Below, in pieces: positions 1 through 63,343 of a DNA stretch of 63,343 nt. The position numbers and the translations under genes are program-made. The stretch covers positions 1 through 63,343 of the forward strand of contig JAQUPS010000007.1 in NCBI GenBank assembly GCA_028716485.1, given 5' to 3'. The notes under the pieces were generated by a model. It did no database searches, had not been told where the DNA came from, and saw only the letters and a list, made by a program, of their open reading frames with translations. This stretch comes from Patescibacteria group bacterium. Its GTDB lineage: Bacteria > Patescibacteriota > Patescibacteriia > Patescibacteriales > WJLG01. Each line of letters starts with the position of its first letter. Positions within the stretch are counted from its first letter, which is position 1.

Positions 1-2240
1 AAATCCAACTCGCTAACCGTCAAATCGCTGGTCTGATTAGCCTTCATATTGAAGTTAATCGCCTGGATGTCGGAAGTGCCGACAACCGAGCTTAACGCGG
101 TCGAAATCGGGTTGATCGAGAAGGTTACCAGCGGCTTTTGCACCGTAACAGCATTGAAAGATATGGAAGCCGGAGTGACATCAGTAATCGCGGTGTTGTT
201 CTGATCATGAACGATCAGATCGCCATCCGCAATGCTGAACTGATAGCTCGAAGAAGTGGCGGTTGATTTGACATCGGCCACCAGATTGAAGGTGTAAGTC
301 TGGCCGGTAACCAAGGTCTTGCCGACATTGCTGGTCGCGCCGTAAACCTCCGTAAGACTGGTGCCCGAAGACGGAGCGGCAAGGTCAAATCCCTGACCGG
401 TGGATACTTCAACTAACTTGACGTTCTCAATATAGTTGAAAGCGCCCGCGACTGCGTTATCGCCGGTGCTGGTAATGGTAACTTTCAAGGTGTCGAAAGA
501 AGCGGTAGCGCTGCTATTCGAAGTGATCTTGAGAGTGCCGAAAACCACGCCGAGCTGATTCGCTCTCACCTTATCGTTCGGAGCTTCCTGTTTAGCCAAA
601 GCGATCGTGCCGGCCTTGATCTTAAAGCCGGTGACGCTGGCGGAATAGGTCAGCTGAATGAAGGTGGCGCCGGCAATCTTGGCCGCTTGGCCATAGACGC
701 TGCCGATGGCGGCGATATCGGAAGTGCTGTCCACGGAAACGACAACCGTGTCGTTAGCGCGTCCATCAATGATATCAGCATGCACTTCGAATCTGACGGT
801 CTGATTCTTTTTGATCAGAATCGGAGAAGCCAGATTGAAAGTGGCATAACCATTGGATTTACCGGTAAAGCCCAAGGAGCTGGCAACTTTCACGCCATTT
901 TGATAGAGCGAAACGTTCGCAAAATCGCCATTGACGGAAGTACCATCCGATCTTTGGACAGTAACGGAATTCAAAGTGATATCTTCGACGTTGTCATTGG
1001 TAAATTTGAATTTACCGATGATCGCGTTGACATCGCCCAAATTAACATCCGACGGATTGCCGTCCACCGCCAAGGTCAATTGACCGACAGTAACAGCAAC
1101 GCCGCTCATGGTGTTGCCGGATAACGGGAATGAGCCGGAAACAGTAGCGCCGGAAGCGCCGATATCAGAAGCCTTTGCCACGCTCAAATTGTGCTGATTG
1201 GCATCGGTTAAGATAGCTTTCGCGGTGATCGCGATAGTCTGGCCGGCCGGAATAGACAACGGAGTGGCTAAGTTGAAGATCGCCTGGCGATTGGAATCGA
1301 CCGCGCTCTTAACATTGCCGATTCTGGTGCCGTTCGCGAAAAGAACAACGTTCGTTATCGCGGAAACAGCGCCTAAACCATCGGCGGTCAAAATAATGGA
1401 ATTAACAGTGGCCGCGCCATCATTGGAAGCGGTCAAGTTAAACTTCAACATCGGAACCGAAGCATTTTCAGCCACGGAAGCCGCTGCCGGAGTATCGGAA
1501 GCCAAAGCCGCGGAAATACCGCTGCCGCCGGCAACCGGACCCGGAATCACACCACTCTGGGACACAGTATCCAAACCGCTCTCCATGCCATTGATTGTCG
1601 CGCCGGTAGAAGGCATGACATAGGTAGAAGGGACGGTTTCCACGTAGGCAAAGTTGTAGTTATTGGCATCAAAAGCCGCCTGTGAGGCGAATTTTCTCGC
1701 CGTGCCGTCGGCAGCAAAAAGCATGACGTCCGGAGAACCGGAAGTCTTGATCAGCTGGCCGGCCGGATATTGGCCCAAGGCCAACGGAGTGCCAACCGTA
1801 TAGTTCACGAAGAACGAATCAGGCACATCGATAACCTTCTTCGCCCAAGCCGCGCCCCAAAGACTGATGGCGTTAGCTTCGCTAACGATCGATCTTAAAA
1901 CGCCGTTCGGTTCAACCGCGTAAACGGTATTGATGCTCGGAGATTTGATTAATTTAGTACCTGCTCTGACAACGACGTTCGCGGCCAAAGGATAACCTTC
2001 CATTTCGGAAGCAGGAATGGTTATCACGCCGGAGAAGTCCTTGTACCAGGAAAAATAAGTCGCTTCGTTCGGGAAAACATATCTCTTACCATTAGCGCCG
2101 AGGTAATAAACAGAAGAAAGACCGCTGATCTTAATCAAATCGCCGGCTGACGCCGCAGCTTTCGCTTGCGGAGCAACCACGATCGACATCGACAAAACAG
2201 TCATCATCATGACGCTACCGATAAAAATTCTTTTTAACAT
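1..2240 (-). CDS. Large secreted surface/cell-envelope protein, N-terminal ~746 codons (3' end lies beyond the left edge)
   Basis: The minus-strand frame is open from ATG at 2238-2240 to position 1. It is missing from the ORF track because no stop lies in the window. My translation starts MLKRIFIGSVMMMTVLSMSIVVAPQAKAAAS (signal peptide), followed by T/S/V/A/G/N-rich beta-type sequence. Plus-strand ORFs 687-1124 and 1198-1623 are shadows of it. Confidence 0.75.
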   Translation of the reverse strand, partial: MLKRIFIGSVMMMTVLSMSIVVAPQAKAAASAGDLIKISGLSSVYYLGANGKRYVFPNEATYFSWYKDFSGVITIPASEMEGYPLAANVVVRAGTKLIKSPSINTVYAVEPNGVLRSIVSEANAISLWGAAWAKKVIDVPDSFFVNYTVGTPLALGQYPAGQLIKTSGSPDVMLFAADGTARKFASQAAFDANNYNFAYVETVPSTYVMPSTGATINGMESGLDTVSQSGVIPGPVAGGSGISAALASDTPAAASVAENASVPMLKFNLTASNDGAATVNSIILTADGLGAVSAITNVVLFANGTRIGNVKSAVDSNRQAIFNLATPLSIPAGQTIAITAKAILTDANQHNLSVAKASDIGASGATVSGSFPLSGNTMSGVAVTVGQLTLAVDGNPSDVNLGDVNAIIGKFKFTNDNVEDITLNSVTVQRSDGTSVNGDFANVSLYQNGVKVASSLGFTGKSNGYATFNLASPILIKKNQTVRFEVHADIIDGRANDTVVVSVDSTSDIAAIGSVYGQAAKIAGATFIQLTYSASVTGFKIKAGTIALAKQEAPNDKVRANQLGVVFGTLKITSNSSATASFDTLKVTITSTGDNAVAGAFNYIENVKLVEVSTGQGFDLAAPSSGTSLTEVYGATSNVGKTLVTGQTYTFNLVADVKSTATSSSYQFSIADGDLIVHDQNNTAITDVTPASISFNAVTVQKPLVTFSINPISTALSSVVGTSDIQAINFNMKANQTSDLTVSELD

Positions 2241-2690
2241 ACTCATAATAAGTAGTTTCGGAAGCCCTATCTGAATGTCCGAACGCTTAACGCGCGCGAA
2301 CAATTTAAATAAAGCGGAATTGCTTATGAAAATTTCAGGGATTTAGTGCCTGGGCAAATCAATTGGAATCCCATACCCTACCCGATCAAAAGACAAACTA
2401 TTTGCCTCTTAAGCTTCTTCTAGACTAGAAGCCGTGCTGAGCAGAGTAAAATTTAGCTGATTTACTCTGGCTCTTCAGTCCATTACTTTTTTCAAAAGCA
2501 AAATTAATTTTTTTGTTAAAAGGAATTCATCTTATCAAATGTTTAGACCAGTCGTCGGAACGCGATATTCTGCGTTCTAATTTCTGCACAAGATAAGCTT
2601 CGACCTTTAAAGAACTCCATAGCCCGTTTTTAATCGGACCCGTTAAGCCCGAATTGGCTTCGGATTTAACGGCTCCGGCTAAATTTAAAT

Positions 2691-2816
2691 TAGAAATCCT
2701 GAATCCTAAACTCGAAACAAATCCAAATGTTCAAAATTAGAAATTCAAAACGTTTTGAATTTCGTGCTTCGAATTTCGAATTTGTTTAGGATTTAGAGTT
2801 TCGGGTTTCGGATTTC
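2691..2816. repeat. Heptamer-arm hairpin (GAAATCC/CGAAATT type)
   Basis: The perfect palindrome ATTCAAAACGTTTTGAAT (2743-2760) is flanked by imperfectly complementary tandem units. The right arm encodes the methyltransferase C-terminus. Confidence 0.6.
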
Positions 2817-3599
2817 AAACATCTTTTTCATCCCTGGAATTTTCGTTATTAAAGAATAAATATTATCAATCAATCTTACCGCTGGATTACTCCGCATCCT
2901 GTCTAATGCTGCTGGATTTACGGACACGACGCTTTCCCTGAATAAATCGGCCAAGGGTAAATTATTATTGCCGCAAACAGCGATAAAATATAATGGTTTG
3001 GCGGATGCTCCGCCGGCTGGCGGAGAAAAAAGTATATTGCCGGTATTACCGGCTTTAATCAAGCTGGCAAGGCCGTTTATTTGTTCCAGAATAAAAATAT
3101 TTTTAAAATATTTTTTCAATACTGCTTCGAATTCGCCGCGAGTGAACTCGCGCAAGTGATAAGGATTCTTTTGGCCGAATACTTCGCGATTGGGTGTGGA
3201 AACCAAAAAAAATCCTTGCGCATTTAAAACCCGGGCGATTTCCGCCAGATACTTTTCCGCGTTATTTAAATGTTCGATGGTTTCGAAAGAAACAACCAGA
3301 TCAAACGATTTATCCGCTTCGGCGATATTTTCGGCATCCCCTGCTTTAAATTCCAGATTAGCGGCGTGGTAATCTTGCTTAGCCATCGCCACGGCCTCCG
3401 GACTTTTATCAACCGCCGTAACTTTTGCCGCTCCCGCTTCGGCTAATATTTTTGATCCATAGCCGGAACCGCAAGCAATATCCAAAATCTTTTTTCCTGC
3501 CGCCGCCTGCGCTGCCAATCGATAACGAACCAGATGCTCGTCGTAAATTATATTCGCCTTGTTCTCTTTATTTAAAACTAATCTTTCGTCAAAAGGCAT
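2793..3599 (-). CDS. Class I SAM-dependent methyltransferase
   Basis: 268 aa with SAM motif I ILDIACGSGYGS and LVVSFETIEH. The last codons (EIRNPKL) are encoded by a repeat arm. Confidence 0.85.
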   Translation of the reverse strand: MPFDERLVLNKENKANIIYDEHLVRYRLAAQAAAGKKILDIACGSGYGSKILAEAGAAKVTAVDKSPEAVAMAKQDYHAANLEFKAGDAENIAEADKSFDLVVSFETIEHLNNAEKYLAEIARVLNAQGFFLVSTPNREVFGQKNPYHLREFTRGEFEAVLKKYFKNIFILEQINGLASLIKAGNTGNILFSPPAGGASAKPLYFIAVCGNNNLPLADLFRESVVSVNPAALDRMRSNPAVRLIDNIYSLITKIPGMKKMFEIRNPKL

Positions 3600-3610
3600 A
3601 AATCATATAT

Positions 3611-3664
3611 CAGGTAACATGTAGCATGTCCATGAAAAACCTGTTACTTGTTACTTGATACCTG
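3611..3664. repeat. Heptamer-arm hairpin (GTAACAT/CAGGTAAC family)
   Basis: Arms are caggtaacatgtagcatgt and ctgttacttgttacttgatacctg. It fills the spacer 3600-3671. Confidence 0.65.
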
Positions 3665-3671
3665 CCGCATG

Positions 3672-4700
3672 TTATTTTCCGCTCGAACTGCCGACAGTTC
3701 CCGCCGCGCCGCTGCCAGCCGTGGAAGTTCCGGACTCGCTGGCGCCCTTAACCGATCCGGAATCGATATTAGCAATAATTTTTCCCACCTGATCCAGCAT
3801 ATCCTTGGCTCCGGAAAAATCTTTAATATCAAAAGATTGAGTCGCCTTATCCAAAGTGGTATTGATATTTTCGCTCGCGCTAACCGTGGAAGAAGCCACG
3901 TGAGCCACCGCTGAACCGGGGCCGCTGCTGGAGGAAAGACTTTGCGGCGCGCCTAAAGCGGAAGTGGCTCTGCCAATGCCGACATTATCTTTCGAACCGG
4001 TGTTGGGATCATAAAATTGCAATCCTTTACTGTCTTTGCCTGATTCGACGCCGTAGACTTTGCCGCTGGCGTCTTTTTGGATATCGCCGATACCGACCTT
4101 GGCATTATCATCGCCGGCCGCCAGATTGCTGCTGGTGTTATTAACCGCCGATCCGGACGAGTTAAGAGCTAAATTTTCTTGCCGCATTTGATTGATTTCC
4201 GAATATCTTTCTTTTACCGTATTTATTTCCTGCTTGAAATTTTGCGCCAGCTGTTCCGCCTTCTTCTGATTTCCCGCAACATTGAAATTCGGGTCGGATA
4301 ATACCTCGGTTATTTCCATCGCGTGGATGCTGGCCAGCTTCATATCCAATTTCGCTTTATCCTCCTGATTGAAAGTCATCGCCAGCTGAATTTTTTCTTT
4401 CCAAACTTTGGCGATATACAAAGTGTCGCCTGGCTTGGAATTCTTAGCCGCCAGCGCGCCGAAGCTGCCGCCGGTCAAGATGATCATCAGGCAGATAACG
4501 GCCCAGGCAGTAGAGGGCAAAAAGGAAAAAAAGTTTTTAAAATCACAGGCCATCGCTTCGAACAGGCTGACTTTGACTTCTTGACCCACGGAATTGGAAA
4601 TTTGCGCCAACAAAAGATCCCGGGTTTCCTGTTTCCAGGAAGACTCGGGTTTAACATCTTTCAAAATATTCAGCTTAGCGATCAAATCTTTATCATTCAT
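3672..4700 (-). CDS. Single-pass membrane protein, putative anti-sigma factor (DUF5667-like)
   Basis: Lies directly downstream of the ECF sigma gene. It has an N-terminal cytoplasmic segment, one TM helix (AWAVICLMIILTGGSFGALAA) and a coiled, S/G-rich exterior. ATG at 4698-4700 (MNDKDLIAKL) is preferred; a GTG at 4733 is the alternative start. Confidence 0.6.
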   Translation of the reverse strand: MNDKDLIAKLNILKDVKPESSWKQETRDLLLAQISNSVGQEVKVSLFEAMACDFKNFFSFLPSTAWAVICLMIILTGGSFGALAAKNSKPGDTLYIAKVWKEKIQLAMTFNQEDKAKLDMKLASIHAMEITEVLSDPNFNVAGNQKKAEQLAQNFKQEINTVKERYSEINQMRQENLALNSSGSAVNNTSSNLAAGDDNAKVGIGDIQKDASGKVYGVESGKDSKGLQFYDPNTGSKDNVGIGRATSALGAPQSLSSSSGPGSAVAHVASSTVSASENINTTLDKATQSFDIKDFSGAKDMLDQVGKIIANIDSGSVKGASESGTSTAGSGAAGTVGSSSGK

Positions 4701-4809
4701 ATGGTTTATTCCGATAAACTCTTGGACTGTCACGATGCCGCTAAATGATGGTTCCTCTACACTATAATATACGTAAAAGAAAGCAAAACGTTACAGTTGA
4801 CAAAACCTC

Positions 4810-5376
4810 CTATTTCTTATCCGCCAATAAATCTTTCAGAGCTTGCAGGGCGCGAAAAGTCTGCACGCGAACCGTTCCGGCCGTTTTACCGGTCGCTTCC
4901 GCTATTTCCGCGAAAGATAATTCGTCCACAAAGCGCATGATAATCATGTCCCGATATTCATCTTTAAGCTTTTCCAGGCCGGCCCTGACCAAATCCATGT
5001 CAGACAAAATCTCCGCCTGCTGTTCCGGATTTTGCTTTTCATCGGTTAAAGTTTCCAGCAAGCCGTTCTCGGCATTATCCAATCTGGTCTCAATTTCGCG
5101 CAATTGCCGATAATGGTCAATAACCAGATGCTTGGCGGTTTTGTAAATAAAGGCCCGTAAAGACTGGCTTTCATCAAGCCCCTGGCTCTGCGCGTAGTTC
5201 CAAACCTTCAAGAAGACCGCCGAGGTCAGATCCTTGGCTTCTTCCGCGTTGCCAACCTTGAAAAAGGCAAAACGATAAATCTCGTCCGCGTATAGATCAT
5301 AAGCGGCGATAAAAGCGTTTTTATCTTTTTTCTTAACCCGAAAAAGCAATTTTTTGTCTTGCCGGTTTTTATTCAT
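4810..5376 (-). CDS. RNA polymerase sigma-70 family ECF sigma factor
   Basis: 188 aa. Region 2 is IYRFAFFKVGNAEEAKDLTSAVFLKVW. The region 4 HTH is LSFAEIAEATGKTAGTVRVQTFRALQALK. Confidence 0.9.
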   Translation of the reverse strand: MNKNRQDKKLLFRVKKKDKNAFIAAYDLYADEIYRFAFFKVGNAEEAKDLTSAVFLKVWNYAQSQGLDESQSLRAFIYKTAKHLVIDHYRQLREIETRLDNAENGLLETLTDEKQNPEQQAEILSDMDLVRAGLEKLKDEYRDMIIMRFVDELSFAEIAEATGKTAGTVRVQTFRALQALKDLLADKK

Positions 5377-5662
5377 TCGATAAATCAGTTAAACAAAAAA
5401 TCAAGTGCTTACCGCACCATTATTTATTTAAGAGTATAACACAGAAAACCGCTATAAATCAATATGATGCCCGAAATCAAAAAAATATAAACAAATAATC
5501 CGGCCCGCGGGAAAGCAATATTTTGCGTTCCCGGGATTTGAACGGATAAATAATCCGTTCCTACGGGATAGAGCAAAAAGATAACAGCTTGCCCCGCATA
5601 GCTTTAGCGAAGCGGGGCAATATCTTGCGTTGAAACTTCAGGGGTGCGGTAAAGAAAAATAT

Positions 5663-5821
5663 GGGACTGTCGCCGAATGCTCTTTCTGGCAGAATTTTCA
5701 TAATTTTGAGGAAATTTATTTCAAAATTTTTCAGGTAATACGGTTGTATCAGCTGAAAAATTTTCAAATAAATTTACCAAAATTTGAGAATTATGACGAA
5801 AACGGCATTCGGCGACAGTCC
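5663..5821. repeat. 159-bp long palindrome, MITE-like
   Basis: GGGACTGTCGCCGAATGC (5663-5680) is the exact reverse complement of 5804-5821. The AT-rich interior arms are also largely complementary. Confidence 0.7.
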
Positions 5822-5860
5822 CTAACCATCAAAGACTTGGCGCGCCAGGCAAACAAATGC

Positions 5861-5889
5861 TTGAATTTTTTCAACAGTAGGTATATAAT
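5861..5889 (+). promoter_or_regulatory. Sigma-70-like promoter TTGAAT-17-TATAAT
   Basis: TTGAAT at 5861-5866, 17-nt spacer, TATAAT at 5884-5889. It points at the HTH gene starting at 6169. Confidence 0.6.
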
Positions 5890-5906
5890 TCATCTCACCA
5901 AACAAC

Positions 5907-5932
5907 TTTAGTACATTATATCGTGGACAATA
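5907..5932. promoter_or_regulatory. Operator-like site 1 (degenerate palindrome)
   Basis: tttagtacat-tatatc-gtggacaata matches site 3 at 21 of 26 positions. It lies just downstream of the -10 box. Confidence 0.45.
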
Positions 5933-6000
5933 GAATGCAAAAATTGATAAATCTAAATAAACATGTTTAAATATGCCAATAAAACATCAAAATATTTACT

Positions 6001-6025
6001 TTTAGTCCAATCTATTGTGGACTTA
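6001..6025. promoter_or_regulatory. Operator-like site 2
   Basis: AGTCCA (6004-6009), 8-nt spacer, TGGACT (6018-6023). Confidence 0.45.
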
Positions 6026-6063
6026 TCTTGTATTTTTATTATATACAAGCTAATTTAATATAC

Positions 6064-6089
6064 TTTAGTCCACAATATCGTGGACTAAA
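6064..6089. promoter_or_regulatory. Operator-like site 3 (perfect palindrome)
   Basis: TTTAGTCCAC-aatatc-GTGGACTAAA, perfect 10-bp arms, about 80 nt upstream of ATG 6169. Confidence 0.55.
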
Positions 6090-6168
6090 GTCAACCATTT
6101 TAATATTTTTTGAACGCAAAACGTTACGTTCCTACCATTTATATCTCCTGACTTCTTCTTTAATCTTT

Positions 6169-6672
6169 ATGTCTGATTTTTATCAAATACTTAAACGCGA
6201 GATTGAGCCGAATAATAGTGCTAAAACTGCATCGGCGAGGCATAATAAACGTTTTAGTGTTGAAAAACAGCCTGTGGACAACTTAATATTAGAAGGGGAT
6301 TTGCCTTCCGGAGAAAATATCAAATCAATGCCCAGGGTGATAAAAAAAAGACTGGCCAATTCAAAAAAAGGAGGTAAATCGACCGCCAGAAACATTCACC
6401 GAAAAAAAACAAAAGATGATTCGGATTTTTTATCCCTTGAACCGGCCAATCCGATCTGGCTGACCATGGCGGAAACCGCCAAGCTGGGCGGCGTGCAAAA
6501 ACGCACCATCAAACGGGCGCTAAGATCGGGATTCCTTAAATACCGTATCATCGAGAGCCGTTATCAGGTTGATCTGCGCTCAGCGCTCTTGTTCCTTTTT
6601 TCCCGGAAAAAACTCTGGAACAAGCTGAACGAATCCGGCATCGGACAATATGTGGGAAAATGGAAAAATTAA
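6169..6672 (+). CDS. DNA-binding protein with C-terminal excisionase/MerR-like HTH
   Basis: ATG at 6169 (MSDFYQILKRE) is preferred over the track start at 6028, which runs through AT-rich operator DNA. The C-terminal segment WLTMAETAKLGGVQKRTIKRALRSGFLKYRI resembles HTH_17/Xis-type domains. One of only two plus-strand CDS called; the other is the low-confidence small ORF at 7767-7898. Confidence 0.6.
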   Translation: MSDFYQILKREIEPNNSAKTASARHNKRFSVEKQPVDNLILEGDLPSGENIKSMPRVIKKRLANSKKGGKSTARNIHRKKTKDDSDFLSLEPANPIWLTMAETAKLGGVQKRTIKRALRSGFLKYRIIESRYQVDLRSALLFLFSRKKLWNKLNESGIGQYVGKWKN

Positions 6673-6930
6673 TCGGAGATTTTAAATTGGAAATTAGAAA
6701 TTTGGATTATTTATTACTGCGAAATTTTTATTATCAAGCGAAGCGAGCGATGATAAATACCTCGTCCGCTTATAGGCGAGGACGCCTTTTGGAAAAAAGG
6801 GTGCGGGGCTCTGCCCTGAGATTGATACCATTTATTGCGCGACAAAACGGCCATACCGATTAAATTTAATATTTAGGGGGTGTGATTTGCTTACACCTAA
6901 TCTCAAATCTCTAATTTACAATCTCAATCA

Positions 6931-6967
6931 AAAAAAATACCCCGCTTTATGGCGGGATATTTTTTTC
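6931..6967. terminator. Bidirectional intrinsic terminator between the HTH gene and hup
   Basis: CCCGC (6941-6945), loop tttatg, GCGGG (6952-6956), with an A-run before and a T-run after. Confidence 0.65.
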
Positions 6968-6984
6968 TAAAACTATATTCTTAA

Positions 6985-7266
6985 CTAGAGAACCGCTTCT
7001 TTGGCGGCCTTGGAAAGGCGGAACTTAACCACAGTCTTGGCCGGGATCTTGATTGATTCGCCGGTCGCCGGATTGCGGCCCATGCGCTCCTTGCGATTAA
7101 CCTTTACCATTTTTCCGAAGCCCGGAACAACGAATTCGCCGTTGCTCTTTACTTCTTTGTAAGCCATTTCGACGACTGCATCCATCAAGGCTACAACTTC
7201 GCTCTTCTTCATGCCGGTTTTTTCGGCTAAACCAGCCATGATCTGCGCTTTGGTCATTTTCGCCAT
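6985..7266 (-). CDS. hup: HU family DNA-binding protein
   Basis: 93 aa with FVVPGFGKMVKVNRKERMGRNPATGESIKIPAKTVVKF, the typical HU/IHF arm. Confidence 0.95.
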   Translation of the reverse strand: MAKMTKAQIMAGLAEKTGMKKSEVVALMDAVVEMAYKEVKSNGEFVVPGFGKMVKVNRKERMGRNPATGESIKIPAKTVVKFRLSKAAKEAVL

Positions 7267-7630
7267 AGTAGTTGATCATATTTGCCGGATTGCCCTTAAT
7301 TTCCGGTAAATGTGATTTATTTAAATTAATTAGAGATAATTCCCTGATCCGGCAAATAATTGCTATTTTTTCCATTCGAATACTTGGGATTCCGTCCGAT
7401 ATTCGGCTGAAAAAATTATTAGCGGATTATCCGCCTGTTTAAAAATCAAAGAATTATTAAAACTATAAAAGGGCTTACTTATTAGCATTATACACCTGTT
7501 ATTAAATTAACACAATAAAATCAAGGGTAATATCGTTTTTTCGCAAATTTAATAGCAATTCTGCGAATTCTGATTATTGATTAATTATTGCTGATATTAA
7601 ATAAAAAATAATAATATTTTAAATCCGCTA

Positions 7631-7659
7631 TTGACATTAATTGAAATAAATGGTAAAAT
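7631..7659 (+). promoter_or_regulatory. Sigma-70-like promoter TTGACA-17-TAAAAT with TG extension
   Basis: TTGACA at 7631-7636, 17-nt spacer ending in TGG, TAAAAT at 7654-7659. Confidence 0.6.
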
Positions 7660-7766
7660 TTATTTTCATGATTTTTAATATATTAATCAGAGCTATCCGT
7701 TTTCCACAGCTTAACAATTTGATAAATAATTTTTTGCTCTTTTTCCACTTAACAGAAAGGGTTTCT

Positions 7767-7898
7767 ATGAGCAGACGAGCTGTTGCCGCAGTTTCCGCTA
7801 TTATTATTACCGGAATATTTTTCATTCCGCGCGTCAAAAAATTTTTCCTGGAACGGCAAGCAGTCAAAATGAACAATATCCGGCGTTGTTACCAATAG
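7767..7898 (+). CDS. Possible 43-aa single-TM small protein
   Basis: ATG at 7767 gives MSRRAVAAVSAIIITGIFFIPRVKKFFLERQAVKMNNIRRCYQ. It sits between a near-consensus promoter (7631-7659) and a hairpin plus T-run (7919-7952). It could instead be a non-coding transcript. Confidence 0.3.
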   Translation: MSRRAVAAVSAIIITGIFFIPRVKKFFLERQAVKMNNIRRCYQ

Positions 7899-7918
7899 TA
7901 GCGACTGCTACAACCCTT

Positions 7919-7952
7919 ATCCCCGCTTCAAAAATGGAGCGGGATTTTTATT
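7919..7952 (+). terminator. Intrinsic terminator of the small plus-strand unit
   Basis: The hairpin atccccgct...agcgggat is followed by ttttta. Confidence 0.55.
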
Positions 7953-7981
7953 GCCAAAAAAGATCCGAATTCTTCCCGGAC

Positions 7982-8014
7982 AAAAAAATCCCGACTTAAC
8001 GTCGGGATTATTTT
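7982..8014. terminator. Bidirectional terminator downstream of tRNA-Tyr
   Basis: ATCCCGAC (7988-7995), loop ttaac, GTCGGGAT (8001-8008), flanked by an A7 run and TATTTT. Confidence 0.65.
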
Positions 8015-8070
8015 CCCGCCTTCGCGGAAATGGTGGGTTTCACCCACCGAAGTCCGCTTCGGCGGACGAA

Positions 8071-8155
8071 GGTGGGCCGGGAAGGATTCGAACCTTCGTA
8101 GCCGTGAGGCACATGATTTACAGTCATGGGCATTTGACCGCTCTGCCACCGACCC
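8071..8155 (-). tRNA. tRNA-Tyr (anticodon GTA), class II with long variable arm
   Basis: The reverse complement reads GGGTCGGTGGCAGAGCGGTCAAATGCCCATGACTGTAAATCATGTGCCTCACGGCTACGAAGGTTCGAATCCTTCCCGGCCCACC. The acceptor pairs GGGTCGG/CCGGCCC, the anticodon loop is CTGTAAA and the T arm is GAAGG-TTCGAAT-CCTTC. CCA is not fully encoded. Confidence 0.9.
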
Positions 8156-8162
8156 AAATTTC

Positions 8163-8780
8163 TTAACAATTTTTATCTATAAATTCATCTATCCAATTTT
8201 TAATTGTCAACAACAGCTTTTTATCATTATATCTTATATGGATCAAGCCGTTTTTCATTTTTTCACTTTTTTCCGGATTAAAATCTTTTCTAATATAAGG
8301 CTTGTAAAAATATTTCTGCGGAATCCCCGTCGATTTCGACCAAAAATTTTTTAACTCGACTGCATTCTGATTGGCATAACAATAAAGATAGACTCTTAAT
8401 CTATTTTCGTCAATACCGCAAATATTTCTTAAAAATTTTATGAAAACAGCAATCATATCCTTATTGCTATTGGTAAAATCGACTATCTTTTCGCCTTCCC
8501 ATTTTGATCCCTCGCCCCAATAAAGCATTACGCCGGCTGTTTTCAACTCTTTTTCGTTAGCATTCAAGTTATTTTTTATTTTAAAAGAAGGCCTTTTTTT
8601 GACAAATTCAACCTTATTGCGCTCCGTGTAATCTCTTCTGGGAATTTTATATTTTCTCAAAAAATAATAAACAGCGTCCGAGGAAACATTTAACTTTTCA
8701 GCGATCTCTCTGGCGCTCAAATTATCGGAAAGATAAAAATTCTTAACAAGACTTAATTTGTCGTTAGTAATTTTTGCCAT
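8163..8780 (-). CDS. HTH plus degenerate LAGLIDADG-like (homing-endonuclease-like) protein
   Basis: The N-terminal HTH is LSAREIAEKLNVSSDAVYYFLRKYKI, followed by GVMLYWGEGSK, which resembles a LAGLIDADG-type G-x-acidic-G motif. AT-rich gene whose stop lies 8 nt from tRNA-Tyr. ATG at 8780 is preferred; a GTG at 8810 is the alternative. Confidence 0.45.
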   Translation of the reverse strand: MAKITNDKLSLVKNFYLSDNLSAREIAEKLNVSSDAVYYFLRKYKIPRRDYTERNKVEFVKKRPSFKIKNNLNANEKELKTAGVMLYWGEGSKWEGEKIVDFTNSNKDMIAVFIKFLRNICGIDENRLRVYLYCYANQNAVELKNFWSKSTGIPQKYFYKPYIRKDFNPEKSEKMKNGLIHIRYNDKKLLLTIKNWIDEFIDKNC

Positions 8781-8902
8781 ATTCGTATTATACCAAAATG
8801 AAATAGGCACTGCAAGCTATTTAATATTTAAACAGACACCGATTAATATTTTCAATATAATCAATTTATCACGAGAAAAAACAAAAAGCAAGCTGATTTT
8901 TT

Positions 8903-8935
8903 ATTTAAAAAAGCCGCGAATTTATTCTTCGCGGC
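8903..8935 (-). terminator. Terminator after the ROK kinase gene
   Basis: GCCGCGAA (8913-8920) pairs with TTCGCGGC (8928-8935). A T-run follows on the minus strand. Confidence 0.7.
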
Positions 8936-8950
8936 CTTATCTTTACCGAA

Positions 8951-9934
8951 CTAATTAATGTTTGTCAGGCAATTTTTTTCTAAAGCATTGCGAGCCGCTC
9001 CCAAGCAGCCGGCTTCTGCTGGAAATTTTCCAGCAACAATTTCGAAGCCTTTCAATAGGCATGGCCGTGAAGTTCCGAGTTTCTGATTAATTTCCTCCCT
9101 GATAAACGGCAGGAAAAAATCTCCATCCCGAGAAATCTGTCCGCCGATGACGAATACCTCCGGATTCCACTGGGTCAATATTTGCGCTATCCCTCGCGCC
9201 AGATAATGGCAGGTTTCTTTTACTACCTTCAGACAAAGGCTATCGCCTTGTTTAGCGCGGGAAAAAATATCAAATATTTTTCCTTTGCCGTTTTTAGGAA
9301 AATATTGGGTTTCTATTTTCGCTTCTCGATACAAGAAATCCCAATAATTAAGAAAAGCTTCGGTTCCGGCGTATGCTTCAAGGCATCCTTTTTGGCCGCA
9401 ACGGCATTGCAAACCGCCATTCTCTACGCAAATATGGCCGAGTTCGCCTGCCGAATTATTATAACCAAGATAAGGCTTGCCGTCGATTACTACCCCTCCG
9501 CCTACGCCAGTCCCCAGGCCCAAGAAACAGACAAATCGCGAACCGCGCCCGGCGCCATAGATAGCCTCACCCAAGGCGGCTGCCTTGGCGTCATTCATAT
9601 TCAGAACGGGCAAACGCATTATTTTTGCAATGTTTTGCGCTAACGGGTAATTGATTAATCCCGGAATATTTGGCGAATTTTCCTTGACTATTCCGGTTTT
9701 AGGATCAACTACGCCGGGAGTACATAAACCGACGCCAATAAGCTCGCAATTCTCTGGCTTTTTTCGAACCAATTGCGTCGCTAATTGCAAAATTTTCTCC
9801 TCCACCGCCGCAATTCCTTTTGTTACATCGCTTTTCAGCTCATCCCTGCCAATAATTTGGCCATTGGCCGACACCAGCAATCCTTTGATATTTGTGCCGC
9901 CCAAATCAATGCCCAAAACAACCTTTTTCTCCAT
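8951..9934 (-). CDS. ROK family sugar kinase (glucokinase-like)
   Basis: Motifs GIDLGGTNIK, GLGTGVGGG and the zinc motif HICVENGGLQCRCGQKGCLEAY. ATG at 9932-9934 is preceded by AGGAGGA; the track start at 9949 is a TTG. Confidence 0.85.
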   Translation of the reverse strand: MEKKVVLGIDLGGTNIKGLLVSANGQIIGRDELKSDVTKGIAAVEEKILQLATQLVRKKPENCELIGVGLCTPGVVDPKTGIVKENSPNIPGLINYPLAQNIAKIMRLPVLNMNDAKAAALGEAIYGAGRGSRFVCFLGLGTGVGGGVVIDGKPYLGYNNSAGELGHICVENGGLQCRCGQKGCLEAYAGTEAFLNYWDFLYREAKIETQYFPKNGKGKIFDIFSRAKQGDSLCLKVVKETCHYLARGIAQILTQWNPEVFVIGGQISRDGDFFLPFIREEINQKLGTSRPCLLKGFEIVAGKFPAEAGCLGAARNALEKNCLTNIN

Positions 9935-10073
9935 AAATCCTCCTATCAAGTGTATAATTATTTCCTTTATAAAAAGAACTGGAAAAATAACTATAAGCTA
10001 AAAAATCTGAAAAGTCAACAAAAAACCGCCTTGCGGCAGATTTTTTTCGGCATTAATAATCGAAAATCGTTTG

Positions 10074-10146
<73 letters not shown>

Positions 10147-10170
10147 GTTTTAAATTTTCAAATTATAATA

Positions 10171-10192
10171 TTAAAAGCCGCCAAAGAGCGGC
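10171..10192 (-). terminator. Weak terminator after the TPR gene
   Basis: GCCGC (10177-10181), loop caaaga, GCGGC (10188-10192), followed by TTTTAA on the minus strand. Confidence 0.4.
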
Positions 10193-10216
10193 AAAATTTA
10201 TTCAATTAATATTATT

Positions 10217-11008
10217 TTATTCTAATTCGTTTATTTGCTCTCTGAATTCCGCCAATTTGCCGTTTTCCGGATTAACCGCGGCCAACTTTTCCCAGGCATC
10301 TTGAGCGGCGGTTTTGTCTTTATTTATTATACTTATTTCCAGGAGAGAGTCAAGATAGCGCGGATTATTAGGCTCAAGCTGGTAGGCCATCTTTATAGTA
10401 TTCAACGAATTTTCCGCCTCGCCGGTGTCGCGGTAAATAGCCGCCAAATCATAATAAATTTCCGCCTGCTTGTCAGTCTCCTTATCGCCCAAAAGCTTCA
10501 AGACGTGGGCAAAAGCCTGTTTCCCCTCTTCATATTTTTTATTGGCGGCATAAAGGCTCCCCAAAACGATAAACGCTTCCGAATTCCGCGGCTCCAGCTC
10601 GATTATTTTTATCAAATTAGCCTCTTTAGCTTCAAAATTTTCCCGGTCGTCCAAGGCTGAATTCTTAGCAAGCAGGCCATTAATCATCACTTCCTTGTCT
10701 TCAGGGGGCAAAGCGGCCGGGTGAGCGCTGTAATTTTTTTTGGCTTCCTGCAATTTTGCCTGGATTAATCCGAAAAGAGCGCCGATCTTTCCGCCGATGA
10801 ACCCGAAAAATTTTCCCAGCCTGGCTTTCCCCTTGGCCATGCTTTTCTGCAGGCGGCCGGTAATGATCTGCTCTTTGAAGCGCGCTTCTTTCTCGGCCGG
10901 CATATTTTCCACATCCAAATTGGCCAAAGCCGGAAATTTCCGCGCGACAATAACGATGATAATAAACAGGCTGACACAAATCAAAATTAGCGGGATAATG
11001 TTATACAT
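10217..11008 (-). CDS. Membrane-anchored tetratricopeptide (TPR) repeat protein
   Basis: N-terminal TM helix IIPLILICVSLFIIIVIVA, with C-terminal TPR-like repeats (AFIVLGSLYAANKKYEEGKQAF, IYYDLAAIYRDTGEAENS). Confidence 0.8.
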   Translation of the reverse strand: MYNIIPLILICVSLFIIIVIVARKFPALANLDVENMPAEKEARFKEQIITGRLQKSMAKGKARLGKFFGFIGGKIGALFGLIQAKLQEAKKNYSAHPAALPPEDKEVMINGLLAKNSALDDRENFEAKEANLIKIIELEPRNSEAFIVLGSLYAANKKYEEGKQAFAHVLKLLGDKETDKQAEIYYDLAAIYRDTGEAENSLNTIKMAYQLEPNNPRYLDSLLEISIINKDKTAAQDAWEKLAAVNPENGKLAEFREQINELE

Positions 11009-11009
11009 T

Positions 11010-11090
11010 TTAGGGCTTAGGGCTTAGGGCTTAGGGCTTAGGCGGTCGGAATAAAAAAATCCTTTTGCCTTGCGCCTAACGCCCAGAGCC
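11010..11090. repeat. Heptamer-arm hairpin (TTAGGGC x4)
   Basis: TTAGGGC tandem x4 (11010-11037) plus ttaggcg, partly complementary to cgcctaacgccc (11072-11083). Confidence 0.7.
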
Positions 11091-11092
11091 TG

Positions 11093-11884
11093 CTATATTC
11101 CTTTGCAAATCTTATAAAACTCCTCGGCGTCCAAACTCGCGCCGCCGACCAAAAACCCATCCATATTTTCCAAATTGCTGAACGATTTGACATTCTTACC
11201 CGTAACGCTGCCGCCGTAAATGATCTGAAAGCTCTTTTCCACCGCCTGCATCCCGAACATATCATCTAAGGCCAATCTGATGATCTTGTGGGCATAGGTG
11301 GCCTCGGACGGCTCGATGGCCGTTCCCGAACCGATCGCCCAGACCGGCTCGTAAGCCACGATGATCCGCTGACTTTCGGAGATATCAATCCCGCCCAAAG
11401 CCTGCTGCAGCTGATTCAGTAAAACAAAATCGCGGCGGTCAGTTTTACGGTCTTCATTCTCTTCGCCGATGCAAACCACTGGCACCAAGCCTTCGGCATT
11501 CAGCACTTCGCGAACTTTCTGATGGATCATCGAATAATTTTCCAAAAGGTATTTTCTCCGTTCCGAATGGCCGATGATCACGTATCGGCAGCCGGCTTCA
11601 ATCAGCATTTGCGGAGAAACTTCGCCGGTATAAGAACCGCGGTCTTCCCAGAAAACATTTTGCGCGCCTAATTTCAAATTGCTTTTTTTAACTATTTTAT
11701 CCACCTCGGTCAAGGCTACCAGGGTTGGACAAATAGCCACAACCTTGCCGTCCTCGTTAAAATCCCGAAATTTTTCCACCATTTCCTTGGCCAAGGCCGC
11801 GCTTTCCGCCAAACCTTTTTTCATCTTCCAATTGCCGATAATCACTTTGCCGGCCTTTGCCGCTCCTTTAGCTTGTTTAGACAT
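11093..11884 (-). CDS. tpiA: Triosephosphate isomerase
   Basis: Motifs IIGNWKM, IIGHSERR, AYEPVWAIGSG and IIYGGSV. Confidence 0.95.
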   Translation of the reverse strand: MSKQAKGAAKAGKVIIGNWKMKKGLAESAALAKEMVEKFRDFNEDGKVVAICPTLVALTEVDKIVKKSNLKLGAQNVFWEDRGSYTGEVSPQMLIEAGCRYVIIGHSERRKYLLENYSMIHQKVREVLNAEGLVPVVCIGEENEDRKTDRRDFVLLNQLQQALGGIDISESQRIIVAYEPVWAIGSGTAIEPSEATYAHKIIRLALDDMFGMQAVEKSFQIIYGGSVTGKNVKSFSNLENMDGFLVGGASLDAEEFYKICKGI

Positions 11885-11892
11885 AGATAAAT

Positions 11893-11956
11893 GAAATTAG
11901 AAATTAAAAATTAGAAATTGTTCAAAACAAATTTCCAATTTCCAATTTCAAATTTC
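11893..11956. repeat. Heptamer-arm hairpin (GAAATTA family)
   Basis: gaaattagaaattaaaaattagaaatt faces aaatttccaatttccaatttcaaatttc. Confidence 0.7.
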
Positions 11957-12010
11957 TGCTTCTTAAATAATTATATTACAATACGGCGTTTACGTCTATC
12001 ATTGCGCGGG

Positions 12011-13006
12011 CTATCGCCACTCATAATCGTCGTATGCCCACTTCACCAGTTTTTTAGTTTCCGCGAACCGGTCATTATCGGAATTCGTACCCATCACCGC
12101 GGAAATTATTTTGTGGCCGGCTTGATCGATAAATTCCCCGACAAAACAATAGCCGGCTTCGTCGGTGTGGCCGGTTTTGCCCCCGATGATATTTATGCCA
12201 TCCACGGGAAAAACCGAAAGCAAAGCGTCGGTTGACAGAACTTTGACATCCCGCCCGCCCGCCGTGGAAAAATCATACTCCTGTTCGATGGTCGCGTCGC
12301 GGATTTTTTCCTTGGCCAGACATTTTTTAGCCAAGACCAGCACTTCTTGAGCAGTGGAAACATTGCCGTTGCTCAAACCGGAAACATCCTCAAATTTAGT
12401 ATCTTTTAAACCGAAATCCTTGGCTTGCTGGTTCATTTTAGCGACAAATCCCGGCTCGCTTAATCCAATCGAGCCAGCTAATGCCACCGCCGCCGTATTA
12501 TCCGAACCGACTAAGGTTAGGTAAAAAAGATCTTTAATCTTAACCCGATCGCCCGGATAAATATAGCTTTTGCCGCCGACGCGCACATCTTCTTTTTTCA
12601 GTTCATAAATTTTTTCCAGATCCGGATTGGAGTTCAAAAAAATCAGGACAGTCATCAATTTGGTAATGCTGGCGATCGGCCGGACTTCATTTGATTTATC
12701 ATTCCACAAAACCGTACCAGTATCTCGGTCAATCACGATACTGGAAGAAGCGGCGATCGCCAAAGAAAAATTATTGCCAGGATTTTTGGCAACGACTGTT
12801 TTATTTTCATTAGGGGGAAGATTATTTTCCGGATAAAAATAATCATGAGTCTGCTCGGGCAGGCCGTATGCCCGTTCCATCGCGCCCAAAATAACACCGT
12901 CGCGAAGAGAATTCGACGCGGCGGCAGGCTGGCTAGCGGGGAAGGGCGTAAAAATATTGGCCAGCAAGGAAGTGATGATAAAACCGATAGCGGCGGGCAA
13001 AGTCAT
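12011..13006 (-). CDS. Serine-type D-alanyl-D-alanine carboxypeptidase (PBP5-like)
   Basis: SxxK is SITKLMT, SxN is GSDNTA and KTG is GKTGHT. There is an N-terminal signal/anchor. Confidence 0.85.
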   Translation of the reverse strand: MTLPAAIGFIITSLLANIFTPFPASQPAAASNSLRDGVILGAMERAYGLPEQTHDYFYPENNLPPNENKTVVAKNPGNNFSLAIAASSSIVIDRDTGTVLWNDKSNEVRPIASITKLMTVLIFLNSNPDLEKIYELKKEDVRVGGKSYIYPGDRVKIKDLFYLTLVGSDNTAAVALAGSIGLSEPGFVAKMNQQAKDFGLKDTKFEDVSGLSNGNVSTAQEVLVLAKKCLAKEKIRDATIEQEYDFSTAGGRDVKVLSTDALLSVFPVDGINIIGGKTGHTDEAGYCFVGEFIDQAGHKIISAVMGTNSDNDRFAETKKLVKWAYDDYEWR

Positions 13007-13015
13007 AATAAATGG

Positions 13016-13426
13016 CTATTTGTTAACGGCGTGTTTAATGGTTTCTTTCTCCCAAAGCCTATTTTGGTAATAATTTTCAATATATTTAAAATCTTGATCA
13101 TGACGGCGCCAGTAGGTACGGCGTTTAAAATATATCGAGCCGCCGTTGGCCAGAAAAAAATTAGCCAGATCATCGTCGCTCGGCTCCGGCATGGGCATGG
13201 GACCAAACTTTTTGGCAAAAGCCGCGGCATAGGCGTCTCTGGTTTCTTCGCTCAAGATCAATTTCCGCTGTTCAGCCATGAAGCCGGCTAAATCCAAATC
13301 CCTTTCTTCTGGCGCAGCTGTCCGCCAATCAGCCCATTCCGATTCGTCCCCTCCCCAAATTTCTTCCGCGTTAATAATCGCTTCATTATCGGAAACGGCG
13401 ATTTCGGGTTGATGTTCTAAAGGCAT
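13016..13426 (-). CDS. Hypothetical protein
   Basis: 136-aa ORF tightly packed between scpB and the carboxypeptidase gene (10-nt and 9-nt spacers). No motif recognised. Confidence 0.6.
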   Translation of the reverse strand: MPLEHQPEIAVSDNEAIINAEEIWGGDESEWADWRTAAPEERDLDLAGFMAEQRKLILSEETRDAYAAAFAKKFGPMPMPEPSDDDLANFFLANGGSIYFKRRTYWRRHDQDFKYIENYYQNRLWEKETIKHAVNK

Positions 13427-13436
13427 AAATTTTCCA

Positions 13437-14057
13437 TTAATTATTTATTGTCTCTGCCTCACCGGAAGAATCACTCGGCAAATCCGGCGATAACTGATTA
13501 TTGTTCAATTTTTCTGCCAGCGGATTATCTTCCAGAATTCTGTCAATCGTATCATCTTTGCTTAATTTGTCATAGTCGGGCAATTCCTTCACTTCATTTA
13601 AGCCTAAAAAGCGTAAAAAATCAAAGGTGACGGTATAATAACTTTCATCTTTCTTCTTGTCTTCCTTGGCATCAATCAGGCCGCGTATCAATAAATTACG
13701 TAATATTAGCGAACAATTAATACCCCTAATGCGATCCAAATCGGTTTTGGAAACCGGCCCGCGATAAGCGATAATGGTCAAGGTTTCCAAAGACGGCCTG
13801 GTTAATTCGCCGGTCGTTTCGTCTTTGACAAATTCCCGGATCAGCGCCGCATTGTCCGGCGCAGTCGCCATCTGATAGCTGCTGCCATTTTTGATTATCC
13901 GCGCGCCGCCGTTTTTTTCCTGATAATTTTTAATCAGCTCATCGCCGGCTTCTTCAACTTTCTTAACTTCTTCTTTGGCCAGTTCAGCAAGCTCGCGAGC
14001 CGACATCGGCCGGCCGGAAATAAATAATAGCGATTCGATTTTTGATGATAAAGACAT
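13437..14057 (-). CDS. scpB: Segregation and condensation protein B
   Basis: Contains IESLLFISGRPMSARELA and AYRGPVSKTDLDRIRGINCSLILRNLLIRGLI. Lies downstream of scpA. Confidence 0.9.
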   Translation of the reverse strand: MSLSSKIESLLFISGRPMSARELAELAKEEVKKVEEAGDELIKNYQEKNGGARIIKNGSSYQMATAPDNAALIREFVKDETTGELTRPSLETLTIIAYRGPVSKTDLDRIRGINCSLILRNLLIRGLIDAKEDKKKDESYYTVTFDFLRFLGLNEVKELPDYDKLSKDDTIDRILEDNPLAEKLNNNQLSPDLPSDSSGEAETINN

Positions 14058-14058
14058 A

Positions 14059-14134
14059 AAAATTGAAATTAGAGATTAGAAATTAGGAATTTAAAAAATA
14101 TTCAAATATCTAATTTCAAATTTCCAATTTCAAT
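14059..14134. repeat. Heptamer-arm hairpin (GAAATTA family)
   Basis: aaattgaaattagagattagaaattaggaattt faces aaatatctaatttcaaatttccaatttcaat. It overlaps the scpA stop. Confidence 0.7.
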
Positions 14135-14843
14135 CGCATTTTCGACTGATAAATATTTCCGCAAACAATTCTCCCTGCTCGACAGAAATTGTTTTCTGCT
14201 TCATTAATTCCAGAACAGCCAAGAAACTGACGATTACCTCGGTTTTCGACTCGGCTTTGGCCAAGAAATCCCGGAAACTCAAATTTATTTTAGCTAAAAG
14301 CGCGTCGCGGATTCCCTGGATTTTTTCCTCGATATTGACTTTATGCTTGATGGTTTCTTCTTCCAGTTTGACAATCTTGCTCCTTACCAGGAATTCCCTG
14401 AAAACCGCGGCCAGTTCATTTTTATCCAATTTCTTGGGCGGAGCAAAAAATTTCTCTTCCGCGCCGATCATTTTCCATAATTTCCGCTCAAGGGGGGCGA
14501 ACATAAATCGTTTTTCCTTCAAGATCGCTTCCAGCTTTTTCATCGCCTCCAAAAACTCGCGATACATCCTTAATTGCCGTTCCAAATCGTCTTCGCCGAT
14601 GTCTTCTTCCGGAAAAAGATACGGCAAAAGCGCCTTGGATTTCAAATAAAGCAGCTTAGCGGCCACCACCAAAAAATCCGCCATGGCTTCCGGTTCGATA
14701 TCGGCCGTCTGCCTGATGAATTCGACGTATTGATCGGCGATCTTGGCCAGAGAAATCTCGGCAATATCCATCTTTTCCGCCTCGATAATTTTCAGCAGCA
14801 AAGAAAGCGGCCCTTCAAATTTTTCCAACTTAACATTCAGCAT
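14130..14843 (-). CDS. scpA: Segregation and condensation protein A
   Basis: Contains FEGPLSLLLKIIEAEKMDIAEISLAKIADQY. ATG at 14841-14843 (MLNVKLEKFEGPL) is preferred over the track start at 14906. Confidence 0.9.
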   Translation of the reverse strand: MLNVKLEKFEGPLSLLLKIIEAEKMDIAEISLAKIADQYVEFIRQTADIEPEAMADFLVVAAKLLYLKSKALLPYLFPEEDIGEDDLERQLRMYREFLEAMKKLEAILKEKRFMFAPLERKLWKMIGAEEKFFAPPKKLDKNELAAVFREFLVRSKIVKLEEETIKHKVNIEEKIQGIRDALLAKINLSFRDFLAKAESKTEVIVSFLAVLELMKQKTISVEQGELFAEIFISRKCD

Positions 14844-14914
14844 AATGATAAAATGATATTTATATTTTATCAGAAAAAATGCATATCTGAAAGGCCATTT
14901 ATCCACATAAAATT

Positions 14915-14953
14915 AACGAAAATCCGCTTCAACCCATACGAGCTGAAGCGGAT
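14915..14953 (-). terminator. Terminator after the ybaK-like gene
   Basis: ATCCGCTTCA (14922-14931) pairs with TGAAGCGGAT (14944-14953). TTTTCGTT follows on the minus strand. Confidence 0.6.
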
Positions 14954-14973
14954 CCTCCTTGAAACTGCCTATA

Positions 14974-15699
14974 TTATCTCTTCTTTTTCTTCGAGCCCTT
15001 CTTTTTGCTCTTCTTGGCAGCCTTCTTTTTTCTCTTGGCCATGGTTTTATTCGCGCTTTTTTTCATCTTAATTGGTGAAGGTGGGCGCGATTTAATTAAT
15101 TTCACTTTTTTATTTATGCCAAAATTGGCTAAAACGGCGTTTTCCAGCCGCAAAAAGTCTTTGACCCGCATTTCCACTGAATGATTGAAGCTGCCTGACG
15201 GAAAAACAGCCTTAGCCAGCGCGGACAGCCTTTTTTCCGCGATTACCGGTAAATTATGGAAACTGCCGAAAGCTGACATCCCCCCTTCGCGCAGTTTGAG
15301 CAATTCTTTCATCACCTTTTCCGAAGGAATTTGCACGATCCTGACTTTATGTCCTGCCGCTTTCTCGATTGCCTGCTGGATTTTCTTAAAATCCATATTC
15401 TGATTGGCCGGGAGACAAACGATGTAATAATAATTATCCGCCTTGATCAAAAGCGTCTTGACTATCTCGTCCATTTTTCTTTTCAAAGTGTTGGCGGCAT
15501 CGATAGCGGTATAAACTGTTTTGTGCTCTAAAATTTTCGGCGAGATCCCTTTCGCTTCCAAATAATTTATCAGCGCGGCGGGGAATTTTTTTCTTTTATC
15601 CGCCGGCTTGTCCTCCATAGCTTTAGCGACGGGGGAAGTTTTGGCGAAGGCGGACTCGTCGGCCGCTTTTTCCGCAGAAGATAATTTTTTCTTACTCAT
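14974..15699 (-). CDS. YbaK/EbsC-type aminoacyl-tRNA deacylase domain protein with Lys-rich tails
   Basis: The core TLLIKADNYYYIVCLPANQNMDFKKI ... GGMSAFGSF ... SGSFNHSVEM resembles the YbaK fold. The C-terminus is KRKKKAAKKSKKKGSKKKKR. Confidence 0.7.
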   Translation of the reverse strand: MSKKKLSSAEKAADESAFAKTSPVAKAMEDKPADKRKKFPAALINYLEAKGISPKILEHKTVYTAIDAANTLKRKMDEIVKTLLIKADNYYYIVCLPANQNMDFKKIQQAIEKAAGHKVRIVQIPSEKVMKELLKLREGGMSAFGSFHNLPVIAEKRLSALAKAVFPSGSFNHSVEMRVKDFLRLENAVLANFGINKKVKLIKSRPPSPIKMKKSANKTMAKRKKKAAKKSKKKGSKKKKR

Positions 15700-15840
15700 A
15701 TATTTATTATAGCACCTTTCATTTTTCTTGGGAAGGAATTTTTCTTAAAATCAACTTGGGGGCTATCTTTTTTAAGTATAGCACGGAAAAAAAATTTATC
15801 CAAGGATTTTTAACAATTTGGAAATTAGTAAAATATTTTT

Positions 15841-15879
15841 AAAAAAAATTCCCCGTATTTTTTACGAGGAATTTTTTAT
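15841..15879. terminator. Bidirectional terminator after the membrane-protein gene
   Basis: The hairpin aattccccgta ttttt tacgaggaatt is flanked by A8 and T6 runs. Confidence 0.6.
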
Positions 15880-15918
15880 TCCAAAACAAATATCCTGATT
15901 ATCTGATTCGCTGATTAA

Positions 15919-16854
15919 CTAATTAGTTTTTGCCGGCGGGTACACCTGATTCTTTAAGCATTGATATCCGACATTATGAGCCATATTATTTACTACCGGA
16001 CCTGACGGATAAACGCCCTGGGGATTATTAGCCGTGCCAATGTTGGAAGTCCTAAAATTAGCGCAAATTTCATAGGTTGTCGTGCCGGTGATCTGATAAG
16101 CAAATGGCTGGCCGCTTTGCTGATCTTTGAGATTGTCAGAGGTTAAATAAGGGCAATCAGCCGTCATGACGGTGAAATTGGCAGGAAGCTTATTGGTTTC
16201 ACGATAATATTGGTCAACGCAGGAATTAATCGAGTAAAAATTATTGATTATCTGATCGTCCAGCCGGCGGTCGCGCGCCAAAATCGGCGATTCAACCGTG
16301 AAAAACGAGGCGATAAAAACAATAACGACCATGGACAAGGAAACGATAAAAAATATTTTTAAAACTTTGTCTTTGACGTTTTCCACCGCTGGCCGGCGAA
16401 TGTCGTAAAAATAGAAACCGAAGACCGCGGCGGCGATCGCCAGCACAGTTATCGTCTTTAAGATGAATTTGACGGAAACTTCGCCGTTCAAAAAGCTGTT
16501 GACGAAATAAATCAGCCAGCCGAAAAAAATCAAAAACGAAACAAACAGAATCAAATAAGTAAGCCAGCGGCGGATGCCGGAATCTTTTTTCAATTCTCCG
16601 CTGAACAAGCTTTTTTGCAGCAGATAGCTGACGCCGAAAAATATCGGAATGGAAACCAGCAGGGCGGAAATCGCGAATTTATTTTCCATATACGGAGCGA
16701 CCACGTCGGGAATGTACTTGTTGATAATCTGGAATATGACATTGCCGAAGGAAACCGTCATAAACCCCAGCGAAACCAGATGCAAAAGGTACAAAAACAC
16801 GAACTTGGCCGCATTGCTTTTGACGGGCGCGGCAACCGCGTTGGTTTGTTCCAT
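15919..16854 (-). CDS. Multi-pass membrane protein (DUF5671-like) with C-terminal extracytoplasmic domain
   Basis: About 5 predicted TM helices (FVFLYLLHLVSLGFMTVSFG etc.). No catalytic motif recognised. Confidence 0.7.
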   Translation of the reverse strand: MEQTNAVAAPVKSNAAKFVFLYLLHLVSLGFMTVSFGNVIFQIINKYIPDVVAPYMENKFAISALLVSIPIFFGVSYLLQKSLFSGELKKDSGIRRWLTYLILFVSFLIFFGWLIYFVNSFLNGEVSVKFILKTITVLAIAAAVFGFYFYDIRRPAVENVKDKVLKIFFIVSLSMVVIVFIASFFTVESPILARDRRLDDQIINNFYSINSCVDQYYRETNKLPANFTVMTADCPYLTSDNLKDQQSGQPFAYQITGTTTYEICANFRTSNIGTANNPQGVYPSGPVVNNMAHNVGYQCLKNQVYPPAKTN

Positions 16855-16953
16855 AGAAATACAATTAAAAATTAAAAGTTAAAAATTGGTTTTGCGGCAG
16901 TCTCGCCTCGAGACCAAAATTATTCTAAATTCTATATTCCAAATTCCATTTTT

Positions 16954-18738
16954 CTACTTTTCGTCTATCTTGATATGAAGTTCTTTGAGCTGTTTGGGCG
17001 CAACTTCCGCGGGCGAGTCCATCATCACGTCGCGGCCGGCGCCGTCTTTGGGGAAGGCGTAAATGTCGCGGATTGAATCGCAATCCATAAAAATCATCAG
17101 TAGGCGGTCAAAACCGATGGCCGCTCCTCCGTGCGGCGGAGCGCCGAATTCAAAAGCTCTAAGCATGGCGCCGAATTTTTTATCAACCTCGTCGGCGGTA
17201 TAGCCGGCGACTTCAAAAGCCTTATACATTATTTTCGGATCATGGTTGCGGATGGCGCCGGATAAAATTTCAAAGCCGTTGCAGGCCAAATCATATTGAT
17301 TGGCTTTGATATTCAGGGGCTGTTCTTTTTCCAGAGCCTCGAGGCCGCCGGACGGCATAGAGAAAGGATTGTGTTCAAAATCGACTTTTCCCGGCTCGAT
17401 TTCCGACATCGAATACATCGGAAAGTCGATGATCCAGGCAAAGGATATTTTTTTCGGGTCTTTCAAGCCCAATAATTCACCGCATTTGGAACGCACCGCG
17501 CCCAACGCCGAGCAAACTGTCTTGAAATTATCCGCGCCGAAAAAAATTATATCGCCGGTTTTAGCGCCGACTTCGGCAATGATTTTGTTCATCAATTCAT
17601 CGCCCAAAAATTTATTGATCGGCGAAGCCGGTCCTTCGGGACGCATTTGGATATAGGCTAAACCTTTCGCGCCTTTTGTTCTGGCTAATTCGGTCAAATC
17701 ATCGATAATACTGCGGCTGAACTGATTACCGCCGTCGATCTTCAAAGCATGCACGACACCGCCGTCTTTAATGACGCTGGCAAAGACAGAAAAACCGCAA
17801 TCAGCCGGGATTAACCCGGTAATCGGCTTAATCGGCAGTTCAAAACGCAAGTCGGGCTTGTCCGAACCGTAGATCGCCAAAGCGTCTTTATAAGCAACCC
17901 GCGGGAAAGGCTTGGTGACAATTTTTTTATCAGTGAACTTTTCCGTCAACTCAATCATTAAAGGTTCAGTGACCGCCCAAACATCTTCCTGATTGACAAA
18001 ACTCATTTCAAAATCAATCTGATAAAAATCCCCCGGATGGCGATCGGCTCGCGGGTCTTCATCGCGGAAACAAGGCGCGACCTGGAAATAGCGGTCAACG
18101 CCGGCAACCATCAATAGTTGTTTGAATTGCTGCGGCGCTTGCGGCAGAGCGTAAAATTTCCCCGGATAAAGACGCGAAGGCACCAGATAATCGCGCGCGC
18201 CTTCAGGTGAGGAATTGGCCAAAATCGGAGTCTGGATATCGATAAAATTATGCTTATGAAAATACTCACGGATAGTGACAATGAACTCGTCGCGCTTTTT
18301 CATGATGTTCTGCAACTTTTCCCGGCGCAAATCCAGAAAACGATATTTCAAGCGCAGATTTTCATTTGCCTGGCTTTCTTTTTCTTCTTCAATCTCAAAC
18401 GGCAAGGATTTGCATTTATTCAAAATATTCAGAGACAAGACTTCCAATTCTATTTCGCCCGTGGCCAATTTGGGATTTACCATTTCGGCCGGCCTGCCCG
18501 CGACCTTGCCCTTAACATTAATCACCCATTCGCTTCTTAATTGGTCGGCTTCTTGCATCAATTCCGCGCTGGAGCCGTGATTAACATCGAACTTGATCTG
18601 CGTCACGCCATAACGGTCGCGCAAGTCGATAAAAATTACCCCGCCATGATCGCGGCGGCGATAAACCCAGCCGGAAAGTTCGATTGTACCTCCGATATTT
18701 TCTTTACGTAATTCTCCGCAAGTATGAGTTCTTAACAT
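16954..18738 (-). CDS. aspS: Aspartyl-tRNA synthetase
   Basis: MLRTHTCGELR start at 18738; the track start at 18756 is 6 codons longer. Class II motifs FRDEDPRADR and GGAAIGFDRL. Confidence 0.95.
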   Translation of the reverse strand: MLRTHTCGELRKENIGGTIELSGWVYRRRDHGGVIFIDLRDRYGVTQIKFDVNHGSSAELMQEADQLRSEWVINVKGKVAGRPAEMVNPKLATGEIELEVLSLNILNKCKSLPFEIEEEKESQANENLRLKYRFLDLRREKLQNIMKKRDEFIVTIREYFHKHNFIDIQTPILANSSPEGARDYLVPSRLYPGKFYALPQAPQQFKQLLMVAGVDRYFQVAPCFRDEDPRADRHPGDFYQIDFEMSFVNQEDVWAVTEPLMIELTEKFTDKKIVTKPFPRVAYKDALAIYGSDKPDLRFELPIKPITGLIPADCGFSVFASVIKDGGVVHALKIDGGNQFSRSIIDDLTELARTKGAKGLAYIQMRPEGPASPINKFLGDELMNKIIAEVGAKTGDIIFFGADNFKTVCSALGAVRSKCGELLGLKDPKKISFAWIIDFPMYSMSEIEPGKVDFEHNPFSMPSGGLEALEKEQPLNIKANQYDLACNGFEILSGAIRNHDPKIMYKAFEVAGYTADEVDKKFGAMLRAFEFGAPPHGGAAIGFDRLLMIFMDCDSIRDIYAFPKDGAGRDVMMDSPAEVAPKQLKELHIKIDEK

Positions 18739-18747
18739 GATATTTTC

Positions 18748-18826
18748 ATATAACAAATAACTCGTAACAAACTTTACGTGCTAACTGTTATGTGTTTTAT
18801 GTTATGTGTTACGTGCTTATCTTACC
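18748..18826. repeat. Heptamer-arm hairpin (ATAACA/GTAACA variant)
   Basis: ataacaaataactcgtaacaaac faces ctgttatgtgttttatgttatgtgttacg. Confidence 0.5.
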
Positions 18827-18882
18827 CGATTTTGCTGATTTTGGCAAGAAAAACCATTAAAAATAATCTTGAAAAAACTGGC

Positions 18883-19374
18883 TTACTTTCGCTTTAATTC
18901 TTCAAAATCAAGATGAGAAAAACCTATAATGGCAGCTAATTCTTTCTCGAAAGTACTGAAAAATTCGGGCAACATGGCCGCCGGATTATTTGATTCCAAA
19001 TTTTCCAGAAAAAATTTCAGCAGATTGAATATTTCGGCGCTACCGCCGATTTCGCTTTCGCGGGTCATTTTTTCCACTAAGGACAGGGCGAGGCCGGCAA
19101 GCTTTAATTTTTCCAGATCATTTTTTATTTCCGGGAAAAAATTTTCTCCGGCCGCCGTGCCGACATAATTTATATCCTTGCCAACGACGACCATCAGACG
19201 CGACAAAGTCAGGGATTCGATATGGCCGGACAATTTTGATTTTACTTTTTTCGCGCCACGCGCGATTAATTCCAGCTTGCCTTTATCTTCGCTATAACAA
19301 ACAATCCGGGAATCGTTTTCCCGGAAATCAAGGCGATTTAAAATTATGGCGCGAGTGTTGAAAGTGGATTCCAT
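18883..19374 (-). CDS. recO: DNA repair protein RecO, short form
   Basis: N-terminal OB-fold AIILNRLDFRENDSRIVCYSEDKGKLELIARGAKK. At 163 aa it lacks the usual C-terminal zinc-finger region. Confidence 0.7.
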   Translation of the reverse strand: MESTFNTRAIILNRLDFRENDSRIVCYSEDKGKLELIARGAKKVKSKLSGHIESLTLSRLMVVVGKDINYVGTAAGENFFPEIKNDLEKLKLAGLALSLVEKMTRESEIGGSAEIFNLLKFFLENLESNNPAAMLPEFFSTFEKELAAIIGFSHLDFEELKRK

Positions 19375-19444
19375 AAAATGCTAAATGCTAAATGATGAAT
19401 GCTAAATTTTTGTAACAATTTAGCATTTAGCATTTAGCATTTTA
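19375..19444. repeat. Heptamer-arm hairpin (GCTAAAT family)
   Basis: aaaatgctaaatgctaaatgatgaatgctaaat faces tttagcatttagcatttagcatttt. The right arm encodes the RuvX C-terminus. Confidence 0.8.
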
Positions 19445-19824
19445 TCTAGGTATTCTTGCAACAAGATCATCGCTGCCACTTCGTCGCGTGAGGCCTTCAA
19501 ATTCCCGCCCGGCAGGGCGTCCGCCGCTTTGCTGGAAAGACGCTCGTCGATAAAAATTATTTCCATATCCGGCAGGCGATTTTTCAGTTCTGCCGCGAAT
19601 TCCAAAAAATCTTTCGCTAAGCCTTCCTTGATACCGCGCATCTTTATCGGCTCTCCGATTACCAAAACATCGGCGTTTTCTTCCCGCGCCGTTTCCGCCA
19701 AATCGTGCGCGCCGCTTACCGTCTTGAACGGCGTGGCCAGCCTGGTTTCGCTGTCGCCCAGGCTCAAGCCGATGCGCTTGGAGCCCCAATCAACGCCGAG
19801 ATAAATTTTCAACTCTTTATCCAT
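19420..19824 (-). CDS. ruvX: Holliday junction resolvase-like protein RuvX/YqgF
   Basis: Contains YLGVDWGSKRIGLSLGD. ATG at 19824 is preferred over the TTG at 19836. The last codons (MLNAKC) are encoded by a GCTAAAT repeat arm. Confidence 0.88.
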   Translation of the reverse strand: MDKELKIYLGVDWGSKRIGLSLGDSETRLATPFKTVSGAHDLAETAREENADVLVIGEPIKMRGIKEGLAKDFLEFAAELKNRLPDMEIIFIDERLSSKAADALPGGNLKASRDEVAAMILLQEYLDKMLNAKC

Positions 19825-19827
19825 TTT

Positions 19828-19917
19828 AAATCTCAATTTTAAATTTTAAAATAAATTACAAATCAAAATTTTAAAATTGTGATTTTTGATCTATTTTGAA
19901 ATTGTGATTTTTGATTT
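19828..19917. repeat. AT-rich palindromic repeat, AAATCTCAA...AATTTTAAATTTTAAAATAA family, copy 1
   Basis: Shares aaatctcaa..ttttaaattttaaaataa with 46227-46331 and 55197-55297. Confidence 0.7.
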
Positions 19918-19922
19918 ATATT

Positions 19923-20750
19923 CTATTCGGTGATAATAATATTCCCCTTCTCCGTTATCGCCACCGTATGCTCGAAATGCGCCGAAAGCGAGCCGTCGGC
20001 GGTGATGATGGAAAATCCGTCCGAGCCGCTCTTGGTATCGCTTTTGCCGATATTCACCATCGGCTCGATCGCGATCACCATTCCCGGCTTTAAAACCGTG
20101 TCGCGGATGCCGTAAGAAACGAATTCGTAATTAAAAACTTCCGGGTCTTCATGAACCTGATGGCCGACGCCATGCCCGACCAGATCGCGAACCACGGAAA
20201 ATCCTTCCCGCTCGACGAAATTCTGCACCGCCATGCCCAGCTGATTTAATGTGCCATTCGGCTTGGCTTCTTTGATGGCGATATCCAGCGCTCTTCTGGT
20301 TACTGCTAAAAGTTTTTTGATTTTTTTATTGATCTTGCCGACCGGCATGGTAATCGCCATATCGGTATAAAATCCGCCCAAAACCGATTGCCGATTTCGC
20401 GCGCTGAATTTTCTGGCCTCTGTCTCGGAAACCGGATATTCCATGCCCAAATCCAGGCCGATTATATCGCCTTTTTTAAGGACGCGCCCGGGAACGGACA
20501 AGCCGTGAACGATTTCATTATTAATCGAAGCGCAAAGAGCGTTGGGAAAAAACCGGCCGTTTGCCACTTCATAATTCTTGAACGAGGGGCGGCCGCCAGC
20601 CTTGGCAATCAGCTGATTTGCCAAATTTTCCAGCATTGCCGTGCTCACGCCCGGTTTGACCTCGGCGGCAAGCTGCTTCAAAATCCGGGAAAGGATTTTC
20701 CCCCCGGCCCGAAGCGCGATAAGTTCTTCTCTATTATTAATAGTTATCAT
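19923..20750 (-). CDS. map: Methionine aminopeptidase type I
   Basis: Contains GDIIGLDLG, GHGVGHQVHEDP and FSIITADGSLSAHFEHTVAIT. Confidence 0.95.
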   Translation of the reverse strand: MITINNREELIALRAGGKILSRILKQLAAEVKPGVSTAMLENLANQLIAKAGGRPSFKNYEVANGRFFPNALCASINNEIVHGLSVPGRVLKKGDIIGLDLGMEYPVSETEARKFSARNRQSVLGGFYTDMAITMPVGKINKKIKKLLAVTRRALDIAIKEAKPNGTLNQLGMAVQNFVEREGFSVVRDLVGHGVGHQVHEDPEVFNYEFVSYGIRDTVLKPGMVIAIEPMVNIGKSDTKSGSDGFSIITADGSLSAHFEHTVAITEKGNIIITE

Positions 20751-20756
20751 TTATTC

Positions 20757-20862
20757 TCACGTAACATATATCACACAACAGGGAAGAATAATTGACTTGA
20801 CAAATATTTTTTTTCTTCTGACTTGTCAGAACCGGAAACGTCAGTTGTTATGTGTTATGTGA
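20757..20862. repeat. Inverted repeat (ACGTAACA variant) with 60-nt spacer
   Basis: tcacgtaacatatatcacacaacag faces cagttgttatgtgttatgtga. The right arm encodes the Adk C-terminus. The spacer holds the palindrome TCTGACTTGTCAGA. Confidence 0.55.
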
Positions 20863-21525
20863 TTTTATATCTTTCAAGATATCCTGTTGGACTTTGGCGA
20901 TACCCTGCTCGCCGTTAATCCGGAATAAAATATTTTGGGCGGAAAAATAATCAAGCAACGGATCGTTCTCGCGGTGAAAATTACGCAAGCGGCGATTGAC
21001 AGCCGAGGGTTCATCATCTTTGCGGCGCTCAATCTGGTGGCCGCAATTATCACAAATCCCTTTCTTTTTCGGCGGATTAATGTCCAAATGGTAGGTTCGG
21101 CCGCAAGCAATGCAAACCCGGCGCTTGCCCAAGCGTCTCCTGGCTTCGGCCGGACTGATGTAAATATAAAAAACTGAAACATTTTTTTCTGATTCGTGAA
21201 ATTCGCTCAAAATTTCTTCCAAATCGCGGGTTTGCTTATAGTGCCGCGGAAAACCGTCAAGGATGAAACCGTTTTTAGTGTCCGATTTTTTGAGCCGTTT
21301 TTCCATTATTTCCCTGACCATCTTGTCCGGCGCCAGAGTTCCGCGATCCATCCCTTTCCTGATCGCTTCGCCGATTTTAGTTTTATTCTTCATTTCCAGC
21401 CGCAACAGTTCGCCCGCAGAAATCGCCGGAATCTTCAAGCGTTCAGCCAGCATATCGGTCTGCGTCCCCTTGCCCGAGCCCGGTGGACCCATAAAGATTA
21501 TAACTTGCTTCTTGGTACTTTTCAT
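20848..21525 (-). CDS. adk: Adenylate kinase with zinc-lid
   Basis: P-loop is FMGPPGSGKGTQ. The lid is CIACGRTYH...CDNCG. ATG at 21523-21525 is preferred over the track start at 21609. Confidence 0.95.
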   Translation of the reverse strand: MKSTKKQVIIFMGPPGSGKGTQTDMLAERLKIPAISAGELLRLEMKNKTKIGEAIRKGMDRGTLAPDKMVREIMEKRLKKSDTKNGFILDGFPRHYKQTRDLEEILSEFHESEKNVSVFYIYISPAEARRRLGKRRVCIACGRTYHLDINPPKKKGICDNCGHQIERRKDDEPSAVNRRLRNFHRENDPLLDYFSAQNILFRINGEQGIAKVQQDILKDIKSHNT

Positions 21526-21588
21526 TTTTATTCCGACAAAATCGTCAAACAAAATTTTAAATAATTTTCGATTTGCGATTTTCGATTT

Positions 21589-21629
21589 ATGCCGACGCAA
21601 GGTCGGCATCCCGGCATTGCGTCGGGACG
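21589..21629. repeat. GC-rich twin-hairpin element, copy A
   Basis: ATGCCGAC-gcaag-GTCGGCAT followed by CCCGGC-attgc-GTCGGG. Same architecture as 46026-46065. Confidence 0.75.
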
Positions 21630-21640
21630 ATTATTAAATT

Positions 21641-22033
21641 TTATTTCCCAAAGCCCAGCGGTTTGGTCGGCGGTTTATCAGCCGGTTTGCCGGTCGCCGA
21701 CGCGTAATCGCTTTTTTGGGCAAAACCGGTTTTGGCCGAGCCATAGGCGCCCTTGGCAAAACCCAGCCTGCTTCTAACTTTTCCCACCGCGGCTCGGCCC
21801 ACTTCGCCTTCAGTAGATCCTCCCACCAGGGAAACGCGGGAACGGCTTTCGACTTCGCCGCCGGCAAAAGACGAGCGGGATGTTTTATAACCGGTCGAAC
21901 CCTGCTCCCCGGAACGGCGGGAAAGAAAAATATTCACCTTTTTTTTCTGCTCGGCCATTTTTTCCGCCTCGGCTTTTTCACTGTAAGTCAAAAGTTTTTC
22001 GTCTTTATTTATTTTTTTTGCTTGTCCAAACAT
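21641..22033 (-). CDS. Hypothetical basic low-complexity protein
   Basis: 130 aa, K/S/G/A-rich, no motif recognised. The overlapping frame 21634-21867 is a weaker alternative. Confidence 0.5.
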   Translation of the reverse strand: MFGQAKKINKDEKLLTYSEKAEAEKMAEQKKKVNIFLSRRSGEQGSTGYKTSRSSFAGGEVESRSRVSLVGGSTEGEVGRAAVGKVRSRLGFAKGAYGSAKTGFAQKSDYASATGKPADKPPTKPLGFGK

Positions 22034-22036
22034 AGG

Positions 22037-22330
22037 CTATCGGCTTAAACGCTCTAAAATATTCATGACTAATTCCATATCCCAATGCGTCAGGCTCTTA
22101 TCCGCCGCCCTGATCTTTTCCCAAATATGGAATCTATTCCCGCGGTCTAACCCGCCTCTTTTAATAATCTCCTCATAAGGGTCAATGGCATCGACAATCA
22201 AGTCAATGTCATTTCTGATATTCTTATACTCGTTTTTCAGCGTGATATCGTTTAATTTTCGCCTAAAGCCAACGTGCGGGTCATTAAGCATAAACTCCGG
22301 TCCCGGACCGGGCAATAGGGCAATGTCCAT
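22037..22330 (-). CDS. Hypothetical protein
   Basis: ATG at 22328-22330 (MDIALLPGPGPEF). Its stop lies 3 nt from the next ORF's start. No motif recognised. Confidence 0.55.
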   Translation of the reverse strand: MDIALLPGPGPEFMLNDPHVGFRRKLNDITLKNEYKNIRNDIDLIVDAIDPYEEIIKRGGLDRGNRFHIWEKIRAADKSLTHWDMELVMNILERLSR

Positions 22331-22337
22331 AGAAAAT

Positions 22338-22467
22338 AAATTATAAATTATAAATAATATTGGCAAAAAATGTCTTAACCAAATTAATTATTTTTACATA
22401 GGAATTATACTATAAATTCGCCAATAATAAAAGCCCTCAAAGGAGCTTTATTTATAATTTATAATTT
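22338..22467. repeat. Perfect 20-bp inverted repeat of AAATTAT heptamers, 90-nt spacer
   Basis: aaattataaattataaataa (22338-22357) is the exact reverse complement of 22448-22467. Confidence 0.8.
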
Positions 22468-22485
22468 GTAATTTATAATTGATTT

Positions 22486-23745
22486 TTACATCCCCTCGTA
22501 TTCGCGCATCGTCAGCTGGGCTTCGATTTGCTTGACCATATCAATAACCACCGCCACGACGATCAAGATGCTGGTGCCGCCGATGGCCAGCGAGCCGATT
22601 TGCGTGAAAGATTTGATAATGAGCGGCAAAACGGCGATCAACCCTAAAAACAAGGCGCCGACGAAAATTATCTTATAGGTCGTGTTAGCCAAGTATTCCT
22701 GCGTCTGAATGCCGGGGCGGATGCCGGGGATGAAAGCTCCCTGCTTCTGCAAATTTTCGGCGATTTGATCCGGATGGAAAATAACTTCAGTATAAAAATA
22801 GGTGAAAGCGAAAACCAAAACAAAATACATTATCCCGTAGATCAATTGATTGCTCCAAGCATGCATAATCCAGACGGCCGCATTGGCGATCCATTCGGTC
22901 TTCGCGTGCTGGAAAAACTGGGCGATCATTTCCGGAAAAAGAATCACGGAAATGGCGAAGATGATGGGAATGACGCCGCCCATATTGACGCGGAGAGGCA
23001 AATGAGTGGTTGTGCCGCCGAAAGTGCGGTTGCCGCGGATCTGCCGGGCATGCTGAACCGGAATATTCCTCTGGCCTTCATTGATAATGACAATGCCGAT
23101 AACGGTAACCACTGCCACGACCACAAAAGCCATAATGGTAAAAAGCTTAGAAGGGTCATAAACGCTGAAAGTCTGCAAAATATCCTGCGGCAAACGAGCC
23201 ACGATTCCGGCAAAGATTATCATGGAAACGCCGTTGCCGATTTTCTTTTCACTGATTAATTCGCCCAACCACATCAGAAATACCGTACCAGCCGTGGTGG
23301 TAATCATAATTGAAACAACGTCAAACGGCGTAATTTGGCTCAAATAGCTTCTCAACAGAGCGATCATGCCATAAGACTGGAGCATGGCCAGCGGCACGGT
23401 GAGCCAGCGCGTCCACATCGTCACTTTCTGCCGGCCGACCTCGTCTTTCTGCATTTGTTCCAAGGACGGAACGATCATCGCCAAAAGCTGGAAAATAATC
23501 GAGGAAGTAATATAAGGACCGACACCCATCAGCACCAGAGAAAAATTGCGCATCCCGCCGCCCGAGAACAAATTCAGCAGCCCCAGGGCCTGATTAGAGG
23601 CAAAAAGATTTTGCAAAGCCGCGATATTTACGCCGGGAACCGGAATGTGCGCGATAAGACGGTAAACCAAAAGCAACGCTAAAACAAAAAGAATATTATT
23701 CCGAAGGTCCCTCGCTTTCCAAATTTTTTCAATTTTGTCCCACAT
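22486..23745 (-). CDS. secY: Preprotein translocase subunit SecY
   Basis: 419 aa with 10 TM segments. Contains GMRNFSLVLMGVGPYITSSII and GGTSILIVVAVVIDMVKQIE. Confidence 0.97.
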   Translation of the reverse strand: MWDKIEKIWKARDLRNNILFVLALLLVYRLIAHIPVPGVNIAALQNLFASNQALGLLNLFSGGGMRNFSLVLMGVGPYITSSIIFQLLAMIVPSLEQMQKDEVGRQKVTMWTRWLTVPLAMLQSYGMIALLRSYLSQITPFDVVSIMITTTAGTVFLMWLGELISEKKIGNGVSMIIFAGIVARLPQDILQTFSVYDPSKLFTIMAFVVVAVVTVIGIVIINEGQRNIPVQHARQIRGNRTFGGTTTHLPLRVNMGGVIPIIFAISVILFPEMIAQFFQHAKTEWIANAAVWIMHAWSNQLIYGIMYFVLVFAFTYFYTEVIFHPDQIAENLQKQGAFIPGIRPGIQTQEYLANTTYKIIFVGALFLGLIAVLPLIIKSFTQIGSLAIGGTSILIVVAVVIDMVKQIEAQLTMREYEGM

Positions 23746-23747
23746 AG

Positions 23748-23790
23748 TTTCGTATTTCGTATTTCGTATTTCGTATTTCGTATTCCTTCG
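23748..23790. repeat. TCGTATT tandem heptamer x5
   Basis: tttcgtatttcgtatttcgtatttcgtatttcgtattcc, between rplO and secY. Confidence 0.85.
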
Positions 23791-23833
23791 AAATGCTAAA
23801 TATAAAATGCGAACAACACTCCCGTATTCGAAA

Positions 23834-24250
23834 TTATTTCTTTAACTGGCCGGCAATCGTCTGATTAAATTTTATTTTTTTGTCAAACTTAACTTTAACT
23901 TCCAGTTTTTCCTTGCCTAAAATCTTAACCGGTTTTTGGGCATTCTTGATCAGACATTTGGCAAACAAAGTGACGGCGGAAACTATTTCGCCGTCTTTGA
24001 AATTCTTATTGATAGCGGAAACTTTAACCACCTGATTTTTCGGCGCCAGAGAACGGAAACCGCCGATTTTCGGGGTCTGCAAAATGTGCGGGCGCATACC
24101 CAGTCTTTTCAAGCCGGTAACGCCGGAGCGGGCATTTTGACCCTTCTGACCCTTGCAGCTATAAGTACCGTGGCCGGAAGAATTGCCTCTGCCCACGCGC
24201 TTGGTTTTTTTCTGCCCTCGTTTAGCTTGAATATTGTTGAGAGATAACAT
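23834..24250 (-). CDS. rplO: 50S ribosomal protein L15
   Basis: Contains GRGNSSGHGTYSCKGQKGQNARSG. Position is between rpsE and secY. Confidence 0.95.
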   Translation of the reverse strand: MLSLNNIQAKRGQKKTKRVGRGNSSGHGTYSCKGQKGQNARSGVTGLKRLGMRPHILQTPKIGGFRSLAPKNQVVKVSAINKNFKDGEIVSAVTLFAKCLIKNAQKPVKILGKEKLEVKVKFDKKIKFNQTIAGQLKK

Positions 24251-24260
24251 ATTTTATCAG

Positions 24261-24351
24261 CGGAGCATGAGAACATAAGAGCAGGTTGCGATTTTTTATG
24301 CTTTCACGTTTCAATGCTCTATGCTCTTATGCTTTAATGCTCTTGTGCTCT
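24261..24351. repeat. Hairpin (GAGCAT/GAACAT family)
   Basis: cggagcatgagaacataagagcagg faces caatgctctatgctcttatgctttaatgctc. It fills the slot where rpmD would be and encodes the S5 C-terminus. Confidence 0.7.
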
Positions 24352-24992
24352 ATTTTATTTTCAATTCTTTTTAAACTCTTCAGGGCTTCAATCGTACAGG
24401 CCGCGTTGCTCAATTTGCTCTTGGAGCCCAGGATCTTCGAAGTGATATTTTTGACGCCGGCCAATTCCAAAATAACTCTGACCACGCCGCCGGCGATAAC
24501 GCCCTTGCCTTTCGCGGCCGGCTTGAAAAGAATCTTGGCCGCGCAATATTTATTATAAACCTGGTGAGGAATGGTATCATTGACTAACGGCACGTCGATA
24601 ATTTCTTTTCTGGCCTGATTGACCGCTTTCTTGACGGCAGCGGTTACGTCCGCCCCCTTGCCCACGCCGGTGCCGATCTTGCCTTTATGATCGCCGATAG
24701 CGACGCAAACGCGGAAACGCATTCTCTTGCCGCCGGCCATAACGCGGGTAACGCGGGCGATGTCCAAAATTCTTTCGTCGAATTCATCTCTTTTTTCCAG
24801 CTTCAAGCCGCCTTTCTTAAAACCGAAAGATCTTCTGGCGCCCTTGCCTTTTTCAACCGCAATTCCCTTGCCAGCCGGACCTTTGGTCTCTTCTGGCGCA
24901 GCCGGACCGACGATTTCTTCGATTGCTTCCGGAACCACAACTTCCGCGACTTCGGCAACTTCTTCAATTTTTTTGTCTTTCTCTTCTATCAT
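24327..24992 (-). CDS. rpsE: 30S ribosomal protein S5 with N-terminal extension
   Basis: The core is RVTRVMAGGKRMRFRVCVAIGDHKGKIGTGVGKG. About 65 aa of E/K/A/P-rich N-terminal extension precede it. The last codons are encoded by a repeat arm. Confidence 0.95.
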   Translation of the reverse strand: MIEEKDKKIEEVAEVAEVVVPEAIEEIVGPAAPEETKGPAGKGIAVEKGKGARRSFGFKKGGLKLEKRDEFDERILDIARVTRVMAGGKRMRFRVCVAIGDHKGKIGTGVGKGADVTAAVKKAVNQARKEIIDVPLVNDTIPHQVYNKYCAAKILFKPAAKGKGVIAGGVVRVILELAGVKNITSKILGSKSKLSNAACTIEALKSLKRIENKIEHKSIKA

Positions 24993-25019
24993 AAAATTAT
25001 GTTATCCTAATTTTTGTAG

Positions 25020-25382
25020 TTAGAATTTCAAGCCGCCGGCTCTGGCTCCTTCAGCCGCCGCCTTAATCCGGCCATGAAACTTGTAAAAGCTCTTATCGAA
25101 AACGGCCTGGCTGATTTTCTTGGCAATGGCTTTTTCAGCCAAAAGCTTTCCTAATTCCGCCGCCAGCTCAGTCTTATTTAATTTCTTAGTCTTGACTTCC
25201 TTGGCCACGGCGCTGACTAAAGTCTTGCCGGCCTCATCGTTGATCAGCTGCAAAGACATGCCGCGATTAGAACGAAAAACCGAAAAACGCGGACACTGAG
25301 CCGTGCCTTTTATTTTGGCGCGGATTCTCGCGTGCCGTCTGATTCTTTTAACTTGTCTAACGATTTGTTTGTCCATATTCAT
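25020..25382 (-). CDS. rplR: 50S ribosomal protein L18
   Basis: Contains RHARIRAKIKGTAQCPRFSVFRSNRGMSLQLIND. Confidence 0.95.
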   Translation of the reverse strand: MNMDKQIVRQVKRIRRHARIRAKIKGTAQCPRFSVFRSNRGMSLQLINDEAGKTLVSAVAKEVKTKKLNKTELAAELGKLLAEKAIAKKISQAVFDKSFYKFHGRIKAAAEGARAGGLKF

Positions 25383-25386
25383 GAAT

Positions 25387-25470
25387 CATGTATCAAGTAA
25401 CATGTAACATTCTGTTCTTCACAAATTTTTTCCTAGAAAATGTTACTTGCTACCTGTTACTTGCTACCTG
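25387..25470. repeat. Heptamer-arm hairpin (GTAACAT family)
   Basis: catgtatcaagtaacatgtaacat faces atgttacttgctacctgttacttgctacctg. Confidence 0.7.
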
Positions 25471-25474
25471 TTTA

Positions 25475-26020
25475 TTATTCGCTTTTAACTGCCGCCTTGC
25501 CTTCCTTTCTCCTGATCACTTCGTCGACATATTTGATTCCCTTGCCTTTATACGGCTCGGGCTTTTTGATATTTCTGATTTGATTGGCGATTTCGCCCAG
25601 TAATTCTTTGTCCGCGCCGCTCACCGTAATGACGTTTTCTTCAACTTTTCCGTCGATGCCAGCCGGTAATTCAAAAACGACCGGATGGGAAAAACCAACA
25701 TTGAAAGTCAATTTTTTGCCCGCGCCCGCGACTTTGAAACCAACACCGTTGATTTCCAATTTTTTCTGAAAGCCATCCTTAACGCCGATGATCATATTTC
25801 TGATTAAATTCCAATACAAGCCCCAAAGAGCGTTTTCTCTCTTATTCTTAGGATTAATGATGCTGACGAATAATTCGCCAACGCCCGCTTTAACGGCAAT
25901 CTGGGGAAGAATTTTTCTTTTCAATTCCCCTTTCGGACCTTTCACGGTCACCAAATCTCCTTCAATTTTCACTTGAACGTCAGCCGGTATTTTAATTGGC
26001 AGTTTTCCTAAACGAGACAT
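25475..26020 (-). CDS. rplF: 50S ribosomal protein L6
   Basis: Starts MSRLGKLPIKIPADVQVKIEGDLVTVKGPKGEL. Confidence 0.96.
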   Translation of the reverse strand: MSRLGKLPIKIPADVQVKIEGDLVTVKGPKGELKRKILPQIAVKAGVGELFVSIINPKNKRENALWGLYWNLIRNMIIGVKDGFQKKLEINGVGFKVAGAGKKLTFNVGFSHPVVFELPAGIDGKVEENVITVSGADKELLGEIANQIRNIKKPEPYKGKGIKYVDEVIRRKEGKAAVKSE

Positions 26021-26022
26021 AG

Positions 26023-26115
26023 AATTCGTATTTCGTATTTCGTATTTCGTATTTCGGAACCCCTATATTTTTTAAAAATATACGAGATACAAAATACGAA
26101 ATACCAAATACGAAT
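26023..26115. repeat. Heptamer-arm hairpin (TCGTATT family), ~33-bp stem
   Basis: The left arm 26023-26056 pairs with the right arm 26081-26115 at about 30 of 33 positions. It fills the rpsH-rplF spacer. Confidence 0.85.
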
Positions 26116-26117
26116 TA

Positions 26118-26534
26118 TTAATATACTTCGCAGACCACTTCTCCGCCGGTTTTTTTCTTTCTGGCCTCCTTGCCGGTCATTAATCCTTGCGAAGTGGAAA
26201 TGATCGCCGTACCTAAACCATTCAAAACCGTGGTTATCTTATCCTTGCTGACATAAACTCGCAAGCCGGGTTTGCTGACTCTTTGGATGGAACTGATCGC
26301 CGGGCGGCCGCTTTTCTTGTATTTCAAGACTATCTTCAATTCCTTGAAAGCCGCGTTTACTTTGCCCTTGGCGGTTTCCGCTCCCAGAATTTCGAATTTT
26401 TGAATCCAATTTTCGCGCGCCAAAATCTCAGCGATGGCAATTTTCATCTTGCTCGCCGGCATTGTCAGCTCGCCGATTCCCGCGGCGGCCGCGTTTCTGA
26501 TTCTTGTTAGCATATCTCCTATTGGATCTGTCAT
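26118..26534 (-). CDS. rpsH: 30S ribosomal protein S8
   Basis: Contains MTDPIGDMLTRIRNA and the C-terminal GGEVVCEVY. Confidence 0.96.
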   Translation of the reverse strand: MTDPIGDMLTRIRNAAAAGIGELTMPASKMKIAIAEILARENWIQKFEILGAETAKGKVNAAFKELKIVLKYKKSGRPAISSIQRVSKPGLRVYVSKDKITTVLNGLGTAIISTSQGLMTGKEARKKKTGGEVVCEVY

Positions 26535-26542
26535 ACTATTTT

Positions 26543-26620
26543 AATGCTAAATTATGAATGCTAAATGCTAAATTATCAATTACTTTCAATTTAGCATTCA
26601 TCATTTAGCATTTAGCATTT
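26543..26620. repeat. Heptamer-arm hairpin (GCTAAAT family)
   Basis: aatgctaaattatgaatgctaaatgctaaatt faces tttagcattcatcatttagcatttagcattt. Confidence 0.8.
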
Positions 26621-26681
26621 AACTTTTATTTACCAAAATTATCTCAACAATTTTACGTTTATATAAATTACTTCGATTATC

Positions 26682-26867
26682 TTACCATGACGCTCTCTTA
26701 ATTCCGGGCAATTCGCCTTTTTCAGCCAGCTCGCGAAAACAAATACGGCACAAATCGAAATCCCGCATATAGCCGTGATTACGGCCGCAGCGCCAGCAAC
26801 GTCTGATCTTCCGGGTGGAAAATTTGGGTTTTCTTTTCGCTTTTACTATTAATGCTGTTCTCGCCAT
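26682..26867 (-). CDS. rpsZ: 30S ribosomal protein S14 type Z (zinc-binding)
   Basis: 61 aa with [23 protein letters not shown]. Confidence 0.95.
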
Positions 26868-26896
26868 AGTATTTTAATGATAAGTGATAATTGATT

Positions 26897-27442
26897 TTAT
26901 TCTTGCCGCAACGGAAATTTTAATAATCTAAACAATTCTAATCCTTCCTGCGCGTTTTTCGCGGTGGTCGCGATGCATATTTCCAAACCATGCAATTTTT
27001 CCAAATCTCTGACTTCAATTTCGGCAAAAGGCATAATATCCTTGAAGCCGATGGTCAAACAGCCGGTGCGATCGATGGATTTCGGATTGACGCCGCGGAA
27101 ATCGCGGACGCGCGGCAAATAAACATTGATCAATCTTTCCACAAAATCCCACATTCTTTGGCCGCGTAAAGTAACCGAAGCGCCAATGATCATTCCTTCC
27201 TTGATCTTAAAAGCGGAAACAGCCTTTTTGGCTTTGTTCAGCATTGGTTTCTGGCCGGCGATAATCGTCAAATTTTCTTCGATAAACTTAATCAATTCTT
27301 TGTCTTTGGTATTTCTGCCAAAACCGACGTTAAGCACGACCTTCGCCAAGCGCGGCGCGGCCAAGTTATTCTTGATGTCCAGCCTTTTCTTTAATTCAGG
27401 CAGGATTTCTTTTTTATAGTATTCTTTTAATCTCATAATCAT
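26897..27442 (-). CDS. rplE: 50S ribosomal protein L5
   Basis: Contains LKEYYKKEILPELKKRL and GMIIGASVTLRGQRMWDFVERL. An ATG at 27436 is an equally possible start. Confidence 0.95.
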   Translation of the reverse strand: MIMRLKEYYKKEILPELKKRLDIKNNLAAPRLAKVVLNVGFGRNTKDKELIKFIEENLTIIAGQKPMLNKAKKAVSAFKIKEGMIIGASVTLRGQRMWDFVERLINVYLPRVRDFRGVNPKSIDRTGCLTIGFKDIMPFAEIEVRDLEKLHGLEICIATTAKNAQEGLELFRLLKFPLRQE

Positions 27443-27445
27443 TAA

Positions 27446-27502
27446 TTTTAATCCCCTCTCGGGAGGGGTGCCGCGATTGAAATGAGCGGCAGGGTGGGTT
27501 TT
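27446..27502. repeat. 57-nt GC-rich structured repeat, copy 1
   Basis: ttttaatcccctctcgggaggggtgccgcgattgaaatgagcggcagggtgggtttt. It differs from copy 2 at 3 positions. Confidence 0.85.
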
Positions 27503-27525
27503 CGGTAATCAATAGAAGGCAAACT

Positions 27526-27861
27526 CTACTCAATAGCCTTTCCGCATTTTTTGCAAATTCTCACTTTCTTCTTGATTTTCTTGCCTTCACCGATGGTTTC
27601 TTCGGTGAACTGATAACCGACTCTGGTAACCTTGCCGCAATTCGGACAAAGTAAAGCCAAATTAGTGATCGAAAGCGGAGCGGGGAATTCAATTCTCTGG
27701 CCTTTTTCTCCCTGTTTTCTCGGGCGCAAATGCTTAATTAAAAGATTCAAGCCCTCAATACTGGCCTTATTATCGGCAGCAAAAATCTGCAGGACCTTTC
27801 CCTCTTTGCCGCTGTCTTTACCGGCCATTATTCTCACTTTGTCGTTTTTCTTTATCTTCAT
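27526..27861 (-). CDS. rplX: 50S ribosomal protein L24 with CxxC...CxxC zinc-ribbon-like C-terminal half
   Basis: The KOW motif is KIKKNDKVRIMAGKDSGKEGKVL. CPNCGK and CKKCGK lie in the C-terminal part. Confidence 0.93.
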   Translation of the reverse strand: MKIKKNDKVRIMAGKDSGKEGKVLQIFAADNKASIEGLNLLIKHLRPRKQGEKGQRIEFPAPLSITNLALLCPNCGKVTRVGYQFTEETIGEGKKIKKKVRICKKCGKAIE

Positions 27862-27885
27862 ATATAAATGATTCTTTAATGTCTT

Positions 27886-28257
27886 TTATAAGACTTCCGG
27901 CGCCAGCGAGGCGATTTTTACAAAGCCCTTTTTTCTGACTTCTCTGGCAATCGGACCGAAGATTCTGGTGCCTTTCGGCTCGCCCTTGTCCGCATCAACG
28001 ATAACGCAAGCATTCTCGTCAAACCGAAGGCAAGTGCCGTCTTTGCGCTTTATTTCTTTTTTAGTTCTGACAACAACCGCCTTGACGACGTCGCTTTTTT
28101 TAACCGGCGCGTGCGGAATCGCTTCCTTGACCGCGCAAGTTATAATATCGCCGACGTGAGCGTATCGCTTTCCGTAAGTTCCGTTAACTCGAATACACTC
28201 GGCCTCTTTGGCGCCGGTATTATCAGCTACTTTTAATCTTGTTCCAACTTGTATCAT
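27886..28257 (-). CDS. rplN: 50S ribosomal protein L14
   Basis: Starts [18 protein letters not shown]. Confidence 0.97.
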
Positions 28258-28297
28258 ATTCGTATTTCGTATTTGGTATTTCGTATTTCGTATACGG
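28258..28297. repeat. TCGTATT tandem heptamer x5
   Basis: attcgtatttcgtatttggtatttcgtatttcgtatacgg, between rpsQ and rplN. Confidence 0.85.
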
Positions 28298-28325
28298 AAT
28301 ATTTTACGAACTTCCTGATTTTTTA

Positions 28326-28586
28326 TTATTTATTATTTACCAATACTCTCCATTTCTTATCTTTGCTCAGCGGGCGGCACTCAACGAATTCAACCTTATC
28401 GCCTTCTTTATATTTATTATTTTCATCATGAACTTTATATTTTTTGGCAATCTTGTATCTTTTCTTGTATTTCGGGTCGCGCTTAACCGTTTCCACCCGG
28501 ACGACGATAGTCTTGTCCATCTTGTCGCTGGTGACGACGCCGGAAAATTTTCTTCTGATTATTTCTTTATCTTGGTTCATATTCAT
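28326..28586 (-). CDS. rpsQ: 30S ribosomal protein S17
   Basis: Contains [42 protein letters not shown]. Confidence 0.95.
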
Positions 28587-28589
28587 TTA

Positions 28590-28646
28590 TTTTAATCCCC
28601 TTTTGGGAGGGGTGCCGCGATTGAAATGAGCGGCGGGGTGGGTTTT
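28590..28646. repeat. 57-nt GC-rich structured repeat, copy 2
   Basis: ttttaatccccttttgggaggggtgccgcgattgaaatgagcggcggggtgggtttt. Confidence 0.85.
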
Positions 28647-28833
28647 ATTTCTTGTTCAAATTAAGCAAAGTCAAAACATTGGCGATAACGGTTCTGATCG
28701 TTCTGATCTCCCTGATATTTTTCAATTGCTTATTGGCATCCTTAAAACGAGCCAATCTTAATTTTTCCCGATATTCGGATAAGATCGCCTGCAATTCCTT
28801 TTCAGTTTTCTTTTGTAATTCTTTAAATTCCAT
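28645..28833 (-). CDS. rpmC: 50S ribosomal protein L29
   Basis: Contains MEFKELQKKTEKELQAILSEYREKLRLARF. An ATG at 28848 is the alternative start, inside a repeat arm. Confidence 0.9.
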   Translation of the reverse strand: MEFKELQKKTEKELQAILSEYREKLRLARFKDANKQLKNIREIRTIRTVIANVLTLLNLNKK

Positions 28834-28848
28834 ATATTCATGAAACAT

Positions 28849-28939
28849 GTATCAAGTATCATATAACATCTCTTTCTCACCGGCTTATTTCCATTGAAAT
28901 GCTACCTGTTACTTGTTACCTGCTATCTGTTTTACTCGT
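28849..28939. repeat. Heptamer-arm hairpin (GTAACAT family)
   Basis: catgaaacatgtatcaagtatcatataacat faces atgctacctgttacttgttacctgctatctg. It overlaps the rplP stop. Confidence 0.65.
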
Positions 28940-29342
28940 TCGCCTTGACAAATCTCGATGTCACCGGCAATTTGTCACCGGCGAATTTCATCCCTTCTTT
29001 GGCTTCCGCTTCAGTAACGCCCTCGATTTCGAACATCACCATGCCAGGCTTGACATTGCAGACATAATGGTCGACCGAACCTTTGCCTTTACCCATCGGC
29101 AGTTCGCCGCCTTTAGCCGTAACCGGTTTAGCCGGGAAGATGCGGCAAAAAATTCTGCCGCCTTTCTTGATATATCTGGTCAAAACGCGTCTCGCTGCTT
29201 CAATTTGTCTCGCCGTCACCCAGCAATTTTCCAAAGATTTAAGACCGTAACTGCCAAAACTAACCCTCAGGCCGCTGGTGGCCTTGCCGCCTCTTTTTCC
29301 CTTATGGGACTTGCGATATTTAGTTTTTCTGGGCATCAACAT
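28932..29342 (-). CDS. rplP: 50S ribosomal protein L16
   Basis: MLMPRKTKYRKSHKGKRGG start at 29342; the track start at 29369 is longer. Confidence 0.95.
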   Translation of the reverse strand: MLMPRKTKYRKSHKGKRGGKATSGLRVSFGSYGLKSLENCWVTARQIEAARRVLTRYIKKGGRIFCRIFPAKPVTAKGGELPMGKGKGSVDHYVCNVKPGMVMFEIEGVTEAEAKEGMKFAGDKLPVTSRFVKANE

Positions 29343-29358
29343 AGATTGGTATTTGGTA

Positions 29359-29420
29359 TCAGGTAACAAGTAGCATGTAGCATAATTTTTAAAAAATATT
29401 ACCTGCTACTTGTTACCTGA
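29359..29420. repeat. Hairpin with perfect 17-bp stem (CAGGTAAC family)
   Basis: TCAGGTAACAAGTAGCA (29359-29375) is the exact reverse complement of 29404-29420. Confidence 0.9.
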
Positions 29421-29430
29421 ATCGCTGTTT

Positions 29431-30126
29431 TTATTTTCTTCTCCCCAATATTTCTCCTTTGCCGTCTTTATTGTTAATATCTTTTTCGAAAACTTCGCCT
29501 TTATAGATCCAGACTTTGACGCCGATGGTTCCATAGCTGGTTTTGGCCACGCCGCGGGAATAATCAATATCAGCTCTTAAAGTCTGCAAGGGGATTTTTC
29601 CGGAAACCAATTTTTCTTCACGGGCGATTTCCGCGCCGTTCAATCTTCCGGACACTACGACCTTGACTCCCAATCCGCCGGCTTTTTCCACGCGGGAAAC
29701 GGCCTGTTTCATCGTCCGCTTGAAAGGCATTCTTTTTTCAATATCGGCGATTATCGATTGCAGCACGATTTGCGAGCTAAGATTCGGGCGATCGCATTCT
29801 TTGATGTTGATATTGATTTCTTTCATCCGGAAATTCTTCAAAAATTTGGTATGGATTTTTTTCTTCAATTCTTCAATCCCGTTGCCGCCGCGGCCGATGA
29901 TAATACCGGGTTTGGAGGCGGTGATATCAAAAGATATTTTTTTAATGCCTCTTTCAATCTTGACATTGTCAACGCCGGCCTCTTTCAGATCCTGCATCAA
30001 AAATCTTCTGGTCAGCACATCCTGTTTGGTATTTTTGATATAATCATTACCGGTAGCAAACCAAAGGGACGGCCAAGTCCGGTTGATTCCCATTCTGAAT
30101 ATTTTTGGATTTACTTTTTTTCCCAT
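29431..30126 (-). CDS. rpsC: 30S ribosomal protein S3
   Basis: Contains MGKKVNPKIFRMGI and the KH motif GIIIGRGGNGIEELKK. Confidence 0.97.
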   Translation of the reverse strand: MGKKVNPKIFRMGINRTWPSLWFATGNDYIKNTKQDVLTRRFLMQDLKEAGVDNVKIERGIKKISFDITASKPGIIIGRGGNGIEELKKKIHTKFLKNFRMKEININIKECDRPNLSSQIVLQSIIADIEKRMPFKRTMKQAVSRVEKAGGLGVKVVVSGRLNGAEIAREEKLVSGKIPLQTLRADIDYSRGVAKTSYGTIGVKVWIYKGEVFEKDINNKDGKGEILGRRK

Positions 30127-30131
30127 ATATT

Positions 30132-30324
30132 TTTCGTATTTGGTATTTCGTATCTCGTATTTCGTATATTCTTACGAAATTTAAACTAACAAGTAAATTA
30201 TTAATTATTATTTTTATATCAATTTCAGAAATCTTTTTGTTATTTTATCTTCGGCGTCTTTTTTTGATATTCTTCTCTCTTAACCCGATATACGAAATAC
30301 GATATACCAAATACGAGATACGAA
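30132..30324. repeat. TCGTATT-family inverted arms separated by 117 nt
   Basis: The left arm is 30132-30168 and the right arm 30286-30324 (cgatatacgaaatacgatataccaaatacgagatacgaa). It fills the rplV-rpsC spacer. Confidence 0.8.
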
Positions 30325-30867
30325 TTATCCGTTGCCGCTTTTTCTCTGGAACATTTTATTGACAAATCCTTTCTTGCCCGCGCCTTCCTTGCCCGCCGTA
30401 GCTTTAGCGGAGGCGGGTTTTTCCGCCTTCCCCTTAACATTAGATTTGGCGGCCTTCTCCCCTTCTTTAACCATTTCTTCCAGGGAAATCGGAGCCTCGA
30501 CTTCTTTCTTCTTCGCTGCCGTGATGCCGGAAGCTTTAAGTTCGCCCAAAGTAATATTGATATGGCTCAATCTTTTCCGGATCGGAGTGGCGCTACCGTG
30601 AGCCTTCGGAGTCCAGCGCTTCAGCATTCCGCCTTCGTCAATCCTGATTTCTTTCACCATTAAATTATGTTCATCCAATTCAAAATCATTTTTCGCCGAG
30701 GCAATGGCCGACTTGAGCAATTTGGCGATCGGTTCAACCGCTTTTTTGTTGGCAAATCTCAATTGGTTCAAAGCGACATCAACTTGCGCGCCACGGATAA
30801 GATTGGCCACCAAACGCAGTTTTTTCGAAGACATCCGGATAAATTTTAGTTTGACTTTTATTTCCAT
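30325..30867 (-). CDS. rplV: 50S ribosomal protein L22 with ~70-aa K/A/G-rich C-terminal extension
   Basis: Contains IRMSSKKLRLVANLIRG and RWTPKAHGSATPIRKRLSHINITL. ATG at 30865-30867. Confidence 0.93.
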   Translation of the reverse strand: MEIKVKLKFIRMSSKKLRLVANLIRGAQVDVALNQLRFANKKAVEPIAKLLKSAIASAKNDFELDEHNLMVKEIRIDEGGMLKRWTPKAHGSATPIRKRLSHINITLGELKASGITAAKKKEVEAPISLEEMVKEGEKAAKSNVKGKAEKPASAKATAGKEGAGKKGFVNKMFQRKSGNG

Positions 30868-30885
30868 ATTATCATCATGAAAGCA

Positions 30886-30975
30886 TTGAAACATGGGAAC
30901 ATGAGAACAAGACGTGGAACGTTTTTCCGCAACCTGTTCCTATGCTCTTATGTTTTTATGCTCTCATGTTTCTAT
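30886..30975. repeat. Hairpin (GAGCAT/GAACAT family)
   Basis: catgaaagcattgaaacatgggaacatgagaacaag faces ctgttcctatgctcttatgtttttatgctctcatgtttc. Confidence 0.7.
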
Positions 30976-31322
30976 TTTTTCTTAGCCTCGGGAGCTTTGG
31001 CTGCCGGAGCCGCCGCCGGAGCCGGTTTTCCCGCTTCCGCCGCTTCCATTTCTTCGGCCTTCGCCATCTTGCCGCCGTGAGCGATAAATTTCTTGGTTAA
31101 AGAAAATTCTCCCAAACGATGGCCGACCATATTTTCCACTATATAAACCGGAATATGCTGTTTGCCGTTATGCACGCCAATCGTAAACCCGACCATTTCC
31201 GGAGTAATAGTGCAAGCTCGATCCCAAACCTTAATGACGGTTTTGTCTCCGGGCTTGAGATTTTTGAGCTTCTTGATGATTCTGGGATTTACGTATGGGC
31301 CTTTTTTTAAACTTCTGGACAT
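30972..31322 (-). CDS. rpsS: 30S ribosomal protein S19 with Ala/Pro/Lys C-terminal tail
   Basis: Contains [11 protein letters not shown] and [13 protein letters not shown]. The tail is [22 protein letters not shown]. Confidence 0.96.
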
Positions 31323-31326
31323 AAAA

Positions 31327-31422
31327 TTTTCGTATTTCGTATCTCGTATTTCGTATTTCGGACATGATATCTCATTCTAAAAAATATACGAGATACCAAA
31401 TACGAAATACGAAATACGAATT
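31327..31422. repeat. Heptamer-arm hairpin (TCGTATT family), >30-bp stem
   Basis: ttttcgtatttcgtatctcgtatttcgtatttcgg faces tatacgagataccaaatacgaaatacgaaatacgaatt. It fills the rplB-rpsS spacer. Confidence 0.85.
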
Positions 31423-32265
31423 TTATTTTTCAATTCTCTTCTTTCTCCGATGGACAATCAAACTGCTGGAATACTTTTTCTTCCTGGTAGGCACTCCGAG
31501 CGCCGGCTTGCCCCAAGGAGTTTTCGGATGCTTCAAACCGATCGGCTGTTTGCCTTCGCCGCCGCCGTGCGGATGGTCGTTAGGATTCATCGCCGTGCCG
31601 CGGACGGTCGGGCGGATGCCCAATCTTCTTTGGCGTCCGGCAGCGCCGATGATGATATTCATATGATCAGGATTGCTGACTTGGCCGATGGTGCAAAGAC
31701 ATTCTTTGTTTACTAAACGGATTTCCGAGGATGGCATTCTTAATTGGGCGAAATCTCCTTCCACGCCCATCACCGAGACGGAATTTCCGGCGCCGCGGGC
31801 GATTTTTCCGCCCTGGCCGGGAACCATTTCCACATTGGAAACCGCCATACCCGCCGGAATGAATTTGAGCGGCAGCGCGTTGCCGATTTTTATCTCGATC
31901 TCTTTCCGGGAACTTAAAATTTTATCGCCGACTTTCAAACCGACCGGAGCGATGATATATCTTTTCTCGCCATCAGCATAAAAAAGTAAAGCGATTCTCG
32001 CGCCGCGGCCCGGGTCATATTCGATCGCCGCCACTGCCGCCGGCACGTCATATTTATTCCGTAAAAAATCAACGATTCTAATCGCTCTTTTCACGCCGCC
32101 GCCTTTATGCCGAGTAGTAATTTTCCCCTGAAAATTGCGGCCGCCGGTGGATTTTTTCGGCAACAACAAACTCTTCACCTTGGCTTTGCCGGTGATATCG
32201 GCGAAATCGTCAAAAGCGAATTCTCTTCTCGCCGCCGTATTCGGTTTTACTTTAATAATGCCCAT
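31423..32265 (-). CDS. rplB: 50S ribosomal protein L2
   Basis: Contains GRNFQGKITTRHKGGG and RGTAMNPNDHPHGGGEGK. Confidence 0.98.
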   Translation of the reverse strand: MGIIKVKPNTAARREFAFDDFADITGKAKVKSLLLPKKSTGGRNFQGKITTRHKGGGVKRAIRIVDFLRNKYDVPAAVAAIEYDPGRGARIALLFYADGEKRYIIAPVGLKVGDKILSSRKEIEIKIGNALPLKFIPAGMAVSNVEMVPGQGGKIARGAGNSVSVMGVEGDFAQLRMPSSEIRLVNKECLCTIGQVSNPDHMNIIIGAAGRQRRLGIRPTVRGTAMNPNDHPHGGGEGKQPIGLKHPKTPWGKPALGVPTRKKKYSSSLIVHRRKKRIEK

Positions 32266-32266
32266 G

Positions 32267-32305
32267 TTTTTCGTATTTAGTATTTCGTATCTCGTATTTC
32301 GTATA
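32267..32305. repeat. TCGTATT tandem heptamer x5 (single arm)
   Basis: ttttcgtatttagtatttcgtatctcgtatttcgtata, between rplW and rplB. Confidence 0.8.
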
Positions 32306-32365
32306 TTTTAAAATCAACCTTTTCTCAAAAAATATATAATTTTTAATTCTTAATTTTTAATTGAT

Positions 32366-32890
32366 CTATATTCCCTCGTAAATCTGAATCGTGCTTCCGG
32401 CCGGCAGAGTGACGATCGCTTTTTTCCAGTTCTTTCTCCGGCCTTCGGTTCTTCCCCGGCGAACGACTTTGCCGGCTAATTTGATCATATTCACTTTAGT
32501 CGGCTTAACTCCGTAAACGCTTTCGATCGCCTTAGCGACTTCGATTTTATTAGTATCATAACCGACTTCGAACAGATATTTATTTTCCGCCCCCAAATGA
32601 CTCCCCTTTTCCGTAACCAACGGACGGATTAAGACTCGATAGGCGTTGGAAACGGCCGCTTCTTTTTTAACTTCCGACTTATCCTCCATAGTCCCGCTTG
32701 GTGGGACGAAGGAGGGTTTTTCTTCTCCCTTGGCAACCGGCGCGGCCGCGACTTTTTCTTTGCCCGCGCCGTAAAGATCTTTCATGCTTTTTTTCGCTTC
32801 CGGCTTGGCTTTCTTGCCAGCGCCAACAACAGCCGATTTTTTATCGTCCTTCTTTTTTTCTTCGGTTTTATATTTTCCAAATAAAGACAT
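32366..32890 (-). CDS. rplW: 50S ribosomal protein L23 with ~75-aa Lys-rich N-terminal extension
   Basis: The C-terminal core is LIRPLVTEKGSHLGAENKYLFEV ... KVNMIKLAGKVVRRG. Confidence 0.9.
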   Translation of the reverse strand: MSLFGKYKTEEKKKDDKKSAVVGAGKKAKPEAKKSMKDLYGAGKEKVAAAPVAKGEEKPSFVPPSGTMEDKSEVKKEAAVSNAYRVLIRPLVTEKGSHLGAENKYLFEVGYDTNKIEVAKAIESVYGVKPTKVNMIKLAGKVVRRGRTEGRRKNWKKAIVTLPAGSTIQIYEGI

Positions 32891-32891
32891 A

Positions 32892-33587
32892 TTATTTCTT
32901 ATAAACTGCTTCTAATTTATCAATCGCCTTGTCGGTGAAAATAATATTCCTGGAACCCAGCAAATCGACGATATTGATATTATCCAAATTGATAATTTTT
33001 ACTCCGGCTAAATTTCTTCCCGAATTGGTAACTTTCTCGTCTTTAGCATCGTTAATAAAAAGAATGCTTCTCTTAGTCGTTCTTTTTTTTATGTTCTTAA
33101 CTTTTCCCTTGTCCACCGTAGCTCCGCCCTGCGGAGCGAAGGCGGGTTCCAAATTATTCAAAATTTCGTTCATTACTTTTGTCTTGTAAGCATCCAGAGC
33201 CGGTTTTTCCATAATCGCCAAACCGTTATTGGCAATCTTGTCGGACAAAACCATAAACATCGCCAGGCGCTTGGCCTTCTTGTTGATTTTCTTGGAAAAA
33301 TTGCGATCGGAATTCGGACCAAAAATGATACCGCCGCCGCGCCAAAGCGGAGAGCGGGATGAACCGGCCCTGGCTCGGCCAGTGCCTTTTTGGCGCCACG
33401 GCTTTTTGCCGCCGCCGCGGACTTCGCTGCGGATCTTGGTGTGCGCTAAAACCGGGCGTTCATTGGCCATCTGAGCGACTACCGCTTCATTGACCAATAC
33501 CATATTCACTTTAACGCCAAAGATAGCTTCCGAGACTTCTTTCTGTCCCTTAGCTTCTCCTTTTTGGTTGTAGATATTTAATTTCAT
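32892..33587 (-). CDS. rplD: 50S ribosomal protein L4
   Basis: Contains RGGGKKPWRQKGTGRARAGSSRSPLWRGGG. Confidence 0.97.
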   Translation of the reverse strand: MKLNIYNQKGEAKGQKEVSEAIFGVKVNMVLVNEAVVAQMANERPVLAHTKIRSEVRGGGKKPWRQKGTGRARAGSSRSPLWRGGGIIFGPNSDRNFSKKINKKAKRLAMFMVLSDKIANNGLAIMEKPALDAYKTKVMNEILNNLEPAFAPQGGATVDKGKVKNIKKRTTKRSILFINDAKDEKVTNSGRNLAGVKIINLDNINIVDLLGSRNIIFTDKAIDKLEAVYKK

Positions 33588-33608
33588 TTGATTTTCAAAA
33601 CTAATTAT

Positions 33609-34316
33609 TTACTCGGCAGCCGATTCGGTTTTGATTTCAGCGGTTTCTACCGCGGCCGTTGCCGGTTTGACAGCTTTTAAATCGCCCTTAGCGGCAATCA
33701 GAACCAAACCATTTCTCGCGCCGGCGATTCCGCCCTTGATAAATAAAATATTATTTTTTTCATCAATCTCGATGATTTCCAAATTTTTGGTGGTGACGGT
33801 TTCGCCGCCCATGCGTCCCGGCTTGCGCGTTCCTTTAAAAACGTGGCCAGCGCCGGTCGCGCCGGTGGAGCCGGGCATTCTTAATTGATCTTTGTTACCG
33901 TGGGATTTCCTTCCGCCTTGAAAACCGTGTCTTTTGACAACGCCTTGAAAACCGCGTCCTTTGGAAACTCCGGTCGCGGCAACTTCTTCGCCGACCGCGA
34001 AAGCGCTGACATCTATTTTATCGCCGATTTCCAAAGCTGTCTTATTATCCGCGCCAACGACGAATTCGCGCAAAAACTGAAAATTATCTTGAACTCCTTT
34101 GGCTTTAACCTGTTTCAAATGGCCGAGCTGGGGTTTCTTGGTATTCTTTTCCTTTTTGCTGCCGAAACCAAGCTGAACGGCTTCATAACCGTCATTGGCT
34201 TTATTTTTGATTTGAGTAACAAAACAAGGTCCGGCCTGAACTTTAGTAACGGGCATGACATTTTCTCCTTGCCAAATCTGGGTCATCTCGATTTTTTTAC
34301 CTATAAGAAATTTCAT
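33609..34316 (-). CDS. rplC: 50S ribosomal protein L3
   Basis: Contains GKKIEMTQIW and GVSKGRGFQGVVKRHGFQGG. Confidence 0.97.
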   Translation of the reverse strand: MKFLIGKKIEMTQIWQGENVMPVTKVQAGPCFVTQIKNKANDGYEAVQLGFGSKKEKNTKKPQLGHLKQVKAKGVQDNFQFLREFVVGADNKTALEIGDKIDVSAFAVGEEVAATGVSKGRGFQGVVKRHGFQGGRKSHGNKDQLRMPGSTGATGAGHVFKGTRKPGRMGGETVTTKNLEIIEIDEKNNILFIKGGIAGARNGLVLIAAKGDLKAVKPATAAVETAEIKTESAAE

Positions 34317-34410
34317 AATTCAATTATCTAAATTGCTCGATATTCTTTGTTTTAAAAACAAAAATTGACCTTTCAACAAATGGTCAATTTCACAAAAAAT
34401 GACTAAGATA

Positions 34411-34439
34411 ATGATAACTTATTATCAAAAAATAGTCAA
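34411..34439 (-). promoter_or_regulatory. Candidate internal promoter TTGACT-17-TATCAT between rpsJ and rplC
   Basis: On the minus strand, TTGACT is at 34434-34439 and TATCAT at 34411-34416. Confidence 0.35.
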
Positions 34440-34575
34440 TATTCAATTTTGTGCTAATGTTTGTTGAATTTTTCCTTTCTTTTTGTTCTTCGCCAATTTT
34501 CTAAACACTTTCCGCGAGAGGAGTTGTTTAAATAATTACCAAGAACTTAATTCAAATGTTCTGCTCATGATCAGC

Positions 34576-34938
34576 TTACACCATTTTTATTTCCACATCC
34601 ACGCCAGCGGGAAGATTCAGATTGGTCAAATCCTCGACGGTTTTGGCCGTCGGTTCGACAATATCGATTAATCTCTTGTGCACTCTCATTTCATACTGGT
34701 CTCTAGCGTCTTTATTCACGAAAGTCGAGCGATTGACGGTATATTTGATTTTCTCGGTCGGCAAAGGAATAGGTCCGAAAATCTTAGCGTTGCTTTTTTC
34801 CACGGTATCAATGATAGTCTTGGTGGACTTGTCGATTATTTTGTGATCGAACGCCTTGATCTTGATGCGGATTTTCTGCTTGACTTCCTGTTCCGCTTCC
34901 ACGGCTTTCTTCACTTTTTTTTCTTTAGTTTCTGACAT
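34576..34938 (-). CDS. rpsJ: 30S ribosomal protein S10
   Basis: Contains [24 protein letters not shown] and [14 protein letters not shown] at 34936-34938. Confidence 0.95.
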
Positions 34939-34941
34939 TTT

Positions 34942-35014
34942 AGCATGAGAGCATGGAAACATGAGAGCATGGAAACATATTCAATGTTCCAATGCTCCTC
35001 TGCTCAACTGCTCC
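34942..35014. repeat. Hairpin (CATGAGAG/CATGGAAA 8-mer units)
   Basis: agcatgagagcatggaaacatgagagcatggaaacat faces aatgttccaatgctcctctgctcaactgctcc. Confidence 0.7.
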
Positions 35015-35078
35015 GCTTAGTAATATAAACGAACTTTACTTCCCCCTCAATAATTTATCGAGGGGGATAAAAATTCAC

Positions 35079-36266
35079 TTACTTAATGATTTTGGAGACG
35101 TTGCCCGCGCCCACGGTTTTGCCGCCTTCACGGATGGCGAATTTAGATTTTTCTTCCAAAGCCACCGGAGAAATCAGCTTAATTTTCAAGCTGGCGGTAT
35201 CGCCCGGCATAATCATTTCCGTTCCGGCAGCCAATTCGACTTCGCCGGTCACGTCCGTGGTTCTGATGTAAAATTGCGGTTTATAGCCCTTGAAGAAAGG
35301 CTTGTGGCGTCCGCCTTCTTCCTTGGTCAAGACATAGATTTCGGCTTCAAATTCAGTGTGCGGAGTGATCGAACCCGGCTTGGCCAAAACCATGCCGCGC
35401 TCAACCTCTTCTTTCTTGGTGCCGCGCAAAAGAATGCCGGCATTATCTCCGGCCCGGCCTTCGTCCAACGACTTGTTGAACATTTCGATGCCAGTAACCA
35501 CCGTCTTCTGAGTTTCGCCCAAACCGACGATTTCCACGTCCTCATTGATATGAATCACGCCTCGCTCGATTCTGCCGGTCACGACCGTGCCGCGGCCTTC
35601 AATCGAAAAAATGTCTTCAATCGGCATCAGGAACGGCTTGTCCACGTCTCTTTTCGGTTCCGGAATATAAGTATCCAGTGTCTTTATCAATTCCATTACT
35701 TTGTCTCCCCATTCGCCGGTCGGATTTTCCAAAGCTTTCAAAGCCGAACCGCGGATGATCGGAGTGGTGTCGCCCGGGAATTCATATTGTTTCAAGAGAT
35801 CGCGGACTTCTTCCTCGACCAAATCGATCAATTCTTTGTCTTCCACCATGTCGCACTTGTTCAAGAAAACGACAATGTAAGGAACGCCGACCTGGCGGGC
35901 CAAAAGGATATGCTCTCTGGTTTGCGGCATCGGACCATCGGTCGCGGCCACCACCAAAATCGCGCCATCCATCTGAGCGGCGCCGGTGATCATGTTCTTC
36001 ACATAATCGGCGTGGCCGGGACAATCGACGTGCGCGTAGTGCCTCACTTCTGATTCATACTCGACGTGAGCCGTGTTAATGGTGATACCGCGGGCTTTTT
36101 CTTCCGGAGCCGAGTCGATCTGATCGACGGTTTTATGCGAAGTGGTAAAACCCTTCGCCGTCAAGACCGCGAGGATCGCCGCGGTTAAAGTTGTCTTGCC
36201 GTGGTCGACGTGGCCGATAGTGCCGACGTTGACATGCGGCTTTTTGCGTTCAAATTTTTCCGCCAT
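35079..36266 (-). CDS. tuf: Elongation factor Tu
   Basis: Contains [21 protein letters not shown] and NKCD. Confidence 0.99.
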
Positions 36267-36375
36267 GTTTTTGATTACACGACCCTTGAAAAGCTTATTG
36301 CCTCCAAGGTTTTCCCCGTTAAGGGACCAGCCGTTGTGGTTATAAATTTATTAATTATTATTTTAAACTTCTTGT

Positions 36376-37047
36376 TTAGAATCTAACATCTGCCGCGGAT
36401 TTTTTTACTTCTTCCGGAATTTCCCAATGCTTGCGATTTTTCAATTCATCCTTAATGCTGGTGAAGCCAGTTTCTTCGTGAGCGACTTCGGATTTATCCG
36501 GCTTGCCCTCCGCAGCTTCAGCGAAGGAGGGTTCATGATAATAGTAGACGTTTTGATCTTCATCGGCTTTCGGTTCAACTGGCGCAACGGCGGCTGGCTC
36601 GTCTATCATCTCATCATCTTCTTCGTCAGGAATTATATTTCCTTCCGCCTTCGCTAAAGCTTCGGCGGACACGTCCGCGTCAAAATGCGGCGGGACAAAA
36701 TTAGGAAAAATTCCATCTTCATCCGCCGAAGCTTCGTCAAGCGAAGCAAAGGCAGAATCTTCTTCATCATCATCAAAATCATCATCCGACTCCGCCATTT
36801 CTTCAAAAAATTTCTTCTCCGAATTGGCGTCTTTCCAAGAAACAATGTCGTGATTTATCTTATCAAGCAACTCCTCTTCTGTCAAGTTTTTAATGCCATT
36901 TCTACCCTTATTTTGGCCGTTTAACAGCTTTTCATAATCATCAAGATTCATCACCACCGAACTGCGGTCGTTCAATTCATCAATGACTATTATCTTATCA
37001 CCGGTCATTTTGGCTATATCGATTGCACGTTCTAATTGGCTTCTCAT
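36376..37047 (-). CDS. Hypothetical highly acidic protein
   Basis: 223 aa with a short structured N-terminus (IIVIDELNDRSSVVMNLDDYEKLL) followed by long D/E-rich low-complexity sequence. Lies between fusA and tuf. Confidence 0.65.
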   Translation of the reverse strand: MRSQLERAIDIAKMTGDKIIVIDELNDRSSVVMNLDDYEKLLNGQNKGRNGIKNLTEEELLDKINHDIVSWKDANSEKKFFEEMAESDDDFDDDEEDSAFASLDEASADEDGIFPNFVPPHFDADVSAEALAKAEGNIIPDEEDDEMIDEPAAVAPVEPKADEDQNVYYYHEPSFAEAAEGKPDKSEVAHEETGFTSIKDELKNRKHWEIPEEVKKSAADVRF

Positions 37048-37120
37048 ACTTATTCGTTAATTTTATGCTTAATGTTGTATGATTATTTTAAACTAAAAAA
37101 TAATTTGCGTCAACGCACGA

Positions 37121-37203
37121 CAATTGCTACATTGCTAAATTATTACATTGTCAAAATTTTTCTTCGTTGCGTAACAATGTAGCAATGAAACAATGTGACA
37201 ATT
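37121..37203. repeat. Heptamer-arm hairpin (CATTGCT family)
   Basis: caattgctacattgctaaattattacattgtca faces gtaacaatgtagcaatgaaacaatgtgacaatt. Confidence 0.75.
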
Positions 37204-37209
37204 TACAAA

Positions 37210-39297
37210 CTATTTGCTCGTCCCGCTCTTCCCTTCCTTAATCTTTTCCAAAACATTGCGCGGGACTTCTTTATATTCGAAGAATTCCATGGTGGAGGTG
37301 GCGCGGCCCTGGGACATCGAGCGCAATTCCGTGACATAGCCGAACATTTCCGCCAGCGGAACTTTAGCATCGATCACCTTGGCATTGCCGCGTTGGGTCA
37401 TCTCATCAATCTGGCCGCGGCGGGAATTCAAATCGCCCACCACATTGCCCATATATTCTTCCGGAGTGACAACTTCGACTTTCATAATCGGCTCAAGCAA
37501 AACCGGATCAGCCTTGCGGCTGGCCTCGCGGAAACCCATAATCGCCGCCATCTTAAAGGCGATTTCCGAAGAGTCGACTTCGTGATAACTGCCGTCGGTA
37601 ACCGCTACTTTGAAATCCACCATCGGATAACCGGCCACGATGCCCTGGTTCAAAGCTTCTTTGACGCCCTTTTCGATCGCCGGAATATATTCGCGCGGAA
37701 TCGATCCGCCTTTGGTTTCGTTCAAGAATTCAAAACCCTTGCCGGTTTCATTCGGTTCCATACGCAGATAGCAATGGCCGTATTGGCCGCGGCCGCCGGA
37801 CTGTTTAATGTATTTTCCTTCAGCTTCCGCTTCTTTGCGGATAGTTTCACGGTAAGAAACCTGTGGCTTGCCGACATTGGCTTCTACGCCGAATTCTCTT
37901 CGCATGCGGTCGACGATAATATCCAAATGCAATTCGCCCATGCCGGAAATCAAAGTCTGGTTGGTTTCTTCGTCGGTCTCGACGCGGAAAGTCGGATCTT
38001 CTTCGGCCAATTTCTGCAAAGCCACGCCCATCTTTTCCTGGTCGACTTTGGTTTTCGGCTCGACGGCAATCTTGATAACCGGTTCGGGGAAGATGATGCT
38101 TTCCAAAAGCACCGGGCGGCGTTCGTCGCAAAGCGTGTTGCCGGTGGTCGTCGCTTTCAAGCCGACCACGGCGGCAATATCGCCGGCGCAGACATCCTTC
38201 GCTTCTTCACGATGATTGGCGTGCATGCGGACGATGCGGCCGATGCGCTCTTTATTTCCAGTGTTAGCATTCAAAACATAAGTGCCGGCTTCCAAAATTC
38301 CCGAATAAACGCGGACAAAACAAAGCTTGCCGACAAAAGGATCGGTCGCAATCTTAAAAGCCAAGCCGACGAACGGTTCGTTGTCAGAAGGTTTAACAGC
38401 AATTTTTTTCTCCAAATCATTAACATCAGTCGCTTCGATTTCTTTCACGTCCAGAGGCGAAGGCAGATAAGCCACCACCGCGTCCAAAGCCAGCTGCACG
38501 CCGATATTCTGCAAGGCTGTGCCGCAAAAAACCGGATAAAGCTGGTTGGCGACTACGCCTTTGCGGATGGCGATTTTCAATTCTTCATTGGTGATCGCCT
38601 CGCCGCCCAGATATTTTTCCATCGTCTTTTCATCGCACTCTACTGCTTTCTCGATCAATTCGGCGCGATATTTTTCCGCCTTGTCTTTCAAGTCAGCCGG
38701 AATTTCCATTTCCACTATTTTCTCGCCAAAATTTCCTTCGAATTTATAGGCTTTCATCGCGATCAAATCAACCACGCCGGAGAAAGTTTCTTCAGCGCCG
38801 ATCGGCAATTGCGCCGCGACCGCTTTGGAATTCAACCGTTTTTGAATCGATCCCAAACTCATATAGAAATCCGCGCCCATCTTATCCATCTTGTTCACGA
38901 AACACAAACGAGGCACGACGTATTTGTCGGCCTGGCGCCAAACGGTTTCTGATTGCGGTTCCACGCCCTGCGAGCCGTCGAACACGGCGATGGCGCCGTC
39001 CAAAACGCGGAGCGAGCGCTCCACTTCGACGGTAAAATCCACGTGCCCGGGAGTATCGATCAAATTTATTTTATGGTCTTTCCAAAAACAAGTCGTGGCC
39101 GCGGAAGTGATGGTGATGCCTCGCTCTTTTTCCTGCTCCATCCAGTCCATTTCCGCCGCGCCCTCGTGCACTTCGCCGATCTTATGTTTCTTACCGGTAT
39201 AAAAAAGCACGCGCTCGGAAAAAGTTGTTTTTCCAGCGTCGATGTGAGCCATTATACCGATATTTCTTACTTTATCCAATGAATAATCTCTGGGCAT
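37210..39297 (-). CDS. fusA: Elongation factor G
   Basis: Contains [17 protein letters not shown] and NKMD; 695 aa. Confidence 0.99.
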
Positions 39298-39300
39298 ATT

Positions 39301-39415
39301 TGAAAAATTTTATAATTTTTAAATTTTTAAAGAATTTTTAATGTCTAATTTTTAAAAATTTAAAAATTGGGATTTCTTTAAAAATTATAAAATTAAAAAT
39401 TTAAAAATTCTATTC
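39301..39415. repeat. ~110-bp AT-rich palindromic repeat (TTTTTAAATTTTTAAA...AAAAATTGGG...CTTTAAAAATTATAAAATT family), copy 1
   Basis: Shares long blocks with 41664-41772 and 55866-56000. Confidence 0.75.
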
Positions 39416-39420
39416 TTGAT

Positions 39421-39446
39421 AAAATAAAATATCCCCTGCTGGGATA
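39421..39446 (-). terminator. Terminator-like hairpin between rpsG and fusA
   Basis: TATCCC (39430-39435), loop ctgct, GGGATA (39441-39446), followed by TTTTATTTT on the minus strand. Confidence 0.5.
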
Positions 39447-39455
39447 CTTTAAAAA

Positions 39456-39923
39456 TTAGCGCGCGAAATGCGCAAAAGCTTTGTTGGCTTCCGCCATGCG
39501 ATGGACGTCTTCGCGCTTTTTGACGGCCGCGCCCAAACCTTGAGCCGCGTCCAGAATTTCGGCGGCTAATTTTTCGCCCATACCATGAGCTTTGCGGGCA
39601 TCGGCCGCGGCGATCATCCAGCGGCAGCCCAAGATAAAGCGGCGATTGCCGCGAACCTGGGACGGAACCTGGAAGTTGGCGCCGCCGACCCGTTTGCTGC
39701 GGGTTTCCAAAAGCGGAGCGACTTTTTTCATCGCTTTATTGAAAACATGGCGCGGGTCCTGCTTGGTTTCTTTTTTGATTATCTCAAAAGCGCCATAAAC
39801 AATGTTCTGGGCGATGCTTTTTTTGCCGTCTTTCATGATATAGCAGATCAATTTGGCGATGTTGGGATCATTATATTTGGTGTCGCCGTCTTTTTTTCTT
39901 TTGGGAGCCTGTTTTCCTCTCAT
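39456..39923 (-). CDS. rpsG: 30S ribosomal protein S7
   Basis: Contains GKKSIAQNIVYGAF and RVGGANFQVP. Confidence 0.97.
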   Translation of the reverse strand: MRGKQAPKRKKDGDTKYNDPNIAKLICYIMKDGKKSIAQNIVYGAFEIIKKETKQDPRHVFNKAMKKVAPLLETRSKRVGGANFQVPSQVRGNRRFILGCRWMIAAADARKAHGMGEKLAAEILDAAQGLGAAVKKREDVHRMAEANKAFAHFAR

Positions 39924-40008
39924 ATGTAGTATGCAGTATGTAGTATGCAGTATGGCGGTATGTGGTTATGCTTTTTGCATGCCCCATACTACATACTACT
40001 TACTACAT
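39924..40008. repeat. Heptamer-arm hairpin (GTAGTAT/GCAGTAT)
   Basis: atgtagtatgcagtatgtagtatgcagtatgg faces ccccatactacatactacttactacat. Confidence 0.75.
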
Positions 40009-40041
40009 CGTTGAATTTTTATTGAAAAATTATCTTAAAAA

Positions 40042-40461
40042 TTAACTTTTCGGTCTCTTTGCTCCATATCTCGACCGCGATTGTCTTCTATTCTCAACGC
40101 CCTGCGCATCGTACATGCCGCGGATGATCTTGTAGCGCAAACCCGGCAAATCCTTGGTACGGCCGCCTTTGATCAAAACGATCGAGTGTTCCTGTAAATT
40201 ATGGCCGATTCCCGGAATATAAGCGGTAACTTCCATGCCATTCGACAAGCGGACGCGGGCAATCTTGCGCAACGCCGAGTTCGGTTTCTTTGGAGTGGTG
40301 GTGGTAACCTTAACGCACACTCCTTGTTTAAAAGGCGCGCCATGAGCGGAAACAGTCTTCTTGCGGTGCAAAGTATCGTTGGATAAATGCAAAGCGATCG
40401 ACTTCATCTTCTTTCTTTTGCTGTGTCTCCCCTTGCGGACTAATTGATTGATAGTTGGCAT
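40042..40461 (-). CDS. rpsL: 30S ribosomal protein S12
   Basis: Contains [23 protein letters not shown] and [20 protein letters not shown]. Confidence 0.98.
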
Positions 40462-40470
40462 ACTTTATTT

Positions 40471-40563
40471 GAATGATAGATGATAAATGATTAATGATGA
40501 GTTAAATTTATGACAAACTGTTAAAACAGCTAATTTATCATTTATCATCAATCATTTATCATT
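40471..40563. repeat. Heptamer-arm hairpin (GATGATA/AATGATT)
   Basis: gaatgatagatgataaatgattaatgatgag faces ctaatttatcatttatcatcaatcatttatcatt, in the rpsL leader. Confidence 0.75.
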
Positions 40564-40613
40564 TTTTTGCGGTATTAAAACAATCCCGACTGATCGGGAT
40601 ATTGGCAATATAT

Positions 40614-40642
40614 AATTTATCAAATACGCGGAAATAAGTCAA
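40614..40642 (-). promoter_or_regulatory. Candidate str-operon promoter TTGACT-17-TAAATT
   Basis: On the minus strand, TTGACT is at 40637-40642 and TAAATT at 40614-40619. It lies downstream of the terminator at 40711-40748 and upstream of rpsL. Confidence 0.5.
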
Positions 40643-40710
40643 GACAAAGAACATAAAAACATAGAGCATAGAACATGGAGCAATTTTTTTGCCATTTTTA
40701 TTGCTAACTA

Positions 40711-40748
40711 TAAATAAAAAGTCGCCAGAATAATTTCGACTGGCGACT
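40711..40748 (-). terminator. Terminator after the Zn-ribbon ORF
   Basis: AGTCGCCAG (40720-40728) pairs with CTGGCGACT (40740-40748). TTTTTATTT follows on the minus strand. Confidence 0.7.
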
Positions 40749-40764
40749 TGGTAAAAATCAGAGA

Positions 40765-41034
40765 TTATGGCGTTTTGACGGCATTTTTCTCGGCAAGGAG
40801 TTTATCCTGTTGCTGCGTGCGAACCTGGGTTAGTGAAAATTTTTCCGGATCATGGAATTTTATCGAACATCTATCGCATTGATAGCCGAAAATCAATTCC
40901 CATTCGTCTCCCGATAGAATATCTAATTTTTCCAGCTCCCCCGCAATCAGCCCGTCAAGCTCCCTGGTTATCGAGCTATAAGATGAATGGCCGCAAAACC
41001 GACAGCAAAAATCTTTCTTTACCGGCTTACTCAT
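40765..41034 (-). CDS. Hypothetical zinc-ribbon protein
   Basis: 89 aa with CCRFCGH ... CDRCSIKF. Followed by a strong terminator hairpin. Confidence 0.6.
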   Translation of the reverse strand: MSKPVKKDFCCRFCGHSSYSSITRELDGLIAGELEKLDILSGDEWELIFGYQCDRCSIKFHDPEKFSLTQVRTQQQDKLLAEKNAVKTP

Positions 41035-41066
41035 TTTTTCCTCCCGGTTGAATGAATGTGTAAAAG

Positions 41067-41663
41067 CTATCCGACAATTAATTTATACAAAAATTGTTCA
41101 GCGATCAGGATGACGGGGAAGGCGATCAGCACAAAAAGCAAAGCGATTATAGTTCCCATTGTTTCGGTGCGCAGATAAAATTCCTGAATCGGACGGGGCA
41201 GGAAGGGAAAAATAACCCGCGAACCGTCCAGCTGCGGGATGGGCAGAATATTGAAAATAAATAAAATCAGATTGATTTCGACGATAACACTCAAAAGCTG
41301 AATTAACAAACCATTGCTGATCGGCACGAAGCGGACGAAGAGGCCAAAAAAAATCGCCAGCGCCAGATTGGAGAGCGGACCGGCCAGCGCGACTTTGACC
41401 ATGTCATATTTCGGATGGCGGAGATAATTAGGATTAATCGGCACCGGTTTGGCGTAGCCGAAAATAAAACCGGTGGTGAAATACAAAACCACCGGTAAAA
41501 CCACCGAGCCCCACAAATCCAAATGCGCCAGCGGATTCAAAGTGAGCCGGCCGGCATTCTTAGCCGTCGGATCGCCCAATTCATTGGCCATCCAGCCGTG
41601 CATATACTCGTGGACGATGGCCGAAAAAATCAGGACGACAATTATAAAGATTGGCAAGATCAT
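41067..41663 (-). CDS. Site-2 protease family (M50) zinc metalloprotease, small form
   Basis: Contains HEYMHGWMA (HExxH); multi-pass membrane protein. Confidence 0.85.
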   Translation of the reverse strand: MILPIFIIVVLIFSAIVHEYMHGWMANELGDPTAKNAGRLTLNPLAHLDLWGSVVLPVVLYFTTGFIFGYAKPVPINPNYLRHPKYDMVKVALAGPLSNLALAIFFGLFVRFVPISNGLLIQLLSVIVEINLILFIFNILPIPQLDGSRVIFPFLPRPIQEFYLRTETMGTIIALLFVLIAFPVILIAEQFLYKLIVG

Positions 41664-41772
41664 AAATTTTTAATTTTGTAATTTTTAAATTTTTAAATAA
41701 ATCCTAATTTTTAATTTTTAAAAATTGGGTATTAAAAATTCTTTAAAAATTATAAAATTTAAAAATTCTATT
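41664..41772. repeat. ~110-bp AT-rich palindromic repeat, copy 2
   Basis: A 34-nt block aaatttttaattttgtaatttttaaatttttaaa is identical to 55867-55900. Confidence 0.8.
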
Positions 41773-41962
41773 TTCTCTTAGCCGAAGCCTTGGCCGGCTT
41801 TTTGGAAGTCTTTAAGCAGCGGGCGCAAAGTTTCACTTTTTTGCCGCCGATAGTCGCCGCTTGCAGATTCATGTATTGTCTTTTAAGAGTTTGACGGTTG
41901 GAATGGGAACGCTTCGCTCCGCGAGTCGGACCCTGGCCGCAAATATCACAGCGTTTGGACAT
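41768..41962 (-). CDS. rpmB: 50S ribosomal protein L28 (Cys4 form)
   Basis: Contains MSKRCDICGQGPTRGAKRSHSNRQTLKR and LCARC. ATG at 41960-41962. The track start at 42001 runs into a repeat arm. Confidence 0.9.
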   Translation of the reverse strand: MSKRCDICGQGPTRGAKRSHSNRQTLKRQYMNLQAATIGGKKVKLCARCLKTSKKPAKASAKRK

Positions 41963-41970
41963 AAATATTT

Positions 41971-42067
41971 CATGTAACATGTAGCAAATAACATGTAACA
42001 TTTTAAATTAATTTATTATACTTTATTGCATGTTACATGATACCTGTTACATGCTTCATACTACCTG
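41971..42067. repeat. Heptamer-arm hairpin (GTAACAT family)
   Basis: catgtaacatgtagcaaataacatgtaacat faces gcatgttacatgatacctgttacatgcttcatactacctg. Confidence 0.75.
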
Positions 42068-42069
42068 AA

Positions 42070-45000
42070 TTAGTATTTCGCTCTCTTCTTTCTTCCTTTA
42101 TAGCCTGTGCCGGCGGGAATGAGACAGCCGATGATGACGTTTTCTTTCAAACCTTCCAGATAATCGATCTTGCCGGACAAGGCGGCGTCAATAAGCACGC
42201 GGGCGGTTTCCTGAAAGGAAGCGGAAGACAAGAAACTTTCGGTCGTCAGCGAAGCTTTGGTGATGCCGGAAAGCAGGCGCTCGGCCTTGATCGACTTGCG
42301 CACATCCTCATCCAAGCGGGCAATCACGCTTTCTTCGACCACTTCGCCGGGCAATAAATCGGATTTGCCGGCCTCGGTGATCAAGAAGCGGGAGAACATC
42401 TGGTGGGCGATTATTTCCACGTGCTTGTCGTTCAACGGCTGGCCTTGCGAAGAATAGACATACTGAATTTCCTTGATGATATATTTCTGCACAGCCAAGC
42501 GTCCTTGCAAGCGGAAAAGCTGATCCAAATCAAGCGAGCCGTCGGTCAATTGCTGGCCGCGCTTAACTTCGTCGCCGTCTTTTATCAGCAAAGTCGTGCC
42601 TTTGGGAATGATCATTTCTTCGACTTTTTCGGTTTCTCTCACCACTTTGATATGTTTGGGGGTAATTATCACTTTGCCCGATTCGCGGGCAGTGATAGTT
42701 TTTTTGCCAAGGCTGTAAAGCGGGTCGCCGGCTTTCACTTCGTCCCCTTCTTTCACTAAAATTTTCATCGCGTCTTTTTCTTCCGCGCCTTCGTCGTTGG
42801 CGGCGGCCAAACGGTATTTTTCTGTAACGTCGCCTTTATAATAAATCTTCAAAATCTTGACGCGGGCGTTGGAGACCAGCATTTCTTTGCCGTTTTCATC
42901 CTTGATTGTTTTCTGTTCAGCTTCGATCTTCACTTTGCCGTCGACGTCGGAAATGATGGCTTTCTTTTTCGGAGTGCGGTTCTCGAAAATTTCTTCGACT
43001 CTCGGCAAGCCTTGGGTGATATCGCTGCCGCCGGCCACGCCTCCGGTATGGAAGGTTCTCATGGTAAGCTGAGTGCCCGGTTCGCCGATGCTTTGCGCGG
43101 CGATAACGCCGACCGGCACGCCGACTTCCACGGTCTTGTTTCTCGCCAAATCGAAACCATAGCAATGCGCGCAGATTCCTCTGGGCAAACGGCAGGACAA
43201 AACAGTGCGGATGCAGGCTTCCTCGATTTCCTTGTCTTTGATTTCTTCAATAATATCTTCAGTTAGCAGTTCGCCTTTTTTCAAAATTACTTTGCCGTTC
43301 TTGTCTTTCAAATCTTTGGCCAGATAACGGCCGCCGATTCTCTTGATTAATGACTCGCCCATTTCCTCGCTTTCTTTTTTGGTAATGACAATGCCTTCGG
43401 CATCGCCGCAATCTTCTTCGGAAACGATGACATCCTGCGCCACATCGACCAGACGGCGGGTCAGATAACCGGCGTTGGCGGTGCGCAAAGCGGTATCGGA
43501 CAAACCTTTGCGGACGCCGTGCGTGGAGATGAAATATTCCAAAACATCAAAACCTTTTTTGAAATTTCCTTTGACCGGCAATTCGATAATTCCGCCGGAA
43601 GGCGAAGTTACCAGGCCTTTCATGCCGAGAATCTGCGTCAGCTGGGCCCAGGAACCGCGGGCGCCGGAATCGATCATCGAGTAAACCGAGCTGGACGGCG
43701 GCAATTGTTTTTTGCAGACATCCATAATATCTTCTTTCACATCGCTCCAAAGTTCGATGGTCTTGCTGGAACGTTCCGAATCGGTGAGCAAGCCTTCTTC
43801 GTATTGCGATTTAATCTCGTCGACTTTGATATCCGCGCCGGCGATCAATTTATCCACATCGGCAAAATGCGGCAAGTCGCCCATACCGAAAGACAAGCCG
43901 GATTTGGTGATTAATTCAAAGGCGCGGTTCTTCAAATTGTCGACGAACTTCACGGTTTCTTCTTCGCCGTAATAGCGCAAGCAATCCTTGACGACTTGTT
44001 TCAAATCGCCTTTCTTGATGACCTTGTTCATGAAGCGCAATTTTTCCGGCAGAACTTCGTTGAAAAGAATGCGACCGACAGTCGTGATAAGCATCTCGCC
44101 GTTTATTTTCACTTTGATAAAATCCTGCAATTTGATCTGGCCGTATTCGTTGGCGGTCTTGGCTTCATTTTCGTTGTAAAAATAAAGCAATTTTTTGCCG
44201 GCCTGATCTTCCAGCTTTTCCGCGGTGTTCGTAATATAATAAGCGCCCCAGACAATATCCTGATTAGGCGTGACGATCGGATCGCCGGTCGCCGGCTTGA
44301 GTAAATTATGCGAAGCCAGCATCAAATCACGGGCTTCAGCTTTGGCTTCTTCGGTCAACGGCACGTGGACGGCCATCTGGTCGCCATCGAAATCGGCGTT
44401 AAAAGCGGTACAAACCAAAGGATGGATTTGAATAGCTTTACCTTCAATTAATATTGGCTTAAAAGCCTGGATGCCGAGGCGATGCAAAGTCGGAGCGCGG
44501 TTCAAAAGCACGTAAGATTTCTTGACGATGTCTTCCAAAATATCCCAGACTTCATCCGGGCCGGCGTCGATATGTCTTGAAGCGGATCTGACATTGTGCA
44601 CAATTTCGCGTTCGATTAATTTAGAAATAATAAAAGGTTTGAATAATTCCAAAGCCATGCGCTTGGGCAAGCCGCACTGATCCAGATTTAATTTCGGATT
44701 GACGACGATAACCGAGCGGCCGGAATAATCCGTACGCTTGCCGAGCAAATTCTGGCGGAAGCGGCCCTGCTTGCCTTTCAAAGAATCGGCCAAAGATTTC
44801 AGCTGGCGTTTCTGGCCGGTGGAAGCGATGGTGGTCTTGGAAGCTCTCGCAGAATTATCAATTAAAGCATCGACGGCTTCCTGCAACATTCTTTTTTCAT
44901 TGCGGCAGATGACTTCCGGCGCGGCCAGTTCGATCAATTGCTTCAAGCGGTTATTGCGGTTGATGACGCGGCGGTATAAATCATTCAAATCCGAAGTGGC

Positions 45001-46002
45001 AAAGCGTCCGCCTTCCAGCGATACCATCGGGCGCAGATCCGGCGGAATAACCGGCACGATCGAAAGCACCATCCATTCCGGGCGGATGTCATTGGCTCTT
45101 AAGCTCTTCAAAAGTTTCAAACGCTTGATGATTTTTTCCTGTTTGGAATCAACGGCGTCGCCGAATTCTTTTTCCAATTTATCAATCGTCTTGCTCAAAT
45201 CGATTTTTTCCAAAATTTTGACGATGGCTTCGGCGCCGATGCCGGCTTCAAAAATATGGCCGTATTTCAAAGATAATCTCTGGTAAATATCTTCGGAAAC
45301 TACAAGCATTGGCTTCAAATCTTTCAGTTCGCGCTGGGATTCGGAAAAATATTTATTCAAATTATCTATTTTTTCATCGCGGACTTTGGCGAGCGCGTCG
45401 GTTTCCTTGCTCAAAGACAATTCCGCGGCGGCGGCCGAATCGCCTTCGTTCATCATTTTGCCTTTCTTGTTGCGGATTTCTTTCACCTGATTATTATATT
45501 CATCGACGATGGATTTTTTCTTTTCCTTGAATTCGCCTTTAATCTGTTCCAGTGTCGCATTCTTCAAATCCATATTTACATCAGTAATGATGAAGCTGGC
45601 AAAATAAACCACTTTTTCCAAAGACTGCATTGATAAATTCAAGAGCAAGCCGATTTTGGAAGCAATGCCGCGCAAAAACCAGATATGAGTGCAAGGAGTT
45701 TCCAGCTTAATATGACCGAAACGTTCTCGGCGCACAATGGAGCGCGTCACTTCCACGCCGCATTTGTCGCAGACGATTCCCTTGTAGCGGATTTTTTTGT
45801 ATTTGCCGCAATAGCATTCCCAGTCTCTCGATGGACCGAAAATGCGCTCGCAGAACAAGCCGTCTTTTTCAGCTTTTTGCGTACGGTAATTAATGGTTTC
45901 CGGACGAGTCACTTCGCCGTGCGACCACGCCAGCATCTCCGCAGGCGACGCCAATTTCAATTTAATGGCATCGAAATCGGAAGTTTTAATCGGATTTAAC
46001 AT
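42070..46002 (-). CDS. rpoC: DNA-directed RNA polymerase subunit beta'
   Basis: 1310 aa with the zinc motif [23 protein letters not shown] and the catalytic [12 protein letters not shown]. Confidence 0.99.
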
Positions 46003-46025
46003 ATTTTAAAAATTAATTATGAATT

Positions 46026-46065
46026 ATGCCGACGTGAAGTCGGCATCCCGAGCTTGCCTCGGGAT
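46026..46065. repeat. GC-rich twin-hairpin element, copy B
   Basis: ATGCCGAC-gtgaa-GTCGGCAT followed by CCCGAG-cttgc-CTCGGG, 24 nt upstream of the rpoC ATG. Confidence 0.8.
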
Positions 46066-46110
46066 AAATTATTTATTATAAATTTATTTTGGGAGATACC
46101 GAAGAAAAAT

Positions 46111-46148
46111 CATTGCTACATTGTTTCATTGCTAAATTGTTATATTGC
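46111..46148. repeat. CATTGCT-family single arm
   Basis: cattgctacattgtttcattgctaaattgttatattgc, related to 37121-37203. Confidence 0.65.
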
Positions 46149-46152
46149 TTTT

Positions 46153-46192
46153 TTGTCATCCTGAGCGCCGCGCGAGGGATCTATTTTGCAGG
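46153..46192. repeat. GTCATCCYGAGCG...GAGGGATCTATTT element, copy 1
   Basis: ttgtcatcctgagcgccgcgcgagggatctattttgcagg, followed by the palindrome GAAATCCGGATTTC. Confidence 0.75.
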
Positions 46193-46226
46193 AAATCCGG
46201 ATTTCTTCGTCAAAAATTTATTGCCT

Positions 46227-46331
46227 GAAATCTCAAATCTAAATTTTAAATTTTAAAATAAATTTCAAATCAAAAATTTAAATTTAAGATTTTTGATTTA
46301 TTTTAAAATTGAGTTTTGAGATTTTAAAATT
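46227..46331. repeat. AT-rich palindromic repeat, AAATCTCAAAT family, copy 2 (~105-bp imperfect palindrome)
   Basis: The left half gaaatctcaaatctaaattttaaattttaaaataaatttcaaatcaaaaat is largely complementary to the right half, which ends at gagttttgagatttt. Confidence 0.75.
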
Positions 46332-46334
46332 AGC

Positions 46335-49300
46335 TTATTCCTCTTTCTTCTCTCCTTTTTCCGTCCCCGTCTCTTTCCCCCATCCCGGCTTGTCGCCTGC
46401 TTCTATCCGGCGGTCGGCGCGGGAGCGGCGGACATCGTCGCGGTCGCGAGGAGTTTCCGGACCAGTGCCTTCGTCGCGCTTTTCGCCCAGGAGCTGGACA
46501 TCGAGGCATAAGCCTTTCAATTCGCGGACCAAGACATTGAATGATTCCGGCACGTTGACTTTATTTATCTTCTCGCCCTTGATGATCGATTCATAAGCGG
46601 CGGAACGGCCGGGGACATCATCGGATTTGATCGTCAGAATTTCCTGCAAAGTGTGCGCCGCGCCATAACCTTCTAAAGCCCAGACTTCCATTTCGCCGAA
46701 ACGCTGGCCGCCGAATTGCGCCTTGCCGCCCAACGGTTGCTGGGTAATCAAAGAATACGGGCCGATAGAGCGCTGGTGCATCTTATCTTCCACCATATGA
46801 TTCAATTTCAGAATATATTTCATGCCAACCACGACTTTGTTTTCGAATTTGCGGCCGGTCTTACCGTCATAAAGAGTGATCTTGCCGTCAATCGGCAACC
46901 CCGCTTTGGCCAATTCTTCCCTAATTTTTTCTTCACCAATTCCGTTCAAAGCCGGAGTCGCGACTTTGTAGCCCAATTTTTTGGCGGCAAAACCCAAGTG
47001 AACTTCCAATGTCTGACCCAGGTTCATACGGGAAATAATTCCCAATGGAGATAAGATAACATCAATCGGCGTGCCGTCTTCCATATACGGCATATCTTCG
47101 GCGGCGACCACGCGGGAAATAACGCCCTTGTTGCCGTAGCGGCCGGCCATCTTGTCGCCCACCTGGATTTTTCTTAAATTCGCGACAGAAACTTGGATGG
47201 ATTGGATGACGCCCGCGGCTAATTTATCGCCGGCTTCGCGGGAAAAATATTTGATATCGACTACTTTACCGTGTTCGCCGTGTTCCAAATACAAGGAAGA
47301 ATCGCGCACGTCTTTGGCTTTTTCGCCGAAAATGACTCGGAGCAATTTTTCTTCGGCCGACAATTCGGTTTCGCCCTTGGGAGTAATCTTTCCGCACAAA
47401 ATATCGCCGGAAGAAACTTCGGCGCCGATACGGATCACGCCGGTCTCGTCCAGATTTTTCAATTTCTCTTCCGAAATATTCGGAATATCATTGGTGATCA
47501 ATTCCGGACCAAGCTTGGTGTCGCGGACATCAACAGTATAGTTCTCTATATATATGGAAGTGAAAACGTCATCGCGGACCATCCGTTCGTTGACGATGAT
47601 GGCATCTTCATAATTGAATCCTTCCCAAACCATAAACGCGACCAGAACATTTTTGCCCAAAGCCAGTTCACCTTTGTCGATGACCGGACCGTCGGTGATC
47701 ACCTGATTTTTCTTGACGTGATCGCCCAGATTGACAATCGGACGCTGATTAATGCAGGTGGAAGCGTTAGAGCGCAAAAATTTGGTCAATTCATAAATTT
47801 TATCTTCGCCTTTCTTGTTACGGACAATTATTTTCGACGCGTCAACCGAAGTAACTTCGCCGTCTTCCAGAGCGATGATCGCGTGGCCGGAATCGCGGGC
47901 GGCGCGTTCTTCCGCGCCAGTGCCGACGATCGGCGATTCGGCCGTCATCAACGGTACGGCCTGGCGCTGCATGTTCGTACCCATCAAGGCGCGCTGGCCG
48001 TCGTTATGTTCCATAAACGGAATTAACGATGTGGCGATGGAAATTATCTGGTTGGCGGCGACGCCAAACAGATCGACTTTTTCTACGCCGGCAGTGGTCG
48101 GTTCGCCGTATTTCCTGACTTCGCAGGTGGCAACCATAAAATTTCCTTCGTCATCAATCGGGGTAGTAGCGGCAGTGGAAATGAATTTTTCTTCTTCGAA
48201 AGCGTCCAGATAAACAATCTCATCGGTAACTTGCGGCTTCACCGGAATCAAAACTTTGGCATTGACTTTTTCCTTGATATTCTTGGCGTCTTCGTGAGTG
48301 ATTTTTTCTCCGGCCTTAACGATAACCTTGCCTTTCTTATTGGCCGGCACATCAGACATCAGGATATGCTTTTTGCCGAGCGCCAATTCTGCGTCTTTGA
48401 TTTCAAAAATATCTTCGCGGGAAATTTTTCCGGCTAATTCCTTATCCGAAGTTTCCAAATCGTGCAGAACTTTGCGATACGGCGCTTCCAAAAATCCGTA
48501 AGAATTCAAACGAGCGTAGCTCGCAAGATGGCCGACCAAACCGATGTTCGGGCCTTCTGGTGTGGCAATCGGGCAGATGCGGCCGTAGTGAGTGGTGTGC
48601 ACGTCGCGGACATCAAAGCCGGCGCGTTCGCGGGTCAAGCCGCCCGGACCCATCGCGGACAACCTTCTTTTATGTTCAAGCTCAGCCAGCGGATTGGTCT
48701 GATCCATAAATTGCGACAACTGCGAAGACATAAAAAATTCTTTGACAACCGAAATGACCGGACGGGCATTGATCAGCTTGTTCGGGGTTAAAGTATGGAT
48801 ATCGGCGGTGGACATCCTGTCCTTGACGATACGTTCCATTCTGGCCAAACCGACGCGGAAACGGTTTTGGATGAGTTCGCCAATGGCGCGGACGCGGCGA
48901 TTTGATAAATGATCAATATCGTCTTCCGGTTCCTGGGTCAGATTCAACCGGATGACTTCGCGGATGATATTTACCAGATCTTCGCGGCGCAAAACGCGGG
49001 TCTCCTTGTTGACCGGCAAGCCTTCGCCGAACCGGCGGTTTAATTTATAGCGTCCGACGCGGCCGAAATCATAGCGGTCAAAGCGGAAAAACATCGAATA
49101 AATCAAAGACTTGGCGTTTTCCGGATTGGCCAGATCGCCCGGGCGGATTTTTTTGTAGACTTCTTCCAAGCCTTCTTCTTCGTTGTGCGCGGCATCTTTG
49201 GCAATCGTCGCGTCCAAATGGGTTTGTTCGTCTTCGCCCTTAGGAATGATATCGATATCTTTGAATAAATCTTTTAACGCTTCATCGGTCGCGATGCCAA

Positions 49301-49904
49301 AAGCGCGGAGCAAAGAAGTGAAAGCGATCTTTCTTTTGCGGTCGATGCGGATCCAGATGACTTTGTTAACATCGGTTTCGATTTCCAACCAGGCGCCGCG
49401 ATTCGGGATGATTTTCGCGCCGTAATATTTTTTGCCTTTGATAAATTCCGCGGAAAAAATAACGCCCGCCGAACGGATTAATTGCGAAACGACGACTCTT
49501 TCAATGCCGTTTACGATAAAAGTTCCATTTTGAGTCATCAACGGAAAATCGCCGAGGAAAACTTCCTGCGAAGTTTCTTCTTTGGTTCGCTTGTTAAGCA
49601 AGCGGGTTTTGACGCGCAAGGGAGCTTCGTAAGTGATATTTTTGGCGCGCGAAACCTTTTCATCGAATTTCGGCTCATCCAGATAATATTCTTCGAAATA
49701 GAGTTCCAAATCGCGGCCGATGAAATCGGTAATCGGCGAGATCTCATCAAAAAGTTCGGCCAAACCTTCTTTGGCAAACCATTTATAAGAGTCCTTTTGC
49801 ATCTCGATCAAGTCCGGCATTTCCAGCACTTCGCGGCCGTGAGTGAACAAACGGCGGCCGGTACCGGTTACAACAAAATCCTTCGGAGCGTTTTTGGTAG
49901 ACAT
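46335..49904 (-). CDS. rpoB: DNA-directed RNA polymerase subunit beta with charged C-terminal tail
   Basis: 1189 aa containing GRYGNKGVISR and LGGKAQFGGQRFGEMEVWALEGYGAA. About 50 aa of R/D/E/K/G-rich C-terminal tail. Confidence 0.99.
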   Translation of the reverse strand: MSTKNAPKDFVVTGTGRRLFTHGREVLEMPDLIEMQKDSYKWFAKEGLAELFDEISPITDFIGRDLELYFEEYYLDEPKFDEKVSRAKNITYEAPLRVKTRLLNKRTKEETSQEVFLGDFPLMTQNGTFIVNGIERVVVSQLIRSAGVIFSAEFIKGKKYYGAKIIPNRGAWLEIETDVNKVIWIRIDRKRKIAFTSLLRAFGIATDEALKDLFKDIDIIPKGEDEQTHLDATIAKDAAHNEEEGLEEVYKKIRPGDLANPENAKSLIYSMFFRFDRYDFGRVGRYKLNRRFGEGLPVNKETRVLRREDLVNIIREVIRLNLTQEPEDDIDHLSNRRVRAIGELIQNRFRVGLARMERIVKDRMSTADIHTLTPNKLINARPVISVVKEFFMSSQLSQFMDQTNPLAELEHKRRLSAMGPGGLTRERAGFDVRDVHTTHYGRICPIATPEGPNIGLVGHLASYARLNSYGFLEAPYRKVLHDLETSDKELAGKISREDIFEIKDAELALGKKHILMSDVPANKKGKVIVKAGEKITHEDAKNIKEKVNAKVLIPVKPQVTDEIVYLDAFEEEKFISTAATTPIDDEGNFMVATCEVRKYGEPTTAGVEKVDLFGVAANQIISIATSLIPFMEHNDGQRALMGTNMQRQAVPLMTAESPIVGTGAEERAARDSGHAIIALEDGEVTSVDASKIIVRNKKGEDKIYELTKFLRSNASTCINQRPIVNLGDHVKKNQVITDGPVIDKGELALGKNVLVAFMVWEGFNYEDAIIVNERMVRDDVFTSIYIENYTVDVRDTKLGPELITNDIPNISEEKLKNLDETGVIRIGAEVSSGDILCGKITPKGETELSAEEKLLRVIFGEKAKDVRDSSLYLEHGEHGKVVDIKYFSREAGDKLAAGVIQSIQVSVANLRKIQVGDKMAGRYGNKGVISRVVAAEDMPYMEDGTPIDVILSPLGIISRMNLGQTLEVHLGFAAKKLGYKVATPALNGIGEEKIREELAKAGLPIDGKITLYDGKTGRKFENKVVVGMKYILKLNHMVEDKMHQRSIGPYSLITQQPLGGKAQFGGQRFGEMEVWALEGYGAAHTLQEILTIKSDDVPGRSAAYESIIKGEKINKVNVPESFNVLVRELKGLCLDVQLLGEKRDEGTGPETPRDRDDVRRSRADRRIEAGDKPGWGKETGTEKGEKKEE

Positions 49905-50181
49905 AAATATAATTAAATAATTTTAAATTATGAAAAAAATTAATAATTGCTTGGCTGATCCAAAAATTCTGGCAAAAAAACACTCGGCGCAAAAAACCGA
50001 TAAACGACAAAAAATCCCAATCCCATTTCCGTAGGTTGAGTTTTTGAACTTTCTTAAATTATTTTTTTAAAATAAATCACCTTTGAAGACGTTCCGCGCT
50101 GGCAAAAGCGCAAGAAGTGCTTTTAAAGTGAATAAAAATGGACGCAAGGTCCAAGAGAAGAATCTGAACTTATGTGCCTAA

Positions 50182-50210
50182 ATGTTAGCAAGTAATTATC
50201 CCCCTGTCAA
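50182..50210 (-). promoter_or_regulatory. Candidate rpoB promoter TTGACA-17-TAACAT
   Basis: On the minus strand, TTGACA is at 50205-50210 and TAACAT at 50182-50187. This implies a leader of about 270 nt. Confidence 0.4.
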
Positions 50211-50363
50211 GAAGTTATGATGAGTAATAATGGCTATCTGTCAAATTTATTTAATATTAGAAGAAAAATGGCATTATTAGCTTGCAATGCGTTAAGATTT
50301 TATCACTTGACAACAAGTTATCCACAGAAAGCACGTAACACATATCACGTAACATCATACACT

Positions 50364-50553
50364 TTGTCATCCCGAGCGCCTCGCGAGGGATCTATTTGGT
50401 TCCGCCGTCAGTCTCGCGAAGCGGACTGCGGTGAAATCAAAACGCAGCAGTCCCCTGACGGTAGACTGCTGCGGAACTAAAAAATTCGGTTATACAAAAT
50501 TTTAATTCCTGCAAAATAGATCCCTCTCCGCCAGGGGCGGATCGGGATGACAA
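50364..50553. repeat. Composite MITE-like unit bounded by inverted GTCATCCCGA...GGGATCTATTT copies
   Basis: 50364-50399 and the reverse complement of 50508-50553 share TTGTCATCCCGA and GAGGGATCTATTT ends. The interior holds the hairpin GCAGCAGTC/GACTGCTGC. The unit sits between ACGTAACA-type arms at 50332-50362 and 50566-50590. Confidence 0.65.
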
Positions 50554-50569
50554 AAAAGATAAAATGCCG

Positions 50570-52000
50570 TTACGTGTTACATGTTACGAGATTTTTTATT
50601 TCTTCTCTGGCGACTTCTCGGTCATCCCAAGGAATTTTTTCGCCATTGGCCATCATCATCAATTGCTCGCTCCCCTTGCCGCTGATTAAAACCAAATCCC
50701 CTTCTTCAGCGATGGAAATCGCTTTGCGGATTGCTTCGCGGCGGTCGGGAATTTTAAATAAATCAAAATTTACTTTTTTACCGGCAGTTTCCGCGCCAGC
50801 GCCAATTTGTTCGATAATCAAAATCGGATCATCATCATAGGGATCTTCATTAGTGATAATCACGATATCGGCGCGTTTGCCAGCCAGCAAACCGAGTTTT
50901 GGCCGCCTCGCCACATCGCGACCGCCGCCGGCAGAACCCAGGACGTTGATGATGCGGTTATGCGGAAATTTTTCAATCGTATCATAAAGCTTGCCGAGCG
51001 AATTGGGTTCAAAAGCATAATCAACGATAACCGTGAATGGCTGGCCTTTATCGATTTTTTCCATCCGGCCGGCAATGCCTTTGACGCTGTTCAGCCCGGC
51101 AATGATTTTTTCAATATTTTTTTCAGCTAAGCGCGCCACGCAAGCGGCGGCCATGGCGTTGGCGGCATTAAATTCACCCAATAAAGATAATTGGATTTTT
51201 TTGCCAAACGCCTGGAAAGAAACGCCTTGTTCTTCGGTTTTGATTTCACTGTATTTTTCAATCTGCAAATTTTCCGGTAAGTTTTCTGCAAGTAAATCGA
51301 TTTTATCTCTGGTCGTGAAGCCGATTTTTTCTTCCGCCCAAAAAGATAAAAAGTAAGCGGCATTTTCGTCATCAATGTTGGCGATGATCGTTTTCTTGAT
51401 GCGATTCAGGTCAAGTTTTTTCAAACCGCTCTTGGATCTGCATACCTTAAATTTGTCGTCCACATATTGAAGGCTGCAGTTTTTCAAATGCTCGAATAAT
51501 TTTCCTTTAGCTTTTTTATAATTTTCAAATCCGCCGTGCGATTCGATATGTTCGGGAAAAAGTCCGGTAAAAATCAGCCAATCGTAATTGATAAATTTGT
51601 GTCGGAATTGGCGGATGCCTTCGGAAGTCGTTTCGACAATCGCGATCTGACAGCCGTTCTTCGCCATTTTCGCCAGCAAGCCTTGCAGAAAAAATCTTCC
51701 TACCATCGTCATTCTTTTATCATTCAACCATTCTTTTTCGCCATCATTAAAAATCGCGGTGGAAGTAAGGCCGACTTTAAACCCGCACTCTTTCAATGTC
51801 CGCAACAATAAATACGAAGTTGTCGTTTTACCAATGGTGCCAGTCACGCCTATAACAATCATTTTCTCGGCCGGAAAACTGTAATATAAAGCCGCCGACC
51901 AGGATAATAAATAATGGTAAGCGGGCACCGCGGCCTTGAATAATTTTTTGGGGATTAATTTTTTGAGGAAAGAAAATAATTTATCCATATATTCATACAA
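50570..52000 (-). CDS. murE: Mur ligase family protein, likely UDP-MurNAc-tripeptide synthetase (MurE-like)
   Basis: P-loop is VIGVTGTIGKTTTS, with central and C-terminal Mur ligase motifs (DYAFEPNS, GKGSEQ). Which amino acid it adds cannot be told from the sequence. Confidence 0.8.
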   Translation of the reverse strand: MYEYMDKLFSFLKKLIPKKLFKAAVPAYHYLLSWSAALYYSFPAEKMIVIGVTGTIGKTTTSYLLLRTLKECGFKVGLTSTAIFNDGEKEWLNDKRMTMVGRFFLQGLLAKMAKNGCQIAIVETTSEGIRQFRHKFINYDWLIFTGLFPEHIESHGGFENYKKAKGKLFEHLKNCSLQYVDDKFKVCRSKSGLKKLDLNRIKKTIIANIDDENAAYFLSFWAEEKIGFTTRDKIDLLAENLPENLQIEKYSEIKTEEQGVSFQAFGKKIQLSLLGEFNAANAMAAACVARLAEKNIEKIIAGLNSVKGIAGRMEKIDKGQPFTVIVDYAFEPNSLGKLYDTIEKFPHNRIINVLGSAGGGRDVARRPKLGLLAGKRADIVIITNEDPYDDDPILIIEQIGAGAETAGKKVNFDLFKIPDRREAIRKAISIAEEGDLVLISGKGSEQLMMMANGEKIPWDDREVAREEIKNLVTCNT

Positions 52001-52023
52001 TAACAGAAAAAAAGCGCTTAGGC

Positions 52024-52057
52024 AAAAAAATTCCTCCGCTGTTGATTGCGGAGGAAT
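52024..52057 (-). terminator. Terminator after the 86-aa ORF
   Basis: ATTCCTCCGC (52030-52039) pairs with GCGGAGGAAT (52048-52057). A T7 run follows on the minus strand. Confidence 0.75.
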
Positions 52058-52067
52058 TGCGCTCTGT

Positions 52068-52328
52068 TTAAGAAAAATTTCGGACGACGAATTTCTCGAT
52101 AACCTTGATTATTTCCAGATCTTCTTTGGAAACGTCACAGAACGGGCACTTAACGATTATTTTCACCATTTCTTCCGCTTCAGCTTCGGCCGCGCCTCCC
52201 TTAAGAATATTCCTTACACATTTCCCAACCTCCAATGTGGCCGCCGCACGAAGAGATTCTTCTTCAATCCTGGAAATTGCGCTTATGAATAAAACAACTT
52301 CCGCTTTATCAATCGACTTTCTCCGCAT
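52068..52328 (-). CDS. Hypothetical protein
   Basis: 86-aa ORF followed by a strong terminator hairpin. No motif recognised. Confidence 0.5.
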   Translation of the reverse strand: MRRKSIDKAEVVLFISAISRIEEESLRAAATLEVGKCVRNILKGGAAEAEAEEMVKIIVKCPFCDVSKEDLEIIKVIEKFVVRNFS

Positions 52329-52404
52329 CCGATACTCCTTTGATTAATCGTTTAAAGTACACTAACCGTATTATAGCGCAATATAGCACGTCATCATATA
52401 TTTG

Positions 52405-52614
52405 TCAATCTTTCCAGGCAACCTTTCCGCGCCTTTTAATGAAATTTTCAATCGAACGATCGTAGCTTTTTTCTTCCGCAGTCGTAAAATAACAAGCCGG
52501 CAATTCCTGATTCTGGCGATGATAAGCGACACATTCACAGCAACGCCCTTTGCGCTCGCAGCTTTCGTAAGTGCAAGGGCAATCTTCTAAATTCTTTTTT
52601 ATCCGGCATTCCAT
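52405..52614 (-). CDS. Small cysteine-rich protein (DUF6485-like)
   Basis: 69 aa with [21 protein letters not shown] ... PACYF, recognised from memory as a DUF6485-type pattern. Confidence 0.55.
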
Positions 52615-52659
52615 ATATACAATTACAAATTACGAATTAAAAATTACAAATGATTAAAT

Positions 52660-53700
52660 TTAAAATTTTGCCAATCTTCTTGCGGTTCGCAAAATTCGAT
52701 AGATGCCATAATTGATTCTATTATAAACTACGTCGAAAGTTCCGGGATAATTTATTTCTTGGCCGCCGAAGCCGCGCTTAAAACGGGTCACGCCCGGCCA
52801 TTTTTTCTCATCGATGCCGAAAAAATCATAAAATTTATAGCCGCCGGCTTTGGCGCGCCTGATCAATTCCCATTGCAATAAATATGGCGCCATCACTTCG
52901 CGATTTTCGTCAGAGGAAGCGCCAAAAAGATAAGTGGCGGTATCGCCAAAAAAAGCGAAAATGCCTGCGCAAAGAATCTTATCTTCATATTTATCTCCGC
53001 TTTCGCCAAGGCTATGGCGGACGAAGGCAAAAAATAATTTAAAATTTTCCGGCGCGGTTTGCAGAAGTTTTTCATAATAATCTTTATCGTGCGAAGTGAA
53101 CCCGTCGCGGCCGGAAGTTTTCTTCATTAAATTCCAAAATTCTTCAAAACTATTTCCCGGAGCTTCTGATATTTTCACTCCTTTCTTTTCCGCCAAGCGG
53201 ATATTATATCTCGTTTTCTGATGCATCGCCGATAACAATTCTTCCTCGCTTTTAGACAAATCAAGAACGATTGTTTTTGAAGGTTGAATATCAAGGGATT
53301 TTCGTATTTCGTATTTCGTATTTCGTATTTCGATTTGTTTCGGCTCGAACCGCAGAAAAATTGCATCCTCCTTATCTGCAATCTTTTTTATTTCATCAAG
53401 AAAAAATTGAAGATTGAAAATTGAAGATTGAAAATTTATTATCGGTCCTCTCGGGCAATAAAAATAATTTATTCCGCCTACGCCAAGGCTTCGGCGGACG
53501 CGATCCCCCGGCAGGGATTTTTTCACCAACGTGGCGGCGGCGATAAGTTCGCCGTTTTCTTCCACGCCTATCCTTATTACTTTGCCCTCGACTTTTTCCT
53601 GGAATTCTCCCCATTCCCACGATTGCAAAAATTCGGCGTGCTCTTGCGCGCTGACAAAATCGTTTAATTTATTCTTATTTTTTATTTCAATTAATTGCAT
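52660..53700 (-). CDS. FemAB-family peptidoglycan interpeptide-bridge aminoacyltransferase (FemX/MurM-like)
   Basis: Contains FLQSWEWGEFQ, YCPRGP and LLQWELIRRAKAGGYKFYDFFGI. Holds in-frame repeat-derived segments (see findings). Confidence 0.85.
   Translation of the reverse strand: MQLIEIKNKNKLNDFVSAQEHAEFLQSWEWGEFQEKVEGKVIRIGVEENGELIAAATLVKKSLPGDRVRRSLGVGGINYFYCPRGPIINFQSSIFNLQFFLDEIKKIADKEDAIFLRFEPKQIEIRNTKYEIRKSLDIQPSKTIVLDLSKSEEELLSAMHQKTRYNIRLAEKKGVKISEAPGNSFEEFWNLMKKTSGRDGFTSHDKDYYEKLLQTAPENFKLFFAFVRHSLGESGDKYEDKILCAGIFAFFGDTATYLFGASSDENREVMAPYLLQWELIRRAKAGGYKFYDFFGIDEKKWPGVTRFKRGFGGQEINYPGTFDVVYNRINYGIYRILRTARRLAKF
52996..53021. repeat. 26-nt mini-palindrome inside the femX-like CDS, copy 1
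   Basis: TCCGCT-ttcgccaaggctat-GGCGGA encodes RHSLGESG in frame. Confidence 0.7.
53299..53336. repeat. TCGTATT heptamer x4 inside the femX-like CDS
   Basis: ttttcgtatttcgtatttcgtatttcgtatttcgattt encodes [13 protein letters not shown] in frame. Confidence 0.85.
53407..53434. repeat. 14-mer tandem (TTGAAGATTGAAAA x2) inside the femX-like CDS
   Basis: Encodes NFQSSIFNLQF in frame. Confidence 0.75.
53473..53498. repeat. 26-nt mini-palindrome inside the femX-like CDS, copy 2
   Basis: TCCGCC-tacgccaaggcttc-GGCGGA encodes RRSLGVGG in frame. Confidence 0.7.
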
Positions 53701-53705
53701 TTAGC

Positions 53706-54278
53706 TTATTTTATATTTTTCAATGCCTCTCTGATTCGCTTGCCGCTATCGGTGATGGATTTATCGACTTTGGACAAGGCTTCGCGGGCTTGCTGAATAG
53801 AATAACCGAGAGAAACCAAAGCGTCGATTTCGTCGCCGCGCAAACCAACGGAAGAAATCGCGCCAGCGGCCGGCGCGAGCGCGCCGACCTTATCGCGCAA
53901 ATCAAGAATCACCCGTTCGGCTGTTTTTTTGCCCACGCCGGAAACTTTGGTCAGCAAATTCGTATCGCCTTCGGCAATGGCATTTTTAATTTCTTCCACG
54001 CCGGCGATCGCCATAATTCCCAAACCGGATTTCGGGCCGATGCCGGAAACCGACAATAGCATTTCGAACATCGCCAATTTTTCATAAGTGGTGAAACCGT
54101 ACAAATCCAGCGCGTCTTCCCTGATATATTGATGAGTGAATAATTCCAGCTCATCGCCGTTCTTGGCTTCGGCCGCCAGACTTTCATTGACGAAAATCTT
54201 ATAACCGATGTCGTGCGCGGCCAAGATAATAAAATTATTTCCCTTCTTGATAATTTTACCTTTTAAAAAAGATATCAT
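53706..54278 (-). CDS. ruvA: Holliday junction DNA helicase RuvA
   Basis: Contains MISFLKGKI and two HhH motifs (LLSVSGIGPKSGLGI, LTKVSGVGKKTAERV). Confidence 0.95.
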   Translation of the reverse strand: MISFLKGKIIKKGNNFIILAAHDIGYKIFVNESLAAEAKNGDELELFTHQYIREDALDLYGFTTYEKLAMFEMLLSVSGIGPKSGLGIMAIAGVEEIKNAIAEGDTNLLTKVSGVGKKTAERVILDLRDKVGALAPAAGAISSVGLRGDEIDALVSLGYSIQQAREALSKVDKSITDSGKRIREALKNIK

Positions 54279-54281
54279 ATT

Positions 54282-55193
54282 TTATATTTTTAATCCGCGC
54301 AAAGCGGCAATGCGATCTTCAACAGGGGGATGAGTCATAAATAATTTTGCCATAAAGCCAACCTTGCCATCGGCGCCTTTGAGGGGCGAGATGATATAAA
54401 GGTGGGCGGTGGCGCGATTAGCAACTTCCAATTTTGCCGGATCGGCGGAAATTTTTTCCAAGGCGCTGACCAGGCCTTCGGGGTAGCGGGTCAGCAAAGC
54501 GCCGTCGGCGTCGGCCTTGAATTCGCGCTTGCGGGAAATCGCCAATTGCATCAGTGTGGCAAAAATCGGCGCTAAAATCGCCAAAACTATGGCGATAACG
54601 AGCATTATCAATTGCAATTGTCCGCCCTCGCTGTCGTTGCTGCGGCGGCGGCGTCCGCCGAAAAAAGACCAGCGCATATACCAGTCGGCCAGCAAAACCA
54701 CGACGCCGACCAAAACCGTCACGACAGTAGAAAGCAGAATATCGCGATTACCGATGTGCGAAAGCTCATGCGCGATCACGCCTTCCAATTCTGATTTTTC
54801 CAATTTGGCCAACAAGCCGCTGGTAACGGCGACAACCGCGTGCTGGGCATCGCGGCCTGTGGCAAAAGCGTTCGGGGCGCTATCTTCTATAATATATAGG
54901 CGCGGCACGGGCAAGCCGGCGGTGATGCAGAGATTTTCCACGATATGATAAAGTTCGCGCGCGCTTTCATGATCAACCTCATGGGCGTTGGACATCGCTA
55001 AAACAATCTTATCGCTCCACCAATAACTGACGAAACTGGAAATAATGCTAAAACCGACGGCGATATACAAAATCTCCGGCGCGTTCATCGCCTGGGAAAA
55101 AACCCAGCCGATGCCGATGACCGCGGCAAAAAATATGGTCATCAACAGCCAAGTTTTGCGCGCATTGGAATCAGAGTCGGTATATAAAGTCAT
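54282..55193 (-). CDS. htpX: Zinc metalloprotease HtpX (M48)
   Basis: Contains HELSHIGNRD plus TM helices. Confidence 0.93.
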   Translation of the reverse strand: MTLYTDSDSNARKTWLLMTIFFAAVIGIGWVFSQAMNAPEILYIAVGFSIISSFVSYWWSDKIVLAMSNAHEVDHESARELYHIVENLCITAGLPVPRLYIIEDSAPNAFATGRDAQHAVVAVTSGLLAKLEKSELEGVIAHELSHIGNRDILLSTVVTVLVGVVVLLADWYMRWSFFGGRRRRSNDSEGGQLQLIMLVIAIVLAILAPIFATLMQLAISRKREFKADADGALLTRYPEGLVSALEKISADPAKLEVANRATAHLYIISPLKGADGKVGFMAKLFMTHPPVEDRIAALRGLKI

Positions 55194-55196
55194 AAC

Positions 55197-55297
55197 AAAA
55201 ATCTCAAATCACAATTTTAAATTTTAAAATAAGTCAAAAATCTTAATATTTAAATTTTTATTTTTAAATTTATTTTAAAATTTTGATTTTGGATTTT
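55197..55297. repeat. AT-rich palindromic repeat, AAATCTCAAAT family, copy 3
   Basis: aaaaatctcaaatcacaattttaaattttaaaataagtcaaaaatc..., between lemA and htpX. Confidence 0.75.
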
Positions 55298-55856
55298 AAA
55301 ATTTAACCTGCACCGGCGCTTTCTCGTCTTCGGCGATTTGGAAGAATTCATAAGCCTTGAATTTAAGCAGGCCGTTAATGACATTGGTCGGAAAAACTTG
55401 CAGCGAGGTGTTGAAGTCGCGGACATTGCCGTTGTAGAAACGGCGAGAAGCCATAATCTTGTCTTCAGTGTCGGTAAGCTCGCGCTGTAATTCCAAAAAG
55501 TTTTGGTTGGCTTTCAAATCCGGATAAGCTTCAGCCAGAGCAAAGACCGATTTCAAGGCGCCACTTAGCATATTTTCCGCTTCGCCTTTGGCGCCGGACG
55601 CTCCATCAGTGACACTCATCGCGCGATTGCGGGCATTGATGACGTTTTCCAAAGTTGTTTTTTCGTGCACGGCATAACCTTTAACCGTTTCCACTAAATT
55701 CGGGATGAGGTCATAGCGGCGCTTTAATTGGACATTGATGTCGCTCCAAGCTTCATCGGTGCGATTTTTGCCGCGGATCAAGCCGTTGTACATGGCGATT
55801 ATCCAGAGCGCCAAAAGAACGATGACGATGAGGATAATCCAAAGTGTCGCGTTCAT
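55296..55856 (-). CDS. lemA: LemA family protein
   Basis: N-terminal TM helix and DEAWSDINVQLKRRYDLIPNLVETVKGY. Confidence 0.9.
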   Translation of the reverse strand: MNATLWIILIVIVLLALWIIAMYNGLIRGKNRTDEAWSDINVQLKRRYDLIPNLVETVKGYAVHEKTTLENVINARNRAMSVTDGASGAKGEAENMLSGALKSVFALAEAYPDLKANQNFLELQRELTDTEDKIMASRRFYNGNVRDFNTSLQVFPTNVINGLLKFKAYEFFQIAEDEKAPVQVKF

Positions 55857-55865
55857 AGATTTGTT

Positions 55866-56000
55866 GAAATTTTTAATTTTGTAATTTTTAAATTTTTAAA
55901 AAAATTTTAATGAATAATTTTTAAACCGATAAACTGCTGATTTAAAAATTAAAAATTATGATTTCTTTAAAAATTATGAAATTAAAAATTAAAAAATTAT
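55866..56000. repeat. ~110-bp AT-rich palindromic repeat, copy 3
   Basis: Its left block is identical to copy 2. Its right block atgatttctttaaaaattatgaaattaaaaatt matches copy 1. Confidence 0.8.
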
Positions 56001-56010
56001 TTATTATGTT

Positions 56011-56124
56011 TTAATTATTTTTGTCCTCTTTATCTTTTTTTGAATCCTCAATCACTCCGGCAACTATCGCGCCGACGACCAGCAAAATAAAAACAATAAT
56101 GCCAATTCCCAACATACTTTTCAT
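56011..56124 (-). CDS. Possible 37-aa single-TM small protein, start overlapping the ileS stop (ATGA)
   Basis: My translation is MKSMLGIGIIVFILLVVGAIVAGVIEDSKKDKEDKNN. Its ATG at 56122-56124 overlaps the ileS TGA at 56121-56123. It is below the ORF-track size cutoff. Confidence 0.4.
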   Translation of the reverse strand: MKSMLGIGIIVFILLVVGAIVAGVIEDSKKDKEDKNN

Positions 56125-59100
56125 ATTTTTTTAATTTTTATAATCAATTTCTCTCCGTTGGCTTCAACCGCTTTGCCGCCATCGGTGGCGCCGATGATTA
56201 TTTTGTCGGCCAAAACATCTTTTTTCAAATCGGCTTCAAAAGTTTTGACGGCATTTTTTACTGCTTCGCTTTCAGTGGCAATCGTTAGAATAATTTTATC
56301 ATTGATAGTTAAATCGGCGTTCTTGCGTTCGGCATTAATGAATCTAACCAGCTCACGCTTCAAACCCTCGGCGATCAATTCCGGCGTCATCGTTATATCC
56401 AATTCTACGGAGATTTCTCCCCCCCCTTCTTCGGTGATTATCTCTTTGACGTTCAGCTCATCTTTGAGCAAATCAAAATAAATAATTTTTAATTTTGCAT
56501 TTTTAATTTTTAATTGAGCGAGAGGCTGGCGGACTTTTATCTCCGCTTCGTCGCGCTTGGCCAAGCCCATCTCCACGACTTTGCGCGCCAAAGCCATCTC
56601 CTCAATAATTTCTTTTTGCTCGTCATCCTTTTCATAATTAACCCATTCTTCTAGATGCACCGAGGCTTCGGGATTAGCAAAATTATTGCCGGTGACTTTT
56701 TGCCATAATTGTTCGGCGATGAACGGCGTGAACGGCGCCATAACCTTGGCCAAATCGGTCAGAACCAAACGAGTAGTCGCCAGCGCGGATTTTTTGTCTT
56801 CGCCTTCATCTTTAAATCTATCTCTGCTCCTCCTTAAATACCAAGTGGAAAAATCATCGATGAACTGGGCAATCGGACGCGTCGCGCGCGGCAGATCGTA
56901 TTTTTTCATCCCCTCGCTCACTTCAGAAACTAACTGATTTAAGCGGGCAATAATCCATTTATCCAAAATATTCTTCGGTTCATAATCTGCCTGGAAACCC
57001 ACCCCGTCTCGCGAGGCGCGAGCCACCCCTCCCGCGGAGGGGAATTCGTACATCTCGTAGAATTTATAAACATTCCAGAGAATCATATTCACTTTGCGCA
57101 GGCAATCGGCCACGGCTTTTTCGGAAAAATTCAGATTTTCCGCGGTCATCACCGGCGAAGTCAAAAGATAATAGCGCAAAGCGTCGGCGCCGTATTTTTC
57201 CAAAATGATTTCCGGATCAGGATAATTTTTCAGCCGCTTGGACATTTTCTTGCCGTCTTCGGCTAAAACTATTCCATTGACGATGACATTTTTGTAGGCA
57301 AAATTATTGCGGATGCCGGCGGCCAAGGCGTGCAAATAATAAAACCAGGTGCGAGTTTGGTCAATGCCTTCGGCGATGAATTCAGCCGGAAAATTATGTT
57401 CGAATCTTTCCTTATTCTCGAACGGATAATGCATCTGCGCGTACGGCATCGAACCGGATTCGAACCAGCAATCCAAAACATCGCTCACTCGTTTCATTTC
57501 GCCGGGACAGACATCGCATTGCAAAGCGATATTATCGACAGAATCTTTATGCAAATCGATTTCTTTCTTGGTGGAATTATTGACATAGACGATCTTGAAC
57601 TCGCCTTTATGAGTATGGTTCGGCCCATAAAGCGACAGACCGGCTTCATGTTTGGTCCTGCCTCTCAATATGCTGATCAGGTCATCAATAGGATCGGAAT
57701 GCGAAACGATTATAATAGTTTTGCCGCTATTTTTTTCCAAAGTTCCGAGCAGCCATTGATACATCCGCTCGCCGACTTCGGTTTGGGTTTCGCCTGTTCC
57801 GCCGACGCGGATATCCATCATCTCTTCAGGCGCGGCAGCCAGATATTTTTGGCGCGATTCATCATGCTTAGCCAGCTCGTCGCGATTTTTATCATTCCAA
57901 TCTCCCAGCGCGATCTCTCTTAATTCATCAGCTGCAGCGAATTCCAGCCCCAAAATCTTGCCGATTATTTCTGCGCTTTCCCTGGTGCGCAAAACCGGCG
58001 AGGCATAAAAAACGATCTTATCTTTTTGTTCATCGGCAAGTTCACTTTTCAATTTTTCCGCGGTGGCGGTTATCTGCGCCCGTCCTTTTTCGGTTAAATT
58101 ATATTTATCCTGGCCGGAATAAATTATGTTGGCCGCGTTGCTTTCCGCTTCGCCGTGGCGGACTAAAATCAATTTGGTCAGCTGGCCGTTGGCATGGCGA
58201 TAAAATTCTTCCAGCGACCCGATGACTTTTTTGGCGCCGCAGGGGCATTGCCAGATCGGGATGCAGGAAGCCCAGAAACGCTGGCGGGAAATCGACCAGT
58301 CGCGCGCGCCTTCCAGCCATTTGCCGAAACGGCCGGCCTTGATATGCTCCGGCGACCAGTTGATCGCCTCGGCCAATTCCAGCATCCGCGGTTTTATTTT
58401 GGCGATTTTGACGAACCAAGAAGAAGTGGCGTAATTGATGAGCGGCGTGTCGCAGCGCCAGCAGAACGGATAGCTATGCTCGTATTTTTCCTTGGCGAAT
58501 AATAAATCTTTACCGGCCAGATATTTGATGATGGCGACGTCGGTTGATTGCACATCTTCGATCGGCTTCACGTGCAGGCCGGTGAACTCGCCCATTTCCT
58601 TTTTGAAAGTTCCGTCCATGCCGACGTGCTGGACAAAGGGCAAATTATAATCGCGGCCAAGATTCATATCAGCTTCGCCGAAAGCCGGCGCGATATGCAC
58701 GATGCCGGTGCCGTCCTCGGTAGTCACGAATTCGCCATGATAAATCTTCCAGCCATTTTCGCGGTTAGCCAATGTTTCATCCTTCGCATAAAAATCAAAC
58801 AGCGGCTTATATTTTTTGCCGATCAACTCTGCCCCCTTAAATTCTCTAATTATTTCAAATTCCTTATCTCTTAAAACGTCATTAATTCTTTCTTTCGCCA
58901 AAATAATTCTTAATTCTTCATTCCCTGCCTTGCCGGCAGGCAGGTTAATTCTTAATTCGCAATAGTCAATCTCTTTCCCGACCGCCAGCGCGACATTTCC
59001 CGGCAAAGTCCATGGCGTGGTCGTCCAAGCTAAAACATAAACACCGGGCTCGTCGACGAGTTCAAATTTTACGGTCACCGACAAATCTTTAACATCGCGA

Positions 59101-59702
59101 TAGCCTTCCGCCACTTCCGATTGCGACAAAGTCGTTTCACAGCGCGGACAAATATACATAGAGCGGTAATCCTGATAGATCAGATCGTTATCCCAAAGCT
59201 GTTTGAACGCCCACCAAACCGATTCCATATAAGACAAGTCCATAGTGCGATAAGGATTTTCCATATCCGCCCAGCGGCCCAGCCGGCGGATCGTTTTTTT
59301 CCATTCCTCGGTGAATTCAGCCGCCCGTTCGCGGCAAAGCGCGTTGAATTTAGCTACGCCGATTTTTTCCTCGATTTCTTTTTTGCTTTTGGTGCCCAAT
59401 TCTTTCTCGACGATATTCTCGATCGGCAAGCCGTGGCAATCCCAGCCCCAGCGGCGCGGAATCTGGTAGCCGTTCATCGTCCAAAAACGCGGCACCGCGT
59501 CTTTCATCAAGCTGGCGACCAGATGGCCGTAATGCGGCGTGCCGGTAGCGAACGGCGGACCATCGTAAAAAACATACTCGCCGCGCGGAGCTTCTTTGGC
59601 AATGGATTTTTCGAAAATCTTATTCTTTTCCCAAAACGCCAAAACTTCCTCCTCCATCCCGACAAAGATATTTTTCTTCTCCTGATTATTTTTTTGAACC
59701 AT
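56121..59702 (-). CDS. ileS: Isoleucyl-tRNA synthetase with an inserted histidine-phosphatase domain
   Basis: 1193 aa. HIGH is PHYGH (aa 56-60) and KMSKS is KMSKR (aa 819-823). Also WSISRQRFW and DCWFESGSMPYAQ. Aa ~510-712 carry the RHG histidine-phosphatase motifs. Confidence 0.95.
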   Translation of the reverse strand: MVQKNNQEKKNIFVGMEEEVLAFWEKNKIFEKSIAKEAPRGEYVFYDGPPFATGTPHYGHLVASLMKDAVPRFWTMNGYQIPRRWGWDCHGLPIENIVEKELGTKSKKEIEEKIGVAKFNALCRERAAEFTEEWKKTIRRLGRWADMENPYRTMDLSYMESVWWAFKQLWDNDLIYQDYRSMYICPRCETTLSQSEVAEGYRDVKDLSVTVKFELVDEPGVYVLAWTTTPWTLPGNVALAVGKEIDYCELRINLPAGKAGNEELRIILAKERINDVLRDKEFEIIREFKGAELIGKKYKPLFDFYAKDETLANRENGWKIYHGEFVTTEDGTGIVHIAPAFGEADMNLGRDYNLPFVQHVGMDGTFKKEMGEFTGLHVKPIEDVQSTDVAIIKYLAGKDLLFAKEKYEHSYPFCWRCDTPLINYATSSWFVKIAKIKPRMLELAEAINWSPEHIKAGRFGKWLEGARDWSISRQRFWASCIPIWQCPCGAKKVIGSLEEFYRHANGQLTKLILVRHGEAESNAANIIYSGQDKYNLTEKGRAQITATAEKLKSELADEQKDKIVFYASPVLRTRESAEIIGKILGLEFAAADELREIALGDWNDKNRDELAKHDESRQKYLAAAPEEMMDIRVGGTGETQTEVGERMYQWLLGTLEKNSGKTIIIVSHSDPIDDLISILRGRTKHEAGLSLYGPNHTHKGEFKIVYVNNSTKKEIDLHKDSVDNIALQCDVCPGEMKRVSDVLDCWFESGSMPYAQMHYPFENKERFEHNFPAEFIAEGIDQTRTWFYYLHALAAGIRNNFAYKNVIVNGIVLAEDGKKMSKRLKNYPDPEIILEKYGADALRYYLLTSPVMTAENLNFSEKAVADCLRKVNMILWNVYKFYEMYEFPSAGGVARASRDGVGFQADYEPKNILDKWIIARLNQLVSEVSEGMKKYDLPRATRPIAQFIDDFSTWYLRRSRDRFKDEGEDKKSALATTRLVLTDLAKVMAPFTPFIAEQLWQKVTGNNFANPEASVHLEEWVNYEKDDEQKEIIEEMALARKVVEMGLAKRDEAEIKVRQPLAQLKIKNAKLKIIYFDLLKDELNVKEIITEEGGGEISVELDITMTPELIAEGLKRELVRFINAERKNADLTINDKIILTIATESEAVKNAVKTFEADLKKDVLADKIIIGATDGGKAVEANGEKLIIKIKKI
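56995..57046. repeat. Relative of the 57-nt element inside the ileS CDS (opposite orientation)
   Basis: aaacccacccc-gtCTCGCGaggCGCGAGc-cacccctcccgcggaggggaatt shares both ends with the reverse complement of 27446-27502 but has a different central hairpin. It encodes EFPSAGGVARASRDGVGFQ. Confidence 0.65.
58905..58958. repeat. GC hairpin flanked by a 12-bp direct repeat inside the ileS CDS
   Basis: AATTCTTAATTC (58905-58916) recurs at 58947-58958 around CCTGCC-ttgcc-GGCAGG. It encodes ELRI-NLPAGKAGNE-ELRI. Confidence 0.75.
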
Positions 59703-59745
59703 AGTTATTCATCATTCATGATTTTTTATTCAAATTTACACTATA

Positions 59746-59774
59746 ATATTACCTTTTTTCAGTCTGTTTGTCAA
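59746..59774 (-). promoter_or_regulatory. Candidate ileS promoter TTGACA-17-TAATAT
   Basis: On the minus strand, TTGACA is at 59769-59774 and TAATAT at 59746-59751, just downstream of the terminator at 59811-59843. Confidence 0.6.
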
Positions 59775-59810
59775 AACAAAAAACAACCGTTGCTGGATAG
59801 TATTTTTATC

Positions 59811-59843
59811 AAAAAAATAGGCGCAAATTTTATAATTTGCGCC
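59811..59843 (-). terminator. Terminator after the secreted-protein cassette
   Basis: GGCGCAAATT (59820-59829) pairs with AATTTGCGCC (59834-59843). A T7 run follows on the minus strand. Confidence 0.75.
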
Positions 59844-59875
59844 CAATACTTTATACCGTTTATATTTTAAACGGG

Positions 59876-60379
59876 TTAACGTGTATAATAATGCACAATA
59901 AGAGATGCATAGGGACAGTAGGTGTAATAATGTTTCATTAGGCCATAATTACCCCACTTTGAAACAACATAGCTATTATAGTCCATTATACCGGAGTGAT
60001 CTCCGTTTGTATAAGAAATCTTATAGCCATAAAGCGGAAAATACCCGTCATGATAACTGCCATCAAGCCAATAGGCATCATCGCCAGGATGGTTCATCCA
60101 TCTGTCGTTGCTTATGGACTGATAATACCATGCGTATGAATGGCAGTTATATTTCCGCGTGGGGTTTCTCAATATTACCGCGTTAGGATAATTCTGCTGG
60201 GTCCAAGCTATCGCAGCGTTAATTTGCGCGACTGTAAGCTCGTACGTCTGCGTCGTGGTACTTACCACCGAGCCGTTGGGAGTTGTTACCGTGGAAGGAT
60301 AATCCGCTGATACCGCGCCATTTAAACTAAAAACGGCGGCCAACACAAGAAATGCCTTAAACACAATTTTCGTCTTCAC
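59876..60379 (-). CDS. Secreted Tyr/Trp-rich protein, possible papain-fold (NlpC/CHAP-like) Cys/His hydrolase
   Basis: GTG start with GAAGGGG 8 nt upstream. The signal peptide is MKTKIVFKAFLVLAAVFSLNGAVSA. YNCHSYAW ... GDHSGI is a Cys-then-His spacing pattern. The fold assignment is a guess. Confidence 0.6.
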   Translation of the reverse strand: MKTKIVFKAFLVLAAVFSLNGAVSADYPSTVTTPNGSVVSTTTQTYELTVAQINAAIAWTQQNYPNAVILRNPTRKYNCHSYAWYYQSISNDRWMNHPGDDAYWLDGSYHDGYFPLYGYKISYTNGDHSGIMDYNSYVVSKWGNYGLMKHYYTYCPYASLIVHYYTR

Positions 60380-60393
60380 TTATTACCCCTTCT

Positions 60394-61152
60394 CTATTTG
60401 GATATGAAATTTTCAGACTGAACGATGATTTGATCCGCATTGTTGGATAAATCAGCTTCATTGTCACCGACAATTACTTGTTTTCCGTTGATTTGCAAAC
60501 CGACACCCCTTCTTTCCAGCACCCTCTTCATGATCAAAATTGTCGGCTCTGAATCAAGAAAATTATAAATGTCTGGGCGATTCTGTTTGAGACGAAGATT
60601 ACTTAAACATTCTTTAACCAATATTTTCTCTTCGTCTTCGGACATACTTGCCCGAACACTGCTTTGAGCCAACAGCATCTCAATAAATGCTTGCTCAAAA
60701 TAATGAGTAGAGCTGGCCTTTTTGGAATCAATATCGTTTATATCCTGTGCTATTTCCTTATTGACCAAACGATACTGCGCCAAAAGTTCAATTCCAGCAT
60801 CTTCCCGTTTTAAAAGTTCTTGTAAACCATCAAAGCCAGAAATTACGGCTTCCAGGCCTTTTTGCCTGTCATCATACACCATCATGTCGCCATACATAGG
60901 ATAATTTAAGCAAGTTTCAACTAAAGCCCTTGTAGACATATTTTTAAGGACATCGGCTGGAATTTGTGTTGCCGCGAGCATTTCATCGTGGCCGACGAAT
61001 TTTTTCCACGCATCCGTGCCCGGTTTTATTGGAAAATCATAAGCGCGATCATTGGCGAACTTTACATTTCTCTCGCCACCAATAGCCATACTGACAAAAA
61101 CCAATACAAGAACGGCAACAAAAAATAGACTTAGAAGTTTTAGCTTTCTCAT
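60394..61152 (-). CDS. Secreted or membrane-anchored hypothetical protein
   Basis: 252 aa with N-terminal MRKLKLLSLFFVAVLVLVFVSMAIG. No motif recognised. Sits 14 nt upstream of the next ORF. Confidence 0.65.
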   Translation of the reverse strand: MRKLKLLSLFFVAVLVLVFVSMAIGGERNVKFANDRAYDFPIKPGTDAWKKFVGHDEMLAATQIPADVLKNMSTRALVETCLNYPMYGDMMVYDDRQKGLEAVISGFDGLQELLKREDAGIELLAQYRLVNKEIAQDINDIDSKKASSTHYFEQAFIEMLLAQSSVRASMSEDEEKILVKECLSNLRLKQNRPDIYNFLDSEPTILIMKRVLERRGVGLQINGKQVIVGDNEADLSNNADQIIVQSENFISK

Positions 61153-61326
61153 ATTAACCTTTCTTAATTTTTACCCAATTAACGGGTAAAGTTAAAGACA
61201 TTTTTACACACCTTTTGTCTGCGATTATTATATCACTTTTTTCAAAGAACAAACGTTTAAAAAACATTAACTCGAATTCATTTTCCCTCCTTAATTAAAT
61301 CATGTTGTTAATTGGTAATGTTAAAA

Positions 61327-61356
61327 ATTATAGCAAAAAAAAATAATCCTTGTCAA
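61327..61356 (-). promoter_or_regulatory. Consensus promoter TTGACA-18-TATAAT for the secreted-protein cassette
   Basis: On the minus strand, TTGACA is at 61351-61356 and TATAAT at 61327-61332. A second extended -10 (TGATATAAT) lies at 61227-61235. Confidence 0.6.
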
Positions 61357-61379
61357 ATTAATTATTTTGTATTTTTGTA

Positions 61380-63335
61380 TTATTTTACCAAATTTAAATT
61401 AGTGCTCGTGGCGGTGGGATTTTTTTGCCGAGTAAAATAATATTGCAAAATATCATAGGCAACATTCAGAGAAATCTGGCTTCCCTCTTTGCCCTCCTCA
61501 ACCAAAACCGTCACCACGATTTCCGGTTTTTTATAGGGCGCGAAGCAAGTGAACCAGGCGTGCGGAGTTTCACCCGCCGCGCCCCATTGCGCCGTGCCGG
61601 TCTTGGCCGCCGCTTCCACGGGCAAGCTCTGCAATTTTGCCGCGCTGCCTGCCGTCACCGCCTGCCGCATCCCCTGACGCACCACTTCAATATTATAGCT
61701 ATCCACCATATTTTGCCGGATGATTTTCGGCTGAACCGGTGTGATGGTTTGATCATTATTAGTCAGAACTGCTTTGACCACCTGCGGCTGATAAAGCGTG
61801 CCGTGATTGGCAAAGACCGCCGTCCAATTGGCGTCTTGCAAGGGCGTTACCAATAAATCACCCTGCCCGATGGCCAAATGATAAGTATCGCCGATATACC
61901 ATTTTTCGCCGCGCACCTGTTCTTTCCAGGCTTTGCTCGGCACGAACCCCGGCGATTCATTGGGCAAATCGATTCCGGTTTCCATTCCCAAACCGAAAAG
62001 CAGCAGATATTTGGCAAGGCGGTCCACGCCCAAGCCGGCAAAATTTTCATAGCCGCCGCCGATCATGTAGAAAAAAGTATTGACCGACCAGGCCAGGGCT
62101 TTGCGCACGTCGGTAATCCCGTGTCCGCCAGCCAACCAATCGGGGAAAAACCATTGATTAACTTTCAGCCCGCCGGTGGAATTTACCGTGGTATGTTCGG
62201 AAATGATTTTTTCCTGCAGGGCGGCCGCGGCCACGACCATCTTTACCGTCGAACCGGACGGATATTCGCCGGAAATCGAACGGTCAAAAAGCGGATTGTC
62301 CGGAGCATTGGCAAGCTGGCTATATTCATCAGCTGTGATGCCGCGGGCGAAAACCGTATTGTCATAAGAAGGCAAGCTGATTAGCGTCAAAATTTCTCCG
62401 TTGTTCGGGTCCATTATCACCACTGCCGCTTTGCCGCCGATCTTGGATTCTTTCAAACGCCGCTGCAAAATCTCCTCGGCTTTTTTCTGCAAATCATAAT
62501 CAATGCTCAATTCCAAATCGCCGCCATTGACCGCCGGCTGTTCGCTGATAACTTTTTTTTCATTGCCCATGGCATCGACTTCGATTTTCGATACGCCGCT
62601 TTTACCTTTCAGCGCGCTTTCCCAGGAATTCTCCACCCCGGCCTTGCCGATATAATCGATCGGCGAATAATCCGGGCCGTATCTTTCCAAATCGCTGCCG
62701 CTTACCTTGCCGGTATAGCCTAAAACGTGAGAAAGCGACAAAACTCCGTCAGTGAGATATTCCCGGCGGTCTTTGGCGGACAGAATAACGCCGGGCATAT
62801 TTTCGGCCGACAGATAAAAAAGCATGGCCTTGTCATAATCAAGATTGTCGATAACAAAGATCGGCTGGGCGTAATTCGAAGAACCGGGAGCAAGTTTGGC
62901 GAGCTGATCACGCAAACCGTTGAGCAAAGTTTCCTTTTGCGCCGCGTCAGCGGGAAAAATAAGCGCGCCGGCCTTTTCCAAAATTTCATTTCTCTTTTCC
63001 GGATCAGCCGGCAATTCGGCCGGCAGAAGATATAAAATAAAATTGGCGGCATTGCGCACCAGCGGCCGGCCGGTCCGGTCGTAAATTATTCCCCGCTTGG
63101 CTTCGACGCGCTGCGTTCTGACGCTATTGCCTTCCGAGAGCGAAGAATAATAATCACCCCTGATGATTTGCAGCCAGGCAACGCGGCCGAGAAGCAAGCC
63201 GCCGAAAACGACGACAAAAATAATAAAATATTTAAGCCGGGAAAATTCAAAAGTCCGGCCGACCACCTCGCCGATTTTTCCGCTCGGAATAAATGAGCTC
63301 TCGATCCATTCGCGGAAATGAGAATATTTTTCCAA
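61380..63335 (-). CDS. mrdA: Penicillin-binding protein 2 (peptidoglycan D,D-transpeptidase)
   Basis: SxxK is SGSTVKM, SxN is WSVNT and KTG is KTGTAQ, with an N-terminal TM helix. The first in-window start is a TTG at 63335, and the true start could lie beyond the right edge. Confidence 0.9.
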   Translation of the reverse strand: MEKYSHFREWIESSFIPSGKIGEVVGRTFEFSRLKYFIIFVVVFGGLLLGRVAWLQIIRGDYYSSLSEGNSVRTQRVEAKRGIIYDRTGRPLVRNAANFILYLLPAELPADPEKRNEILEKAGALIFPADAAQKETLLNGLRDQLAKLAPGSSNYAQPIFVIDNLDYDKAMLFYLSAENMPGVILSAKDRREYLTDGVLSLSHVLGYTGKVSGSDLERYGPDYSPIDYIGKAGVENSWESALKGKSGVSKIEVDAMGNEKKVISEQPAVNGGDLELSIDYDLQKKAEEILQRRLKESKIGGKAAVVIMDPNNGEILTLISLPSYDNTVFARGITADEYSQLANAPDNPLFDRSISGEYPSGSTVKMVVAAAALQEKIISEHTTVNSTGGLKVNQWFFPDWLAGGHGITDVRKALAWSVNTFFYMIGGGYENFAGLGVDRLAKYLLLFGLGMETGIDLPNESPGFVPSKAWKEQVRGEKWYIGDTYHLAIGQGDLLVTPLQDANWTAVFANHGTLYQPQVVKAVLTNNDQTITPVQPKIIRQNMVDSYNIEVVRQGMRQAVTAGSAAKLQSLPVEAAAKTGTAQWGAAGETPHAWFTCFAPYKKPEIVVTVLVEEGKEGSQISLNVAYDILQYYFTRQKNPTATSTNLNLVK

Positions 63336-63343
63336 TTTGCCAT

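What the first reader, a model, noticed from the sequence alone, without database searches (positions are those of the whole stretch)
58905..58958. Mini-insertion with a 12-bp direct duplication inside the ileS editing-domain region
AATTCTTAATTC occurs twice (58905-58916 and 58947-58958) around a 30-nt GC-rich hairpin segment, CCTGCC-ttgcc-GGCAGG. At the protein level this reads ELRI-NLPAGKAGNE-ELRI (aa ~249-266). That is a 42-nt (14-codon) in-frame insertion with what looks like a target-site duplication. It suggests an active or recent mechanism placing small hairpin modules into DNA, here tolerated inside an essential gene.
Basis: seen in the sequence. Interest (0 to 1): 0.6.

Follow-up and report, generated by a model that had tools for sequence, protein, structure and literature searches.

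The report
Tiny palindrome inserted in ileS loop
An essential enzyme gene of a tiny-genome bacterium carries, in frame, one copy of a 20-letter palindromic DNA repeat that is scattered through this genome and through many other bacterial groups, and the "duplication" beside it is an older seven-letter repeat, not a scar of the insertion.

Summary
TAATTCTTAATTC occurs at 58904-58916 and 58946-58958, around the GC-rich core at 58924-58944, inside a 1193-aa ileS on the minus strand (ELRI-NLPAGKAGNE-ELRI, aa 249-266).

The closest relatives (81-82% identity) read ELRIKNEELRI, and a metagenome contig gives the empty site base for base. The insert is exactly 21 nt (7 codons, LPAGKAG), placed inside one Lys codon, with no target duplication. 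The ELRI...ELRI repeat is older. It is a heptanucleotide array, (GAATTAA)n, of a kind that fills this genome.

The insert is a one-base-longer variant of a 20-nt perfect palindrome, CCTGCCTGCCGGCAGGCAGG:
- This genome has 12 exact copies and 21 copies within 3 edits.
- 61 of 301 sampled genomes of the phylum carry it.
- It also occurs in other phyla, including cultured Bacteroidota with 39-49 copies.

Where a local uninterrupted copy of the target exists (16 of 151 sites), exactly 20 nt were added and no duplication was made. Genome-specific subfamilies argue for copy-from-copy spread.

The mobilising enzyme is unknown. REP/RAYT hallmarks were tested and not met. No presence/absence polymorphism was seen. 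I found no paper containing the sequence.

The parts
56121..59702 (-). ileS, isoleucyl-tRNA synthetase, 1193 aa, single copy in a 99%-complete 1.15-Mb genome
   Evidence: ORF, translation, Pfam tRNA-synt_1 1.2e-129, Anticodon_1, DUF5915. It is the only E=0 match in G000.
58924..58944 (.). The insert proper: a 21-nt variant (one extra base) of the 20-nt palindrome CCTGCCTGCCGGCAGGCAGG. On the coding strand it splits a Lys codon (AA|G) and adds LPAGKAG, turning K into N.
   Evidence: Empty site in L195 and in proteins P0003 and P0004. Family membership. This exact 21-mer occurs nowhere else in G000.
58945..58958 (-). Upstream half (in gene direction) of the pre-existing heptanucleotide array, GAATTAAGAATTAA (ELRI + AA)
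   Evidence: Present uninterrupted in L195. The same flank stands beside other palindrome copies at C2:32910, C6:18761, C17:3379 and C4:55647.
58905..58923 (-). Downstream half of the array, GAATGAAGAATTAAGAATT (G + NEELRI)
   Evidence: As above. Empty copies of the whole 32-nt module lie elsewhere in G000.
58904..58916 (+).
58946..58958 (+). Second copy of the 13-nt direct repeat

Best explanation
The feature is one copy of a very short interspersed repeat (here called PAL), a 20-nt perfect palindrome, CCTGCCTGCCGGCAGGCAGG. It landed inside a pre-existing heptanucleotide-repeat segment, (GAATTAA)n, which encodes the beta-hairpin ELRIKNEELRI in the CP1 (editing) domain of IleRS.

Shown:
- The insert is exactly 21 nt (7 codons), sits inside one Lys codon, and has no target duplication and no loss.
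- The flanking 13-nt 'duplication' is two units of the older array.
- PAL is multi-copy in this genome, in a fifth of sampled genomes of the phylum, and in other phyla.
- Where a local intact copy of the target exists, PAL adds exactly 20 nt.
- PAL is about four-fold depleted from open frames, but is read through in frame in some conserved genes (as LPAGRQ, PACRQAG or CLPAGR).
- Variant subfamilies are genome-specific.

Inferred:
- PAL is a non-autonomous, hairpin-forming mobile DNA that is copied from existing copies and inserted precisely.
- In this genome it goes preferentially 5' of GA, into AT-rich heptamer modules (AATTAA^GAAWGAAG) and into D-loop or T-loop sequences of tRNA-gene fragments.
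- The mechanism is most likely a trans-acting single-strand (HUH/Y1-like) or other site-directed enzyme, with help from recombination between the near-identical repeat flanks.
- In an essential single-copy gene only a copy whose length is a multiple of three could survive. That explains the extra base.
- The insert is tolerated because it lengthens the tip of a surface hairpin that is hypervariable among relatives.
For: Empty site: P0003 and P0004 (81-82% identity over aa 150-420) read ...DYVELRIKNEELRIILAKER. The L195 DNA equals the G000 sequence minus the 21 nt. Of 121 IleRS proteins inspected, only the window's own (1 of 121) has a PAL-type peptide.

Family: 12 exact copies and 21 copies within 3 edits in G000; 24 PAL-like sites when 16-nt forms are counted. 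At up to 1 mismatch it is in 23 of 41 genomes of the order, with 0-40 copies each; the reversed control found 0 in all 41. Exact copies are in 61 of 301 genomes sampled across the phylum, control 0. Cultured Bacteroidota carry 49, 39, 6 and 1 copies.

Precise insertion: 16 of 151 exact sites have an uninterrupted copy of their own junction within 400 nt, against 0-2 in 20 permutation controls.

Copy-from-copy spread: genome-specific variant subfamilies. A 21-nt variant with similar flanks is present 3 times in G000, one copy in frame in an Elp3-like gene whose G001 orthologue has the heptamer array without PAL.

Target: 5 PAL copies sit at the same point of the same module, and empty modules also exist. 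In my reading of the flanks printed, about 13 of the 21 G000 copies can be oriented as ^GA. TC| or |GA occurs at 52 of 163 sites overall.

Tolerance: the model places strands at 246-252 and 264-269, with residues 258-260 below pLDDT 50. The loop ranges from about 9 to more than 60 residues among relatives and hosts other palindromes and other heptamer arrays.
Against: - No enzyme is identified. Y1_Tnp presence does not track PAL counts: any match in 7 of 10 genomes with 10 or more PAL, against 10 of 18 genomes with none. PAL lies within 1.5 kb of a Y1_Tnp gene in only 1 (exact) plus 1 (3 mismatches) of 20 loci.
- A perfect palindrome lacks the asymmetry that known HUH transposases use.
- The general test for insertion into hairpin loops is weak: 6.63 against 6.05 spanning pairs, p=0.07.
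- A 7-nt flanking repeat is enriched (10 of 151 sites at up to 1 mismatch, against 0.41 in controls). A 7-bp duplication at some events therefore cannot be excluded.
- No presence/absence polymorphism was seen, though only contigs could be laid.
- The ileS 21-mer is unique, so no donor can be named.
- Identity of a 20-mer across phyla is hard to explain by any one known mechanism.
Confidence: 0.8

Rival explanations
1. One reading: a 42-nt (14-codon) module inserted with a 12-13-bp target-site duplication.
For: The exact 13-nt repeat with spacing 42 brackets the GC-rich core. The same-genus genomes G001 and G002 differ in length at this loop.
Against: P0003, P0004 and L195 carry both ELRI units without the core. 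G002 and G001 have a homologous heptamer array, (ATTACAA)n, at this place. In 151 PAL sites no duplication of 8-10 nt was seen; lengths above 10 nt were not tested. The 16 sites with an intact local copy show 20 nt added and no duplication.
Confidence: 0.03
2. PAL does not transpose on its own. The composite unit (heptamer module plus PAL) spreads by homologous recombination or gene conversion between the many near-identical AT-rich modules, and ileS received PAL from another filled module.
For: Flanks of the ileS copy and of C2:32910 agree over 13-14 nt on one side and 19 of 20 nt on the other. The 21-nt variant in the Elp3-like gene shares about 16 and about 24 nt of flank with C5:18647. The module family has 20 and 42 hits at up to 5 mismatches, against 0 in shuffled sequence.
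Against: PAL also sits in unrelated contexts: tRNA fragments, other hairpins and other phyla. The ileS flanks are identical to the empty L195 site (32 of 32) and keep GAATGAAG where the candidate donors have GAAAGAAG. The ileS 21-mer has no donor in G000.
Confidence: 0.12
3. PAL is not selfish DNA but a selected cis-element: a protein- or RNA-binding site, a terminator or a stabiliser hairpin. The ileS copy would then be functional, as an mRNA structure or a useful peptide loop.
For: The 20-mer is identical across phyla. Many copies lie within 1-41 nt of the ends of rough ORFs.
Against: The classes of neighbouring ORF pairs match the background, so there is no excess of convergent or downstream positions (12 tandem, 3 divergent, 1 convergent, against 756, 100 and 106). 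Distribution is patchy: 0 copies in 18 of 41 related genomes. Copies sit inside dead tRNA fragments. The ileS copy has a weakened hairpin. None of 120 other IleRS has it. No Rfam family reached the gathering score in the window apart from two tRNAs.
Confidence: 0.05

Closest known systems
REP / REPIN elements and their RAYT (Y1 HUH) transposases
   Same: Both are 20-40-bp GC-rich palindromes, multi-copy and mostly extragenic, with occasional intragenic copies (abstract of PMC3733652). PAL likewise inserts without a target duplication.
   Different: There is no GTAG or CGTC tag: 4 and 7 of 163 sites, equal to the control. PAL rarely occurs in pairs: 3 pairs within 300 nt. Y1_Tnp genes are not flanked by PAL, in 1-2 of 20 loci. 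PAL is a perfect palindrome, and the same 20-mer occurs in many phyla.
Rickettsia palindromic elements (RPE) and other repeats fused in frame into genes
   Same: Palindromic repeats are found inside protein-coding genes, read through in frame, at tolerant sites (passages of PMC3184786, section 15).
   Different: RPEs are about 105-146 bp (table in PMC3184786) and are listed there for Rickettsia. PAL is 20 nt, needs a length variant to keep the frame, and is cross-phylum.
GC clusters of yeast mitochondrial DNA and other mitochondrial hairpin elements
   Same: Short GC-rich hairpin elements spread through AT-rich DNA, with copy-number variation, subfamilies and an unknown transposase (passages of PMC4478555; search listing only for PMC2800124).
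   Different: [quoted passage not shown] PAL shows none. The host is a bacterium, not an organelle.
Intergenic heptamer direct repeats (TAACTGA arrays of Beggiatoaceae, Cyanobacteria, Bacteroidetes)
   Same: Arrays of a 7-nt unit, mostly intergenic, with a patchy cross-phylum distribution and no known mechanism (abstract of PMC4679880). This is the nearest precedent for the (GAATTAA)n context of the insert.
   Different: Here many different units occur. Arrays also stand in frame inside conserved proteins, and they host a palindrome.

Membership tests
Isoleucyl-tRNA synthetase (class Ia) | Class I catalytic core with HIGH-type and KMSKS-type motifs, an anticodon-binding domain, and a CP1 editing domain with the threonine-rich motif | tested here: met
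   Pfam tRNA-synt_1 1.2e-129, Anticodon_1 1.1e-32, DUF5915. The translation shows PHYGHL, KKMSKRL and WTTTPWTLPGN. The names of these motifs are recalled, not taken from a call.
REP/REPIN-RAYT | Short GC-rich palindrome, many copies, mostly extragenic | tested here: met
   12 exact and 21 near copies in 1.15 Mb. 17 of 21 lie between rough ORFs. 22 of 163 lie in open frames, against 428 of 810 random windows.
REP/REPIN-RAYT | Unpaired GTAG or CGTC tag at one end (PMC3733652, abstract) | tested here: not met
   GTAG at 4 of 163 sites and CGTC at 7 of 163, against 4 and 6 in the control window.
REP/REPIN-RAYT | The transposase (RAYT) gene is flanked by the repeats, and repeats and transposase occur together | tested here: not met
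   PAL lies within 1.5 kb of a Y1_Tnp gene in 1 exact plus 1 three-mismatch case of 20 loci. G030 (16 PAL) and G040 (19 PAL) have no Y1_Tnp match, while G022 has a strong match and 0 PAL. MAG incompleteness limits this test.
MITE | Terminal inverted repeats around a core, flanked by target-site duplications | tested here: not met
   No general duplication for k=3-10; only k=7 shows an excess, at 10 of 151 sites. 16 of 151 sites show exactly 20 nt added. There is no core between the two 10-nt arms.
IS200/IS605-derived hairpin elements | No target duplication, and insertion next to a fixed short target sequence | tested here: inconclusive
   The absence of duplication is met. Target bias is partial: position -1 is A 0.39 and T 0.13; position +1 is T 0.44 and A 0.07; TC| or |GA occurs at 52 of 163 sites.
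IS200/IS605-derived hairpin elements | Two different, imperfect subterminal hairpins (left and right ends) | tested here: not met
   The element is a single perfect 20-nt palindrome. The defining feature itself is recalled knowledge.
tRNA intron (element removed at RNA level) | It interrupts otherwise complete tRNA genes | tested here: not met
   After removal of PAL inside a script, 1 of 163 sites gave a tRNA spanning the junction. 0 of 47 intact tRNAs in G000 carry PAL; the copies lie in partial duplicates.

The most novel reading that the evidence does not exclude
PAL is an undescribed mobile element, perhaps the smallest known: a bare 20-nt perfect palindrome. It is copied from copy to copy and inserted to the base without a target duplication. 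It is shared by Patescibacteria, Bacteroidota, Omnitrophota, Planctomycetota and Proteobacteria. It prefers tRNA-like loops and heptanucleotide arrays, and it occasionally becomes a new protein loop (LPAGRQ-type) in essential enzymes. Finding its enzyme in a cultured, PAL-rich Bacteroidota strain would make the mechanism directly testable.
Probability: 0.3. Interest if true: 0.8.

Novelty: new variant of a known kind. Interest (0 to 1): 0.6.

Why it matters
For the gene itself the result is modest. An essential synthetase tolerates seven extra residues at the tip of a surface hairpin, and the apparent target duplication is an older simple repeat.

The wider result is more useful. The hairpin led to a 20-nt perfect palindrome that is dispersed in about a fifth of sampled Patescibacteria and in several other phyla, including cultured strains with 39-49 copies. 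It inserts to the base without a duplication. It fails the defining tests of REPs and MITEs, and it returned no hit as a text string in 8.4 million papers and preprints.

If it is mobile, it sets a lower bound on how small a transposable unit can be, and it offers a tractable system for finding the enzyme.

It also shows, together with the heptamer arrays and a second GC-rich element in the same gene, how short repeats remodel the loops of core proteins in reduced genomes. This bears on the many unexplained insertions in proteins of this phylum.

Tried and rejected
1. Classical target-site duplication. I tested k=3-10 on 151 exact sites against permuted flanks. Only k=7 shows an excess (6 exact, 10 at up to 1 mismatch; control means 0.10 and 0.41). 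I read this as PAL lying in heptamer arrays, not as a general scar.

2. Population polymorphism. I laid four runs on 58600-59300. Only contigs are held. X1 and X2 carry the insert unchanged. The '58930 left out 1' signal comes from other 20-nt PAL copies piling onto the palindrome. No insert-free ileS contig was seen, which proves nothing either way.

3. Y1/HUH transposase as the mobiliser. One Y1_Tnp gene lies at a contig end in G000 (C18). There is no tracking across 41 relatives or 5 other genomes, and no flanking by PAL.

4. REP tags and dimers: not found.

5. Insertion into hairpin loops as a general rule. There are several clear cases, but the overall test is weak.

6. tRNA-intron idea: rejected.

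7. Terminator idea. Neighbouring-gene orientation classes match the background. My ORF calling for this test was rough.

8. Technical artefact (adapter or linker). I rejected this by reasoning. Flanks are contiguous gene or tRNA sequence, mutated and length variants exist, coding copies keep the frame, two independent assemblies agree, and cultured isolates carry the element.

9. A 42-nt tandem duplication followed by divergence. I rejected this by eye: 12 of 27 bases match outside the repeat.

10. Rfam. Nothing in the window reached the gathering score except two tRNAs.

11. Literature. The exact 20-mer and an 18-mer core returned 0 papers. Word searches gave only analogues. Subscription journals and supplements were not searched, so 'not in print' holds only for these searches.

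I did not use the look-up of encoding contigs, which is closed by its own description.
Full report
**1. The observation**

AATTCTTAATTC stands at 58905-58916 and 58947-58958. One more base extends it to TAATTCTTAATTC at 58904-58916 and 58946-58958, with spacing 42. CCTGCCTTGCCGGCAGGCAGG lies between the copies at 58924-58944. It is unique in the window even at 3 mismatches, and no shuffle matched (0 of 100).

The stretch lies in a minus-strand ORF, 56121-59702, 1193 aa. Pfam identifies it as a class I synthetase of the Ile/Leu/Val/Met group with an anticodon-binding domain and DUF5915. It is the only full-length IleRS match in a 99%-complete, 1.15-Mb, 28-contig genome. The peptide is ELRI-NLPAGKAGNE-ELRI, aa 249-266.

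Two public assemblies, one probably the source and one from another sample of the same study, hold the stretch with the insert and 0 differences.

**2. What was inserted**

The same-genus genomes G002 and G001 read DYIELQITNDKLQIEKYILAKER at this place. Their DNA there is a heptanucleotide tandem array, (ATTACAA)n. So a pair of 'xLxI' strands encoded by a 7-nt repeat is older than the GC-rich core.

The search of 5.8 billion proteins gave closer relatives. P0003 and P0004 (81-82% identity over aa 150-420) read DYVELRIKNEELRIILAKER, and P0002 reads CEVRIKNEDLRFVLAKER. Metagenome contig L195 gives the DNA: GAA TTA AGA ATT AAG AAT GAA GAA TTA AGA ATT. The window has GAA TTA AGA ATT AA[C CTG CCT GCC GGC AAG GCA GG]G AAT GAA GAA TTA AGA ATT.

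The difference is exactly 21 nt inside one Lys codon. Nothing is duplicated and nothing is lost. The 32 flanking bases are identical, and both ELRI units pre-exist. The insert is therefore 7 codons (LPAGKAG, with K becoming N), not 14. The 13-nt 'duplication' is two units of a (GAATTAA)n array.

None of the other 120 IleRS proteins inspected has a PAL-type peptide.

**3. The insert belongs to a family**

Searching the laid genome for the core showed that it is a one-base-longer variant of a 20-nt perfect palindrome, CCTGCCTGCCGGCAGGCAGG ('PAL'). G000 has 12 exact copies, 16 copies within 1 mismatch and 21 within 3 edits. Counting 16-nt forms with one CCTG unit fewer gives 24 sites.

Distribution beyond this genome:
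- At up to 1 mismatch, PAL occurs in 23 of 41 genomes of the order, with 0-40 copies each. The reversed pattern occurs in none.
- Exact PAL occurs in 61 of 301 genomes drawn evenly from the phylum, with up to 24 copies and control 0.
These come from Patescibacteria lineages and from Bacteroidota, Omnitrophota, Planctomycetota, Gamma- and Deltaproteobacteria, Bdellovibrionales, Thermodesulfovibrionales and Chloroflexi, including cultured isolates.
- Four isolates hold 49, 39, 6 and 1 copies within 2 mismatches, and a complete WWE3 genome holds 3.

Some genomes are dominated by their own variant. Most listed copies in G035 carry one G-to-A change, and a two-change form recurs in the Flavivirga isolate. 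This pattern is what copying from copies produces.

**4. How it sits in DNA**

- *No general duplication.* On 151 exact sites no duplication length from 3 to 10 nt is enriched except 7 nt (6 exact, 10 at up to 1 mismatch; controls 0.10 and 0.41).
- *Exact 20-nt insertion.* 16 of 151 sites have, within 400 nt, an uninterrupted copy of their own junction (controls 0-2). In those cases PAL is exactly 20 added bases.
- *tRNA fragments.* Many of these are partial duplicates of the 5' or 3' end of a neighbouring tRNA gene, with PAL at the D-loop or T-loop position. G000 has about 14 such tRNA-end fragments, 6 of them with PAL. None of its 47 intact tRNAs has one. After removal of PAL inside a script, only 1 of 163 sites gave a tRNA. 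These are not introns of working tRNAs.
- *The heptamer module.* In G000 five copies (ileS, C2:32910, C6:18761, C17:3379, C4:55647) sit at the same point of the same AT-rich module, AATTAA^GAAWGAAGAATTAAG. Empty modules exist at C1:115011, C2:40523, C2:83753 and C24:5275.
- *Flank bias.* Over 163 sites, position -1 is A 0.39 and T 0.13, and position +1 is T 0.44 and A 0.07. TC| or |GA occurs at 52 of 163 sites.
- *Hairpin loops.* A general preference for loops of pre-existing hairpins is weak (p=0.07 for spanning pairs), although clear single cases exist.
- *ORF context.* In G000, 17 of 21 copies lie between rough ORFs, with orientation classes like the background.

**5. PAL in genes**

22 of 163 exact sites lie in a frame open at least 60 codons on both sides, against 428 of 810 random windows. 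PAL is thus depleted from coding sequence but not excluded. The frames read LPAGRQ (12 sites), PACRQAG (6) or CLPAGR (4). By my reading of the printed peptides, the hosts include FtsK-like, GatB-like and dTDP-glucose-dehydratase-like genes. These names are recalled from motifs and were not tested.

In G000 the two PAL copies inside long conserved genes are both 21-nt variants. One is ileS. The other is an Elp3-like radical-SAM/GNAT gene (C13:4642-6306; Pfam). There, CCTTGCCTACCGGCAGGCAGG sits in another heptamer-encoded loop (QLKV-TLPTGRQE-NEKLKI). The G001 orthologue has the array without PAL. That 21-nt variant recurs with similar flanks at C5:18647 and C21:6793. By contrast, none of the 12 exact 20-nt copies lies in a long ORF; the largest open frame through one is 129 aa. 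This fits selection for length: in a single-copy essential gene only a 3n copy can persist.

**6. Why ileS tolerates it**

An AlphaFold2 model built on 56 sequences (mean pLDDT 85.3) puts strands at 246-252 and 264-269. The insert forms the turn between them. Residues 258-260 are below pLDDT 50, and the 251-260 block averages 64, between blocks of 96 and 84.

The loop just after the threonine-rich WTTTPWT motif is hypervariable: from 'KVEIEGEKY' to more than 60 residues. It repeatedly hosts repeat DNA:
- other GC palindromes, in L217 (CATCCCCGCGAAGGCGGGGATCC), L221 and L020;
- other heptamer arrays, in L233 ((GGAATCA)4), L248, L219 and G010/L208.

The distance of the hairpin tip from the editing site was not measured.

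**7. Mechanism, and what is not known**

Shown:
- precise insertion;
- family membership;
- genome-specific subfamilies;
- recurrent targets;
- frame-keeping variants in genes.

Inferred: PAL is a non-autonomous hairpin element, mobilised in trans or spread by recombination between repeat flanks.

Tests of known systems failed:
- There are no GTAG or CGTC tags and few pairs.
- Y1_Tnp genes neither track PAL nor are flanked by it.
- There is no terminator-like placement.
- No Rfam family reached the gathering score in the window apart from two tRNAs.

Gene conversion among modules is a live alternative for copies in modules. For ileS, however, the flanks equal the empty site and no donor 21-mer exists. 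Identity of the 20-mer across phyla remains unexplained. Recency is not shown.

**8. Comparison with what is known**

The nearest kinds are:
- REPs (PMC3733652, abstract read);
- repeats fused in frame into genes, such as RPEs (PMC3184786, passages read);
- yeast mitochondrial GC clusters (PMC4478555, passages read), which do show short flanking repeats;
- for the context, intergenic heptamer arrays (PMC4679880, abstract read).

PAL behaves like these but meets the defining features of none of them. No paper in the searchable library holds the 20-mer or its 18-nt core. Subscription journals and supplements were not searchable.

**9. Verdict**

For ileS alone the finding is ordinary. Its value is that it exposes an apparently undescribed, cross-phylum 20-nt palindromic repeat that can be studied in cultured strains.

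Noticed in passing
window 57651-58172 (- strand), aa 511-684 of ileS: A whole histidine-phosphatase (His_Phos_1, 8.7e-32) domain is inserted in the catalytic core of IleRS. It keeps an RHGE motif and models as a compact domain (pLDDT blocks 89-97). It is present in only a subset of relatives (for example P0002-P0005, G002-G004, G008, G031). One word search found no paper linking IleRS with this domain.
   Followed up: partly
window 57000-57042 (- strand), aa 889-905 of ileS: A second GC-rich repeat lies in the same gene: CCCCTC-loop-GAGGGG-TGG-[variable hairpin]-ACGGGGTG, read as PSAGGVARASRDGVGFQ (pLDDT below 50). G000 has at least 42 copies of this family of roughly 40-80-nt units (some copies hold a second hairpin unit), including 4 in tandem at C4:67011-67200. 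The stems of the second hairpin vary with matching changes on both sides. In G001, PAL sits in the loop of the first hairpin.
   Followed up: partly
window 56484-56515 (- strand) and genome-wide: Heptanucleotide arrays are extremely common: 773 period-7 TRF arrays of 2483 in 1.15 Mb. A second array in ileS encodes QLKIKNAKLKI. At that site relatives read ELRIKNYELRNEY and similar, and the unit changes in concert between lineages ((GAATTAA) in G002, (GAATTAC) in G004). A 32-nt module, AATTAAAAATTAAAAATGAAAAATTAAAAATT, has 42 hits at up to 5 mismatches (0 in shuffled sequence), many of them inside long ORFs.
   Followed up: partly
G000 C1:28866, C2:344, C5:35093, C8:44265, C15:23412 and 23666, and others: About 14 partial duplicates of tRNA 5' or 3' ends lie 50-300 nt from the intact tRNA genes. 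The 5' pieces lie upstream and the 3' pieces downstream. Six carry PAL in the D-loop or T-loop position. The origin of the fragments is unexplained.
   Followed up: partly
G000 C15:23540-23614: ARAGORN calls a tRNA-Ile with anticodon TAT, flanked on both sides by PAL-bearing near-copies. Whether the genome lacks a lysidine synthase was not checked.
   Followed up: no
G000 C13:4642-6306 (L283/L286): An Elp3-like radical-SAM/GNAT gene carries a 21-nt PAL variant in a heptamer-encoded loop. The same variant with similar flanks stands at C5:18647 and C21:6793.
   Followed up: yes
G002:C34:60362-60381 (L002:5205): A one-mismatch PAL lies about 87 nt upstream of the ileS start in the same-genus genome G002, flanked by TTGAAAATT on both sides.
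   Followed up: no
G000 C18:18607-19104 (L031:1456-1953): A 165-aa IS200-type Y1 transposase gene lies at the very end of a contig. No PAL lies within the 1.5 kb held.
   Followed up: partly
G000 C11:11830-13253 and C12:6687-9697: ARAGORN reports two tRNAs with very long 'introns' (1337 and 2913 nt). These are possibly group I introns or false calls. I did not examine them.
   Followed up: no
L179, L184, L192 (Chitinophagaceae isolate): In a cultured Bacteroidota genome too, PAL copies are flanked by heptamer arrays, such as (GTTCAGC)n and (AAACGCT)n. The association of PAL with 7-nt arrays is therefore cross-phylum.
   Followed up: no
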